Source of the DNA: a virus
Reading direction: 5' to 3' (one strand)
DNA: 34,715 nucleotides
IMG/VR virus record: IMGVR_UViG_3300020036_009482
Span: 1-34,715 of that record
Translations under genes and position numbers: made by a program
The notes under the pieces: generated by a model
Database searches by the model: none
What the model was told of the DNA's origin: nothing
What the model saw: the letters and a program-made list of their open reading frames with translations, nothing else
Part shown: in pieces, positions 1 to 34,715 of the stretch
How the letters are laid out: every line of letters starts with the position of its first letter
Position numbering within the stretch: position 1 is the stretch's first letter

Positions 1-121
1 AAGGTGTAGATTTAGCTTTTGACCCTAATAGCAAGCCTGCGCAAATAATTGATGGATTCCAGTTTGCTAGTTGGGTCGCTGATGATCTCAATGCAATCAT
101 CCCATACTTTTCATGTGATGG
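1..121. repeat. terminal direct repeat, left copy (circular-assembly overlap or terminal redundancy)
   Basis: Bases 1-121 are identical by eye to 34595-34715, giving a unique length of 34594 bp. Confidence 0.95.
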
Positions 122-1802
122 GGTTTATAGCGAACCTATGTATTTGTGGGATGGAAGCAATACACAAAATTATTATTTTAAAAACATCAGTGCCGATTTG
201 ATTAAACAAGTTTGGTATTTCAAAACACAAATCATTTCAAAATACCTGACTATTGAAGGTTGGGTAACATTTTATCACAACCAAGATGTTGTTGAGTTTT
301 CAATTCATTCTACCTACGGCACGGTAACGAGCCCTAATTTTGGTGAGGCCATGGGAACTCTTCTAATGTACACCGGAGAAGTTGCTGTTGTTGATTATGC
401 GAAAAGAAAAGGCTTAACGCCGACTCAGTCATTAAATGGAAAATGGGTAACTCCTGTGGCTCAAGCAGGAGTTAGAGGAAGGGCACAAAGAATTGAAGCC
501 ACTGGAGCTTTTCTTTGTTTGCCTAAGCTTGAGAATATGAGCAGTGAGTTTGCTAATCCTAAAAACTTTCCAAGAATTGAGAATTTGTTTGCAAGACAGA
601 TAGCTCCTATTTGTGGAGTGTCCAAATCATGGAGAGAAAATAAGGAATGGTTAGTGTTTGGGGAAACTCCACTAAACTGGGCAAATCAAAACGTTGAAAT
701 CAATAGGGCAAGAAATGCATTTATTAGTGGACTAAACACCGCTGGAAATGAATACGATCAAAGGCCATATGCCTCACAAAAATGGTCAGGTACCTCGGGA
801 GATCATGAGGACTTTGGGGCAAGCAAGGGGCAATTGGCTGTTAGCATGGATCAGGCTTGGTCCATTTGGGATGTTAGGTATTCTTGCCAACAATGGGCAT
901 TAAGACCTACGGGGAATAAAGAAGCCAATGGTGATAGGGTTTTATTTGCAAATCACCCACAATCTAGAAGCTATGAGCAAGGTATCGATCCGAGGTTCAG
1001 TGCCTCAGATATGCTTGGTTGGCCAAATCCTACTCCATGGGAAAGACCTGGAAGTGGAGCTACCACTTTAGATGAGCAGCACAGAACCGATAACAATTTC
1101 TTTGCTACTTACGCGTTAACAAGAGACCCAAGTCTTGAGTCTATAATTCGTGATTGGATTGAGCTTGATCGTATGGATCAAAGGGTCATGAACAACATGA
1201 CGACGGCATCAAGAGCTATTGGCCGTTTGCTTATGAGTAAGGCAAATCAAATCCATTTAGGTTTCCCAGAGGCCACTGCTTCAATGATGGCAACATTTAA
1301 TGCTGCTTATCAATTTGCTCACTTTCGTGGTCAGCCGTTGAGCAATCCAGTCAAAGTAATCAACGTTGATAATCCTGCTAAATATGGATGGGTTGATGCA
1401 AATGGAACTCAGATAGCTGGATGGGTTGCTTGGCAGGAGTCCATTGCTCTTATGGGATTTTATGCTGTTTACAAGGTAACCAATGATCCAAGATGTTTGG
1501 AGCTCATTGAGGCAGTTAGTAGAACCATTATTAACCACGCTTTCTTTAAAATTGGTAATGATTGGGGCTGTGCTTATTCGGTTAGGTGGAACAGTGGTCA
1601 GCCACTTCCTGAGTCTTCATATAATTACAATCAACCCAATTACGATATAGCGGCTGATGGCATAGTCCGTTGGACGATTCCCGCTGTTAAACTTCATGTA
1701 AAACTTTTCCCAAGTTCGCCTGATGTAGTTCGCGCAAACGAAATACTAGCTGCCTTGGGTAACGTCCAAAATGTGGCTGATGCTACATGGTGGGCAATTT
1801 AA
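1..1802 (+). CDS. 3' part of the same wrap-around gene; large tail-associated protein of unknown function (possible glycan-degrading enzyme)
   Basis: There are no stops from base 3 to the track ORF at 138, and the frame is the same as the 34435 ORF. It sits directly upstream of the tail fibre gene. The C-terminal half looks helix-rich. The enzymatic guess is weak. Confidence 0.75.
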   Translation, partial: GVDLAFDPNSKPAQIIDGFQFASWVADDLNAIIPYFSCDGVYSEPMYLWDGSNTQNYYFKNISADLIKQVWYFKTQIISKYLTIEGWVTFYHNQDVVEFSIHSTYGTVTSPNFGEAMGTLLMYTGEVAVVDYAKRKGLTPTQSLNGKWVTPVAQAGVRGRAQRIEATGAFLCLPKLENMSSEFANPKNFPRIENLFARQIAPICGVSKSWRENKEWLVFGETPLNWANQNVEINRARNAFISGLNTAGNEYDQRPYASQKWSGTSGDHEDFGASKGQLAVSMDQAWSIWDVRYSCQQWALRPTGNKEANGDRVLFANHPQSRSYEQGIDPRFSASDMLGWPNPTPWERPGSGATTLDEQHRTDNNFFATYALTRDPSLESIIRDWIELDRMDQRVMNNMTTASRAIGRLLMSKANQIHLGFPEATASMMATFNAAYQFAHFRGQPLSNPVKVINVDNPAKYGWVDANGTQIAGWVAWQESIALMGFYAVYKVTNDPRCLELIEAVSRTIINHAFFKIGNDWGCAYSVRWNSGQPLPESSYNYNQPNYDIAADGIVRWTIPAVKLHVKLFPSSPDVVRANEILAALGNVQNVADATWWAI

Positions 1803-1846
1803 CTTATCCCTTTGGGGGTAACTGACTCTAAAGGAGGGTCACTTAA

Positions 1847-3961
1847 ATGCCGGCAACAATTTTTAACTCATCCAAGGTAAAGGCTTTAAAAGAGACTTTA
1901 TCACTTAACGGAGGGGCCGATGTTATCAGCTCCACCACAGATCCAACGGCAGTAGCGGTTGACGCTCTTAGGGGGTCGTTGCTTTTAAACACCTCAAACG
2001 GTGAGATTTATAGAAAGCTTGATGATGGTAGTACCACTAACTGGCAAATAGTTGGTTCCAGTGGTGCCAGTGGTATTAACTACATTGAGAATCCGATCGC
2101 AGAGGCGAACACCGCAGGTTGGGCAACATATGCCGATGCCGCTGCCTCAAGGCCAGTGGATGGAACGGGTGGATCTGCAAACGTTACATGGACCAGAACA
2201 ACCAGCTCTCCTTTGCGAGGTATTGGTAGTTTCTTATTCACTAAAGACGCAGCTAACAGGCAGGGTCAGGGGGTAAGTTATGATCTTACGATTGATGCAG
2301 CCGATCAGGCTCGTGTTTTGCAAATTAGTTTTGATTATGAGATCGCATCGGGGACGTACTCAGGTGGCACACCTTCTACTGATTCTGATCTTATTGTTTA
2401 TTTTTATCGCACAACTGCGACTGGTAGGCTTATTGAACCTTCTGTCATCAAACTTGATGGCGGGGTGTCCGGTGTAAAATATTCTTACCGAGGAGAAATC
2501 CAGGCGGATTCTGATGCAACCGGATATCGTTTGATTATACACGTAGCTACAACAAGCGCATCGGCTTACACGGTTAAAATGGATAACTTTGTTGTAGGGC
2601 CCAGCAAAAACGTCGCTGGTTCTATAACAACTTCTCCAGTTTCATACACCCCGACATTAACAACATCAGGCGGCGGAAACATCACTTTGAACGCCACTGG
2701 ACAAATTGCTCCAAATGGTTGGTGGAGAAGAAATGGTGAATTTTTAGAAGGGCAAATATCATTTAGAAACGGCAGTGGTGGTGGGGCCACAGGAACTGCC
2801 GGAACTGTTCGGGTAGGCTTGCCAACTGGTTTAACTCCAAATACCTCAAAGATGGCCACAACCGCTGCGGGTCTAAGGGCAGATGGCCATGCCTCCTTGG
2901 GTACTACGTCCGATGTCGAGGCGACTGTTTTTGTTGATATTTCCGGTTACATAACCTTTTACTTTCAGGGTGGTGCAAACTTACTTGCGGTTTCAGATTT
3001 AGCAGCAAACTATATTGTCACGGCGTCTTTTAGATACCCAGTAAGCGGATGGGGAGCTACTGCAACGTTAGGACAAGATGCTGATACTAGGGTTGTTTCT
3101 TTAAGAGTTGGAACCACTGGAGCACCGACCGGCACTGTTGCCTCTAGTATAGGATCTTCGACAACAATTCAATTTAACAACGTAACAAATGACACTCATG
3201 GCGGATATGTCGCTGCTACCGGATATACTGTTCCAGTTGGTGGCTGGTATCAGATCCACGCTCAACAAGCCATTAGCCACGCTTCGGTTGCGGTTAACCA
3301 AGAGGCTGTAATGGGCCTCTACGTAAATGGAGTGCTTGTATCCACCGGCCCTACGACAAAATTTCAAAGCACTGGTGTGGTTATTTATTATCCTTCTATG
3401 GATGACACTAGGCTTTTAAAGGCCGGTGACATTGTTACTGTAAGGGTTTCTTCAACAGGAACCACCCCAGTCACAGCTTCCGATTCTAACGGGAACAATT
3501 TAATTATCAATCGAATATCTGGGCCCGCCCAAGTAGCAGCAAGCGAAGTGATTGCCTGTAAACTTAGGCTTCCAAGTAACCAAGCTGTAAGTGGATCTAG
3601 CGCAACATTGGACTTGTCTACGGTTGTATTTGATTCTCATGGTGGAGCTGATACCGCAAACGATCGATACAGAGTCCCTGCCCCAGGTTACTATAGGGTT
3701 TCGTGTGGAATAATCGGAAGTTCTTTAACCTCCGGAAGCATTGTTCAGATATTAATTACCGTGAATGGAACATCAAGATGTACGAGATCTCAATTTGCAG
3801 TTTCAACCGGAGAGGTTTGTGTTGTTGCTGAAGATGTCTTTCTTTTAAACTCGGGAGACTTAGTCGCTGTTACTGTAGGATCCACTGACACAAGTTGGAC
3901 TGTAACGGGTGGAACAGAGGCTGATTCAAGTTTTGCTATTCAACGAATAGGCGGAATCTAA
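1847..3961 (+). CDS. tail fibre / receptor-binding protein with tandem C1q/TNF-like C-terminal jelly-roll domains
   Basis: 704-aa ORF with AAGGAGG upstream. Two C-terminal segments fit the C1q-like pattern: ...TGYTVPVGGWYQI...LKAGDIVTVRV... and ...YRVPAPGYYRVS...LNSGDLVAVTV... Confidence 0.6.
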   Translation: MPATIFNSSKVKALKETLSLNGGADVISSTTDPTAVAVDALRGSLLLNTSNGEIYRKLDDGSTTNWQIVGSSGASGINYIENPIAEANTAGWATYADAAASRPVDGTGGSANVTWTRTTSSPLRGIGSFLFTKDAANRQGQGVSYDLTIDAADQARVLQISFDYEIASGTYSGGTPSTDSDLIVYFYRTTATGRLIEPSVIKLDGGVSGVKYSYRGEIQADSDATGYRLIIHVATTSASAYTVKMDNFVVGPSKNVAGSITTSPVSYTPTLTTSGGGNITLNATGQIAPNGWWRRNGEFLEGQISFRNGSGGGATGTAGTVRVGLPTGLTPNTSKMATTAAGLRADGHASLGTTSDVEATVFVDISGYITFYFQGGANLLAVSDLAANYIVTASFRYPVSGWGATATLGQDADTRVVSLRVGTTGAPTGTVASSIGSSTTIQFNNVTNDTHGGYVAATGYTVPVGGWYQIHAQQAISHASVAVNQEAVMGLYVNGVLVSTGPTTKFQSTGVVIYYPSMDDTRLLKAGDIVTVRVSSTGTTPVTASDSNGNNLIINRISGPAQVAASEVIACKLRLPSNQAVSGSSATLDLSTVVFDSHGGADTANDRYRVPAPGYYRVSCGIIGSSLTSGSIVQILITVNGTSRCTRSQFAVSTGEVCVVAEDVFLLNSGDLVAVTVGSTDTSWTVTGGTEADSSFAIQRIGGI

Positions 3962-3963
3962 TA

Positions 3964-4761
3964 ATGGAATCGCGCGAGCAAATCTTTGAGGAGTTTTTCA
4001 CTGCAAAGTGGATTGCCGAAGATGGGCTCGCGCGTTTAGTTCCAAAAGAAGAAGATCAAAAGGAGCCGCACTTTAATGTATTGGGCCAAGAGAGCCCTCG
4101 TAATGATAATGGCATTTTGTTTCTAGCCTATTTCATTGCCATTTCTTGGGCAGCGGGTATTCGAGATCAAGTTAGAACTAAACAACTTCAAATTGGATCC
4201 ACAATAGAGAGACTTGTAAGGCTACCGTTTAGAGGATTGTTTAATAGAAGGGCTGCCGGAGATAAAAACCCAAACAACGTTTACGAGGCGCACGACAACT
4301 ATGTCGGAATTGTTGCACTATCTACTCTTTATGGGTTTTCTTTCACTCATGAGATACTTTCTTACGGGGGACGAAAAGGATGGAACTACAACAACGTCGA
4401 ACCAGAAGTCTATAGACTCGAAAGCCAAAGACAACCAGGAGAAGTAGCTCTGTATTGGCTTTGCGCTAGCACTAGCCCAGGATTTATTGAGTTAGCCTCT
4501 TTACTTTTTGGAATAGTTATAAACATGTTTAAGCGGAACCCGGGGGAGCACATGCTTACATGGCTTCGCTTGTTTGCACTTAACCATGTTGAAATACACC
4601 AATGGTGGGCTCGTGTGCCCATAGTCCTGGTTTCCCAAATATGGAAAATAGTTATGTATTTCAATTACGATAATTTATTCACGATAACTGGCGGATATTT
4701 TGTTGAGGATCACCCTATTCGCAGAATGGCCAAGAGGCTTGGCTCTGAATGGGGGTTTTAA
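3964..4761 (+). CDS. hypothetical protein (one hydrophobic segment)
   Basis: 265-aa ORF tightly packed after the fibre gene. No motif recognised. Confidence 0.6.
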   Translation: MESREQIFEEFFTAKWIAEDGLARLVPKEEDQKEPHFNVLGQESPRNDNGILFLAYFIAISWAAGIRDQVRTKQLQIGSTIERLVRLPFRGLFNRRAAGDKNPNNVYEAHDNYVGIVALSTLYGFSFTHEILSYGGRKGWNYNNVEPEVYRLESQRQPGEVALYWLCASTSPGFIELASLLFGIVINMFKRNPGEHMLTWLRLFALNHVEIHQWWARVPIVLVSQIWKIVMYFNYDNLFTITGGYFVEDHPIRRMAKRLGSEWGF

Positions 4762-5052
4762 ATGGAAATACCTAATGAAATGATTACGGCCATCCTAGGC
4801 TTTGCTGGAGCTTTTCTTCTCAAAGAGGGGTGGGATCTTATCAAGAAGAAGAAGGAAGATTCCGATCAAGAAATAAGGCAAGCTCTTAAAGAAAACACAG
4901 CAGCCATTGTAGAACTTCGCGTAGCCTTTCAGAGAGCGGAAGTAGAACTTAAGCATTTACTTGAGAGGGTTAGTTCAATTCCTGAATTAGAAAAAGACAT
5001 TAATTTAATTGGGGCGAAATTAAGAACTATGGAGGCCAAGGGGAATGGTTAA
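4762..5052 (+). CDS. small membrane protein with N-terminal TM and coiled-coil tail (holin or lysis-accessory candidate)
   Basis: N-terminal ITAILGFAGAFLL is followed by a KKKK/charged helical region. The gene overlaps the start of the peptidase gene. Confidence 0.5.
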   Translation: MEIPNEMITAILGFAGAFLLKEGWDLIKKKKEDSDQEIRQALKENTAAIVELRVAFQRAEVELKHLLERVSSIPELEKDINLIGAKLRTMEAKGNG

Positions 5053-5536
5053 ATGGGAAGATCTAAAATACTTCAAAAAGGAATCCACTACAGACAAGTG
5101 GGGTGATCCAGATCGAATTGATAAGTTTTTGCTTCTTTATCTTGATGAGTTTAGAGATGCAATTGGGACCCCTTTGATTGTGACAAGTGGATTTCGAAAA
5201 GGAGATCCAGGTCAGCACGGCTTGGGGAGGGCGGTTGACGTAGTTGCTCCCAATTTTGGGGGGTCCCTTTTTGATTTATATTTAATTGCAGAGAGATTTA
5301 ACTTCTCAGGTATAGGCGTATACAGAGATTGGTTGTATGAGGGCAAAAGAGTAGGTGGGTTGCATTTAGATACTAGAATGCTTATTGGGACTTACAAAAA
5401 AGAGTTCATGTCGGCTAGATGGCTTTGCATTAGACCTGGCACTCAAGGCTCTTTAGACGCCAATAGTATTTTATCGGTCAAACAAGTTTATATCCCATTG
5501 AACCATGAAAATTTACGCAAAGAAGGTATTATTTAG
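5045..5536 (+). CDS. peptidase M15-type (zinc D-Ala-D-Ala / L-Ala-D-Glu peptidase family) endolysin
   Basis: Motifs SGFRKGDPGQHGLGRAVDV and GGLHLDTR fit the H-x6-D ... H-x-D zinc site of M15 peptidases. Confidence 0.8.
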   Translation: MVKWEDLKYFKKESTTDKWGDPDRIDKFLLLYLDEFRDAIGTPLIVTSGFRKGDPGQHGLGRAVDVVAPNFGGSLFDLYLIAERFNFSGIGVYRDWLYEGKRVGGLHLDTRMLIGTYKKEFMSARWLCIRPGTQGSLDANSILSVKQVYIPLNHENLRKEGII

Positions 5537-5538
5537 CC

Positions 5539-6063
5539 ATGGCATTTACACAACTAAGTTTGGGGTTAACACTAACTCTACCAACAAACGGAACGAGAAA
5601 CTGGGGAAGTACTCTAAGAAATACTACCTGGACAAAAATTAGTTCGCACGATCACACAGGAAGTGGAAATGGATTGCCGTTATCAACGGCTGCAATTCAA
5701 AACGGTTCAATAACCACTGCAAAACTCGCGCCAAGCATAGCTTTTACACAATATGCCTCAACACTGGCCCCATCGGGTACTACGCAAACGATTGATTTAA
5801 ACAATGGGATCATTCAGAAGCTAAATTTAGGTAGCGCTAGTGGAAACGTAACACTGACAATTTCTAATCCTCAAACCGGTGGCTTTTATCGTATCTTTGT
5901 TATACAGGGTGCCACGCCCAGGACTCTAGTATGGCCTGCCGCAGTTAAATGGCCGCAGGGTCAAATCGCAATATTAAGCACGACCAATGGAGCAGTTGAT
6001 GTCATAGATTTGTACTACGATGGGACTAACTACTTTGCAGATTGGCAAGTAGACTTTCAATAA
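5539..6063 (+). CDS. tail-fibre-like structural protein
   Basis: 174-aa ORF. The HDHTGSGNGLPLSTAAIQNGSITTAKLA motif is common in phage fibre N-termini. Confidence 0.5.
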   Translation: MAFTQLSLGLTLTLPTNGTRNWGSTLRNTTWTKISSHDHTGSGNGLPLSTAAIQNGSITTAKLAPSIAFTQYASTLAPSGTTQTIDLNNGIIQKLNLGSASGNVTLTISNPQTGGFYRIFVIQGATPRTLVWPAAVKWPQGQIAILSTTNGAVDVIDLYYDGTNYFADWQVDFQ

Positions 6064-6074
6064 GGAGTAATTTT

Positions 6075-6293
6075 ATGGATCCAGTAACTGCGGCTGCAGC
6101 AATTACAGCTTTGACTTCTTTAACGGGTGGATTGTTTGCACAAAAGGCCGCAAAAAGAAAAGAAGAAAGAGACAGGCAAATGCAAGCTCTTCAAATGCAA
6201 CAACAAGCAGGAGCCCAAGCTGCCCAAACATTAGGAAATCAATCGCCATTTCAGGCGTTGATGCAAAGTTATCAAAACATTTTAGGAAGGTAA
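6075..6293 (+). CDS. small hypothetical protein (A/Q-rich)
   Basis: ATG at 6075 lies 7 nt after AAGGAG (6062-6067). The track start at 6042 overlaps the upstream gene and has no RBS. Confidence 0.55.
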   Translation: MDPVTAAAAITALTSLTGGLFAQKAAKRKEERDRQMQALQMQQQAGAQAAQTLGNQSPFQALMQSYQNILGR

Positions 6294-6297
6294 AAAA

Positions 6298-6603
6298 ATG
6301 AAAGAACTAATCGAATCAATGATGAAAGATAGTATGGGCGGCAATCAAAAGGGCGGAAAAATCGACCAGATTGCTGAAGACATTAAGGCTGTTGCCGATG
6401 AAATGGGTATTGGCGTTGGCGAAGCTCTTGAGCAAGTCAAAGAAAAATGCGGCGACTATGAAATGGACGATGATACTGACGTTATGGATGACGGCATGAG
6501 CGAAAAAGAAGAAATGGAAGAGCCCAAGGCCATGAACGGCAAAAAAGCAATTGTAATTGCAATGCTTAAGAAAAAAGCAGGCGAGAAAAAAGAGCAATAC
6601 TAA
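6298..6603 (+). CDS. highly acidic small protein
   Basis: 101 aa with D/E/M-rich runs (YEMDDDTDVMDDGMSEKEEMEE). Confidence 0.55.
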   Translation: MKELIESMMKDSMGGNQKGGKIDQIAEDIKAVADEMGIGVGEALEQVKEKCGDYEMDDDTDVMDDGMSEKEEMEEPKAMNGKKAIVIAMLKKKAGEKKEQY

Positions 6604-7548
6604 ATGAGACGCATTGATTTGTTGATAACAGATGCCAGGACTGAAACTGATAATTTAATTTTTAGTGATTCAACTGGGATTCAAGATAGTGAGTTTTTAC
6701 GTTGGGCCAATTCTGCTCAAACAAGAATTTACTCTCTTATTCAGCAAACCAATCCCAATCTTTTTACTAGAGAAACGATAATCTCTGCAGTCACCAATCA
6801 AGAAGCTTACACAATCCCCTCTCTTACCTTCCTAGGCTCAAGAGTAACGATGGTTGAGTATTCTAAGACTGGATTATCCAGAGATTATTATCTTTTAAAA
6901 CAAGGCTCTATTTATGAGCGAGTAAATGGCTCAGCTGGGGATCCTGTATTTTATATCCCTCAATCTGGGCAGCTTCTTATTCAACCATCTCCACAAGCTG
7001 GAGGTAGTTTTAGAGTAATAACTCAAAAAGAACTTCCTAGATTAGACATTCGTAGGGCCTCTGTTTCTGCGGTTACCTTGGACACAGTAAACAGAACAAT
7101 TACCTCGCTCACTTTTGATCCCACACTTAACTTGGATAGCACAACTATTGAGAGTGAAAATTACATCACGATTGTTGATAAAGACGGCAATATTAAGATG
7201 GATGCAATTCCAGTTACTGCGGTCGACACAACCACTGGATTGGTTACTTTGTCAGCTGGATTTGTTTACGATGAAGGTGAAACCATTAGTGTTGGTGATT
7301 GGGTGTGTGCGGGTTCTTATAGCTCAACTCATTGTGAGCTTAGCAACAACGTTGAAAGATATTTAGTAGATTTTATGATTTGGAAAGTTGAGAAGCGTGA
7401 CAGCTCCACAACTAGCCAAGAGATTAGTCAAGAAATTAAGGATCAAGAGTTTGAAATCACAACATCCTACGCTAATCCGACCGACGATGTTGTAAGACCA
7501 GCCATTCTTGATGCTCAATATCTTGATCATGATGAATGGTATAAGTGA
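6604..7548 (+). CDS. putative head-tail adaptor / connector-associated protein
   Basis: 314-aa ORF immediately upstream of, and overlapping, the 837-aa gene. Assignment rests on position and general resemblance only. Confidence 0.35.
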   Translation: MRRIDLLITDARTETDNLIFSDSTGIQDSEFLRWANSAQTRIYSLIQQTNPNLFTRETIISAVTNQEAYTIPSLTFLGSRVTMVEYSKTGLSRDYYLLKQGSIYERVNGSAGDPVFYIPQSGQLLIQPSPQAGGSFRVITQKELPRLDIRRASVSAVTLDTVNRTITSLTFDPTLNLDSTTIESENYITIVDKDGNIKMDAIPVTAVDTTTGLVTLSAGFVYDEGETISVGDWVCAGSYSSTHCELSNNVERYLVDFMIWKVEKRDSSTTSQEISQEIKDQEFEITTSYANPTDDVVRPAILDAQYLDHDEWYK

Positions 7549-10058
7549 TGCAACTAACAAAGCGTTTTTATAACCACAAAGGTTTAGATTTAAAAAGTAG
7601 TGATCTCATTCGCCCAGCTGAATACGCATCTGGGATGCTTAATGCTGAATACTCTGACGGTGGTGCTATTAAAAAACGCGTTGGTTACCAGGCGCACGCT
7701 CCATCCACGGGATTTAGCGGAATGTGGACCTATCAAAAAGTTGATGTCGATACGGGATTACAGGCTCCCGAGGTTCTGTGTGTTGATGATAATTTAAATC
7801 TACTAACCGACACTGTTTTCACGATAACTTACTCTGGAGCGGACCCAACTTGTGAATTATCGATCTTTTTAGATTCAACTACTCAAAGGTACAAGGCTCA
7901 GATTTTAGAAGGGTCTACTACTGTGCTTGATTTTGATTTAGGAGTTGGTTTTGATGAAACCACTCCGGTCACACTTGCTGATTTAAAGACAGCAATTGAT
8001 GCGATCACAAACTTCTCAGCAAGTATCACTGGAGTAACCACATCTCCTGCCGCGTTTCTTGAAACGTTAAGATTATTTGATTTAACAACTGGCCCATATA
8101 GCGGTGTTGTTGGAACTTGGTCGCAAATTTATTCTCCGACCTCAAGTCCCTTCTCTGCGCACTTTGCTACAAGAAACGACGATGATTTTGAAAACGTATC
8201 TACTATCCAGATTAATAACGTAATCTATTTCAGCAATGGAATAGATGAGGTTTATAAATACGATGGGCAGACATTTTATCGCGCTGGGATGCCGACCCCT
8301 GCTAGCTTTACTGCAACATTAGTTGGAGCTGGATCAATAACTGGAAGTAACTACATTCACAAGGTTCAATATTTTCAAATTGATGCGGTCGGAAATTTTA
8401 TTGAGGGCAATTTAACTCAAACTACAGCACAGAACGCCGCCGCTCAGAACTTTAGTATTGGAGTCCCAAACATAGTAGCCGCTAGTGGATTTAATACCAA
8501 TTGCGCAATCGTTAACGGATTACAAAGTGGGGTAAATACAATAACGGTTGATAATGGCAGTGGTGGAGCCCACACACTACAGGTTGGTGATACTGCTTAT
8601 TTCTTTGATGGCGTAAGCTCTGCCTATGTAACAAGAACAGTTACTGCGAGAACCTCTACGAGTATAACTGTTTCTGGGGCCGCGGTTAACGTTGCTGATA
8701 ACATTGTTATCTCAAACAATCTCCGCATCTTAATTTGGAGATCTAAAACCTCAGCAACGACACCGACTGCTTTTTATCTTGTTGATGAGATTCCAAATAA
8801 CTCATTTGCTGCGACTCAGACTTATGTGGACAGCAAGGTCGATGCTTCTTTAGGCGAGATTCTTTTTGAGCCCGCGACAGACCGAAGCCCTCCTCCTAAG
8901 GGAAAGTACGTTTCCCAATGGAACGGGCAAATGTGTATCGCGGGTAATTATGATTCTCCGACATCTTTCTATTTTAGCGACGTTGATGGGCCTGAGTATT
9001 TTCCTGCCGACACAAATCAGCTTTTTATTGAGCCCGGAAACGGCGACATTATTACGGGCATTGCTCCTAACAACGAGGTGTTTACTATTCATGGGAATAC
9101 CTCTTTCACCGTAATTTCAGGGGATTTGTCCACTGGTCAAATTAGGGTTGAGACAAGAGCAAGGGATGTTGGATGCGCGGCCCACGCCACAATTCAGGAC
9201 ATTGATGGCGTGCTTTGTTGGTTGTCGCCTCAAGGCCCAAGAATGAGCTCAGGCGGATCGATCCCTTCTCCTATGGGACCAGCAATTGACCCCTCTGAAA
9301 GTAACCAAGCATCTAGGATAGACCCTGACTTTAACAACGAGGGTAGAACAGCCGACGAGTCTTTTGTTTTAAAAAGGGCTGTGGGATTTAACTTCTCAAC
9401 TGCAGATAAGTACTTTCTTTTCGTTCCAGCTGAATCAGTAGAAGGATCAGATAGATACACTAACTCTAATTCAAGAGTATTTGTTTACGACAGAGTTAGG
9501 GATGCTTGGCTAAAATGGTCTAACTTAGATTTTAGCGCTGGTGTAACTACTTTTGGCGAAGAGCTCTATTTTATTGAAAGAAGGTACTCAGAGTTCGCCA
9601 GTGCCGTTACAAACATAATGTATCGAAGGCACAATCTGTTTGATGCATTTGATTACGCAGATAATATAAATGCCGTAGAATTTGATTACTCTCCTCAGTG
9701 GGAATTTCTAGGTGAGCCTAGCGTTTTAAAAGATTGTATAGCTATTCGTTTGTTCTCCATTGAGGCAGTCCCCAATAATCAATTCACTGTTACCATTGAG
9801 CAGGAAATTAATTTCCAGACCGATTCAAACGTTGCCATATTTGATTTAGAAGTATCCGGTGGTGGTTATGGATTCTCTGCTTATGGGGTTGATCCTTATT
9901 CGGATCCTAACCAAGATGCGTTTTTACATCCAATGAGTAGGTCTAGAACTAGGGCTGTTAGGCCAAGATTTAAAAACGACACAATTCACGAGGCGGTATT
10001 AATTACAGGGTGGGAGTTAGAATTCTCAACTCCATACCGACCGGAGTTTAAACCATGA
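7545..10058 (+). CDS. large tail (nozzle / tail-tubular-B-like) virion protein
   Basis: 837-aa ORF with an ATGA-type overlap to the upstream gene. The size and beta-rich repeats resemble podovirus nozzle proteins. This is an inference. Confidence 0.4.
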   Translation: MMQLTKRFYNHKGLDLKSSDLIRPAEYASGMLNAEYSDGGAIKKRVGYQAHAPSTGFSGMWTYQKVDVDTGLQAPEVLCVDDNLNLLTDTVFTITYSGADPTCELSIFLDSTTQRYKAQILEGSTTVLDFDLGVGFDETTPVTLADLKTAIDAITNFSASITGVTTSPAAFLETLRLFDLTTGPYSGVVGTWSQIYSPTSSPFSAHFATRNDDDFENVSTIQINNVIYFSNGIDEVYKYDGQTFYRAGMPTPASFTATLVGAGSITGSNYIHKVQYFQIDAVGNFIEGNLTQTTAQNAAAQNFSIGVPNIVAASGFNTNCAIVNGLQSGVNTITVDNGSGGAHTLQVGDTAYFFDGVSSAYVTRTVTARTSTSITVSGAAVNVADNIVISNNLRILIWRSKTSATTPTAFYLVDEIPNNSFAATQTYVDSKVDASLGEILFEPATDRSPPPKGKYVSQWNGQMCIAGNYDSPTSFYFSDVDGPEYFPADTNQLFIEPGNGDIITGIAPNNEVFTIHGNTSFTVISGDLSTGQIRVETRARDVGCAAHATIQDIDGVLCWLSPQGPRMSSGGSIPSPMGPAIDPSESNQASRIDPDFNNEGRTADESFVLKRAVGFNFSTADKYFLFVPAESVEGSDRYTNSNSRVFVYDRVRDAWLKWSNLDFSAGVTTFGEELYFIERRYSEFASAVTNIMYRRHNLFDAFDYADNINAVEFDYSPQWEFLGEPSVLKDCIAIRLFSIEAVPNNQFTVTIEQEINFQTDSNVAIFDLEVSGGGYGFSAYGVDPYSDPNQDAFLHPMSRSRTRAVRPRFKNDTIHEAVLITGWELEFSTPYRPEFKP

Positions 10059-10414
10059 ACTTTGCGGCTCTTAAGGAATTTAGAAAGACTCAAGCCACAG
10101 GCATTAAAGAAGTGGTTAGCTATTTGGCCGATGAATTATCAGCAACGATTAGGGAACTTAGGGCAGGACTTCAGAGGTTAACCTTTGGAGACAATTTTGC
10201 TGGGTTTACTGAGGTTTTAACGATACCAGCCAATACGGAACTAACCATCCCAAATAAGTTGGGATCGATTCCTTCTTATTGGATCATTTTAAGAAAAGAC
10301 GTTGGTGGTTTATCAGTATCTGAGGGGGCAACAGCATGGACATTGGAGACAGTGACTCTAAAGAACAACTCCTTAACGGTCGCGGCCAATATCACAGTGA
10401 GATTTTTCAAGTAG
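10055..10414 (+). CDS. hypothetical virion protein
   Basis: 119-aa ORF whose start overlaps the upstream stop. Confidence 0.55.
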   Translation: MNFAALKEFRKTQATGIKEVVSYLADELSATIRELRAGLQRLTFGDNFAGFTEVLTIPANTELTIPNKLGSIPSYWIILRKDVGGLSVSEGATAWTLETVTLKNNSLTVAANITVRFFK

Positions 10415-10878
10415 TCGACTTTGATCCTGTAGCTCATCTAACCTCAATAATTCCCGTATTCTGGCAAGCTTGGCTTATGATTCATGGCCAGGACAAAAGT
10501 AATCGCACCACAATAACGCTTAATGGCAACAATTGGGAAGTAAGCGAGGCTGAGGCTTTAATTCATTGGTATTTAGTGACGGAGCACTCAAGAATAAAGT
10601 TAGCAATAGACGATAAGGAAATTGTTGGTTTGCTAGTTTATAATCGTGTATTCGAGGGCGTTTTCGCAATCCGGTTGTTTTATGTGTTACCGCATAAAAT
10701 GCGAACGAAAACGGGACACAAACTCATAAGTTCTCTTGAGGATGTTCACACTCTCTTGTTTCAAACTAAAAACGATTTACCTCCCGAGGCGATGTTTGAG
10801 ATCACTCGAGGACGTGAAAAAAAACTGCATCAGTCTGACATAGTTACGACTTGGACGATGCCTTGGGAGAAAAAGTAG
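10336..10878 (+). CDS. hypothetical protein, possible GNAT-like acetyltransferase
   Basis: ATG at 10336 is preceded by GAGGGGG. The ORF overlaps the upstream ORF by 79 nt. The segment IVGLLVYNRV...FYVLPHKMRTKTGHKLISSL loosely resembles GNAT motif A. Confidence 0.4.
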   Translation: MDIGDSDSKEQLLNGRGQYHSEIFQVVDFDPVAHLTSIIPVFWQAWLMIHGQDKSNRTTITLNGNNWEVSEAEALIHWYLVTEHSRIKLAIDDKEIVGLLVYNRVFEGVFAIRLFYVLPHKMRTKTGHKLISSLEDVHTLLFQTKNDLPPEAMFEITRGREKKLHQSDIVTTWTMPWEKK

Positions 10879-11727
10879 ATGGGAATTTTATCAGGCATAA
10901 AAAAAGTAGCTAAGGCCATAGGTAAAGGAGCTAAGGCTATAGTTGGTGGTCCAGCTAAAGCAGTTACTGCATTGGGATCAGGCGTGGCTGGAGTTGCAGG
11001 AAAGACTGCGGGTGCGGTTGCTGATTCAAATGCAAGGGCGGCTGCGGCTCAAGATGTTTTGAATCGCCAAAGACAACTAGAGGACGAGGCCAGGGCAAAT
11101 CAAAGACAGATAGAGCTTGAGCAACGTAATCGTGCCGCCAGAGAGGCTGATCTTGCTCAAGGTAGGGCTAGAGGTCAGGATTTGTTTGGTAATGAAGCTT
11201 TAGGCAGAGTTAACGCTCAAAGAAGCGCAGATATTGCAGATATCTTAGCTAGAAGAAAAGCTCAATTAGAGGGATTCACTCCTGAAGAACAACAGGCCAT
11301 GCGTGAGCAAAACATGGGGGCAATCTTCAGTAATCAACAAGCTGGCTCAAGAGATTTAGCAAGACAACAAGCAAGGTCTGGAGTCAGAGGGGCGCTCGGT
11401 GCGGCTCAACAAGCAGCGTTTCAACAAGCAACCCAAGGTCAACTAGCAGATCAAGAGAGACAATTATTTTTGGCTAACATTGCTGAAAAACGTGATGCTC
11501 TTGGAAGGCTTGAGGGATCTCAAAGGGCTACTGAGGCTGATGAGCTTGCTAGACAACAATTTAATTTGGCACAACTTGGAAGAGAAAAAGCTGGAATGCT
11601 TACTACTGAGTTTGGTTATGGTGGATTAGGGGCGCAAGAAAGAGCGGCCGCATTACAACAAATTTTAGGTGAAAGTGGAGCTGCAAGCTCTGAAAGAATT
11701 GCTCAAGCAACAAAGGGGAAAAAATAA
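10879..11727 (+). CDS. A/Q/R-rich coiled-coil internal virion (ejection) protein candidate
   Basis: 282-aa low-complexity helical ORF inside the virion module. Confidence 0.45.
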   Translation: MGILSGIKKVAKAIGKGAKAIVGGPAKAVTALGSGVAGVAGKTAGAVADSNARAAAAQDVLNRQRQLEDEARANQRQIELEQRNRAAREADLAQGRARGQDLFGNEALGRVNAQRSADIADILARRKAQLEGFTPEEQQAMREQNMGAIFSNQQAGSRDLARQQARSGVRGALGAAQQAAFQQATQGQLADQERQLFLANIAEKRDALGRLEGSQRATEADELARQQFNLAQLGREKAGMLTTEFGYGGLGAQERAAALQQILGESGAASSERIAQATKGKK

Positions 11728-11728
11728 C

Positions 11729-12721
11729 ATGGCATTCAACATGGTTGAAGAGGCTCTTAAGGCGAAGAAGTTACCAAAAGAGGAAAAAGCGCAGCTTGCT
11801 AACACTCTTAGTGAGGCAAGTGGTGTTGAGGTAAAGCCACAAGATTTAACACCTAAAAACGTTGAGGCTGTAGTTAAACAGGAGCCCACTGGGACAGCTA
11901 AAGATAAAGACGCTCAACGGTTATTGTTTAGTGCTCTTGGTGCTGCTCTTCCTACGTTAATTGGAGCCGCCTTTGGTGGGGCAGAAGGTGGTGCGATGGG
12001 CGCCCAAGCTGGTGGACAATTCGTTCAAACACTTGGGGCTCAAGCACAAAAAGAAAAAGAAGATCAGGCCAAGGCTGACGCAGCCATGAAACAGGCCGCT
12101 GCACAAAAGGAAAAAGAGGATAAGGAGTTTGGGTTTAAAGAAGCTGAGCTCGCTATAAAAAAAGAAGAAGCCGGTATAAAGGCTGACGAAAGAGCAGTGC
12201 CAGCGTTTGGTAATGCTAAAGCTAAAACAAAAGAAGCTGCGGCAGATATTAATAAATCTGTTTATGCCGTAGGTCAGGCGCAAGAGGGAATAAACGAATT
12301 ATTAGAAATAGCTAAAACACCTTTAAATAAAATTGACCCAGTGACGAAATCAAAAGCAGAAGTTTTGGCTACCACCATCAGAGCAAACCTTAGACCAGAA
12401 ATTCTAGGTCCAGGAGCTGTTACAGAAACAGAATACGCTCTCATGGAAAGAATTGTTGCCGATCCAACTACAATTTTTGCATTACCCGCCCAACAACGAC
12501 AAGCATTGAAAACTTTATCACAAAGGCTCGAGGGCGGGTTGATTGAAAAGGCAAAAGCATACGGGGTTGATCCTTCTACTTATCAATCAAGAATAAAAAG
12601 CTCTAATATGGAACAAGATAAAATATCAGCGGCTTTAGCCTGGGCAGAGAGCAATCCGGATGATCCAAGATCTAAGGCAATTATTGATAAAATTAACCAA
12701 AGCAAGATGTTGGCGAGATAA
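11729..12721 (+). CDS. internal virion protein candidate (K/E/A-rich)
   Basis: ATG at 11729 lies 1 nt after the upstream TAA, with AAGGGGA upstream. The longer track ORF starts inside the upstream gene. Confidence 0.5.
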   Translation: MAFNMVEEALKAKKLPKEEKAQLANTLSEASGVEVKPQDLTPKNVEAVVKQEPTGTAKDKDAQRLLFSALGAALPTLIGAAFGGAEGGAMGAQAGGQFVQTLGAQAQKEKEDQAKADAAMKQAAAQKEKEDKEFGFKEAELAIKKEEAGIKADERAVPAFGNAKAKTKEAAADINKSVYAVGQAQEGINELLEIAKTPLNKIDPVTKSKAEVLATTIRANLRPEILGPGAVTETEYALMERIVADPTTIFALPAQQRQALKTLSQRLEGGLIEKAKAYGVDPSTYQSRIKSSNMEQDKISAALAWAESNPDDPRSKAIIDKINQSKMLAR

Positions 12722-12723
12722 AT

Positions 12724-14928
12724 ATGTCTAAAGAATTTAATCCAGATAAATTCTTGGCTGAATTTGAGCCTCCTACCAAAAAAAGAAAAGCGGTTTCGGT
12801 ACAGCCACAAAGTAAAATTGAAGATTTTGATCCGGATGAGTTTTTATCGCAGGAGACTGAACAAGGTATTGGACAACAAGCTCTTGGAGCCGTTGCTGAA
12901 GTTGGCAGATTTATTGATTCTTATACTGGAGCCCCGGTTAGGAAGGGAATTGGGGTATTGCAAGAAGACTTTACGGCTATACCTGAGGCGATCAAACAGG
13001 GTGCAATGCAATTCGGAGCAGCTCCAGAGCTCGCTCCAACTGGCCAAGAAATTGTAGAAAAGGCTGGAATTCCTAGAACTGCTTTAAGTGAAGTGGCTCC
13101 AGCTTTGTTTTCTGAAACCGGCGAAGGATTAAAATTAAAGAAAGGTGGATTATTAGATCCCACCGCAAGTGGAGTTGCTGGCCTCGGATTAGATGTAGCT
13201 GCCGATTTAACTAACGTAATTCCGGGAGTCGCCATCGCCAAAGGCGTGGGCCGTGGAATTAAGGCAGGAGCAAAAGGCGCTTTAGAGTTGACTGGTAAAG
13301 CTTTAAGTAAAGTTTTACCGGAGACAGTAGTAGGTATTTCCAAAGCAGGAATTGAGGCATCAAAAGATATTGCAAACGCTACTAGCAATTTTATTAATCC
13401 AAAACTATCTAAGGATTTTAGAAAATTAAACGAAATTGCTTTAAAAAATAATATCGATTCAGCAATTTTACCCAGTTCTGTTAAATATGGTCCACAGAGC
13501 TCAATTACTAGAATAGAGCAAACCCTAGCTCAAAGACCTGGGGGAGAAGCAGTATTTGAAACCTATCAAAGAGCTCAAAAAGCCACTCAGGATGCTTTCG
13601 ATGCGAAACTAAAAAAAATAGGTGACAATGTTGCTCCATTGGCCCCGGCCGATGCTGGAGACGTCTTACGAGAGGGTTTCAATGACTCTCAGAAAAAATT
13701 CTTTGAACAAATAGATACTAGCTATGACACTATTTCTAAAGCTGCTCCAGGAATGCCGCTTCCAAAAGAGGCAGTATCTAAAATAGAAACTAATTTAAAG
13801 CCAATTATCGAAAACGCTGAAAGAATTTCTAAAAACAAAGCATTAAGCCCGGGATCGAGAAAGCAGGCTGAACAGGTTCTTGAAGTGGCTAACGGGATTA
13901 AATCTCAAGCATTAAAAGGCAACTTCGACGACATGGTAATGGGTCTAAGGGATTTGGGCGATGCTTTTGAAGTTCGATCGGTTGGTGCTGCAGACATTTC
14001 TCCGGACGTTAAAGCCTATAGAAAAATGTATTCAGCGGTGAAAGAGGGTTTGATAGACGCTGCCAGGATTAATCTGGGAGATGAGGTAGCTGATAAATTA
14101 GTTAAAAACAACAAGGCTATGACGGAGTGGTTTAAGGAATCAGAAAAAATTTCTGATTTCATCACGAACGTAAACAAATCTCCGGAACAAGTATTTAAAG
14201 CTTTAGTTGAACAGGGAGACACAAATAAACTTCGTTCATTAGTTAATATTCTTCAAAGTCAGCCTGGCTCGTCTGGTCCAGCCGCTCTTAAAAGGATTAA
14301 AGCATCGTTTATTGATAATCTAAAAACAGTTGGCCCTGAGGGGTCTTTTAGTTTCCCTAGGCTGCGAGCCTCGATAGCTAATGACGGTAAGGTTCAAAGA
14401 GTTTTTAAAGAATTGTTTACTGCGGATGAAATTAAAGAAATCGATGAGATAGTTTCTTTAGGAGAGTCACTAGGAACGCCTGTTATTAACCCTTCGAGAA
14501 CTGCAGAGGCTACAGCGTTCCAAAAATTTATAAGTGCTCCAGTCCAAACTGCGGCTGAGACGGTTCAGAGCCGCCAAGTGCTTGATTTGTTAAAACGTAG
14601 AGCAGAAATACCTAATGCTCCAATGCAATTAAGTGGTGAGCAGCTCGTGGAAGAACTGGTTAGCCGTAAAACCGGGGGCTTTGGGTCTGTGGGAAAAAAG
14701 CCGGGAGAATTTGCAATACAGGGTCCAAAGGTTATGGCTATTGAGGAATATGATTCATCGACGGATAACATCCCAGTTCCGGTTGAAATGGCGGCTGGGC
14801 TTCAGGAAGCTATAATGGGCAGTGATCTAACAAATACCGAGAAGGCAAAGTCTTTGTTGAAATTGGATAAAGGTTTTATACCCAACAAGGTTCTCAATTA
14901 CCTTCAGGGCTCAGGTAGGGTACAATAG
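12724..14928 (+). CDS. large internal virion / ejection protein candidate
   Basis: 734-aa helix-rich ORF following two smaller internal-protein-like genes. Confidence 0.45.
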   Translation: MSKEFNPDKFLAEFEPPTKKRKAVSVQPQSKIEDFDPDEFLSQETEQGIGQQALGAVAEVGRFIDSYTGAPVRKGIGVLQEDFTAIPEAIKQGAMQFGAAPELAPTGQEIVEKAGIPRTALSEVAPALFSETGEGLKLKKGGLLDPTASGVAGLGLDVAADLTNVIPGVAIAKGVGRGIKAGAKGALELTGKALSKVLPETVVGISKAGIEASKDIANATSNFINPKLSKDFRKLNEIALKNNIDSAILPSSVKYGPQSSITRIEQTLAQRPGGEAVFETYQRAQKATQDAFDAKLKKIGDNVAPLAPADAGDVLREGFNDSQKKFFEQIDTSYDTISKAAPGMPLPKEAVSKIETNLKPIIENAERISKNKALSPGSRKQAEQVLEVANGIKSQALKGNFDDMVMGLRDLGDAFEVRSVGAADISPDVKAYRKMYSAVKEGLIDAARINLGDEVADKLVKNNKAMTEWFKESEKISDFITNVNKSPEQVFKALVEQGDTNKLRSLVNILQSQPGSSGPAALKRIKASFIDNLKTVGPEGSFSFPRLRASIANDGKVQRVFKELFTADEIKEIDEIVSLGESLGTPVINPSRTAEATAFQKFISAPVQTAAETVQSRQVLDLLKRRAEIPNAPMQLSGEQLVEELVSRKTGGFGSVGKKPGEFAIQGPKVMAIEEYDSSTDNIPVPVEMAAGLQEAIMGSDLTNTEKAKSLLKLDKGFIPNKVLNYLQGSGRVQ

Positions 14929-14950
14929 AAAAATCAGGGGGGATTTAAAA

Positions 14951-15163
14951 ATGTTAGAGCAATTTCCATTAGCAGTTCAAGTATTAACCTATGTTGTGGC
15001 ATTCAACGTAATACTGACTGGAATTAAGCAAGGCCTAGATTTGATTAAAGACAAAACCGCAACACAAGCTGATAACAAAGTAGCCGATTTTCTAGGCAAG
15101 GTTGTTGGTTTGCTTGGTAAACTGGTTGATGCCCTGGGCTTCAACCCCGCTCATAAGAAATGA
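14951..15163 (+). CDS. putative holin
   Basis: 70 aa with hydrophobic segments (FPLAVQVLTYVVAFNVILTGI and VVGLLGKLV). It sits directly upstream of the spanin-like pair. Confidence 0.45.
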   Translation: MLEQFPLAVQVLTYVVAFNVILTGIKQGLDLIKDKTATQADNKVADFLGKVVGLLGKLVDALGFNPAHKK

Positions 15164-15414
15164 TTTCATCGATACTTGCTATTTTAAAAGCACTGCCGCT
15201 CCTCATAGAGGTTATTTATGAGTTGTGGCAGTGGATAAAAAAAGTATCACACAATAAACCCGAGGCGCTTTTAATAGAAATTCGGGATATTATGGAATCA
15301 CTTAATGATGCAAAAACTGAGGATGATAGGAAACTTGTTGCTCGTAGGGTGTCTCAGCTTTGGGGTGGGATGCGCGAGCCTCTTTCCAACGGAAAAGCAG
15401 TGCCCAACGCCTAA
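15160..15414 (+). CDS. putative i-spanin (or second holin/antiholin)
   Basis: 84 aa with an N-terminal hydrophobic segment and a charged C-terminus. The 3' part overlaps the lipobox ORF in another frame. Confidence 0.4.
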   Translation: MISSILAILKALPLLIEVIYELWQWIKKVSHNKPEALLIEIRDIMESLNDAKTEDDRKLVARRVSQLWGGMREPLSNGKAVPNA

Positions 15415-15586
15415 TGTTGATAAACTCATAACTTGTTTTTATTCATCACAGCGAAAGATGTTTGAATGTGATGACGGTTATAAAGATTGGGATGTAGACC
15501 CTTCAGATGCGGATGAGTATGTTGCTCATCCACCAAAAGAATATCAGAGGATACTAGAGGCGTGTCTAGGGACCAAGAGCCAGTAG
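15305..15586 (+). CDS. putative o-spanin (outer-membrane lipoprotein), overlapping its partner
   Basis: The signal MMQKLRMIGNLLLVGC contains the lipobox LVGC. The ORF starts inside the 15160 ORF in a different frame and extends beyond it. Confidence 0.55.
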   Translation: MMQKLRMIGNLLLVGCLSFGVGCASLFPTEKQCPTPNVDKLITCFYSSQRKMFECDDGYKDWDVDPSDADEYVAHPPKEYQRILEACLGTKSQ

Positions 15587-16086
15587 GTGACACAGTCATC
15601 CTTTTTGGTATTCCGCTCCCCCCTTCATCGAACCATCAATACGCCACAATCATGCGTGGGAATATTCCTATTAGGGTTCCCTCTAAGGAGTCTAAGAACT
15701 ATTCCAAGGTATTTTGGGAGTGGAAATTAGCCAATAACAAGTCTGTTAATAGAGCTCGAGACTCTATAGTTTCTTGGAAATCTCCGCTTGAGGTTGCCAT
15801 GTATGTGGCAATTAGTAGTGAAAAAATGTTTACTAAGGATGGGAGGCTTAAGAGGTGGGATGTATCAAATCGTTGTAAATCGCTTCATGACTTACTGGCC
15901 GGCATTCTTGGAGTTGATGATAAGGATTTTGTAGCTACGCCTACTGAGAAGATACTTGCTGATGTGGTAACCGAGCAGGTTGTGGTTGTAATTAGACCAA
16001 AGAAGGTAGGCAAGTTCTCAGAGTTTGATTTTTTTAAAAGTTTTAGCGGCGATAAATTTAAGATAGAGTCGCCGGTGAGTGAGTAA
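15562..16086 (+). CDS. rusA: RusA-like Holliday junction resolvase
   Basis: The segment WDVSNRCKSLHDLLAGILGVDDKDFV fits the RusA D-x-(D/S)-N-x2-K ... DD catalytic pattern. GTG start. Confidence 0.65.
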   Translation: MSRDQEPVGDTVILFGIPLPPSSNHQYATIMRGNIPIRVPSKESKNYSKVFWEWKLANNKSVNRARDSIVSWKSPLEVAMYVAISSEKMFTKDGRLKRWDVSNRCKSLHDLLAGILGVDDKDFVATPTEKILADVVTEQVVVVIRPKKVGKFSEFDFFKSFSGDKFKIESPVSE

Positions 16087-16091
16087 GAGTT

Positions 16092-16331
16092 TTATTTTTG
16101 TTTTTTTGGTTTGGTTTTTGGTAGTACTTTGCTCGGTATCTCAGTAGTAAATTCGTCTTCTTCAACAACGGTAGATTCAACCTTGGGCTCAGGTTTAGGT
16201 TCTTCTTTGGGTTGAAATCCGTACATTACCTGCAGCACTATTGCTACAAAGAATATGAATATCACAAGAAGCATTATATTCTCTAAAGATGGGCCCTTGT
16301 AGCCATTAAATTGTTTTTTGGCCATTCTCAT
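16092..16331 (-). CDS. small membrane protein with K/E/P-rich tail
   Basis: 79 aa with TM IMLLVIFIFFVAIVLQVMYGF. Last gene of the leftward block. Confidence 0.55.
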   Translation of the reverse strand: MRMAKKQFNGYKGPSLENIMLLVIFIFFVAIVLQVMYGFQPKEEPKPEPKVESTVVEEDEFTTEIPSKVLPKTKPKKQK

Positions 16332-16352
16332 TCAAGTGTAAACTATTTTTGT

Positions 16353-16538
16353 TTAATCAGTGCCCTCAATAGCTTTTTTTAACTGCTCATAAATCCAATC
16401 AGATTCCAGGGCTTGTTTTTGTTCTTTATCGGCCATTATTTCGGTCAGTCTTTCGTAGAGTTCGAGTACTCTAAGAAAGGCGATTCGATATTCAACTTCG
16501 GTTTTGTTCATAGTATTTCCGTTGATTTTGTCGATCAT
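16353..16538 (-). CDS. hypothetical small protein
   Basis: 61-aa ORF overlapping the upstream gene by 4 nt. Confidence 0.5.
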   Translation of the reverse strand: MIDKINGNTMNKTEVEYRIAFLRVLELYERLTEIMADKEQKQALESDWIYEQLKKAIEGTD

Positions 16539-16927
16539 TCAAACACCTTGTCTGCTTTGTCTAAAACTTCACTAGTTAATTTTCCGTAATAATCGATAAG
16601 GTTAGAGTAATTAATTTCTCCATCATCATTCTCAACCGGCAAAGCCTCTCCTGGCCATTCGTCTTGATTTATGTATTCTAACGCTATCCGCATTTCTTTC
16701 CACGACTGAAGGAGCTTGAGGACGAAGGTGGGGTTAAAAGTTGTTATATATTTCGCATCCTGTTTTATGTTTTCGTAATTATCGAAACAAAATTCCCAAG
16801 CACTAATTGGCCCGATTCCTCGTAATGTATCCTTATCTTCATCCTCATATTCTATTTCCCACTCTCCAGACTTCGCCTTCTTCGCAATCTCAATCAGCTC
16901 GTCTATTCGTTTATTAACGTCAGTCAT
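16535..16927 (-). CDS. hypothetical protein, Ead/Ea22-like resemblance
   Basis: 130 aa. FNPTFVLKLLQSWKEMRIALE resembles the NP-x-hydrophobic-LL helix of Ea22-like proteins. The resemblance is weak. Confidence 0.45.
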   Translation of the reverse strand: MTDVNKRIDELIEIAKKAKSGEWEIEYEDEDKDTLRGIGPISAWEFCFDNYENIKQDAKYITTFNPTFVLKLLQSWKEMRIALEYINQDEWPGEALPVENDDGEINYSNLIDYYGKLTSEVLDKADKVFE

Positions 16928-16944
16928 TTTTTTACCTCATTTAA

Positions 16945-17196
16945 TTAACATCCGTAGCCGTTGCCGTCGCCGTCGCCGTAGCCGTAGCCGTAGCCGTAGC
17001 CGTCGCCGTTGCCGTCGCCGTCGCCGTTGCCGTAGCCGTAGCCGTTGCCGTAGCCGTAGCCGTCGCCGTCGCCGTTGCCGTAGCCGTAGCCGTTGCCGTA
17101 GCCGTAGCCGTCGCCGTAGCCGTAGCCGTCGCCGTCGCCGTCGCCGTTGCCGTAGCTACTTATGTTTGAGTCAAAGTTTATAGTTTTTTTGCCCAT
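16945..17196 (-). CDS. Gly-(Tyr/Asp/Asn) dipeptide-repeat protein
   Basis: 83-aa ORF, 68 residues of which are a strict G-X alternation (X = Y, D or N). It overlaps the upstream gene by 19 nt and has no clear RBS. Confidence 0.5.
   Translation of the reverse strand: MGKKTINFDSNISSYGNGDGDGDGYGYGDGYGYGNGYGYGNGDGDGYGYGNGYGYGNGDGDGNGDGYGYGYGYGDGDGNGYGC
16951..17154. repeat. 34 tandem hexanucleotide units (GCCGTN on + strand)
   Basis: Read directly: uninterrupted GCCGTA/GCCGTC/GCCGTT units. Only the first unit is imperfect (TCCGTA). Confidence 0.95.
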
Positions 17197-17495
17197 GCGG
17201 ATTCATTTACGCAAATTGTGGCAACAACGGTTAAATAATCGAACTCCACAAGTCCATTACATGGATCTAATTTTGTATCTTTTTTAGGACCTTCTTGAGC
17301 CAATTCTCCTAAACCTTTGGATGTTCCCCAATTTCGGATTACTGATGCCTGGTGCAATTTACATTCCGACCCAGAACGCTCCATTTTTCCAATCATTACC
17401 CATCCACGTTGAAGGATAACTATTTTCCATTCACCTGCGTATTCTACTCCTGGTTGAGCATAGTATTTAATTCCATTAACGGTTATTTGATCCAT
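17178..17495 (-). CDS. hypothetical protein
   Basis: 105-aa ORF with protein-like composition. Confidence 0.6.
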   Translation of the reverse strand: MDQITVNGIKYYAQPGVEYAGEWKIVILQRGWVMIGKMERSGSECKLHQASVIRNWGTSKGLGELAQEGPKKDTKLDPCNGLVEFDYLTVVATICVNESAWAKKL

Positions 17496-17516
17496 ATTTC
17501 TCCTTTGTTATTAAAG

Positions 17517-17729
17517 TCACTCATTCCACTCCTCCAAAACTTCACGGCCCCAAAATTCTGGGTCATACGGCAGCTTCGATACAGTAGCCATTTTTGAATA
17601 GCTTTGTGGTTCGTAAAAATAAAACATCCAACAAATACTTTCATCAGAGTGCCAGCCTGCATGAAGAAATGATTTGTAATCCTGCCAGATTTCAAGACTC
17701 CCATCGGGAGCGACGCAGAGGTATTTCAT
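17517..17729 (-). CDS. hypothetical protein
   Basis: The preferred start is the internal Met (MKYLCV...). Its ATG at 17729-17727 forms an ATGA overlap with the upstream stop and has AAGGAG upstream. Confidence 0.55.
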   Translation of the reverse strand: MKYLCVAPDGSLEIWQDYKSFLHAGWHSDESICWMFYFYEPQSYSKMATVSKLPYDPEFWGREVLEEWNE

Positions 17730-18139
17730 AGCACTAACTCCTTTTTGTTTTCCTTGGCCCACACATTAGCCTCTCGTTTAAGCTCTTCCTTAGTCACATT
17801 CCTATTAAGTCTAAGATACGCTCCTAGCGAGTCATTTTGATCCATGAACAGATTATAGATTCTCTCGCCTTTTGAGGGTGGGACAACTTTAGTGGGCACT
17901 GTGATTGTAGTGTTTTTATGAGAAGTCTTAGCGGCCTTGGCTTTTGATTCAAAGAAGGCGGCTTGTTCGTAGTCTCTGATTTGGAGCTCGAGTTTTTCTA
18001 TCTTCTCATCGAGGTAAGCAATGTGGCGGATGATGGAGCCGATTTGTTTTCTATAAGGGTCGGGCCATAAGCGCATAGTTTCAAGTTTCTCATTAAACTC
18101 CCTAACCCCCAGCCTTTCAGGCTTTACCTTTAGTTTCAT
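17726..18139 (-). CDS. hypothetical protein (coiled coil)
   Basis: 137-aa ORF directly downstream of the annealing-protein gene. Confidence 0.6.
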   Translation of the reverse strand: MKLKVKPERLGVREFNEKLETMRLWPDPYRKQIGSIIRHIAYLDEKIEKLELQIRDYEQAAFFESKAKAAKTSHKNTTITVPTKVVPPSKGERIYNLFMDQNDSLGAYLRLNRNVTKEELKREANVWAKENKKELVL

Positions 18140-18140
18140 T

Positions 18141-18701
18141 TTAATAAGGTATGTCCCCGATGGCGTGGTTGTCTTTGCCGTTGTCCAAAGGTGCAGCTCC
18201 TATCTTACGTTTAGCCTTGCAAAGAGTGCACCATTCTTCGGTTTTATCGAATTTAGATTTAAGCCACCTGTGAGTGCAGGTTGATTTATCGACAGGTTTT
18301 GTTTCACGTGAAACGGATTTAGGTGGGATTGGAGAGTCGGCAAATGTTGAGAGATCGCTTGTATCCTCGTCTTCAAGTTCTTGGGCAAAGGCGGTGCCAT
18401 ATCCTAAGAAAGCAAGAGCACGTCCTACGGCCCCCGATTCAGCTTTTTCAAGATATCCCCCTGGGAAACCCTTAGCTGTTTGCATTTTGTGTCCACGAGC
18501 TAATGTGTGGCCTGTGGAGTCGTTTATTTCGGCAGATACGATAGCCACTTGTTCGTTAAGGGTGTGGATATTTGTTTCAATGGTCCAGTCTGGATGCTCT
18601 TCGCGAAACCAAACAATACGGTGAGCTACTTGTAGGTAGTCTTTGCCTTTAAGATTTAAAAATGGCAGGTGAGTGCCTTTGGGTGTTTTAAACGTGTTCA
18701 T
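18141..18701 (-). CDS. Sak/Rad52-like single-strand annealing protein with C-terminal Cys-rich tail
   Basis: The core YLQVAHRIVWFREEHPDW...EKAESGAVGRALAFLGYG matches what I recall for the Sak/DUF1071 family. It is paired with Gp157 upstream. Confidence 0.6.
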   Translation of the reverse strand: MNTFKTPKGTHLPFLNLKGKDYLQVAHRIVWFREEHPDWTIETNIHTLNEQVAIVSAEINDSTGHTLARGHKMQTAKGFPGGYLEKAESGAVGRALAFLGYGTAFAQELEDEDTSDLSTFADSPIPPKSVSRETKPVDKSTCTHRWLKSKFDKTEEWCTLCKAKRKIGAAPLDNGKDNHAIGDIPY

Positions 18702-19222
18702 TTCACTCCTTTAGCCGGGTAGGTACGAAGTTGTTGGACGTTGGTAAGTTTAGCTCCTGGAACATCAAGACCGTTTAACAAGGCGGCTTTTATACGTTCC
18801 TTGTTAGGTGTGTAAACGGTTTTCATGTCCAGATACTCAAGAGGCAGAAGCCCTTCATCAATCACCTCAACTGCCTCTTGCGCACTGGTAAGTTTAAAGC
18901 GCACTTCATCTCCCGCGAGTTCATCGCTACCGAGGAGAATCATGGCTTGTTTAAGATTGAACCTTAAGCTCTCATATACTCGTTTATATCCCTTTGCAGT
19001 CTTAAGGTTCTTTTCGGCTTTTAACTTGTATTGACTCTCAAGGAGTTTACAGCGTTCTATAATAGCAGCGTAAGAATCGATCTTTTTCTCGCGAGCAATA
19101 ATTTCAGAATTATAACGAGCTTCGATTTCAGAGTTAATTTCACCTTGTGATTCAAGTATCTGAAGTTCGAGATCGTGCAGGGACTTGGTGATTTCAATGA
19201 GCGATTGATTTGCCACACACAT
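18698..19222 (-). CDS. Gp157-family protein (recombination-module partner)
   Basis: 174-aa coiled-coil N-terminus plus a C-terminal ...TVYTPNKERIKAALLNG..VPGAKL tail typical of siphovirus Gp157-like proteins. It overlaps the annealing-protein gene by 4 nt. Confidence 0.6.
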   Translation of the reverse strand: MCVANQSLIEITKSLHDLELQILESQGEINSEIEARYNSEIIAREKKIDSYAAIIERCKLLESQYKLKAEKNLKTAKGYKRVYESLRFNLKQAMILLGSDELAGDEVRFKLTSAQEAVEVIDEGLLPLEYLDMKTVYTPNKERIKAALLNGLDVPGAKLTNVQQLRTYPAKGVK

Positions 19223-19251
19223 TACCTTTCTGCCGTGAGAACGGTCACATG

Positions 19252-19280
19252 CGTATTACGCTATTTCTAGTTTAAGTCAA
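19252..19280 (-). promoter_or_regulatory. sigma70-like promoter for the Gp157/Sak operon
   Basis: On the minus strand: TTGACT (19280-19275), 17 nt, TAATAC (19257-19252). It lies about 30 nt upstream of the 19222 start. Confidence 0.5.
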
Positions 19281-19291
19281 CTCATAAAGGT

Positions 19292-19390
19292 GGAGCCCCT
19301 AGGAGGTAAGATAATAATTTGGAGTTTATTTTTGAGACTTTTATGACAAAAAACACTTTTTTGGTGAGAAACAACCTCTTAAGGGGCTCC
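19292..19390. repeat. 15-bp GC-rich inverted repeat enclosing a 68-nt AT-rich spacer
   Basis: GGAGCCCCTAGGAGG (19292-19306) pairs with CCTCTTAAGGGGCTCC (19375-19390): 9 bp + 1 bulge + 6 bp. Confidence 0.85.
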
Positions 19391-19452
19391 ATAACCATTG
19401 TAGCAGCTTATTGAGACTTGAATATTGTGCGAGGAGTTAGGGAAAAATAAGG

Positions 19453-19505
19453 AAGCCCGAGAGCCCTTGTTGATTAGACAAGGACAATCGGGCTTAATCG
19501 TTTTT
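19453..19505. terminator. two-tier hairpin with T5 on both sides (bidirectional terminator candidate)
   Basis: AAGCCCGA/TCGGGCTT and CCTTGT/ACAAGG stems. A T5 run lies 5 nt downstream in either orientation. Confidence 0.45.
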
Positions 19506-19513
19506 GCGAAACA

Positions 19514-19562
19514 GATTGATTCAAGGGTTCCACATCGGAACGAATAAATCAATCTTTTTTTT
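19514..19562 (+). terminator. intrinsic terminator, plus-strand polarity
   Basis: GATTGATT/AATCAATC and GTTCC/GGAAC stems are followed immediately by T8 on the + strand. Confidence 0.6.
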
Positions 19563-19923
19563 GCTGTGCCAAGAGCCCACCATTTTGCATAGGACTTATG
19601 CAACTGTGGAAGCCGAAGGAGGGAAGCCTTTGGGATCCAATGGCGATGGGGGGCCCTTTAGGAGACGAGACGACACTGACCCAGTGTTGGACTGACAGGC
19701 CTAGAGGTGAGGTAACTGGTGACCTTTCGTGGAAAGTGTGGGGATAAGACGAAACCGTAACCCACTAAGACGGAATCAAACAACCGGCTGTCTGGCTCCA
19801 TGCCGTTATACGGTCAATGGCCATAATGCTAAGGCGGAACGAGGACCCAGCTCTGCTCATAAGTGATTTGAGCACGAGTCGTGGGTATATAACCCTTGTT
19901 CTGCCTTCTCCTTCCGTAACCGG
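19563..19923. other. GC-elevated ORF-free segment; candidate structured non-coding RNA, strand unresolved
   Basis: No credible ORF on either strand. My hand count gives about 52-60% GC per 60-nt line, against much lower values in neighbouring coding lines. Several local hairpins are present. Confidence 0.4.
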
Positions 19924-20208
19924 TCAATTTACAGTCTTAAAGTACAGAGCCGCCAAATAGTCATGTTGAGCAGATGTCAGTTGCTTTTGATCAAAGACGG
20001 CGATCGCGCATTGTTTTAGAAATCGTCTTTGTTTTTCGTTAAAAAGTTCGGGATTCATGGTGCAAGCTTCGACCATGACTTTCATTCGTGGAGTAGGTTT
20101 TAGGCCGAGTTGTCTTTCAACGCTTTGAATAAAGTCTTCGCGCGATATCTTGGCTTTTTCGTAGTTAAATATGGACAGTTGCTGACCGTTATAGTGTATT
20201 ACGCTCAT
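19924..20208 (-). CDS. hypothetical protein
   Basis: 94-aa ORF with protein-like composition. AAAGGGTGAG lies upstream of the ATG. Confidence 0.6.
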   Translation of the reverse strand: MSVIHYNGQQLSIFNYEKAKISREDFIQSVERQLGLKPTPRMKVMVEACTMNPELFNEKQRRFLKQCAIAVFDQKQLTSAQHDYLAALYFKTVN

Positions 20209-20285
20209 TACTCACCCTTTCAGTTAAACAAGTTGAAGGTTCATGCGAATTTGTGGTTCGCGTGAAGTAGTGAGTAAAATGATTA

Positions 20286-20329
20286 GGCAGGTTGTGCAAA
20301 TAAAAAATGCGCAATCTGCCTTTTTTTTT
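20286..20329 (+). terminator. strong intrinsic terminator, plus-strand polarity
   Basis: A 13-bp stem (20286-20298 / 20308-20320) with two G-U pairs that become C-A mismatches on the minus strand. The loop is 9 nt, followed by T9 (20321-20329). Confidence 0.7.
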
Positions 20330-20537
20330 ATAAAAATTCGTGTATGTCGGATAAGTTACAAACAATGTATCGTAACGTATTGTCACAATAAGTTGTTGGA
20401 ATAATTACTCCCAGTCTTTACCAAAGGCTAAAAGGGTGCCTACCGCTGCAATTATCCATGGGTTTACCCCGGCTCGAAATAGAAATACCAAGGTAGCAAA
20501 CCATAGGATTACGTCATTTGCTTCACGCGAAAACACG

Positions 20538-20771
20538 CTAGTCCTTAAGCTTTTCCTTTTTTATAGAGTCCAAGGTCAAATCAGCTGTTTTAAAGATATC
20601 CTCAAGGCTTATCAGGCGATCCACGGCACTTTTAACCACCGCTGCCTTCGATCGGGCCTTGATGTACTCCATGCCGTTTATAAGGGCATCATTGTGCCTT
20701 CTAAGAACCTTAATCGCCGCTTGTAAGTCGCGAATCATGTCTCCATCCTGGTTGTCGCTCATTCCCATCAT
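20538..20771 (-). CDS. hypothetical protein
   Basis: 77-aa helical ORF. Confidence 0.5.
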   Translation of the reverse strand: MMGMSDNQDGDMIRDLQAAIKVLRRHNDALINGMEYIKARSKAAVVKSAVDRLISLEDIFKTADLTLDSIKKEKLKD

Positions 20772-20973
20772 TATACGACATAAAACCAGTTATTCTCTTG
20801 AACTCCCTAAGAATTTGTGCAGCACTTGGTCGATCCATAGGATCCTTGGTCTGACACTCAAACTCCAACCAATCTAAAAACATACGAGCCTTGGCTACCT
20901 TAACCATAGGACTCATTCGCTCTTGCAGAAATCTGGACCCCTGCTCCGACAATATTCCTCTCTCGTCTGACAT
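20710..20973 (-). CDS. hypothetical protein
   Basis: 87-aa ORF. Its 3' end overlaps the next gene by 62 nt, so one of the boundaries is uncertain. Confidence 0.45.
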   Translation of the reverse strand: MSDERGILSEQGSRFLQERMSPMVKVAKARMFLDWLEFECQTKDPMDRPSAAQILREFKRITGFMSYNDGNERQPGWRHDSRLTSGD

Positions 20974-21143
20974 CTAAACTCCTTCCCATCCCAAACCCTG
21001 GGACAAATCTCACCTGTGGAGCACGATGCTAATAACAAGTAAAGTATTACAGCAAATAAATAAGTCTTATTCGACCACCCTGTTAGCTTCGAAGGAGTAG
21101 AAACCGCATTCAACATAAAGCCTGTCACTAACAACAGTAACAT
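20913..21143 (-). CDS. small Cys-rich lipoprotein (superinfection-exclusion candidate); start uncertain (Met1 or Met10 at 21116)
   Basis: The hydrophobic stretch YLFAVILYLLLASC ends in a canonical lipobox (LASC). The mature part is about 36 aa with 5 Cys. Confidence 0.5.
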   Translation of the reverse strand: MLLLLVTGFMLNAVSTPSKLTGWSNKTYLFAVILYLLLASCSTGEICPRVWDGKEFRCQTREEYCRSRGPDFCKSE

Positions 21144-21519
21144 AACAAGACGATATTTGGCGGCTTAATGGGTTCTTCCCAACCGTGTTCACAAGAAGCA
21201 TCTGGGTTGTATAAAAGTCATCGTCATAATGCTCAGATTTAGGAACAGTGATTACAAGTGAGCTAGGTAAAGTCACATCTTCCTTTTCAAGGTTATCAAA
21301 GGCCACCATATTGGCGTCTATCTCCATTTGGCAGCGTCCAGAAAAGGTTATCCCCTCCCACTTCCCTACAACATCCCATGCCCCACAAGGACCCGATAAA
21401 AGGTCATCTCGATGGCTTGGGGCGGTGTTAGCGCCAGTGTCAATATTGGCGTCCCCATTAACATTTACAGTACAAGCTCCGGTTAAACTCATAGCTATCA
21501 TTAATACGATCTGTTTCAT
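21067..21519 (-). CDS. secreted protein / lipoprotein
   Basis: The preferred ATG at 21519 lies 8 nt after AGGGGGA. The signal is MKQIVLMIAMSLTGAC. Confidence 0.6.
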   Translation of the reverse strand: MKQIVLMIAMSLTGACTVNVNGDANIDTGANTAPSHRDDLLSGPCGAWDVVGKWEGITFSGRCQMEIDANMVAFDNLEKEDVTLPSSLVITVPKSEHYDDDFYTTQMLLVNTVGKNPLSRQISSCYVTVVSDRLYVECGFYSFEANRVVE

Positions 21520-21544
21520 TTTTGTTTCCCCCTGTATGTATAAC

Positions 21545-21592
21545 ACTGTATTACATAATTACATTGAAGTCAATTAAAAAAGGGTGTATTAC
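21545..21592. promoter_or_regulatory. divergent, overlapping sigma70-like promoters between the leftward and rightward blocks
   Basis: Plus strand: TTGAAG (21564-21569), 17 nt, TATTAC (21587-21592). Minus strand: TTGACT (21573-21568), 17 nt, TACAGT (21550-21545). ATTACAT and TGTAT direct repeats lie in between. Confidence 0.4.
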
Positions 21593-21601
21593 TTAAGCAG
21601 T

Positions 21602-21769
21602 ATGAAAAAGAAACCAGGCCCAAAGCCAAAAGATAACTCAAGAATTCGCGTAGTTACGCTGAGGACAAACCAATCCCTCTACGAAGCCGCAAAAAAACTA
21701 AAACTTAATATCTCCTTAATACTCCACAACGCCTTAGCCCAAGCCGTAGCAAAGGCCTTTAAGAGATAA
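21602..21769 (+). CDS. small ribbon-helix-helix-type DNA-binding regulator candidate
   Basis: 55 aa: MKKKPGPKPKDNSRIRVVTLRTNQSLYEAAKKL..., a basic N-terminus followed by a beta-strand and two helices. The in-frame ATG is preferred over the track GTG at 21584. Confidence 0.45.
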   Translation: MKKKPGPKPKDNSRIRVVTLRTNQSLYEAAKKLKLNISLILHNALAQAVAKAFKR

Positions 21770-21771
21770 CC

Positions 21772-21990
21772 ATGGAGCCCTACAACGTCGTCAAAATAGA
21801 CGAAATAACCCTAAGACACCCAGGACAAATCCTAGTCCAAAGCGAAACTCTAGAATGCTGCCAACAAGGCATCAGTGATCTCTATAAACGCTACCCAGTT
21901 GAGGGCTACCAAACCTCACACACAAAACCAGAAAAAAGTAAAGAAACCGGACTCTGGGAATCTAGAATTCAAATATGGAGCTGTGAATGA
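21772..21990 (+). CDS. hypothetical protein
   Basis: 72-aa ORF, closely packed with its neighbours. Confidence 0.5.
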   Translation: MEPYNVVKIDEITLRHPGQILVQSETLECCQQGISDLYKRYPVEGYQTSHTKPEKSKETGLWESRIQIWSCE

Positions 21991-22487
21991 TACAGGCTAA
22001 GGAGATAAAGATTGTCCCTATCGATGAGATTAAACCCAATCAGGACAATCGTAAGAAACATCCAAAAAAACAAATCGAACGCCTAGCAAAGATCATAGAA
22101 ACCGAAGGATTCAGAAGCCCACTTATAATCTCCAACCGCTCCCAAAAGCTAATAGCAGGACACGGCAGACTGCTGGCAGCCAAACACTTGAAACTCACAG
22201 AAGTCCCCGTAATCTACCAAGACTTCGATAGCGATGAACAAGAATACCGCGTCGCCATCGCCGATAACGCCATAAGCGAAATGGGAGAACTCGACCTCTC
22301 TAAAATCCACGTCGACCTCTCAAACCTCGACGCCTTCGATATCGACCTTTTAGGTATAGATAACTTCCAATTCGAACCCATTTCTAAAATGCCAGACATA
22401 AACTTAGCCCCACCCCTAGAAATGATTACCTGCCCACATTGCAAGGCCCAGTTTGAAAAAAACCAAGCTTCAAGTACAATTCTATAA
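21987..22487 (+). CDS. ParB N-terminal (ParB-like nuclease) domain protein
   Basis: IKPNQDNRKKHP...FRSPLIIS...KLIAGHGRLLAAKHLKLTEVPVI matches the ParB/Srx box pattern. Confidence 0.75.
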   Translation: MIQAKEIKIVPIDEIKPNQDNRKKHPKKQIERLAKIIETEGFRSPLIISNRSQKLIAGHGRLLAAKHLKLTEVPVIYQDFDSDEQEYRVAIADNAISEMGELDLSKIHVDLSNLDAFDIDLLGIDNFQFEPISKMPDINLAPPLEMITCPHCKAQFEKNQASSTIL

Positions 22488-22493
22488 AGGGGT

Positions 22494-22652
22494 ATGGACG
22501 AAGATAGGCTTGATGAACTGGAATATATAGTTCGTGAATCACCAAGATCCATGGTCGAACTCTACCGAACAGATGTCATCCAACTCATCGACCTCGCACG
22601 AGAAACCCTCAAAACTCAAAAAGACCAAGAGGAAAAAGATCTGGGGATCTGA
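22494..22652 (+). CDS. 52-aa helical ORF, probably the true N-terminus of the downstream HNH protein (frame broken at an A5 run)
   Basis: Not in the track because it is under 60 aa. It encodes MDEDRLDELEYIVRESPRSMVELYRTDVIQLIDLARETLKTQKDQEEKDLGI and ends inside the 22534 ORF. Confidence 0.4.
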   Translation: MDEDRLDELEYIVRESPRSMVELYRTDVIQLIDLARETLKTQKDQEEKDLGI

Positions 22653-22947
22653 CCCCGCCTTCCTCAAAGCAATCCGTAAACTACCTTGCATACTCTGTGG
22701 GAGCCCTCCTCCCACCACTGCCTCTCACATAAAAACCCGCGGCTCAGGAGGCAAAGACGAACCCTTCAACGTCACACCCATGTGCTTTGACTGCCACCGC
22801 TACTTTGAAGATAATCGCAGAATCGTAATAATGAACAAATCCTACTTTCGCCAATATCTGAAAGAATTAGGTTGGGAAATCTGGTTCCAAAACAATAAGT
22901 TAATCATGCACCACCCAAAATATAACGACAAAGTAGAAATCCGCTAA
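22534..22947 (+). CDS. HNH-type nuclease (DUF968/Ref-like; C-x2-C ... H ... C-x2-C-H)
   Basis: Motif LPCILCGSPPPTTASHIKTRGSGGKDEPFNVTPMCFDCHRYFE. The N-terminal 39 codons from the GTG are low-complexity and overlap a better-looking frame. Confidence 0.65.
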   Translation: MNHQDPWSNSTEQMSSNSSTSHEKPSKLKKTKRKKIWGSDPAFLKAIRKLPCILCGSPPPTTASHIKTRGSGGKDEPFNVTPMCFDCHRYFEDNRRIVIMNKSYFRQYLKELGWEIWFQNNKLIMHHPKYNDKVEIR

Positions 22948-22985
22948 AGTTGTTATAATCTAAAATCCGATATATCCTGAAACTA

Positions 22986-23237
22986 ATGAAACCCAATTTC
23001 ACACAAGGCGCAGTAATAAACGCCCTCCAAAAAGAAAACGACTATCTAAGAGCTCAAGCACAAGCCATGGCTCAAACCACCAAACTCATCGAAGCCGCCG
23101 TCACCGGCCTATGCGTAAATAACAACGATCCCAAAACCATCGCCGACAAGGCTATCCAAATTGCCGGCGCAGTAATAATGCATCTTGAACAACTTGGCCA
23201 ACCTGACAAGGAGACTCAAAGTGGCGGGACGACCTAA
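22986..23237 (+). CDS. hypothetical protein
   Basis: 83-aa helical ORF. Confidence 0.5.
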   Translation: MKPNFTQGAVINALQKENDYLRAQAQAMAQTTKLIEAAVTGLCVNNNDPKTIADKAIQIAGAVIMHLEQLGQPDKETQSGGTT

Positions 23238-23595
23238 GCTAGAGCTAGATGAAAACCTCATTCTCAGCCTCGCTCGCATACACTGCACCCATAAAGAAAT
23301 GGCCTCAATACTCGGCTGCTCTACCGATACACTCAAAGATAATTATTCTCACTTAATAGAAAAGGGTCGAGATGAAGGGAAAATGAGCCTTAGAAGATCT
23401 CAGTTTAAAAAGGCTATTGATGATGGGAACGTCGCCATGCAAATCTGGCTTGGTAAACAATATCTAGACCAAAAGGACAAAATTGAAAATAACCAAATCG
23501 TTCAACAAGCACGCCCTGCGACACCAGAAGAAATCAGAACCATCATGGCCTCCGATTACTTCATGAACTCCTCTGACAAATACGAAGTGCAATGA
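23221..23595 (+). CDS. terS: terminase small subunit (HTH type)
   Basis: GTG at 23221 lies 7 nt after AAGGAG. AGRPKLELDENLILSLARIHCTHKEMASILGCSTDTL...GNVAMQIWLGKQYLDQKD is typical of small terminases. The gene lies upstream of terL. Confidence 0.6.
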   Translation: MAGRPKLELDENLILSLARIHCTHKEMASILGCSTDTLKDNYSHLIEKGRDEGKMSLRRSQFKKAIDDGNVAMQIWLGKQYLDQKDKIENNQIVQQARPATPEEIRTIMASDYFMNSSDKYEVQ

Positions 23596-23912
23596 AACCC
23601 CTCGAACAACTCAAGCACGACTTAAAAGAAGAAATAGCTAACCTAGGCTCACCTCTTCTAAGAGACGTGCTCGAGAACATCGACGCCCTTGAACAACAAG
23701 TAATCCATTTACAAGCTGAGCTTGAGGGAGTTGATGAACAGTTTAATGAAATTAACTCAACATTCGAAAGCCTTAAGCTACAGGCTCAGAAAATCTCAAA
23801 CGAACGAGACGCCATAGCTGAACTACACAAACAAGTTATAAGGGAGATACTCAATGGAACTCATCAAACTAGGGAAAAGGAAAATAACAGCTCGGAAGTA
23901 CTCCCAAGTTGA
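23592..23912 (+). CDS. hypothetical coiled-coil protein
   Basis: 106-aa ORF with an ATGA overlap to terS. Confidence 0.5.
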   Translation: MKPLEQLKHDLKEEIANLGSPLLRDVLENIDALEQQVIHLQAELEGVDEQFNEINSTFESLKLQAQKISNERDAIAELHKQVIREILNGTHQTREKENNSSEVLPS

Positions 23913-24102
23913 CGAAGGTAAACTAAAAGTATTCACACCCAAGGGTTGGGTTAGACCCTCTCATGGGGACTATCTTATGCCTATTGACAAAACCACGACC
24001 CTCATCATCAACGGTGACGCCATGGAATATCTTATGAAGAAAGATGAGAGGGATGAACCAAGCCAAGAGTCCGTTGAATTAGACGAGCACATTGATGCGT
24101 GA
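23854..24102 (+). CDS. hypothetical protein
   Basis: ATG lies 7 nt after GGGAG. The 3' end overlaps the terL GTG. Confidence 0.5.
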   Translation: MELIKLGKRKITARKYSQVDEGKLKVFTPKGWVRPSHGDYLMPIDKTTTLIINGDAMEYLMKKDERDEPSQESVELDEHIDA

Positions 24103-25454
24103 CTCCAGAAATCGAAGCCTACGCTAGAATTATCCAGGGCCTACACGAAAAGTTCCAGCCACACCCTGCCCAAATAAAAATAGGCCAAGCCCTCATAAGA
24201 GATAACTTCAAAGACGTATTTGTTGAGGCAGGACGAAACCTAGGTAAAACAACACTCGTTTGTTACCTTCTATGGAGATGGGCTGCCCTTAACCCCGGAA
24301 GTGAGAACTACTACTTTGCTCCATACATGAAGCAAGCCCGTGAGATTGTGTGGGCATCTTATATGCTTCAAAACTTTGGTCCAAGAGAATGGGTCTTTGA
24401 TGAGAACAACACTGAGATGCGTATCCCTTTTAGAAACGGCTCATTCATCAAGGCCGATGGCTCAGACAACGTAAATGCTTACCGGGGAGTTAAACCCAAC
24501 GGACTTATCGTGTTTGATGAGTTTAAAGACTTTAGGCCAGAATTCTACGATGCCTTCGACCCCAACCGCGCAGCTTACAATGCTCCACTAATTATCATCG
24601 GCACCCCTCCTGATAGGCAATGCCAGTTCTCAGAGGTTAGAGACGCATACAAAAAGAACCCAACTAAAGCCTACTTCCACGCTCCCACCACAGATAATCC
24701 CTACATCAGTAAAGAATGGCTCGAATCAAAAAGACTAGAGCTTATTGAACGGGGCGAGGAAGACGTATGGCAAAGAGAATACCTAGCCCTGCAAGTAACC
24801 AGTGGCGCAACAAAAATATTCCCAATGATCGACAAGTCTTTAGTCAAACCTCATGGCGAACTCATGCATTCAATAATGAGAGATTTAAAACGGCTAGAAT
24901 GGATTTGGTTTGCCGATCCTGCAGCCGCCTCAACATTTGCTGTACTCTTTGTAGCCTACAACCCATATACCAAGATGCTCTATTTGCTTGATGAGATCTA
25001 CGAACAAAACCAAGCTCAAATGACTGTCGTGCAAATCGGTAAACGCATTTTAGAAAAAAGAGATGAGCTAAATTCAAGAGCCGAGTGGAGACAGGGCTAC
25101 GATGAGGCAGCAACGTGGTTTCAAAACGAAATGCTTGATCACTTCAGTGAACATCTCGAACCAAGCCAAAAGTCAGCAAACGATAAAGAAAGCGGACTCA
25201 CACTCATCAAAGACGCCATTTTAAAAAACAAAGTCGTTATTTCAGACCGCTGCGTTAAGACGTTTAGAGAGATGGATAATTATTACAAGGATAGAAACGG
25301 TAATATCCCCAAGAAAGATGACCACAACATTGATAACCTTCGATACATTCTTGCGGCCCTGTATTACTCGCTTCATTCCGAGAAAGAAGAAGAAATTGAC
25401 GATTATCCACTTGGCGGCAGGTCTACAAGTCGTAAATTAACAGGTATACTTTAG
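24099..25454 (+). CDS. terL: terminase large subunit
   Basis: Walker A-like EAGRNLGKTT, Walker B-like LIVFDEF, and C-terminal nuclease motifs (WFADPAAAS, DEIY, DDHNIDNLRY). 451 aa. Confidence 0.9.
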   Translation: MTPEIEAYARIIQGLHEKFQPHPAQIKIGQALIRDNFKDVFVEAGRNLGKTTLVCYLLWRWAALNPGSENYYFAPYMKQAREIVWASYMLQNFGPREWVFDENNTEMRIPFRNGSFIKADGSDNVNAYRGVKPNGLIVFDEFKDFRPEFYDAFDPNRAAYNAPLIIIGTPPDRQCQFSEVRDAYKKNPTKAYFHAPTTDNPYISKEWLESKRLELIERGEEDVWQREYLALQVTSGATKIFPMIDKSLVKPHGELMHSIMRDLKRLEWIWFADPAAASTFAVLFVAYNPYTKMLYLLDEIYEQNQAQMTVVQIGKRILEKRDELNSRAEWRQGYDEAATWFQNEMLDHFSEHLEPSQKSANDKESGLTLIKDAILKNKVVISDRCVKTFREMDNYYKDRNGNIPKKDDHNIDNLRYILAALYYSLHSEKEEEIDDYPLGGRSTSRKLTGIL

Positions 25455-25459
25455 AAAAA

Positions 25460-25666
25460 ATGGAATTAGTCTACGCAGCTTGTATAGCATCGCTAATGAT
25501 TAGCACTGCATGTATTGTATTGTGCTTCTACTCGTTGAGTGAAGTAAGCGCATTTAAAAAATCAACTCACAAAATCCAAATCATAAATCCTGCAACACAA
25601 GAATTTACAACATTGTCAGATGAACAAAAGAAGGAATTGCTTCGAGATCCGTTTGACAACATTTGA
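25460..25666 (+). CDS. small membrane protein
   Basis: 68 aa with N-terminal TM AACIASLMISTACIVLCFY. Confidence 0.5.
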   Translation: MELVYAACIASLMISTACIVLCFYSLSEVSAFKKSTHKIQIINPATQEFTTLSDEQKKELLRDPFDNI

Positions 25667-25684
25667 AATTAGGGGGCTCAATTA

Positions 25685-27889
25685 ATGTCTAGCAACTTCG
25701 ACGCCTTTGAATCTGACTCAGATACTTACGTCAACAAACCCAAAGAAGAAATTTGGGAACTAGGGGATATCTATTCGAAAGATAAATGGGATGAGGTAGC
25801 CAAATGGCTTGTCGGCCAAAAGAACTGGCTTCAAAGTGAAAACAGAGAACGCTTTAGATCCATTGAACACAACCTCTCGTTGTATAAAGGTATTCAATAC
25901 CAATCTCAGTCGATAAAAGAATCCGCAAGAGACCAAGGTATCGATAGATCTCAAAGCATTACTAAGATCGTCAGCAATCACATTTACGATCTCGTTCAAA
26001 ACAAAGTCAGTCGATTAATTAAGTATCGACCGGGAATTGTGGCCCTACCTACATCTAACGAGCTTGAAGATAGGGTTGGCGCTAAGATGAGCGAGAGTCT
26101 CATCCGTCACATTTGGTATCTCCAAGACTTCGAGGGCAAAGTTCAAAACGAGTTTGTGAAACTTGTTCACGTTATGGGTGAGGCCTACCTTGCTGTTTTG
26201 TGGGATCCAAACCAAGGCGAAATCCACGAGGACATGAGGGATTACCTTAAGGACCTTAATGAAAAAGGTGAGGTAATTCTTAAGTCTGACGATGGCACTC
26301 CAGAACTTGATGAAGAAGGTAAACCAATCAAACTAACCAAGGCTGTTAAATACGGTGATACGGTTTATGAGATTTGGTTTACGATGGATTGTTTGCTTGA
26401 GCGTAAAGATCAGTACGCAAAAGTAGATTACATGTATCACCGGGAACTTAAGAGCCGTGGTGAGATTAAAAGAAAATATCCTGAAGCCTTAGATCAAACC
26501 ACAGCCGATGATGGCAATAATTATTACGACTACGAAAAGATGCAGGTTAAGAAGCTGCATGACAAGGTTGCGGTATGGACCTTCTATCACCGTAAGACTG
26601 AAAACCTACCTAAGGGCGCAGTAATTAAACTCATTGGAAATAAGGTGGTTGAATGTAAACCACTTCCCTACACAAGCGGACAATTGCCAGTTGAAAGACT
26701 TACTGACATTGATCTACCAGGCCAAGTTCATGGCGAATCCTTTATTACGATGATCAAAGGATTAACGGGAACATACAATAATTTAACGAACATTATTTTA
26801 AGAAACCAAGTAATGGTTTCGCATCCTAAATGGGTGTTCCCAGCTGGTTCTATTAAGAAGGAATCACTTGGTAACGACATCACACTTGTCGAATATAAGG
26901 GTCCACAGCCTCCGGCGCTAGTGCAACAAAACCCAACACCGGCTGAGGTATTTACCTTTAGAGACAACCTTAAGACTGAGTTTCAACAAATATCGGGCAT
27001 CTTTGGAGTTAGTCGAGGTGAGCCGCCTCCAGGAATTAAAGCAGGCGTTGCGCTTCAGTTCTTAGCCGAGCAAGAAAACGAACGATTTAACGAAATGGTT
27101 CTTAAGTACAACGAATGGATAAGACAGGTTGCTGTTAAAACTCTTGAGCGTTGTGCAGATAACTACGAGGCCGATGATAAACGAATGATCATGGTTCTTG
27201 GCACCCAGAATAAATGGATGACCACGTTCTTTGATGTGAAGTATTTAACTAGGAAATACGACGTTAGAGTTCAAAACGCCTCAGCCCTTCCACAAAGCAA
27301 AGCAGCTAGAACCCAATATCTTTTAGATTTAAATCAACAATTCCCTGAGCAAGTTCCTCCGGAAATGGTTTTAGACCTTTTAGATATATCTCAGCCTGAG
27401 AAGTTTATTGATTATTCAACCGCTACGGTAAGAGCGGCTGAAGCTGAGAACGAATCTATTATGCAAGGAGTGGGTAAGCTTAATGACCCACAAGACTACG
27501 AAGATCACATTATGATGTGGAAAGTTCACGTTAAACAAATGCGTGAGTGGTCATTTAAAAACCAAACTCCACAAGAGATTCAGCAAAGAATGAAAGATCA
27601 TGTAGCGGCTCACGAGATGCTCATGATTGATCGGGCTCAAAAGAATCCCGCTTATTTAGAACAGTGTATGGCATTACCAGGCTGGCCGATATTCTTCCCA
27701 ATTGAATCGGCTATGCCTGCTCCAAGCCCAGCTCCAATCGGTCCAGAAGCAGGCCCTCCCGCTGAAGGACCCATTGGGGCTGAGCCTGGTTTACCCGTGA
27801 ACATACCTCCGGCTGAACTTGTAGATCAGTTGGAGGCAGAAAATATTACGCCCACAGGAGGCCCTATCGAACCATCAACAGCCATATAG
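25685..27889 (+). CDS. portal protein
   Basis: 734-aa ORF directly after terL and before the scaffold and coat genes. It has a P/A/G-rich C-terminal tail. Assignment rests mainly on size and synteny. Confidence 0.75.
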   Translation: MSSNFDAFESDSDTYVNKPKEEIWELGDIYSKDKWDEVAKWLVGQKNWLQSENRERFRSIEHNLSLYKGIQYQSQSIKESARDQGIDRSQSITKIVSNHIYDLVQNKVSRLIKYRPGIVALPTSNELEDRVGAKMSESLIRHIWYLQDFEGKVQNEFVKLVHVMGEAYLAVLWDPNQGEIHEDMRDYLKDLNEKGEVILKSDDGTPELDEEGKPIKLTKAVKYGDTVYEIWFTMDCLLERKDQYAKVDYMYHRELKSRGEIKRKYPEALDQTTADDGNNYYDYEKMQVKKLHDKVAVWTFYHRKTENLPKGAVIKLIGNKVVECKPLPYTSGQLPVERLTDIDLPGQVHGESFITMIKGLTGTYNNLTNIILRNQVMVSHPKWVFPAGSIKKESLGNDITLVEYKGPQPPALVQQNPTPAEVFTFRDNLKTEFQQISGIFGVSRGEPPPGIKAGVALQFLAEQENERFNEMVLKYNEWIRQVAVKTLERCADNYEADDKRMIMVLGTQNKWMTTFFDVKYLTRKYDVRVQNASALPQSKAARTQYLLDLNQQFPEQVPPEMVLDLLDISQPEKFIDYSTATVRAAEAENESIMQGVGKLNDPQDYEDHIMMWKVHVKQMREWSFKNQTPQEIQQRMKDHVAAHEMLMIDRAQKNPAYLEQCMALPGWPIFFPIESAMPAPSPAPIGPEAGPPAEGPIGAEPGLPVNIPPAELVDQLEAENITPTGGPIEPSTAI

Positions 27890-27906
27890 TGAGGAGAAAA
27901 TAAATA

Positions 27907-29058
27907 GTGGAAAGCGCCTTTGATTCAATAATGGAAACCCCGCAGGCACCTGCCGAACCCGTCGTTAAACAAGGTGGATCGGCCAGTCAGATGAGTGATG
28001 AAGAGATTAACGTTTTGGACGTAAATGAGAACGACCCAAAAGAAATCGTTAAAAAGGATCTTGCTGGCAAAGTTGACGATATTGATAAATCTAGAAAGCA
28101 AGAAAAGGACACCGGCAAAAAAGCGGTTGAAGAGCTTAAGGCTGACGATAAAAAAGAGCTAGAAGCTAAACTTAAGAAATACTTGTTTAAGAAAGGCGAT
28201 AACGCCTTGGAAATAGACGAGGATTACGAGTTCACTCACAAGATCAACGGTAAGACAGAGACCTTCAAGGTTAAAGATTTGCTTAATGACTTTGCAGGGA
28301 AAACTGATTGGTCGCGTAAATACAATTCATTGCATCAAGAGCGTACGAAATTCACACAGGAACGCGATACAATGTATAATAAAATTCAAGAATTCCACCG
28401 ATTAGCTGTGGAGGAGAAGGCCCCTCAACTTGCGCTAGAGTACTTGGCGGAGTCGATGGGTGTAGATCCAAAGCAGTTTTGGCAGGAATTTAAGAAGACC
28501 GTCGAGGGGTCGGTCGCTCAATCTGCAAACCTCACGCCCGAAGAAAAACGGGCTAAGGAGCTGGAGCAGGAAATTGAGTACTACCGCAAGCGCGATGAGA
28601 TTAAACGCAGAGAGACCGAGGTTAATAAACAAAACCAAGAGCTCTTAGGGCGGATAAAAGAAACTCAAAGCAAATACGGAATGAACCCCGAACAATTCAA
28701 GGCTTGTTACGATGACATGGTAGCTGAGGCCCAAAAGATTGGTTTTGATGTCTCTAAGCTTACCCCTGAACAGGTTGGAGAGTATTTCGATATTCTCAAT
28801 AAGCAAGAGCAAGTGACTTCGTTAGTTCTAGAAATGGCTGGCGACGATCAGAAAGCTCTCGCGCTTAAAGATGACTTGTATCAAGCGTGGAAAGCAAATC
28901 CTCAATTCACCATTGAGGACATCAAAGACATTGCGACTTCAGTCTTTGGCACACCCCAGAAATCTTCATCAAGACTGGCGCAAAAAGTAAAAAAAGAACA
29001 ACAACAAACAAAGAAAAGTCTTCCACAGTTTGAGCCACTCTCAGGTTGGGATGACTAA
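27907..29058 (+). CDS. scaffolding protein
   Basis: 383-aa K/E-rich helical ORF between the portal and coat genes. Confidence 0.6.
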   Translation: MESAFDSIMETPQAPAEPVVKQGGSASQMSDEEINVLDVNENDPKEIVKKDLAGKVDDIDKSRKQEKDTGKKAVEELKADDKKELEAKLKKYLFKKGDNALEIDEDYEFTHKINGKTETFKVKDLLNDFAGKTDWSRKYNSLHQERTKFTQERDTMYNKIQEFHRLAVEEKAPQLALEYLAESMGVDPKQFWQEFKKTVEGSVAQSANLTPEEKRAKELEQEIEYYRKRDEIKRRETEVNKQNQELLGRIKETQSKYGMNPEQFKACYDDMVAEAQKIGFDVSKLTPEQVGEYFDILNKQEQVTSLVLEMAGDDQKALALKDDLYQAWKANPQFTIEDIKDIATSVFGTPQKSSSRLAQKVKKEQQQTKKSLPQFEPLSGWDD

Positions 29059-29072
29059 TAACGAGGAGCCAA

Positions 29073-29384
29073 ATGGCAACATTTAACTTAACCTCCGCTA
29101 CTAATCTTTTTAAGATTAAGTACGGAAAACTATCAGCAGAAACCTATAACGCAGCAAACGTAATGCTCGGACGAGTAAAGAAAGAATATAACTTTACCGG
29201 TAAGAGAATGGACGTTGCAGTTCCTACCTCCTTTTCAGGCGGTGTTGGTGCTGGATCGCTACCCCTAGCTAACTCAGCGGCTTACCAAGACGCTCAGATT
29301 ACAGCTAAGAAGAACTACTCGGTTGTTGAAATCGAGCGTGAAGCAATTGCTGCATCTGAAAATGATGAAGGCGCTTTCGTCCGT
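29073..29384 (+). CDS. major capsid protein, exon 1 of 3
   Basis: GAGGAG RBS upstream. The N-terminus is MATFNLTSATNLFKIKYGKL... The unspliced frame runs 6 codons into the insert and stops at 29400-29402. Confidence 0.75.
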
Positions 29385-29638
29385 ATGGTTATTGCGGCTT
29401 AAGGTAGGAATACCTTTTGTAAATTGGGCAAAATCGGTGAACTCTGAGATGAGAATACCGAGGTAAGCTAGAGAGTTAAAATAATCTAGCCACCGTAACG
29501 CGTAGTGGGTGACCCCCGAAAGGGAATATAAACCACCAAGAGTGTCCGACTCCCCGAACGGGAGATAATGTACGCTGAGCTAACTCGAATAAAAGGGTTA
29601 GAAGTAGGGGATAAAAAGCCTCTACGATAACAGGTCTG
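29385..29638 (+). ncRNA. group I-like (IA-type, P7.1-bearing) intron 1 in the coat gene, ORF-less
   Basis: Helices P1-P9.1 can be drawn (see findings). A paralogous copy with compensatory changes is at 30427-30683. Boundaries are inferred from P1 (CCGU/GCGG), a terminal G, and frame restoration. Confidence 0.65.
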
Positions 29639-30426
29639 ATGACCAAAGAAGTTGTTAAAAAGGGTGTTGAATCCTTTAACCGCAACATCAGCCGTCAGCT
29701 TTTCGGTTCTGGTAGCCTTGGTGTTACAACTGCAGCTGCCGCTGGCGGTACTGCTACTGCACCCACAGTAATCATTTCTACGGCTACATGGAAGGAAGCC
29801 AATTTCGAAGAAAAGGATTACATCATGGTTGATTCTGTAGCTAACCCCTACAGCACATCAAACATCTGGGAAATCACTGCGGTTGCTCCTAGCACCCGTA
29901 CACTTACTCTTGCTCGAATTGCTGGATCGGTAGACTTGACCGGTGATAGCGGAGCTAAGACTTTGTACATGCAGTATTCCAAAGACAATGAACTCACTGG
30001 TCTTAAGACTGCTTTGGACGCCACTTCTGGAACCCTTTACGGTGTAACCGTTGGTCGACGATGGCAGGCTTTCCAAAAAGCTGCCGGCGGTTCAGGTCTT
30101 ACCACCGATTTCATGAACGAAGTTATGCTCGGAGTTGAGCGTCAGTGTGGCAAAGTGCCCAACCTCATCATCACAAGCTACGTTCAATACCGCAAACTCT
30201 TGAACCAACTCGAAGATCAGAAACAATACATCATTGAGCCCAGGATGCCTGAACTCAAAGGTAAGGTTTCTTTCCGAGGCGTTGAGTTCATGAGCAATGC
30301 TGGTCCTGTAGGTGTGTTTGTTGATCGTTTCGTTGAAGACGACAGAATGTACTTCTTGAACGATAACTTCATGACCATCTATCACCGACCCGGATCTCCT
30401 GCTTGGGCAGAAGACGACGGAACCGT
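29639..30426 (+). CDS. major capsid protein, exon 2 of 3
   Basis: Open frame continuous with exon 1 after the insert is removed. It contains ...FNRNISRQLFGSGSLG... and ...WAEDDGTV. Confidence 0.75.
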
Positions 30427-30683
30427 AAACTTAGCTATTGCGGCTTGAGGTAGGAATATCTCATGTAACTTCGGGCAAAATCGGTGAACCCTGAAACGGG
30501 AATACCGAGGTAAGTTGGGATTAAAAGCCCCCAACCACCGTAACGCGTAGTAGGTGAAACTCGAAAGAGAATATAAACCTACCAAGAGTGTCCGAGACCC
30601 AGAACGGGTTAAAATGTACGCTGAGCTTATTCGAACAAAAGAATAAGAAGTAGGGGATAAAAAGCCCTTACGGTAACAGACTG
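30427..30683 (+). ncRNA. group I-like intron 2 in the coat gene, ORF-less, paralogous to intron 1
   Basis: It has the same helix set as intron 1, the same 5' context CCGT|A, and the same 3' end ...AACAG(N)CTG|AT. Confidence 0.65.
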
Positions 30684-30792
30684 ATTTCTAAGAAAAGCAT
30701 CTGCGGATGACTACGAAGGACGATACGTGTCCTATAGCGAATTCTATTGCCCCCCGTCATTTCATGGGGTGCTCACAGGACTTGCTACCTAA
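30684..30792 (+). CDS. major capsid protein, exon 3 of 3
   Basis: A 36-codon open frame with no start codon or RBS, encoding (V)FLRKASADDYEGRYVSYSEFYCPPSFHGVLTGLAT. A terminator follows. Confidence 0.65.
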
Positions 30793-30813
30793 TTAACGTT
30801 AGAATTCTAAGAG

Positions 30814-30841
30814 CCTAGACCCCACGGTGGGTCTAGGTTTT
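30814..30841 (+). terminator. intrinsic terminator after the coat gene
   Basis: CCTAGACCC (30814-30822) pairs with GGGTCTAGG (30829-30837) around a 6-nt loop, followed by TTTT. Confidence 0.75.
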
Positions 30842-30875
30842 AGAGTTTTATAAACACCTACGAGGGGATAAAAAA

Positions 30876-31214
30876 ATGTTACGAGAAATTAAAGGCACAC
30901 AAAGACTTCCACGAGTTCTTGCTTTCAGGGTTGATGGCACTGGAACGGCTTCTATTTTAGAAGGCTCGTTTGATGCAGCATTAACTGACAACGGAACTGG
31001 AGATTATACGCTTACATTCACAAAAGCGTTTGCAAGAACTCCTGTTGTTGTTGTTACTCCTATTGGCGCATCTGGAGATGTTATTGCCACTCTAGATACT
31101 ATCAGCACAACTGCAGTGATTATTAACACCTGGGATGGAACTGATGGTACCACTGCTAAGGACGCCGACTTTCACGTTCTAGTTCACGGCTGGGATGCGG
31201 CGGACGCAACATAA
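30876..31214 (+). CDS. small beta-rich head-associated (decoration?) protein
   Basis: 112 aa with a GAGGGG RBS. It is the first gene after the coat terminator. Confidence 0.5.
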   Translation: MLREIKGTQRLPRVLAFRVDGTGTASILEGSFDAALTDNGTGDYTLTFTKAFARTPVVVVTPIGASGDVIATLDTISTTAVIINTWDGTDGTTAKDADFHVLVHGWDAADAT

Positions 31215-31591
31215 TGGCTTCTACACAAAGAGTTCAGCTTTATAGCGCGACTGCTTTGACTGCTACAAGCACGAACGGGGATCGCGTAGGCCTCCCCACT
31301 CGAGCCCGCAATCCGATTGGATACCTAACGGTCGCAAACGCGAACGGAGCAACCACGGTCGCTGCAAAAATCCAACATAGCCCTGACGGGGTTGTTGGCT
31401 GGACGGATTTGATTACGTTCACAACGACTTCGGCTGGAGCTTCGGCCAATGAGGTAATACTTCCTACCGTAGGGGTAGGGGTTCTCATTGATCGGGTTCT
31501 CCCGCACGTCAGAGCAGTAATTGTATTGGGTGGAGCTACTAAATTAGCTGACGTTACAGTTGATATGTATGTAGAAAACTACTCGGGATAA
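31214..31591 (+). CDS. hypothetical structural protein; domain related to the C-terminus of the next gene
   Basis: 125 aa. AAKIQHSPDGVVGWTDL parallels VAQFSPDSGTTWCDY in the 31597 ORF. Confidence 0.5.
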   Translation: MASTQRVQLYSATALTATSTNGDRVGLPTRARNPIGYLTVANANGATTVAAKIQHSPDGVVGWTDLITFTTTSAGASANEVILPTVGVGVLIDRVLPHVRAVIVLGGATKLADVTVDMYVENYSG

Positions 31592-31596
31592 TTTAG

Positions 31597-33555
31597 ATGT
31601 CTTCTAGAATAAAAGAAGGCCTAACTAAATTTCACGGGGAGATAGAATTCACGGCAACCGGGGTTATTGGTCCAACGGCCAGTAACCCTTGGTTTGTTGG
31701 TGGAGAAAACTCGCTTCGTATTGCCATTGAAAACGTAGGCGGCTCAAATGAAGTCGTAGTTTATGGCAAGATAAGAAACCAGGCCGCATTTGTTACGCTA
31801 ACAACGATAACCGGCGGTACTACGGGTACAACTGTAGATATTTCGGTAATCGATGACGTGTATTTTGAATGCACGGTTTATTCGGCCTCAGGTGGAACTC
31901 CTAAACTTGTCGCGTCTGGATTTGTTGTGCCTGGTAGTGGAGGAGGTGGTGGTGGAACTGTTGATCAGGGAAATCCAAATACTCTTGCCAATGCATGGCC
32001 CGTCGAGATTACCGATGGCACTGATTCTGTTTTAGTTACAGCGGCAGGAGAGCTAAATGTTATAGCAAGTGCTCAGCCTGGAGTAGACATTGGAGACGTT
32101 ACTGTAAACAATGCCGGTGGAGCTTCGGCAGTAAACATTCAAGACGGTGGTAACTCGATTACAGTTGATGGAACTGTGGCGGCTACTCAAAGTGGTACAT
32201 GGGTTCTTGGTGCTAATTCAGGAGTAGATATTGGTGATGTTACAATCAACAATGCCTCAGGAGCATCGGCTGTAAATATTCAAGACGGCGGTAACTCAAT
32301 CACTGTAGATAATGCTGCACTTTCAGTTGTCGGCGGCGGAACCGAGGCCACGGCATTAAGGGTAACAATAGCAAACAACTCAACTGGAGTTTTGTCAGTT
32401 GATGATAATGGTGGATCACTCACAGTTGATGGGACAGTAGCTGCCACACAATCAGGCACATGGAATATAAACAACGTTTCTGGAACGGTAAGTTTACCGA
32501 CGGGTGCCGCGACACTTGCTGAACAACAAACACAAACCGCCTCTTTATCGGTGTTAGATGATTGGGATGAAACTGATAGAGCTAAAGTAAATCCAATTGT
32601 GGGACAAGCAGGTGTTCAGGGTGGAAGTGGAACGGTTAGCGCCAACACTCAACGAGTTGTTTTAGCAACGGATGTTGGATTGCCTACTGGCTCCAATACC
32701 ATTGGTACTGTCAATGCTCAGCAATCCACGGCCTCTAGTTTAAATGCTCAAGTTGTAGGTTCTGGAGCTAACGGGTCAGCGATCGGAAATCCAGTTACAA
32801 TGGCCATGCAGGATCTCACCACTGGACTTAGGGCTATCCCAAATACTTTCCCATTCTCAGGAGCTCAGTTTCAACTTTGTTTAGTCCCTGATTTGCTTTT
32901 AAATTTTCAAGTTTTCAATGCTGATGGTTCTGCAAATTCTAGAACAGGATCTCCTGATGGAACTCTTGCAAACGCTGTTTATTTAGCCACTGATTCTAGT
33001 AGAAACCAGCTTATCGTTGGAAACATTGCACACGACGCCACAGACTCAGGAAATCCAATAAAGATAGGTGGTAAGACTACAAGTCTAACAAGTGAGCCAA
33101 CGGCGGTTAGTGCTGCAGGTGATAGAGCGGATGCTTATTTTGATACCAAGGGGTATCAGCATGTTAAGTCAAATGCGCACAGATTGGGAATAACGACCCT
33201 TCATAATGCGGTCACATTCAACAACACGACAACGTCTTCGAACTCATCCTCGGTTGATTTAAGCCGATATCGATATGCAAAGATTTTCTTTGTTTTAACT
33301 AAAGCCGGATCACCAACTTCAATTTCAATCGTTGCACAATTCTCTCCAGATTCTGGAACGACTTGGTGTGATTACAGAGACTGGGAATGGAGTAATTTAA
33401 TTTACGTTGCCAATCAAATCCCACTGAATGAATGTTTAGCGCTGAATGCGGCTGGAGGAGCTTTGGGCTCTCTTTTCAGATTAAGAGCAGTAGCCTCGGG
33501 GACGACGGCTGTAAATACAATAACATTAACTTCATACATAGATGCGCTAACCTAG
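31597..33555 (+). CDS. repeat-containing fibre / head-fibre-like structural protein
   Basis: 652 aa with a Gly run (GSGGGGGG). It carries internal repeats of about 40 aa: DIGDVT(V/I)NNA.GASAVNIQDGGNSITVD(G/N)...TVAATQSGTW. Confidence 0.55.
   Translation: MSSRIKEGLTKFHGEIEFTATGVIGPTASNPWFVGGENSLRIAIENVGGSNEVVVYGKIRNQAAFVTLTTITGGTTGTTVDISVIDDVYFECTVYSASGGTPKLVASGFVVPGSGGGGGGTVDQGNPNTLANAWPVEITDGTDSVLVTAAGELNVIASAQPGVDIGDVTVNNAGGASAVNIQDGGNSITVDGTVAATQSGTWVLGANSGVDIGDVTINNASGASAVNIQDGGNSITVDNAALSVVGGGTEATALRVTIANNSTGVLSVDDNGGSLTVDGTVAATQSGTWNINNVSGTVSLPTGAATLAEQQTQTASLSVLDDWDETDRAKVNPIVGQAGVQGGSGTVSANTQRVVLATDVGLPTGSNTIGTVNAQQSTASSLNAQVVGSGANGSAIGNPVTMAMQDLTTGLRAIPNTFPFSGAQFQLCLVPDLLLNFQVFNADGSANSRTGSPDGTLANAVYLATDSSRNQLIVGNIAHDATDSGNPIKIGGKTTSLTSEPTAVSAAGDRADAYFDTKGYQHVKSNAHRLGITTLHNAVTFNNTTTSSNSSSVDLSRYRYAKIFFVLTKAGSPTSISIVAQFSPDSGTTWCDYRDWEWSNLIYVANQIPLNECLALNAAGGALGSLFRLRAVASGTTAVNTITLTSYIDALT
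32080..32463 (+). repeat. intragenic degenerate direct repeats (32080-32202, 32221-32316, partial 32410-32463)
   Basis: The copies align by eye and differ mostly at third codon positions. Confidence 0.8.
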
Positions 33556-33559
33556 ACGT

Positions 33560-34219
33560 ATGGCTACAGATATTCTTTATTTTGATTCTGCAACCGGAAA
33601 CTACATTAGCGGACAATACAAAATAACGCCTGATTTACAGGACTTCACTTTTATGAGGCGGCAGGTTTATGGAATCACAAAAACCACAAATACCGTTTAT
33701 GTAGTAACACATATGGGAGTCCCCACTACCAGTGAAAGCAGAACTATAACGTTAACCACGCCAGGCGCAGGACAGGTTAAGGGAATCACAAACGATAGAA
33801 GGTATTTAATAGGACTATATCAATTTACTGCTCCGGGAGTGGATTCTTTTGTAAAGTGGGATTTTAGTGGGAAATTTTTCAGCGTTGTCCCAAACAGAGA
33901 GGGGATTGACAAAAGGTATGAATTTCTTTGTTTTTTTAGAAGATATTTTTACACTCTAGTTACGAATTCGGCTCCAAATGAGGTTCATTGTTATGACCCG
34001 TACACCGGAGAACTTATTTATACCTTTCCAGTCTCAGTTTCTAAAATAACAGGCGGGATTACTAGCGACAGGCATGGCTTGTGGATAATTGATATCGAAA
34101 ATGGATTTACTTTAAATTATTCGGCCACCGGGGAGCTCCTTAGAAAAATCCCCAGCTCAGGAAAGCCTGAAATGGGTATTGCGTTCAACGGAAGATATAA
34201 AATGATTGGAGTTACATGA
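33560..34219 (+). CDS. hypothetical virion protein
   Basis: 219-aa beta-rich ORF. Confidence 0.55.
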   Translation: MATDILYFDSATGNYISGQYKITPDLQDFTFMRRQVYGITKTTNTVYVVTHMGVPTTSESRTITLTTPGAGQVKGITNDRRYLIGLYQFTAPGVDSFVKWDFSGKFFSVVPNREGIDKRYEFLCFFRRYFYTLVTNSAPNEVHCYDPYTGELIYTFPVSVSKITGGITSDRHGLWIIDIENGFTLNYSATGELLRKIPSSGKPEMGIAFNGRYKMIGVT

Positions 34220-34425
34220 GCTCAATATCTTTAACCAATGGACCACAATTACGAATAGAAATTCTTAAAAAATTAATCATTCTTTATCTTATGGGCCCGG
34301 CTGAACAAGGTCCAGCAGCAATCACCGCAATTAATCAAGTGTTTCAAGAAAAGGGATACACGGTTGATGAAATAGATACAGCGATAAATTTACTGATTGC
34401 CGAAGGTAAAATCCAGCAATCTTAA
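34216..34425 (+). CDS. hypothetical small protein
   Basis: 69-aa ORF with a 4-nt overlap to the upstream gene. Confidence 0.5.
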   Translation: MSSISLTNGPQLRIEILKKLIILYLMGPAEQGPAAITAINQVFQEKGYTVDEIDTAINLLIAEGKIQQS

Positions 34426-34434
34426 AGGAACAAT

Positions 34435-34715
34435 ATGAAAAATATCGTACTGCAAAACATTTCTCCTTACAGACAAACACAATGGGTATTTGTTGCTACC
34501 AAAGAACAAGTCCCTCTAATGGGTAAATTCGGAGCGTTCGATTTCTACAAAGCGCCTCATGGACTTTACCTACTTGCAAATCTAGCTGGTGGAGAAGGTG
34601 TAGATTTAGCTTTTGACCCTAATAGCAAGCCTGCGCAAATAATTGATGGATTCCAGTTTGCTAGTTGGGTCGCTGATGATCTCAATGCAATCATCCCATA
34701 CTTTTCATGTGATGG
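34435..34715 (+). CDS. 5' part of a wrap-around virion gene (whole ORF about 653 aa once the duplicated 121 bp are collapsed)
   Basis: ATG at 34435 follows AAAGGA. The frame is open to the window end. Its codon phase matches the frame of the 138..1802 ORF through the repeat. Confidence 0.8.
   Translation, partial: MKNIVLQNISPYRQTQWVFVATKEQVPLMGKFGAFDFYKAPHGLYLLANLAGGEGVDLAFDPNSKPAQIIDGFQFASWVADDLNAIIPYFSCD
34595..34715. repeat. terminal direct repeat, right copy
   Basis: Identical to bases 1-121. Confidence 0.95.

Follow-up and report, generated by a model that had tools for sequence, protein, structure and literature searches.

Group I introns in phage capsid genes are a known phenomenon and constitute no new kind of biology. 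The mycobacteriophage LittleE carries an intron in its major capsid gene, for which RT-PCR and N-terminal protein sequencing proved the splicing behind an abundant coat protein (PMC3706429); a capsid intron of the lactococcal phage Tuc2009 is cited in the same source. The td, nrdB and nrdD introns of T4 are group IA introns that occupy conserved sites of essential genes, belong to nucleotide-metabolism genes and contain endonuclease ORFs. Introns of Bastillevirinae and other Firmicutes phages are IA2- or IA3-like, with often two or three in one gene, and have the terminase large subunit and replication genes as their targets; they mostly carry homing nuclease ORFs, and no capsid-gene insertion appears in that survey, according to which IA2 is heterogeneous, with similarity between branches that is barely detectable (PMC11878797). 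In the 130-kb Herelleviridae phage Twort, the virion structural gene orf142 contains several similar short ORF-less introns, of which I2 and I3 have been classed as IA2 (PMC10136302). The orf142 system includes the crystallised Twort ribozyme.

The locus described here lies in a window of 34,715 nt (positions 1 to 34,715 of the IMG/VR virus record IMGVR_UViG_3300020036_009482), derived from an uncultured SU10-like phage of about 35 kb. Its capsid gene resembles Twort orf142 in holding several similar short introns without ORFs, and differs in being a capsid gene and in having an inter-intron exon of 788 nt, as against 23 nt in Twort. By its described features, the LittleE intron shares with the window a capsid-gene location, a 5' exon-terminal U and an intron-terminal G, but it is a single 819-bp intron with an endonuclease ORF, whereas the window has two ORF-less introns of about 255 nt. 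The lack of ORFs and the capsid location also set the window introns apart from the T4 introns and from most of those in the Bastillevirinae survey (PMC11878797), although the window family, like the T4 introns, is likewise found in nrdD. An earlier note on this DNA had implied a higher degree of novelty than is warranted, as capsid-gene introns and multi-intron structural genes are already in print (PMC3706429, PMC10136302).

The capsid gene, its introns and the signals around it all lie on the plus strand. The start codon is preceded at a distance of 4 nt by a Shine-Dalgarno-like GAGGAG (29063-29068, read from the sequence), and the terminator that the earlier note had placed after the gene was located as an intrinsic-terminator-like hairpin at 30810-30841, with a 13-bp stem followed by a T run. 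Re-checking the coordinates on the sequence confirmed that the gene is broken into three open frames: an ORF at 29073-29402 that encodes 109 aa and ends at TAA 29400-29402, an ORF at 29639-30448 that encodes 269 aa and ends at TGA 30446-30448, and a third frame, running to TAA 30790-30792, that has neither a start codon nor a ribosome-binding site. Excision of 29385-29638 (254 nt) and 30427-30683 (257 nt) joins 312 + 788 + 109 = 1209 nt into one frame with a 402-aa product, as the note had proposed. Exon 1 (29073-29384) covers codons 1-104, ends in GTC CGT and aligns with residues 1-104 of homologues. Exon 2 (29639-30426) starts at codon 105, stops two bases into codon 367, with ACC GT as its end, and matches residues 105-367 of uninterrupted homologues. 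Exon 3 (30684-30792) supplies the third base of codon 367, the codons up to 402 and the TAA, and aligns with the C-terminus of those homologues. The alignment to uninterrupted homologues, a check for which the note had asked, involved proteins of 397-404 aa with up to 91% identity at 100% coverage and was ungapped at both junctions (GAFVR/MTKE and DDGTV/FLRK, the slash marking the junction). In the joined sequence the exons would meet as GTCCGT/ATGACC and ACCGT/ATTTCT. Direct joining of exon 1 to exon 3 would instead yield a frameshifted product of 112 aa. Among the junction registers, the chosen pair were the sole ones to give both a 5' exon-terminal U and an insert-terminal G, and the junctions are placed correctly to the nucleotide. 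Between the window and the related contig L030, 15 synonymous and 4 conservative codon differences were spread over all three exons; as judged from these codons, the joined capsid frame is clearly under purifying selection.

We consider it very probable that the two inserts are paralogous, ORF-less, self-splicing group I introns (IA-type, Twort orf142-like) of the major capsid gene. That they are paralogues had been overlooked in the earlier reading. Intron 1 (29385-29638; 254 nt, terminal G at 29638) has a guide GCGG at 29394-29397 and an in-frame stop TAA at 29400-29402. Its predicted helices are P2 (29401-29416), P3 (29424-29429/29544-29549), P4 (29434-29438/29457-29461), P5 (29442-29444/29451-29453), P6 (29462-29464/29492-29494), P6a (29467-29472/29485-29490), P7 (29500-29504/29571-29575), P7.1/7.2 (29505-29536), P8 (29550-29564), P9 (29580-29601) and P9.1 (29604-29625). 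Intron 2 (30427-30683; 257 nt, terminal G at 30683) has its guide GCGG at 30440-30443 and an in-frame stop TGA at 30446-30448, with P2 at 30447-30462, P3 at 30471-30476/30590-30595, P4 at 30481-30485/30504-30508, P5 at 30489-30491/30498-30500, P6 at 30509-30511/30537-30539, P6a at 30514-30519/30530-30535, P7 at 30545-30549/30617-30621, P7.1/7.2 at 30550-30582, P8 at 30596-30610, P9 at 30626-30647 and P9.1 at 30650-30671. Against the family covariance model R1, intron 1 scored 204.9 bits (E 9e-60; MFE fold z = -3.15) and intron 2 scored 217.7 bits (E 1e-63; z = -4.84), and single-sequence folds of both gave the same helices as the family model. The introns are mutually 80-87% identical and are each other's best relatives (nhmmer 293 vs at most 129 for any other copy). 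Both retain every invariant core position of the family, and across 60 pairs they differ by ten compensatory and four pair-preserving changes. Because ten compensatory changes separate them, the fold of both window copies is, on the evidence of base pairing, under selection.

Both 5' exons end in CCGU and are followed 9-13 nt downstream by GCGG (29381-29384 with 29394-29397, and 30423-30426 with 30440-30443), giving a putative P1 of which the exon part is 4 bp only. Across the family, the P1 columns were 37% paired and out of register, with no covariation support for P1, and chance may account for the candidate P10 pairings, which are short. The two target sites have only CCGT/AT in common; CCGTA occurs three times in the spliced coding sequence, twice at these targets. 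A group II assignment was rejected against the features 5' GUGYG, 3' AY, six domains including domain V and a usual length above 600 nt: the inserts start with AUGGU and AAACU, end in CUG, measure 254 and 257 nt and matched no Rfam intron family. Inteins were also rejected, the in-frame stops at 29400-29402 and 30446-30448 breaking translation of the inserts.

Comparison of 59 non-redundant relatives, with 500 shuffles and slid helix partners as controls, lends good support to a predicted family fold consisting of a group I core from P1 to P9.1 with a P3/P7 pseudoknot. In the group I model 88.5% of cells were paired, compared with 64% in shuffles and 32-44% with slid partners, and double changes were found at 59 of 64 pairs; none of the 500 shuffles equalled the observed values. 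Pairing reached 99.7% in P3, 99% in P4, 96% in P6a, 100% in P7 and 98% in P8, with P3 and P7 crossing to form the pseudoknot of the model. One P7 pair, at columns 238-384 and just after the bulged base, was G-C in all 59 sequences, and the pair preceding it covaried between A-U (39) and G-C (19); by analogy, the invariant pair would be the guanosine-binding site. RNAalifold independently found P3-P6, P7.1, P8, P9 and P9.1, showed compensation at 44 of 47 pairs and was consistent with the group I model for all nested helices. P7 and P3' are separated by the P7.1 helix, with P7.2 nested in it; among proven introns, Twort I2 and I3 are the closest relatives. The consensus 3' end of the family is AUAACAnnnUG, the intron-terminal G (omega G) falling at 29638 and 30683.

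R1 matched the Twort orf142 introns over the full model length at 52.8 bits (E 2e-14) and 26.7 bits (E 2e-6), and the Twort I2 and I3 helices P3-P9.1 are in register with the family model. The 3' ends are also similar (Twort ...GUAACAUAAUUG, window introns ...GAUAACAnnnUG), whereas overall sequence similarity is low and the P7 strands are GCRUA/UAYGC in the window family but GACUA/UAGUC in Twort and in the Rfam consensus. The Twort loci score 97-101 bits as group I introns in Rfam RF00028, unlike the window introns: no Rfam intron family was found in the whole window at the gathering score, nor in 29300-30800 at E <= 10. RF00028 likewise gave no match in 16 relatives of the inserts, and Rfam nothing for the short introns of contig L032. 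As controls, the proven T4 td intron scored 40.3 bits in RF00028, short of the gathering score (50), and the proven T4 nrdB intron was missed entirely. The RF00028 negative is thus weakened, since this model under-scores or misses proven introns; it is insensitive to several phage IA introns, the window family among them. R1 itself gave no match in the T4 stretch containing the td and nrdB introns, and strong ones in Bacillus phage PJN02 (206 bits) and Staphylococcus phage ROSA (127 bits).

Intron 1 is 100% identical in contigs L030, L031, L201 and L202, whereas intron 2 is missing from the L030, L031 and L201 alleles (98.3-99.7% identical), in which the empty site agrees to the nucleotide with the predicted exon-exon junction. 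Contig L201, the 99.7%-identical one, belongs to JGI source 3300020037. Around the intron 2 site, exon variants relative to these alleles at 30322, 30328, 30424, 30687, 30690 and 30691 delimit a candidate co-conversion tract (30322-30691). They make up 6 of the 11 mismatches to L201 over 3902 nt, and L030 shares the L201 variants; the clustering had P = 2.4e-7 for the fixed 113-nt span and P = 3.4e-4 for +-200 nt. Such flanking exon substitutions are probably of the kind typical of co-conversion. Because a flanking exon tract travels along with intron 2, its gain or loss appears to be due to homologous recombination or homing and not to imprecise insertion. An HNH protein is encoded at 22534-22947 of the window. 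A look-up with the 269-aa ORF found no other contig on record with the two-intron allele. A metagenome scan for the same guide and core returned two chance matches and the known L031 but no intron 2 donor allele, so that the sub-lineage of introns 1 and 2 was not enlarged.

These findings suggest the following model. A single pre-mRNA would start at 29073 and end at the terminator near 30841. Pairing of each intron's guide GCGG with the CCGU at the end of the exon would create P1, including a G.U pair at the splice site; the P3-P9 core would fold, and a guanosine would be held at the G-C pair beside the P7 bulge. Two transesterifications would then release the G-ending intron and join the exons, yielding a spliced mRNA for a 402-aa HK97-fold coat protein of about 43 kDa; we infer the splicing and its efficiency from sequence. 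The in-frame stop, 16-20 nt into each intron and at an equivalent intron position, may stop translation before ribosomes can unfold the ribozyme. The introns would be mobile as DNA: near-identical phages differ in whether they have intron 2, together with its flanking exon tract. The central proposal of the earlier note, one capsid ORF restored by two RNA splicing events, is thus supported by the junctions, the empty-site allele, the fold and the homology to Twort.

Other accounts of the inserts were weighed against this model. They might be decayed or non-splicing mobile elements, that is, dead introns or MITE-like sequences in the capsid pseudogene of a defective phage, and such a reading would accommodate their lack of ORFs, the absence of an intron-linked homing endonuclease from the window, their invisibility to Rfam and the indirect nature of the evidence for splicing. 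It is nevertheless very unlikely: both inserts stand at the top of the family model (205-218 bits), keep all invariant core positions, differ by the ten compensatory changes and restore the frame exactly, the exon codon differences are 15 synonymous against 4 non-synonymous, and at least four other, independently sampled contigs with otherwise intact structural modules also have intron 1. Still less probable is that intron 2 is an assembly artefact, whether through mis-joining of a copy of intron 1 or through fusion of two phage populations into a chimera. The closest relatives do lack intron 2 and the two-intron allele is absent from other contigs on record, but about 50 aligned columns differ between the introns with helices kept by compensatory changes, and intron 2 has a 5' end of its own with complementarity to the local 3' exon, lies exactly at a frame-preserving U/A junction and is flanked by its own exon variants; this reading was rejected because an assembler cannot create such features. 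We give almost no credence to the gaps being crossed without RNA splicing, through ribosomal bypassing like that of T4 gene 60 or through a coat built of separately translated fragments. An in-frame stop does follow soon after each junction, with a superficial likeness to a take-off site. The T4 gene 60 bypass gap is 50 nt, however, far below the 254-257 nt here, the take-off and landing codons are unmatched (CGT/ATG, GTA/ATT), exon 3 has no start codon or ribosome-binding site, and the gaps hold a conserved ribozyme fold common to introns in unrelated genes.

Within the group I intron reading, how the two copies arose can also be asked. Reverse splicing into a second CCGU/AU site of the capsid mRNA, followed by reverse transcription and recombination, seems to us unlikely when set against ectopic homing driven by an endonuclease, even though introns 1 and 2 are mutual closest known relatives with the same guide GCGG, their targets share only CCGT/AT, and no endonuclease ORF lies within or adjoining either intron. 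The sole reconstructable event, the presence or absence of intron 2 between 99.7%-identical phages, comes with a conversion tract in the flanking exons and so indicates DNA recombination; the copies are 13-20% diverged, so that the duplication must be old; and no reverse transcriptase was found among the scanned window ORFs. No experiment directly supports mobility by reverse splicing (PMC3984707). Were it to hold here, nature would offer rare evidence that a group I intron can spread ectopically, guided by RNA, inside a protein-coding phage gene.

Phage metagenomes commonly contain this intron family, two exact-pattern scans having yielded about 200 copies; the core pattern CCAAGAGTGTCCGA...AATGTACGCTGAG gave 0 matches in IMG/VR, being too strict. 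Relatives have this capsid gene interrupted by introns at three more positions, and each removal restores a full-length ORF. Elsewhere the family sits at RRVTGY of nrdD, in a RecD-like helicase that adjoins a CDS annotated 'mobile intron protein', and upstream of a probable terminase Walker A motif; some relatives carry LAGLIDADG-like ORFs in a loop. This abundant IA-type sub-family, undetected by Rfam and often present as twin copies, may, though with low probability, spread without carrying an endonuclease. While the general understanding of group I introns is unchanged, the near-identical alleles and the short conversion tract provide a clean natural example of movement of an ORF-less intron between co-circulating phages. 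An automatic gene caller would give three fragments or a missing capsid gene where intron recognition restores a 402-aa coat protein, and the same annotation problem affects the relatives with introns at the three other sites. Because the Rfam group I model misses this family, phage intron content is under-counted, which a dedicated covariance model would mend.

The capsid identity that the earlier note had assigned to the product is borne out by two lines of evidence, predicted fold matches and gene order. The AlphaFold model of P0001, a 91%-identical homologue (pLDDT 81), had the SU10 capsid 7z48_F as its best Foldseek match (E 1.5e-10) and also resembled other HK97-fold capsids, HK97 itself included. 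The gene comes after those for terminase, portal and a scaffold-like ORF. Pfam SU10_MCP matched the query weakly (E 4.8e-4) and is precomputed for many homologues. A profile search of PDB sequences with the capsid gave no match, fold comparison alone succeeding, and neither a near-DNA nor a protein match to the capsid region turned up among GenBank phages. On this modelling, the product is an HK97-fold, SU10-like major capsid protein. A scan of genome collections for the host returned just two MAG bins, one of Woesearchaeota, possibly a binning artefact, and one of Epsilonproteobacteria.

Re-reading the sequence confirmed every coordinate of the earlier note, in which the major capsid gene was proposed to be split by two inserts. 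The first ORF (29073-29402, 109 aa) ends in TAA, the second (29639-30448, 269 aa) ends in TGA, and the third open frame, which lacks a start codon, ends in TAA at 30790-30792. Deletion of 29385-29638 (intron 1) and 30427-30683 (intron 2) gave a single 1209-nt frame of 402 aa, with a terminator-like hairpin 3' of the gene at 30810-30841. The homologue alignment suggested in that note supported both junctions, as uninterrupted proteins crossed them without a gap (...GAFVR/MTKE... and ...DDGTV/FLRK...). Among 5.8 billion proteins searched, uninterrupted ones of 397-404 aa matched the predicted product with up to 91% identity and 100% coverage. Two lines of evidence identify the 402-aa product as a capsid protein. 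The structure predicted by AlphaFold for P0001, the 91%-identical homologue (pLDDT 81), matched HK97-fold capsids, among them that of phage SU10 (7z48_F, E 1.5e-10), and in gene order the capsid gene comes after those for the large terminase subunit and portal and a scaffold-like ORF. Exon codon differences between the window and the related contig L030 comprised 15 synonymous and 4 conservative changes, a sign that the joined frame is under purifying selection. In genome collections the capsid family was represented by two contigs only, L203 (JAAOYH010000061.1) and L204 (QNFX01000039.1), binned into a "Candidatus Woesearchaeota" and an Epsilonproteobacteria MAG, respectively; the archaeal assignment of L203 may be a binning artefact.

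We infer from the sequence that the inserts are removed by splicing. At each site the 5' exon closes with CCGU and the intron carries GCGG 9-13 nt downstream. Pairing of the two would give a short P1 in which a G.U pair marks the point of cleavage; the last base of both introns is G. The junctions are ambiguous by an ATG repeat at site 1 and by an A at site 2, and this was resolved in favour of the earlier note's register, since it alone leaves the terminal U and the terminal G. From each upstream exon an in-frame stop is reached at the same intron position (...IAA-stop), and a 4-nt length difference between the intron 5' ends offsets the differing codon phases of the two sites. Stops of this type are described as frequent where group I introns interrupt protein-coding genes (PMC3984707). 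The first 9-13 nt are the most divergent stretch between the two introns. Candidate P10 helices were found in the same register at both sites, UGGU (29386-89) with ACCA (29642-45) and CUUAG (30430-34) with CUAAG (30688-92), although such short pairings could be due to chance. Where similar introns stand in tandem, differences in splice-site recognition keep exons from being skipped (PMC10136302), and the candidate P10 pairings would be this kind of differentiation. Joining of exon 1 to exon 3 was computed to yield a frameshifted product of 112 aa.

The two introns proved to be paralogues, a relationship missed in the earlier note, with 80-87% identity depending on the alignment. Conserved stretches served as exact patterns in two scans of IMG/VR, which yielded about 200 relatives of the introns on phage contigs 7-353 kb long. 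A group I model comprising P1, P2, P3, P4, P5, P6, P7, P7.1, P7.2, P3', P8, P7', P9 and P9.1 was tested by counting pairs in A3, an alignment of 59 family representatives with less than 88% mutual identity. Standard pairs occupied 88.5% of cells, compared to 64% after shuffling and 32-44% when the 3' partners were slid by 1-3 columns, and two-sided changes were seen in 59 of the 64 pairs. P3 (99.7% paired) and P7 (100%) cross each other, forming the pseudoknot by which the group I core is defined. Next to a bulged base, on its 3' side, P7 has a G-C pair invariant in 59/59 sequences, and the pair preceding the bulge alternates between A-U and G-C; by analogy, this layout is that of the guanosine-binding site. 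RNAalifold, blind to the hand-written model, recovered all nested helices, together with a basal P6 stem (GGU/ACC), and placed compensatory changes at 44 of 47 pairs. Single-sequence folds of each insert gave the same helices (z = -3.15 for intron 1 and -4.84 for intron 2). Of the 60 pairs compared between introns 1 and 2, 44 are unchanged, 10 carry compensatory substitutions on both sides and 4 a substitution on one side that leaves the pair intact; selection therefore acts on the fold in both copies.

Neither insert matched Rfam, at gathering scores or at E <= 10. R1, a covariance model built from 48 family members, scored intron 2 at 218 bits and intron 1 at 205 bits, and found no further copy in the window. 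In Staphylococcus phage Twort the model also matched the orf142 introns over its full length (52.8 bits, E 2e-14; 26.7 bits, E 2e-6), and the P3-P9.1 helices kept their register. These elements, three in one gene, are described as self-splicing group IA2 introns (PMC10136302, PMC3984707), and the Rfam group I model RF00028 scored the same ones at 97-101 bits. As a sensitivity control, RF00028 was run on T4 (L196, NC_000866 137955-145112): the proven td intron received 40.3 bits, under the gathering score of 50, and the nrdB intron was not found at E <= 1. RF00028 thus has a sensitivity gap for phage IA introns, and the Rfam negative on the inserts reflects model coverage. A recent survey describes branches of IA2 phage introns as barely detectably similar to each other (PMC11878797).

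Natural alleles bore directly on the second site. Contigs L030 and L031 (ENA, NCBI assemblies; 98.3-98.6% identical to the window) and L201 (JGI sample 3300020037; 99.72% identical over 3902 nt) carry intron 1 and lack intron 2, and their empty site is exactly the predicted exon-exon junction. L201 differs from the window at 11 positions over these 3902 nt, six of which fall in the 113 exon nt around the intron 2 site (30322, 30328 and 30424 upstream; 30687, 30690 and 30691 downstream; P = 2.4e-7 for the fixed 113-nt span, 3.4e-4 for +-200 nt), and the L201 variants at these flanks are shared with L030. Such a cluster is what co-conversion of flanking exon sequence would be expected to leave if recombination with a diverged allele had brought intron 2 in or taken it out. 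Intron 1 shows 0 differences over 254 nt between the window and L030, versus 19 over 1100 nt of exon (P = 0.012). The 269-aa ORF specific to the two-intron allele had no match on record, the window being the sole source of this allele so far, and a metagenome scan with the same guide and core found no donor allele for intron 2. No endonuclease moving intron 2 was found. The sole endonuclease-like gene in the window, at 22534-22947 (PF01844, E 2.4e-5), is a free-standing HNH gene and lies some 1.1 kb upstream of the gene for the large terminase subunit; its product could serve in packaging or be a trans-acting homing enzyme, and nothing ties it to the introns. A second cluster of five mismatches with L201 (31890-31941) lies within ORF 31597-33555 (652 aa, no family match) and probably reflects either a short patch of recombination or a variable part of a tail or virion gene.

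In more distant capsid homologues the gene is interrupted by introns at three further positions, and each removal restores a full-length ORF. A 235-nt family intron, at 2766-3000 in contig L024 and also present in L014, follows codon 18 (KIKYG/KLAD) of a 68%-identical homologue and marks a third insertion site of this family in the capsid gene. A 74%-identical homologue on L032 contains two inserts of 192 and 191 nt (4063-4254 and 4324-4514) at C-terminal sites, each preceded by ...GGU and ending in G, with canonical-looking R/S elements (GACUG/CAGUC) and a P8 hairpin. They gave no Rfam match at E <= 1 and weak R1 matches (E 0.016 and 0.57), and appear to be a group I type of their own that is unusually compact.

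Capsid-gene introns are already documented: RT-PCR and N-terminal sequencing proved splicing in mycobacteriophage LittleE, in a paper that also cites lactococcal phage Tuc2009 (PMC3706429). Several group I introns share one structural or replication gene in Twort and Bastillevirinae (PMC10136302, PMC11878797). New here are the host gene, the phage lineage (uncultured, SU10-like, ~35 kb), the two ORF-less paralogous introns in one capsid gene, the five insertion sites over the capsid gene family and a sizeable IA-type sub-family undetected by Rfam.

Elsewhere, family copies sit in conserved sites of essential genes. These include nrdD, at ...RRVTGY (L035, L055, L072; PF13597, E 7e-80), a RecD-like helicase gene of Bacillus phage PJN02, where the copy adjoins CDSs annotated "mobile intron protein" and "endonuclease", and a gene with a DnaE-like motif (L184). 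Many copies directly precede a GKT/SFL...ILYPG motif (L038, L085, L134, L191, L143, L149 and others), probably the Walker A site of the terminase large subunit. About 50 copies contain a loop insertion of roughly 0.9-1 kb, which in those examined is an ORF with LAGLIDADG-type motifs and weak Pfam support. At many loci (L134, L137, L141, L139, L184, L145, L115, L037) two copies lie a few hundred nt apart, nearly adjacent in L141; twin insertion in one gene is therefore a recurrent habit of the family. The large contigs with the nrdD intron (L072 2424-5006; L035 and L036 similar) also hold arrays of >15 tRNA genes, and L072 a skipping-rope RNA (RF02924, 4460-4540). In the temperate Staphylococcus phage ROSA (AY954961, ~7597-7841; L195 2327-2571), a strong R1 match of 127 bits falls within the structural module, in a gap without annotation that separates ORF019 from ORF027, and suggests an unannotated intron in this published genome.

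Follow-up and report, generated by a model that had tools for sequence, protein, structure and literature searches.

Two endonuclease-free group I introns with a shared guide in a phage capsid gene and the probable route of the second

The window, a complete phage genome of 34,715 bp with direct terminal repeats, carries two endonuclease-free group I introns in its major capsid gene, inserted at the same short target and opening with the same guide. We consider it likely that both belong to a pool of introns that spreads as DNA through co-conversion of short stretches of exon, that intron 2 is a recent arrival, and that the shared guide reflects old descent of the P1-P2 region combined with a constraint to encode Ala-Ala. 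For group I introns that lack an endonuclease, the colonization of new sites has long been an unsolved problem, and the customary case for reverse splicing is that two sites share a guide and match over a short target. Since co-conversion of DNA can bring in such a match, and a coding constraint can narrow it, it is weaker evidence for reverse splicing than it appears. The preliminary description of this genome had favored reverse splicing or transposition into a second site matching the guide; the alleles described here refute reverse splicing for the latest step, while it stays plausible for the founding step.

The capsid gene and its two introns

Terminase, portal, and capsid genes follow one another on the plus strand. 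Removal of both introns yields a single open reading frame (ORF) of 402 aa (29073-30792), the major capsid gene, collinear over its full length with intron-less relatives at 79 to 93% amino acid identity; the two introns therefore lie in one gene, as previously proposed. Many of these intron-less relatives carry PF17236 (SU10_MCP, the SU10 major capsid family). No capsid relatives were found in prokaryote genomes, and the GenBank phages searched gave one weak match only. In practice, gene callers break up the capsid gene and Rfam overlooks both introns.

Table 1. Features of the window discussed in the text
Feature	Position	Strand	Description
RusA-like resolvase	15562-16086		
Candidate Sak/Rad52-like annealing protein	18141-18701	-	Language-model features only, scores 0.91-0.94
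Gp157/Gam-like gene	18698-19222	-	Followed by the Sak/Rad52-like candidate
Free-standing HNH/DUF968-like gene	22534-22947	+	6.4 kb upstream of site 1 (6.4-7.5 kb from the two sites)
Major capsid exon 1	29073-29384	+	Codons 1-104; ends CCGT; phase 0; phrog_14242 major head, E 5e-5
Group I intron 1	29385-29638	+	254 nt, ORF-less; ends in G; P7 strands 29498-29504 and 29571-29576; P3 3' strand 29543-29549
Guide GCGG of intron 1	within 29394-29402 (guide 29394-29397)	+	In-frame GCG GCT TAA; 6-bp P10 strand 29387-29392
Exon 2	29639-30426	+	Codon 105 to second base of codon 367; starts ATG, ends CCGT; phase 2; phrog_9953
Site-2 base -3	30424	+	C in window, T in empty alleles L370, L368, L372, and L371; changes U-G wobble of P1 to C-G
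Group I intron 2	30427-30683	+	257 nt, ORF-less; mosaic; P7 strands 30543-30549 and 30617-30622
Guide GCGG of intron 2	within 30440-30448 (guide 30440-30443)	+	In-frame GCG GCT TGA
Exon 3	30684-30792	+	30687, 30690, and 30691 differ from empty alleles

Boundaries were fixed by the rule that U precedes the intron and G is its last base. Each intron then has CCGT before it, AT after it, and the guide GCGG, with codon phases 0 at site 1 and 2 at site 2, all in agreement with the preliminary description. The spliced coding sequence (CDS) contains CCGT six times and CCGTAT exactly twice, at the two junctions. Agreement in the last four exon bases is nevertheless not rare, since family sites paired at random show it in about 12% of cases.

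In both introns, GCGG is positioned for a four-pair P1 ending in U-G; across the family, the 5' exon U faces a guide G in eight of nine ungapped rows, and P1 covaries with the exon. A hand-drawn structure over 11 aligned introns places the core helices in canonical order with covariation: P3, P4, P5, P7, P8, and P9 are paired by several pair types, and P1, P3, P5, P6a, P7.1, P8, P9, and P9.1 also show several pair types among the family members. The fold z score is -4.6. P10 is adapted to each site individually, with six pairs for intron 1 and seven of nine for intron 2.

The usual group I P7 has the form GACUA/UAGUC. In P7 of this family, the G-binding G-C pair after the bulged base is invariant in all 11 rows, and the next two pairs deviate from the usual form, reading GCGUA/UACGC in the window introns (29498-29576 and 30543-30622). 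Other family members have GCAUA/UAUGC, GAGUA/UACUC, or the usual form, as seen in family scans biased towards the GCGUA/UACGC type. Between P7 and P3, both P7.1 and P7.1a are present and paired, an insertion by which both introns may be IA-like (candidates for IA1/IA3-like).

The two introns are 81% identical (84% over aligned bases). Comparing their pairs in helices drawn from intron 2, a choice that favors those helices, 46 are unchanged, 11 have both bases replaced, 5 have a single base replaced, and 6 are broken or gapped. Together with the U-G pair, the terminal G, and the reading frame restored on removal, predicted structure identifies both elements as group I introns with a long separate history. 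Rfam RF00028 matched neither at its gathering threshold or even at E 10 and missed other family members too; the Rfam group I model is known to overlook phage variants (PMC11878797). No further intron copies were found elsewhere in the genome.

As previously stated, neither intron has room for an ORF: the longest sense stop-free runs are 31 to 32 codons, and no endonuclease ORF is encoded here or in the introns of site-1 relatives. The accompanying statement that only antisense ORFs overlap the introns does not hold, as sense exon ORFs run into them by 5 and 7 codons and end in Ala-Ala-stop. Two intact ORF-less ribozymes would have to splice from the capsid mRNA, which we infer from standard chemistry: exogenous G would attack after the U of the P1 U-G pair, and the terminal G and P10 would select the 3' site.

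Capsid alleles and the arrival of intron 2

A search for capsid alleles with zero, one, or two introns, suggested earlier as a check, found all three at 93 to 99.6% identity. Near relatives were drawn from the 90% cluster of the capsid protein. Two of them, L370 and L368, have intron 1 only, and L371 has no introns; L370 is 99.6 to 99.8% identical to the window over about 21 kb. L372 lacks intron 1 and has a single intron at CDS position 1069. Intron 1 is also carried by L375 and L369, and is 99.6 to 100% identical to the window copy in L370 (100%), L368, and L375 (99.6%) and 92% identical in L369. In 27 further loci, no intron was found at either window site.

Comparison with the L372 intron, which has the guide GCCC and lies after GGGT, reveals that intron 2 is a mosaic. 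Its core (P3 to P3') is 96% identical to the L372 intron and 82% to intron 1, whereas its P1-P2 region is 72% identical to intron 1, 34% to L372, and 34 to 43% to other introns. Informative sites group intron 2 with intron 1 in P1-P2 (19:1) and with L372 in the core (19:2; Fisher p 1.7e-8). The case for mosaicism relies on this count rather than on core trees, as the alignment is short: likelihood trees of the core have no supported branches, and AU tests reject no grouping, among them a clade of introns 1 and 2 (p 0.09). The simplest reading is that gene conversion swaps cores while site-specific ends would be kept.

Origin from different intron lineages had been named in advance as an observation that would count against spread from one site to the other, and for the core this is what we see. 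The P1-P2 region upholds the other half of that proposal, since its shared ancestry implies that an intron-1-type 5' end at some time came to lie at a second CCGU site. What does not stand is the idea that intron 2 is a copy of the resident intron 1 in a waiting target, as the empty allele differs in its flanks. The L370 capsid CDS has six differences from the window, and four of these, all synonymous, fall at -3, +4, +7, and +8 of site 2. The empty site in L370, and also in L368 and L372, reads ACTGT followed by ATTCCTTCG, and the occupied site in the window reads ACCGT followed by ATTTCTAAG. Of these four differences, three create or reinforce pairs with the intron 2 guide, one in P1 and two (30690 and 30691) by adding pairs to P10. 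The predicted guide-exon duplex has -10.9 kcal/mol with the intron's own exons versus -4.3 with the empty allele. As a control, only 0.3 to 0.4% of other aligned positions have at least four differences within 10 nt on either side.

Reverse splicing leaves flanks unchanged, and DNA-level transfer co-converts them (PMC2504315). On the evidence of these alleles, the four-base footprint at site 2 is exon co-conversion, that is, DNA recombination. As the matching flanks differ from those of a 99.6%-identical empty allele, CCGU would have been imported with the intron and not have been waiting in the lineage. CDS positions 996 and 1002 match L372 and may belong to the converted tract. The direction, gain of intron 2 here as opposed to replacement in the relatives, was set by parsimony over three close empty alleles.

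It is thus very improbable that this genome's intron 1 recently reverse-spliced into a waiting CCGU followed by A in the same mRNA to give intron 2. Such an event would account for the identical target and guide and for the restriction of CCGTAT to the two junctions, and it should have left unchanged flanks and a near-identical copy. Instead, the resident empty site is CUGU followed by AUUCC, the flanks changed together with the intron, and the core matches another intron. The 81% identity with its 11 two-sided pair changes would have to have arisen since this genome parted from a 99.6%-identical phage in which intron 1 is unchanged (100%).

The same pattern is seen at the L372 intron, with three differences at -2, +2, and +5 in an otherwise near-identical stretch and predicted duplexes of -9.9 versus -2.2. 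Intron 1, too, has moved as DNA: it is almost unchanged in L375 although the exons there are just 90 to 93% identical, and L369 matches the window over all of the last 33 exon bases despite a third-position divergence of 45% (P ~0.001). Site 1 exists empty, as CCGT followed by ATGAC, in the intron-1-free L112 and L372. Around its empty site 1, L372 has a 56-nt tract identical to the window in a gene that is otherwise 7% diverged (P ~0.02), which could be a precise loss of intron 1 with the tract retained.

This tract, as a sign that loss may happen, bears on an alternative that we consider improbable, in which intron 2 is old in the lineage, its flanks adapted in place, and the relatives lost it. 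Selection in place would likewise yield flank differences of which three in four improve pairing. However, precise loss through cDNA would retain the adapted flanks, and L370, L368, and L372 share one other empty state; nor does any of the 27 further loci have an intron at site 2. We also considered whether L370 could be an assembly artifact or a cDNA product and rejected this, as intron 1 is still present in it and the flanks of its site 2 do not match the spliced product of the window.

Searches for a donor holding intron 2 returned only intact relatives (tail-region search), chance matches only on HMM check (GCGG-guide pattern scans), no match in viral contigs (a pattern specific to the intron pair), and only L259, the same contig as L368 (metagenome scan).

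Differences between the window and L370 fall in short clusters throughout the genome, pointing to frequent short-tract recombination. Dense examples lie at 23934-23955, 24752-24782, 25966-25975, and 26890-26923. The site-2 cluster is tied to the intron, yet it resembles the ordinary short-tract recombination that this phage appears to undergo. The Gp157/Gam-like gene and the candidate Sak-like gene (18141-19222) are a possible engine for it; Rad52-like phage recombinases have been proposed as drivers of relaxed recombination (PMC3945230).

Nucleases and the intron pool

In the account we favor, the introns would belong to a related pool that occupies eight or more sites of this capsid gene among related phages and moves between genomes by homologous recombination with short exon co-conversion, whether passively or set off in trans by a nuclease. 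Intron 2 would have entered the lineage recently from a donor that already held it at site 2, together with guide-fitting exon bases. Pool members would exchange cores by gene conversion and keep their site-specific ends.

Including the window, close capsid relatives have nine distinct introns at eight sites, 191 to 257 nt long and all ORF-less. In more distant relatives, introns lie after CDS positions 54 (L118 and L124), 341 (L378), and 1068 (L503), and L376 has two, after CDS positions ~1077 and ~1146. The L376 pair is a second, independent case of sister introns in one gene sharing one guide. These introns (L376:4063-4254 and 4324-4514; 192 and 191 nt, 83% identical, 69 nt apart) are of another subtype with P7 GACUG/CAGUC; both follow GGT, have the guide GCCC, and have read-throughs ending Ala-Glu-Ala-stop.

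Family introns also occur further afield. Multi-intron genes in L070:2600-4700, L352, L356, L284, L268, and L179, mostly distant SU10-like capsid genes, have up to three family introns and several ORFs of 150 to 240 aa (EndoVII-type or unclassified HNH-like). Two unrelated GCGG-guide introns, L228:635-874 and L343:5271-5543 (minus-strand count), lie between CCGT and AT directly after an apparent intein end (H-N-C) in a probable terminase-like gene. Among isolated Clostridium phages, an unannotated family match lies in the head-gene region of 39-O (EU588980; L629:2501-2640), behind a head-region gene and where no intron is annotated; phiCD211 and a Bacillus phage have comparable matches.

Endonuclease-driven homing had been judged the poorer fit, and in part this stands: neither at the window sites nor at any of the eight sites in close capsid relatives did we find an endonuclease-bearing intron. 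Across the family, about one-third of sites do carry ORFs (16 of 44 with at least 120 aa), including EndoVII-type ORFs in the distant capsid genes of L352 and L268 and a GIY-YIG ORF in a CCGT-site intron, L058. We regard it as rather unlikely that the introns owe their spread to classical homing followed by ORF loss, or to collaborative homing with a free nuclease of this or a co-infecting phage. Co-conversion is the footprint of classical homing, with short tracts known from the plant cox1 intron (PMC3192709), and the genome does have a free HNH gene. Against this, no close site retains an ORF or a remnant, and short recombination tracts occur genome-wide without introns.

The HNH gene lies far from both sites (Table 1) and does not travel with the introns. 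It is identical in L370, which lacks intron 2, and 68% conserved in the intron-less L371, so that it is present alongside zero, one, or two introns; as a collaborative homing partner it is unsupported by position or distribution. The preliminary description listed this gene and a ParB-like protein (21987) as the only nuclease candidates, a list that missed the RusA-like resolvase; in near-identical phages, ParB_N is the sole domain seen in the ParB-like protein. A 52-aa ORF (22494-22652) overlaps the HNH ORF in another frame. This overlap is unlikely to be an assembly error, as the 52-aa ORF is also called in L370 and the HNH frame is intact in L371.

The shared guide, the founding step, and known systems

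In the unspliced frame, the guide begins GCG GCT stop in both introns, giving the tails MVIAA and VNLAIAA; the intron 2 leader is 4 nt longer than that of intron 1, which exactly offsets the phase difference. Among 44 confidently called family sites, which are related to one another and were called automatically with some errors (L167 phase, L124 start), in-frame read-throughs end in Ala-Ala at 16 of 44; the remaining frames give 2 of 88 (p 2.4e-7), and long ORFs 2.7%. Of 18 sites with GCNG guides, 13 have the guide starting at a codon boundary (p 0.0009), and CGGT is the dominant exon end in the family. The hand-mapped capsid introns end in AA, AQA, or AEA, except for two at codon 18 (L118 and L124) with an immediate stop; some other family introns also stop at once, with no Ala-Ala.

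ClpX recognition of the ssrA tag depends on its terminal Ala-Ala, and the window read-throughs have an Ala-Ala free at their C terminus in the translated frame. We suggest that, when unspliced RNA is translated, these tails probably target the truncated capsid product for removal of the ClpXP type, which, if true, would give introns of bacterial viruses a quality-control function. More broadly, and as a tentative proposal, guides in this widespread, Rfam-invisible family may be dual coded, pairing with the exon and also specifying an ssrA-like Ala-Ala-stop that clears truncated capsid. Targets would thereby be narrowed to CNGU in a set frame, ORF-less introns could be harmless at many sites of an essential gene, and new sites could be reached without a nuclease, followed by short-tract spread. 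A literature search found no natural case of such quality control by introns of bacterial viruses described.

Because guides that carry the overlap must be GCNG, and their exons CNGU, a shared guide is less surprising than it seems. The shared GCGG would then have two sources, (a) old common descent of P1-P2 with an ancient move between CCGU sites and (b) the second constraint that the guide supply Ala-Ala codons before the stop.

For the ancient move itself, reverse splicing is a plausible though less than even proposition, compatible with the spread as DNA that we favor for later steps. An excised intron RNA would have reverse-spliced into another CCGU of the capsid mRNA, a host reverse transcriptase would have copied the product, and recombination would have carried it into a phage genome; the rest would afterwards have been overwritten as the introns diverged, adapted P10 anew, converted their cores, and spread as DNA. 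The P1-P2 identity of the two introns, well above that to other introns, argues for this route. The two sites share only CCGT and AT, the short match expected (PMC1299323), and L376 offers its independent sister pair with one guide. That all nine introns at the eight close sites are ORF-less points the same way (the seven of this family versus the rest, Fisher p 0.08). However, in an essential gene selection for a matching guide acts on every route of insertion, so that the match says nothing about which route was taken, and the Ala-Ala overlap restricts guides and exons further. The phage has no reverse transcriptase (PF00078), and the full pathway is without direct experimental evidence (PMC3984707).

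Twin ORF-less introns in one phage gene are already known. In Staphylococcus phage Twort, orf142 likewise has several group I introns, two of them highly similar, and exon skipping is known for the twins (Landthaler and Shub 1999, cited through PMC10136302). The Twort pair, however, is IA2 and surrounds a 23-nt exon, whereas here the exon is 788 nt, with one P7.1 bearing a P7.1a hairpin and the P7 GCGUA/UACGC. In the window, identical guides may permit exon skipping from 29384 to 30684, with a frameshifted product ending after 112 aa.

The introns TMP-IVS1, IVS2, and IVS3 of Bacillus cereus-group prophages, as given in the available sections of PMC2504315, are also related, mostly endonuclease-free, and at different sites of one structural gene. 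They are about 80% identical overall, with a P3-P7 core at 90 to 92% and divergent P1, P2, P8, and P9, and IVS1 and IVS2 thus contrast in core and periphery as the window introns do. The same sections report exon co-conversion at nrdE and nrdF sites, list a match to an intron in the major head gene of Tuc2009, and leave the spread of immobile introns a puzzle. The guides of IVS1 and IVS2 differ, whereas the window sites share one and a three-way comparison reveals the core swap; those sections mention no Ala-Ala-stop overlap for the TMP introns.

The angiosperm mitochondrial cox1 group I intron (PMC3192709) similarly has a short synonymous tract (3 to 21 bp, on the 3' side) that marks a divergent donor, but it encodes a homing endonuclease, and the tract in the window extends to either side of the intron and falls on the bases that pair in P1 and P10. 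Putative reverse-splicing pairs in fungal rDNA (PMC1299323) are related ORF-less introns at two sites sharing only 4 to 8 nt of 5' exon; here, near-identical alleles make the latest step DNA-level, and the shared-exon argument covers the founding step only. Collaborative homing of the S-PM2 psbA intron with F-CphI (PMC3984707) also joins an ORF-less intron and a free nuclease in one genome, unlike the window, where the HNH gene is far off and does not track the introns. Capsid genes of crAss-like phages (PMC7886860) are broken by several group I introns as well, mostly with intron-encoded domains. What goes beyond these systems is an allele series that separates the latest step from the founding one, a demonstrable core swap, and a guide that doubles as a probable degron.

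What the first reader, a model, noticed from the sequence alone, without database searches (positions are those of the whole stretch)
29385..29638. Insert 1 folds into a complete group I (IA-like) helix set
A canonical order of helices can be drawn by hand:
- P1: exon CCGT (29381-29384) pairs with GCGG (29394-29397). The terminal U-G sits at the proposed cleavage site.
- P2: 29401-29406 / 29411-29416, capped by a GGAA tetraloop.
- P3: 29424-29430 / 29543-29549.
- J3/4: AAA.
- P4: 29434-29438 / 29457-29461, with an A-rich internal loop.
- P5: 29442-29444 / 29451-29453.
- P6: 29467-29472 / 29485-29490.
- P7: 29500-29504 / 29571-29575.
- P7.1: an insertion between P7 and P3' (29505-29536) capped by a GAAA tetraloop, as in phage IA introns.
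- P8: 29550-29554 / 29560-29564.
- J8/7: a 6-nt A-rich segment.
- P9: 29580-29586 / 29595-29601.
- P9.1: 29604-29610 / 29619-29625.
- Terminal G at 29638.
At 254 nt it is in the size range of minimal ORF-less group I ribozymes.
Basis: inference. Interest (0 to 1): 0.7.

Follow-up and report, generated by a model that had tools for sequence, protein, structure and literature searches.

The report
Group I intron splitting phage capsid gene
The 254-base insert is a small, protein-free self-splicing (group I) intron that interrupts a phage's major capsid gene; a sister copy sits 1 kb downstream in the same gene, and the type is known although the standard Rfam model does not detect this family.

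Summary
Window 29385-29638 interrupts the major capsid protein (MCP) gene of a small tailed phage.

- **Excision:** Removing exactly these 254 nt, plus a paralogous 257-nt insert at 30427-30683, restores a 402-aa MCP. It is collinear at both junctions with uninterrupted homologues.
- **Splice sites:** Both 5' exons end in CCGU, which pairs with a conserved GCGG guide sequence and gives a U.G wobble pair at the cleavage site. Both inserts end in G.
- **Helices:** Across 28 relatives from viral metagenomes, 96.3% of pair cells are base-paired. With the partner strand slid by 1-3 columns as a control, 28.5-41.7% pair. 35 of 52 pairs show compensatory changes, including the P3/P7 pseudoknot.
- **Rfam:** The Rfam group I model (RF00028) gives no hit at all. 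That model treats P7 as fixed sequence, and this family has a co-varied P7 (GCGUA/UACGC).
- **Link to known introns:** Two half-length covariance models (CMs) built only from this family both hit the self-splicing Twort orf142 introns, collinearly and in register.
- **Polymorphism:** A 98.6%-identical phage contig lacks intron 2.

Verdict: an endonuclease-free (ORF-less), IA-like group I intron, and a new member of a known kind. Splicing itself was not tested.

The parts
29073..29384 (+). MCP exon 1 (104 codons, ends ...GCU UUC GUC CGU)
   Evidence: ORF list. Alignment with uninterrupted homologues shows GAFVR|MTKE is continuous. Spliced translation.
29385..29638 (+). Intron 1: ORF-less group I ribozyme, 254 nt. 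This is the finding.
29381..29397 (+). P1: exon CCGU plus A29385 pairs with U29393-GCGG 29394-97. The U29384.G29394 wobble lies at the 5' splice site.
   Evidence: Read directly. Intron 2 has the same CCGU/GCGG pairing. In relatives the exon end and guide sequence co-vary: CGGU/GCCG, GGGU/GCCC, GUCGGU/GCCGAC, GCGGU/GCCGC, CGCU/GGCG.
29387..29392 (+). 5' part of the internal guide sequence, GGUUAU. It can pair with the first six bases of exon 2, AUGACC 29639-44, to form P10 (6 bp, one G.U).
   Evidence: Read directly. This is an inference; it has no covariation support.
29401..29416 (+). P2 hairpin: AAGGUA / UACCUU with a GGAA loop
   Evidence: Intron 2 has GAGGUA/UAUCUC, with one compensatory pair. 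Relatives have a hairpin at this position.
29424..29549 (+). P3: 29424-30 (UUGGGCA) with 29543-49 (UGUCCGA). It encloses P4-P6, the 5' strand of P7, and P7.1.
   Evidence: 7 pairs, 100% paired, 5 with changes on both sides.
29434..29461 (+). P4 (29434-38 / 29457-61) and P5 (29442-44 / 29451-53), with A-rich J4/5 and J5/4 loops. J3/4 is AAA, 29431-33.
   Evidence: P4 is invariant, but it was part of the search pattern, so this is uninformative. P5 has 2 of 3 pairs compensatory.
29468..29489 (+). P6: 29468-72 / 29485-89 (G29467-C29490 also pairs in this copy)
   Evidence: 5 of 5 pairs compensatory.
29498..29576 (+). P7: A29498 and GCGUA 29500-04 pair with UACGC-U 29571-76. C29499 is bulged. G29500-C29575 is the candidate guanosine-binding pair. 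P7 is pseudoknotted with P3.
   Evidence: 2 of 6 pairs co-vary; across loci, GCGUA/UACGC, GCAUA/UAUGC and GAGUA/UACUC occur, and the outer pair is A-U, G-C or C-G.
29505..29536 (+). P7.1 insertion between P7 and P3'. Outer stem 29505-08 / 29533-36; inner stem 29515-17 / 29522-24 capped by GAAA.
   Evidence: Many relatives lack the inner stem.
29550..29570 (+). P8 (29550-54 / 29560-64) followed by J8/7 AUAAUG (29565-70)
   Evidence: 5 of 5 P8 pairs compensatory.
29580..29625 (+). P9 (29580-86 / 29595-601) and P9.1 (29604-10 / 29619-25). The P9.1 closing pairs and loop read GGAUAAAAAGCC and are nearly invariant across the family.
   Evidence: 6 of 7 pairs compensatory in each helix. Collinear with P9 and P9.1 of the Twort introns.
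29638..29638 (+). Terminal G (omega-G) before the 3' splice site
   Evidence: Family tails end ...GRUAACA N3-6 G.
29639..30426 (+). MCP exon 2
30427..30683 (+). Intron 2: paralogous copy, 257 nt, 83% identical to intron 1. It also follows CCGU and also ends in G.
   Evidence: It is absent from the 98.6%-identical contigs L045 and L046.
30684..30792 (+). MCP exon 3 (last 35 codons plus TAA)

Best explanation
[quoted passage not shown] It interrupts the major capsid protein gene of a roughly 35-kb tailed phage.

**Proposed mechanism.**
- After transcription the RNA folds into the P3-P8 and P4-P6 domains around a P7 guanosine pocket. This fold is shown by covariation.
- The guide sequence GCGG pairs with the exon end CCGU to form P1, placing a U.G wobble at the 5' splice site. 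This is shown by sequence and covariation.
- An external guanosine then attacks after U29384. The guide sequence aligns exon 2 through P10. The freed exon 1 attacks after the terminal G29638 and joins ...GUCCGU to AUGACC.... These chemical steps are inferred from the known group I mechanism.
- A sister intron at 30427-30683 is removed in the same way. One mRNA then encodes the intact 402-aa capsid protein.

**Mobility.** The intron carries no homing endonuclease. How it moves is not established.
For: 1. **Precise in-frame excision.** Joining exon 1, exon 2 and exon 3 gives a 402-aa protein. It matches more than 100 uninterrupted homologues, up to 91% identical, without gaps at GAFVR|MTKE and DDGTV|FLRK.
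2. **Splice-site hallmarks.** U is at -1, paired to G of a guide sequence, and the intron ends in G. This holds in both copies. The P1 exon end and guide sequence co-vary in relatives.
3. **Core topology with the P3/P7 pseudoknot.** 96.3% of cells are paired, against 28.5-41.7% for slid controls. 35 of 52 pairs are compensatory, and 0 of 500 shuffles reach the observed values. P7 co-varies at three positions around a bulged base, next to an invariant G-C pair. The two window copies alone show nine compensatory pairs.
4. **Independent fold.** The thermodynamic fold recovers the helices, z = -3.9.
5. **Link to proven group I introns.**
   - The 3'-half CM R1 hits Twort orf142 intron 2 at L132:1224-1322 (26.2 bits, E 7e-4).
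   - R1 also hits intron 3 at 1540-1631 (24.2 bits, E 2e-3). Both hits run to the introns' 3'-terminal ...CAUAAUUG.
   - The 5'-half CM R2 hits intron 2 at 1103-1196 (21.3 bits, E 4e-3) and intron 1 at 736-828 (E 0.04).
   - These hits are collinear. The 5'-half hits lie inside the intervals RF00028 assigns to those introns. The 3'-half hits start inside them and extend beyond their ends through P9.1.
6. **Intron-like biology.**
   - Intron 2 is absent from a 98.6%-identical phage contig.
   - Relatives sit in split helicase, terminase, tape-measure and capsid genes, often beside HNH or LAGLIDADG endonuclease ORFs.
   - The family occurs in about 128 IMG/VR contigs and in the genomes of 28 bacterial species.
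Against: - RF00028 gives no hit, not even at E<=10 on a 271-nt slice.
- A sequence-only profile of the family does not reach the Twort or T4 introns.
- The family-CM E-values for Twort are modest (1e-3 to 1e-2) and come from a shortened calibration.
- P1 is short: 4 bp plus one further pair.
- P4 is invariant, so it is untested by covariation.
- No RNA-level or biochemical evidence of splicing is available here.
Confidence: 0.9

Rival explanations
1. The insert is a group I-derived RNA that no longer self-splices. It would be either a decaying intron in a defective phage genome, or an intron that depends entirely on a host or phage protein cofactor.
For: There is no RF00028 hit. P1 is short. 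No maturase or endonuclease ORF lies in the intron. The sequence comes from metagenomic assemblies, so viability was not observed.
Against: The capsid gene is essential, and an identical intron 1 is found in two further independent assemblies. The two copies have diverged 17% yet keep 51 of 52 pairs, through nine compensatory and four wobble changes. That pattern means selection on the fold. The core junctions are near-invariant across the family.
Confidence: 0.06
2. The capsid gene is truly split. The three pieces are translated separately and assemble. The inserts are structured intergenic RNAs or selfish elements that are never removed from the mRNA.
For: The exon 1 ORF reaches a stop codon 18 nt into the insert, and exon 2 happens to begin with ATG.
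Against: That ATG is the conserved internal Met/Leu of GAFVR-M/L-TKE in uninterrupted homologues. Exon 3 has no start codon and encodes only 35 residues. The junctions fall at exact codon-preserving positions with U at -1 and a terminal G. A near-identical phage has exons 2 and 3 fused.
Confidence: 0.02
3. The insert belongs to another mechanism: translational bypassing, a group II intron, or a DNA-level excision element.
For: None specific. This rival only rests on the fact that the gene is interrupted.
Against: The insert is 254 nt with a covariation-supported group I topology. There are no group II domains and no Rfam hit of any kind. No flanking recombinase or terminal repeats were found beyond the paralogous copy. 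Bypassing elements are far shorter (own knowledge: the T4 gene 60 gap is 50 nt).
Confidence: 0.01

Closest known systems
Staphylococcus phage Twort orf142 group I introns (subgroup IA2; AF132670, annotated 'contains group 1 introns')
   Same: - Same order of elements: J3/4, P4, P5, P6, J6/7, P7, an insertion, P3', P8, J8/7, P7', P9, P9.1 and a 3' tail ...UAACAnnnnUG.
- Both half-models built from this family hit these introns collinearly.
- Multiple small ORF-less introns in one phage structural gene.
   Different: - The P7 sequence is GCGUA/UACGC instead of GACUA/UAGUC.
- The insertion between P7 and P3' is a single P7.1 hairpin, sometimes extended, not P7.1 plus P7.2.
- RF00028 scores the Twort introns at 64-101 bits and gives no hit for this one, even at E<=10.
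- A sequence-only profile does not connect them.
Phage T4 td / nrdB / nrdD group IA2 introns
   Same: - Phage-borne IA-type ribozymes that interrupt conserved protein genes.
- The U.G pair in P1 and the terminal G.
- T4 nrdB is also under-scored by RF00028: 35.7 bits against a cut-off of 50.
   Different: - The T4 introns carry, or once carried, homing endonuclease ORFs; this one has none.
- The family CM hit to nrdB is not significant (12.3 bits, E 0.9).
Introns in capsid and tail genes of Cluster J mycobacteriophages (PMC3706429), and group I introns in crAss-like phage MCP genes (PMC7886860)
   Same: These are precedents for introns in phage capsid genes, including several introns in one MCP gene.
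   Different: - Different hosts and lineages.
- In the crAss-like phages the introns were recognised through endonuclease domains, not through ribozyme structure.
- No sequence comparison with the mycobacteriophage introns was made here. Some crAss-like records do carry members of this family.

Membership tests
Group I intron | P1 helix formed by the 5' exon end and an internal guide sequence, with a U.G wobble at the 5' splice site | tested here: met
   CCGU(A) 29381-85 pairs with (U)GCGG 29393-97. The same pairing occurs in intron 2. The exon end and guide sequence co-vary in relatives.
Group I intron | Terminal guanosine (omega-G) immediately before the 3' splice site | tested here: met
   G29638 and G30683. 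These are the only boundary placements that give both U at -1 and a terminal G while restoring the ORF.
Group I intron | Conserved core P3-P9 in canonical order, with the P3/P7 pseudoknot and the P4-P6 and P3-P8 domains | tested here: met
   96.3% of cells paired, 35 of 52 pairs compensatory, slid controls 28.5-41.7%. P3 has 5 of 7 pairs co-varying. P7 co-varies.
Group I intron | Guanosine-binding site: a G-C pair in P7 next to a bulged nucleotide | tested here: met
   The order is A29498-U29576, then bulged C29499, then G29500-C29575. The G-C pair is invariant, while the flanking pair and the bulge vary (A-U with C, or G-C with A). This is tested at secondary-structure level only.
Group I intron | Match to the curated covariance model Rfam RF00028 (a diagnostic, not a defining property) | tested here: not met
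   No hit at the gathering score, or at E<=10 on 601 nt or 271 nt. Controls: Twort 64-101 bits; T4 nrdB 35.7 bits, below the cut-off of 50.
Group I intron | Detectable homology to experimentally characterised group I introns | tested here: met
   Family-only CMs R1 and R2 hit the Twort orf142 introns collinearly. E-values are 7e-4 and 2e-3 for the 3' half, and 4e-3 and 4e-2 for the 5' half. These E-values are rough.
Group I intron | Guanosine-dependent self-splicing that yields ligated exons | not testable with these tools
   Only indirect evidence is available: excision restores the conserved ORF, and an intron-less allele exists for intron 2.
Subgroup IA2 (phage-type) | Two hairpins, P7.1 and P7.2, between P7 and P3' (definition as given in PMC4227781) | tested here: not met
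   There is one hairpin, with outer stem 29505-08 / 29533-36, and an optional inner extension. So the element is IA-like but is not filed as IA2.
Subgroup IA2 (phage-type) | Extended domain 9 (P9.0, P9.1, P9.2) | tested here: inconclusive
   P9 and P9.1 are present and co-vary. They are collinear with Twort. No P9.2 was found. P9.0 was not examined.
Mobile (homing) group I intron | Intron-encoded homing endonuclease ORF | tested here: not met
   No ORF of 40 aa or more on the intron strand lies inside 29385-29638. Other family members do lie beside HNH or LAGLIDADG ORFs.

The most novel reading that the evidence does not exclude
The two ORF-less sister introns are each other's closest relatives. 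They share an identical guide sequence, and both sit directly after CCGU|AU in the same gene. One of them is absent from a 98.6%-identical phage.

This could be a natural snapshot of guide-sequence-directed ectopic transposition of a group I intron inside a protein-coding gene of a DNA phage. That route (reverse splicing or an equivalent) has so far been supported only circumstantially, mainly for rDNA introns (PMC3984707).

Separately, the family appears in about 128 viral contigs, 77 phage records and 28 bacterial species, and none of the members tested is detected by RF00028. Group I introns in viromes may therefore be systematically under-counted.
Probability: 0.15. Interest if true: 0.65.

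Novelty: new member of a known kind. Interest (0 to 1): 0.35.

Why it matters
**Annotation.** Gene callers split this capsid gene into pieces of 109 aa and 269 aa plus an uncalled 35-aa tail. Recognising the introns restores one 402-aa MCP.

**Detection.** The standard detector (Rfam RF00028) misses a widespread, well-conserved phage intron family. The family is found in marine podophage-like contigs, in crAss-like phages, in phages of Staphylococcus, Clostridium and Bacillus, and in cyanobacterial genomes. This agrees with recent statements that phage group I diversity exceeds current models (PMC11878797). The 28-sequence alignment with its structure could seed a new model.

**Intron spread.** The pair of sister introns after the same CCGU|AU, together with an empty-site allele, is a tractable case for studying how endonuclease-free group I introns spread.

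Tried and rejected
- **Rfam scans.** The whole window at gathering score, then 601-nt and 271-nt slices at E<=10, gave no group I hit. The only matches were chance ones to CRISPR repeat, snoRNA, sRNA and miRNA models.
- **Megablast** of 5 kb around the site against phage genomes gave no match.
- **Sequence-only nhmmer profile** of the family against the Twort and T4 introns gave no hit. Structure-aware half-models were needed.
- **First guess for intron 2 boundaries** (exon 2 ending at 30432) added two residues, NL, that are absent from all homologues. An interim correction in notebook entry 2 (30428-30683) was off by one. Final coordinates are 30427-30683.
- **Alternative P1** with the 5' splice site after GGUU or AGCU was rejected. 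It would need a 3' splice site that does not follow a G and would not restore the conserved protein.
- **Search for further copies** of the GCGG-guide sub-lineage found nothing in viral contigs. In metagenome contigs it found only the already known contig. The transposition idea therefore could not be tested on more sites.
- **In-frame restoration in nine relatives** using the same splice rule: five were consistent (L022, L030, L057, L069, L108). Four were ambiguous because of short flanks or uncertain sites.
- **A full-length CM** of about 270 positions was not attempted, because calibration would exceed the tool's time limit.
- **Literature search** for 'P7.1a' to pin down the IA sub-subgroup found nothing.

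Full report
**Context.** The window is a small tailed-phage genome segment. The relevant genes are:
- portal, 25685-27889
- scaffold-like protein, 27907-29058
- a capsid gene
- an SU10-type adaptor
- terminase, 24099-25454

The capsid gene is broken. An ORF at 29073-29402 (109 aa) and an ORF at 29639-30448 (269 aa) are separated by the finding. The region 30448-30792 holds a further coding tail.

**The observation.**
- The one refinement is an extra outer P7 pair, A29498-U29576, across a bulged C29499.
- An unconstrained minimum-free-energy fold of 29381-29644 recovers P2, P3, P4, P5, P6, both stems of P7.1, P8, P9 and P9.1.
- That fold has energy -79.6 kcal/mol. Shuffles average -62.1 +/- 4.5 (z = -3.9), and 0 of 200 fold as well.
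- P1 and P7 cannot appear in that fold, because P7 is pseudoknotted with P3.

**A second copy.**
- Repeat finding and reading show a paralogous element at 30427-30683 (257 nt). It is 83% identical overall.
- Of the 52 core pairs, 14 differ between the two copies. Nine are double compensatory changes and four are wobble-compatible. The single 'break' is an alignment artefact at a 1-nt deletion in P7.1.

**Excision restores the gene.**
- A search with the conceptually spliced protein found more than 1000 homologues. Many are uninterrupted, 397-404 aa long, and up to 91% identical.
- Their alignment shows ...EGAFVR|MTKEVV... and ...DDGTV|FLRKAS... as continuous sequence.
- With intron 1 at 29385-29638 and intron 2 at 30427-30683, the spliced ORF is 402 aa and ends at TAA 30792.
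- My first boundary for intron 2 was wrong by six bases. The homologue alignment exposed the error.
- Among the boundary shifts allowed by repeated bases, only the stated ones give U at -1 and a terminal G.
- Both 5' exons end in CCGU, and both introns carry the same GCGG. The resulting P1 is CCGU(A)/(U)GCGG with a U.G wobble at the splice site.
- In intron 1, the bases just 5' of that guide (GGUUAU, 29387-92) are complementary to the start of exon 2 (AUGACC). This is a canonical P10 arrangement, and it is an inference.

**Polymorphism.**
- Contigs L045 and L046 are 98.6% identical to the window. They carry intron 1 (100% identical) but lack intron 2 exactly.
- The empty site reads GGAACUGUA|UUCCUUCGA, against GGAACCGU[intron]AUUUCUAAGA in the window.
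- Four synonymous differences lie within 8 nt of the junction: 30424, 30687, 30690 and 30691.
- There are no differences in the flanking 96 nt upstream or 316 nt downstream.
- Three of the four strengthen pairing with the intron's 5' region. One turns a U.G into a C-G in P1. Two create CUAAG 30688-92, complementary to CUUAG 30430-34.
- This pattern fits either co-conversion from an intron donor or selection for P1- and P10-type pairing. Both readings are inferences.

**Relatives and covariation.**
- Blastn against phage genomes found partial to near-full matches in phages of Bacillus, Staphylococcus, Clostridioides and others.
- The matches lie in split genes next to endonuclease ORFs. Examples are a RecD-like helicase with an 'endonuclease' ORF in PJN02 and an HNH ORF in phage ROSA.
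- Two core-motif scans of IMG/VR returned 41 and 102 stretches, about 128 distinct loci.
- A family consensus matched 77 phage records, including crAss-like phages and a Leptolyngbya phage.
- A genome scan found the family in 28 species: Firmicutes, filamentous cyanobacteria and Paludibacter.
- I aligned 28 compact members, including both window copies (A1). I then counted pairs for P3, P4, P5, P6, P7, P7.1, P8, P9 and P9.1, with P3 and P7 written as a pseudoknot.
- 96.3% of cells pair, against 28.5-41.7% when the partner strand is slid. 35 of 52 pairs change on both sides. No shuffle of 500 reaches the observed values.
- P3 has 5 of 7 co-varying pairs. P6 and P8 have 5 of 5. P9 and P9.1 have 6 of 7 each.
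- P4 is invariant, but it was in the search pattern, so it says nothing either way.
- Across all loci, P7 occurs as GCGUA/UACGC, GCAUA/UAUGC and GAGUA/UACUC. An outer A-U, G-C or C-G pair lies across a bulged base, and the G-C pair next to the bulge is invariant. That is the arrangement of the guanosine-binding site.
- P1 also co-varies: exon ...NNGU| is followed 8-13 nt later by a G-initiated complement, then by a P2 hairpin.
- Applying the same splice rule to nine relatives restored a long open frame in five. Four were ambiguous.

**The Rfam test.**
- RF00028 does not hit the element at any threshold tried.
- It also misses the family members in L001-L003 at the gathering score, and the phiCD211 member at E<=10.
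- Positive controls give the three Twort orf142 introns 63.6-100.9 bits. The bona fide T4 nrdB intron gets only 35.7 bits, below the cut-off of 50. A canonical intron in phiCD211 gets 41.7 bits.
- The printed structure lines show that RF00028 treats both P7 strands as unpaired, sequence-specific positions (...AGACUA... and ...AUAUAGUC...). This family differs exactly there, because P7 has co-varied.
- That is a plausible reason for the miss, but it is an inference and not a test. The tool cannot score edited sequences.
- A 2025 survey states that the Rfam and GISSD models are incomplete for phage introns (PMC11878797).

**Link to proven group I introns.**
- I built two covariance models from the family only. 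R1 covers P3', P8, J8/7, P7', P9, P9.1 and the tail. R2 covers P3, J3/4, P4, P5, P6, J6/7 and the 5' strand of P7.
- Both were run with filters off on 45 kb that included the Twort orf142 record (AF132670) and T4 nrdB.
- R1 hits Twort intron 2 at 1224-1322 (26.2 bits, E 7e-4) and intron 3 at 1540-1631 (24.2 bits, E 2e-3). Both hits end at ...UAACAUAAUUG, the intron 3' end.
- R2 hits intron 2 at 1103-1196 (21.3 bits, E 4e-3), intron 1 at 736-828 (E 0.04) and intron 3 at 1381-1471 (E 0.6).
- The 5'-half hits fall inside the Rfam-defined intron intervals. The 3'-half hits start inside them and run on through P9.1. All are in the right order and register.
- The E-values are rough. Even so, it is very unlikely by chance that the best non-family hit of each model would land side by side in the same intron.
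- The T4 nrdB hit is not significant (E 0.9).

**Subgroup.**
- The insertion between P7 and P3' makes the element IA-like.
- IA2 is described as having two hairpins (P7.1 and P7.2) and a P9.0/P9.1/P9.2 domain (PMC4227781).
- Here there is one P7.1 hairpin with a conserved UGAA...AAUAUAA loop and an optional inner stem, plus P9 and P9.1.
- I therefore do not file it as IA2. It is closest to the Twort-type IA2 introns.

**Mobility.**
- The intron has no ORF.
- The window encodes a free-standing HNH protein (22534-22947), but it lies just upstream of the terminase, where packaging-associated HNH proteins are common. A role in homing is untested.
- The two copies are each other's nearest relatives in my sample: 80.5% core identity, against 78% or less to the others. 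They share the guide sequence and P2, and both follow CCGU|AU.
- That fits intragenic spread directed by the guide sequence. Reverse splicing needs only 4-6 complementary bases and has only circumstantial support so far (PMC3984707).
- Scans for further copies of this sub-lineage found none, so this stays a low-probability reading.

**Verdict.** The element is an ORF-less, IA-like group I intron in a phage capsid gene, with a sister copy in the same gene. It is a new member of a known kind. Its practical interest is that a large family escapes the standard model. Splicing itself remains to be shown.

Noticed in passing
window 30427-30683: There is a second, paralogous ORF-less intron in the same capsid gene, also after CCGU. 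It is absent from the 98.6%-identical contigs L045 and L046, so it is polymorphic in the population.
   Followed up: yes
window 30424 and 30687-30691: Four synonymous differences from the intron-less allele cluster within 8 nt of the intron 2 junction. None occur for 96 nt upstream or 316 nt downstream. This could be a co-conversion tract or adaptation of the exon to P1/P10 pairing.
   Followed up: partly
L135 about 3562-3752 and about 3822-4010 (boundaries read by eye from the print-out and never computed; the print-out itself suggests roughly 3561-3752 and 3823-4011): A related phage (MCP P0099) has two different inserts of about 190 nt in the C-terminal part of the same capsid gene. Each follows ...GGU and ends ...AAUUG or ...AAAUG, with P7-like ACGACUGA/ACAGUCUGA. 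They look like very small group I introns of another family. RF00028 does not hit them either.
   Followed up: partly
L002 (phiCD211) 2499-2745 and 2771-3035: A full-length member of this family sits about 25 nt upstream of a canonical group I intron (RF00028, 41.7 bits). Both lie between the 'minor tail protein' and 'tape measure' CDSs, so these are tandem introns of two different types. The first one is unannotated.
   Followed up: partly
window 29608-29620, and all family members: The P9.1 closing pairs and loop, GGAUAAAAAGCC, are almost invariant across 28 diverse members, as are the P7.1 loop motifs UGAA and AAUAUAA. This suggests tertiary contacts that were not identified.
   Followed up: no
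window 22534-22947: A free-standing HNH endonuclease ORF (137 aa) lies upstream of the large terminase (24099-25454). It is probably packaging-related. Any role in intron mobility is untested.
   Followed up: partly
window 30814-30842: A GC-rich hairpin, CCUAGACCC...GGGUCUAGG, is followed by UUUU just after the capsid stop codon. It looks like an intrinsic terminator.
   Followed up: no
L133 (T4 nrdB) 1358-1598: RF00028 scores the classical T4 nrdB intron at 35.7 bits, below its own gathering score of 50. Gathering-threshold scans therefore miss even textbook phage introns.
   Followed up: yes

Follow-up and report, generated by a model that had tools for sequence, protein, structure and literature searches.

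Why is the major capsid gene of an uncultured phage called as three open reading frames (ORFs), and what are the two related inserts that separate its pieces? We addressed this question in one stretch of 34,715 nucleotides (nt), referred to here as the window, which is a phage genome segment with tail-like ORFs. A preliminary description made from the letters of the window had marked positions 30427 to 30683 as the second copy of a structured RNA element. In our reading, which we hold with high confidence, this segment is the second of two ORF-less group I introns (subgroup IA, Twort-like), predicted to be self-splicing, in the major capsid gene of an uncultured tailed phage of ~35 kb. The relevant features of the window are these:

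22534-22947, plus strand, free-standing HNH ORF (PF01844, E value 2.4e-5), 1.2 kb upstream of the terminase large subunit gene
24099-25454, terminase large subunit
25685-27889, portal
29073-29384, plus strand, capsid exon 1 (104 codons, 3' end ...GTC CGT)
29385-29638, plus strand, intron 1 (group I in our reading, no ORF; 254 nt; covariance model match of 326 bits)
29639-30426, plus strand, capsid exon 2 (788 nt, ATG ACC AAA ... ACC GT)
30427-30683, plus strand, intron 2, the insert under study (257 nt; covariance model match of 328 bits)
30684-30792, plus strand, capsid exon 3 (A, 35 codons, and TAA)
30814-30837, plus strand, perfect GC-rich 10-bp hairpin, CCTAGACCCC ACGG TGGGTCTAGG, followed by TTTT

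The two inserts, 29385-29638 and 30427-30683, split the major capsid gene into three pieces. The ORFs as called include 29073-29402 and 29639-30448, the second of which begins with ATG, and exon 3 has no start codon. We found that the joined pieces match the major head protein phrog_14242 and, weakly, Pfam SU10_MCP. More than 1300 capsid homologues were found, mostly single proteins of 397 to 412 amino acids (aa), and the ten that we aligned are continuous over both sites (...EGAFVR^MTKE... and ...DDGTV^FLRK..., with carets here and below for the junctions). Removal of the inserts at a U^...G^ border restores the capsid reading frame, and the borders are unique given two conditions, a U before the 5' splice site and a G as the last intron base. 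The spliced coding sequence is 1209 nt long and encodes 402 aa, which align without gaps to a 402-aa homologue (P0001) at 91% identity. We rejected 5' junctions at the start of the shared block ATTGCGGCTT, which leave four extra residues per site; the homologue alignment set the 5' splice sites 6 and 10 nt upstream of this block, at CCGT^. In exact-word searches, each of the conserved blocks given in the preliminary description occurred twice in the window and nowhere else in it.

Gene callers give separate ORFs here, the second with an ATG start, and on that basis the inserts could be a repeated structured intergenic RNA (a regulatory element, a small RNA, or a repeat) lying between three separately translated capsid fragments. 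We give this reading almost no credence: the homologues are single proteins across both sites, the third fragment would lack a start codon, the borders carry the U^...G^ signature and the flanks pair with the insert in P1 and P10, intron I2 of Staphylococcus phage Twort has a homologous core, and the insert is precisely missing from a related contig (L075). Two introns within one capsid gene remain the preferred reading.

When the frame of the upstream exon is followed into either intron, the stop falls in an equivalent place, the opening base pair of P2, as TAA in copy 1 and as TGA in copy 2, despite different codon phases of insertion and unequal P1 loop lengths. Thus, the products of unspliced mRNA would be truncated 5 to 6 full codons into each intron. 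Two 367-aa homologues (P0097 and P0101) have unrelated tails, ...HRPGFGKQTCPFVTGVAEA and ...HHRPDQSEVALAA, directly before the DDGTV motif. The tails look as if translation had run into introns inserted at one or more additional C-terminal sites, and the LAA-stop ending resembles the IAA-stop read-through of the window introns.

The hairpin at 30814-30837, 22 nt 3' of the capsid stop codon and outside the intron, is likely the intrinsic transcription terminator of the capsid gene. As for the phage itself, a capsid protein search for cultured relatives gave only one match, at 26% identity, and a search of genome contigs gave a single match, 46% identical, in an Epsilonproteobacteria MAG.

We confirmed that one element occurs twice, at 30427-30683 (257 nt) and at 29385-29638 (254 nt). 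The copies are 87 to 90% identical in MAFFT alignments and 82% identical in a structure-fitted alignment. The preliminary description had listed seven helix comparisons in which the letters change while the pairing stays, and all seven are present in the sequence and pair as claimed. In P2, AAGGTA/TACCTT becomes GAGGTA/TATCTC through one double change and one G-C to G.U change. P5 goes from CTC/GAG to CCC/GGG and the tip of P7.1 from CCC/GGG to CTC/GAG, and three double changes turn P6 from GCTAGA/TCTAGC into GTTGGG/CCCAAC. In P8, C-G becomes G.U and U-A becomes A-U; P9 has two double changes and one U.G to U-A change. At the base of P7.1, a bulged G of copy 1 gives way to an A-U pair in copy 2 through a 1-nt insertion. 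The joining regions had been described as essentially identical and single-stranded. They are indeed identical between the copies, but several of them are not single-stranded: they hold the guide GCGG and core helices. The core helices inside these invariant blocks are P3 (GGGCA/TGTCC), P4 (TCGGT/ACCGA), P7 (CGCGTA/TACGC-G), and P9.1 (GTAGGGG/CCYYTAC), all of which are invariant between the two copies and covary across the wider family.

The claim that the substitutions are compensatory and fall in paired columns held when counted. In a structure-guided alignment of the two copies, with P1, P3, P4, P7, and a 7-bp P9.1 added, we scored 64 pairs and found standard pairs in 128 of 128 cells. Among the 64 pairs, both partners differ in ten and a single partner, via G.U, in four; none is broken. 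When the 3' partners were slid by 1 to 3 columns, 32 to 47% of the cells were paired and there were 0 or 1 double changes; in the shuffle control, 1 of 500 shuffles reached the observed values. Since no pair is lost in either copy and all changes are compensatory, the fold is under ongoing purifying selection.

The preliminary description had also argued that selection acts on RNA structure and not on protein coding, and the compensatory pattern bears this out, as does the lack of a reading frame common to both copies on either strand; stops occur in every plus-strand frame of the introns. Intron 2 has a minus-strand frame without a stop in any of its 85 codons, and ATG is repeated at both ends of intron 1; these features could speak for a small protein on the opposite strand or for ribosome bypass (programmed translational hopping) of an unspliced message, a reading that we consider extremely improbable. 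The same minus-strand frame in intron 1 is broken by indels and two stops, the substitutions track base pairing rather than codon positions, and matching take-off and landing codons are missing from intron 2. To our knowledge, the only well-known bypass gap is the 50 nt of T4 gene 60, and the 254 to 257 nt here are five times that length.

The helices P1, P10, P3, P4, P7, and P9.1 had not been named in the preliminary description, nor had the restoration of the capsid gene upon insert removal. With them, both copies have the helix order P2, P3, P4, P5, P6, P7, P7.1, P3', P8, P7', P9, P9.1, tail, and G, at the following positions (all on the plus strand):

P1: intron 1, 29381-29384 with 29394-29397; intron 2, 30423-30426 with 30440-30443
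P10, guide with 3' exon: intron 1, 29386-29392 with 29639-29645; intron 2, 30430-30438 with 30684-30692
P2: intron 1, 29401-29416; intron 2, 30447-30462
P3: intron 1, 29424-29430 with 29543-29549; intron 2, 30471-30477 with 30589-30595
P4: intron 1, 29434-29438 with 29457-29461; intron 2, 30481-30485 with 30504-30508
P5: intron 1, 29442-29453; intron 2, 30489-30500
P6: intron 1, 29467-29490; intron 2, 30514-30535
P7: intron 1, 29499-29504 with 29571-29577; intron 2, 30544-30549 with 30617-30623
P7.1: intron 1, 29505-29536; intron 2, 30550-30582
P8: intron 1, 29550-29564; intron 2, 30596-30610
P9: intron 1, 29580-29601; intron 2, 30626-30647
P9.1: intron 1, 29604-29625; intron 2, 30650-30671
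Terminal G, directly before the 3' exons: intron 1, 29638; intron 2, 30683

In both copies, P1 pairs exon CCGU with intron GCGG, places a U.G at the splice site, and has only 4 bp. P10, as read off the sequence, has 7 bp in copy 1 (ATGACCA with TGGTTAT) and 2 + 5 bp in copy 2 (AT..CTAAG with CTTAG..AT, with an internal 2x2 mismatch). P3 and P7 make up the core pseudoknot of each copy. P7 (C-GCGUA/UACGC-U-G) has a bulged U and the layout seen in td and Twort, and it is the predicted guanosine site. P7.1 is one hairpin with an internal loop, and it covaries; a separate P7.2 hairpin was not evident in either copy. The minimum free energy (MFE) fold of each copy alone recovered P2, P3, P4, P5, P6, P7.1, P8, P9, and P9.1, with an MFE z of about -3.9 for both copies (-3.95 for intron 2). 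A candidate long-range pairing of GGCTT, the bases after the guide, with AAGCC in the P9.1 loop was rejected because the GCC belongs to the 7-bp P9.1 stem and relatives have no complement.

The group I identity follows from the U.G in P1, the terminal G, the helix order, the bulged-U P7, the copy-specific P10, and the homology to Twort. We infer the splicing chemistry by analogy with this class. The capsid pre-mRNA would fold into the P3-P9 catalytic core, and the last four exon bases, CCGU, would pair with the guide GCGG to form P1, placing the U.G wobble at the splice site. A free guanosine docked in P7 would attack after the splice-site U. P10 would form between the bases just 5' of the guide and the first bases of the next exon, and the terminal G (29638 or 30683) would enter the G site, with exon ligation to follow. 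Removal of both introns would then yield the 402-aa capsid protein.

We built a covariance model from the two window copies only and searched IMG/VR contigs fetched with two conserved words, together with three GenBank phage loci. The model gave 62 further matches (~60 relatives) in phage contigs, and the alignment with metagenomic homologues that the preliminary description had proposed extends the compensatory pattern to these ~60 relatives. Across 52 distinct sequences, 94% of the cells were paired versus 34 to 44% in slid controls, and 52 of 55 pairs had double changes, a count that leans towards structure because the family alignment was fitted to the model. The P3 pseudoknot is absent from the search model and thus provides an independent test: 82% of its cells were paired versus 23 to 44% in slid controls, with double changes in 7 of 7 pairs.

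Most of the relatives lie in capsid, terminase, and tail genes, and others lie in tape-measure and helicase genes. The closest relatives of the window copies (72 to 76% identity) are in other capsid families, phrog_334 and phrog_9953; terminase, tape-measure, and helicase genes hold more distant ones, some of which have LAGLIDADG or other endonuclease ORFs nearby. Annotated introns also lie next to some relatives. Among 82 loci with the window's capsid family, only 7 carry an intron, and all four insertion sites in this family fall in the best-conserved protein segments. The introns of related capsid genes are 59 to 65% identical and more distant than some introns in unrelated genes, so the introns have moved horizontally.

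Several contigs hold more than one family member. Four of them (L072, L022, L020, and L038) have 2 or 3 intron copies each, and one (L035, IMGVR_UViG_3300029918_000012) has five model matches within the 2.3 kb from 607 to 2879:

607-802, intron model match
804-1081, intron model match
1806-2167, intron model match
2185-2463, intron model match
2836-2879, intron model match

These matches imply putative tandem introns with micro-exons of roughly 12 to 28 nt, like I2 and I3 of Twort orf142. Clostridium phage phiCD211 (LN681537.2, 28576-29156; positions 2455-3035 of our locus L003) carries two different group I introns. The family member there (2455-2754, 148 bits) is 16 nt upstream of the second intron, which the record annotates as Intron_gpI (2770-3035) and which the Rfam model RF00028 matched at 2771-3035 with 41.7 bits, under its gathering score. 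Both introns fall in the interval from the "minor tail protein" ORF to the tape-measure ORF, so the record has probably mis-split that gene.

The guide covaries with the exon across the family (CGGU/GCCG, GGGU/GCCC, and GGAU/GUCC), and the fourth P1 pair is U.G in 23 of the 52 family sequences. Where relatives occupy other sites, guide and P10 segment alike change with the exon, and P10 has 6 to 8 bp when read directly from the letters. At the capsid site after KIKYG (L099, L108, L131, L143, and L145), the exon CGGU is matched by the guide GCCG; in L099 (CGGU^..TAACTT GCCG), the P10 segment TAACTT fits the 3' exon AAGTTA. The capsid site after HRPDFG (L150) has the exon GGAU and the guide GUCC. 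In the tape-measure region of Arcanobacterium phage TPWB06, we found GGGU^AA ATGTTATT GCCC with the 3' exon AATAACAT.

The inserts could instead be decaying or protein-dependent group I introns that no longer self-splice, with a phage or host factor needed or a low efficiency tolerated. Their P1 is short (4 bp), they lack an endonuclease that would maintain mobility, they go unrecognized by RF00028, and some Bastillevirinae introns splice only in infected cells (PMC11878797). We nevertheless consider this improbable, as the capsid protein is essential, 64 of 64 pairs are intact in both copies with changes that are all compensatory, and intron 1 is identical in a second phage. We retain the reading as predicted self-splicing introns.

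That second phage is represented by two metagenomic contigs (L075 and L076) that are ~98.5% identical to the window and have a 257-nt gap exactly at 30427-30683. They are a natural empty site for intron 2 and keep intron 1, which is 100% identical. The empty allele has four synonymous differences at most 12 nt from the intron 2 site, the background divergence being ~1.4%: upstream, ACT in the empty allele versus ACC in the occupied one, and downstream, TTC CTT CGA versus TTT CTA AGA. At three of these four positions, the occupied allele has the letter that makes P1 or P10 stronger. The flank pattern could fit any of three scenarios: the intron was gained and its flanks were co-converted, it was lost when the locus recombined with an intron-less allele, or the exon was selected for pairing. 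Other differences between these contigs and the window also come in small clusters (for example, alignment columns 91-108 and 962-974), a sign that these phages may have exchanged segments by mosaic recombination.

No other sampled intron is as close to either window copy as its sister: in the structural alignment the two are 82% identical, versus at most 76% to any other, and both sit at CCGU^AU with the guide GCGG in common. The second copy most likely arose by duplication of one intron to a site with the same 4-nt P1 target, as judged from the nearest-neighbor identity together with the common 4-mer, weak evidence alone. After duplication, the P10 guide and the synonymous exon positions would have been fitted. 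We found no homing endonuclease ORF in either intron. The only endonuclease-like ORF in the window is the free-standing HNH ORF at 22534-22947, which is probably a packaging-associated HNH.

Three contigs carry introns that are 84 to 89% identical to one another in homologous major head genes of phrog_334 (L013 7307-7567, L009 3268-3527, and L006 857-1114). These introns lie at three different sites, after ..YAIG, ..FTGA, and ..KDKG, with the exon 4-mers CGGU, CGGU, and GGGU and the guides GCCG, GCCG, and GCCC, respectively. Together, the window copies and this trio are circumstantial evidence that such introns move, independently of an endonuclease, to new sites matched by their 4-nt guides. 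The mechanism usually proposed is reverse splicing. We therefore raise, tentatively and as a doubtful possibility, that this ORF-less lineage is actively mobile without a homing endonuclease: it may have jumped repeatedly to capsid sites with the same 4-nt P1 target, via reverse splicing and recombination or a comparable route, with tuning of P10 and synonymous exon positions afterward. The sister copies at CCGU^AU, the empty allele with its fitted flanks, and the phrog_334 trio are what suggest this. A metagenome scan for near-identical intron cores returned only contigs already known, and in it we found no allele with intron 2 alone and no donor allele.

Mechanistically, nothing here is new; the locus is a clean natural example of structure-preserving divergence and exon-matched guides, and the inserts belong to a sizeable family that current RNA annotation misses. 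The capsid gene was called as three ORFs, and the standard Rfam model missed the cause. That model likewise overlooks the ~60 relatives that IMG/VR and GenBank phages carry in capsid, terminase, tape-measure, and helicase genes, and a family-specific covariance model would mend many broken structural genes in viromes. The spread of endonuclease-free group I introns still rests on circumstantial evidence (PMC3984707). One locus with two diverged copies, an occupied/empty polymorphism with fitted flanks, and guides that track exons at four or more sites is a useful natural data set for it. For biotechnology, these are compact (~250 nt) predicted ribozymes whose short guides are easily reprogrammed.

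Among known systems, the closest comparison is with Twort. The two-copy model matched intron I2 of Staphylococcus phage Twort orf142 over its full length, at 16979-17241 (48.5 bits, E value 4e-15), and RF00028 identified the same region as Intron_gpI, its matches being 16606-16892, 16973-17197, and 17248-17506 (63 to 101 bits; the orf142 introns). The sequence matched, at orf142 I2, is presumably that of the crystallized ribozyme. The passage of PMC10136302 that cites Landthaler & Shub 1999 describes three introns in Twort orf142, of which I2 and I3 are highly similar, belong to subgroup IA2, and can skip the intervening 23-nt exon. Twort I2 is the crystallized Twort ribozyme (PMC3984707). Like I2 and I3, the window introns are small (~250 nt), lack ORFs, and occur as several similar copies in one gene of a phage structural region; the helix order, an extra pairing between P7 and P3', and the P9-P9.1 tail are also the same. 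In contrast, the window phage is an unrelated uncultured phage of ~35 kb, the exon between the copies is 788 nt rather than 23 nt, and P7 is GCGUA/UACGC rather than GACUA/UAGUC. Twort has two hairpins, P7.1 and P7.2, where the window copies have one long P7.1 hairpin with an internal loop. On the basis of the Twort match and the P7.1 insertion, we assign the window introns to subgroup IA (phage type), with IA2 as the candidate.

RF00028 describes the same RNA class as the window introns and scores the Twort introns, yet it gave no match (cmscan) on the whole window, on the 2-kb region, or on the isolated intron at E ≤ 10. At the gathering score, it also gave no match in 15 loci that carry family members. 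Its positive controls worked, both on the Twort introns and on the neighboring phiCD211 intron (41.7 bits). The miss is a limit of the model and not a defining property of the group I class, and the incompleteness of RF00028 for phage introns has already been discussed (PMC11878797). Since the two-copy model matched Twort I2 and RF00028 found no window copy, we place the inserts in a divergent Twort-like branch outside the reach of RF00028.

The introns of T4 td, nrdB, and nrdD (group IA2) share with the window introns a bulged nucleotide in P7, P7.1-type insertions, the interruption of phage protein-coding genes at conserved motifs, and, by analogy, the group I chemistry. They differ in carrying homing endonuclease ORFs (I-TevI, II, and III) and moving by DNA homing, whereas the window introns carry no such ORF. 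The two-copy model gave no match to the T4 td intron in L158, which is split by a 738-nt ORF.

For rDNA, related group I introns at different sites are circumstantial evidence for transposition by reverse splicing (PMC3984707). The window introns differ in that they interrupt a protein-coding phage gene, match their targets with a guide of only 4 nt, and would move by a putative RNA-level step; the likeness to the rDNA case is that sister introns occupy different sites of one gene, each with a target that matches the P1 guide.
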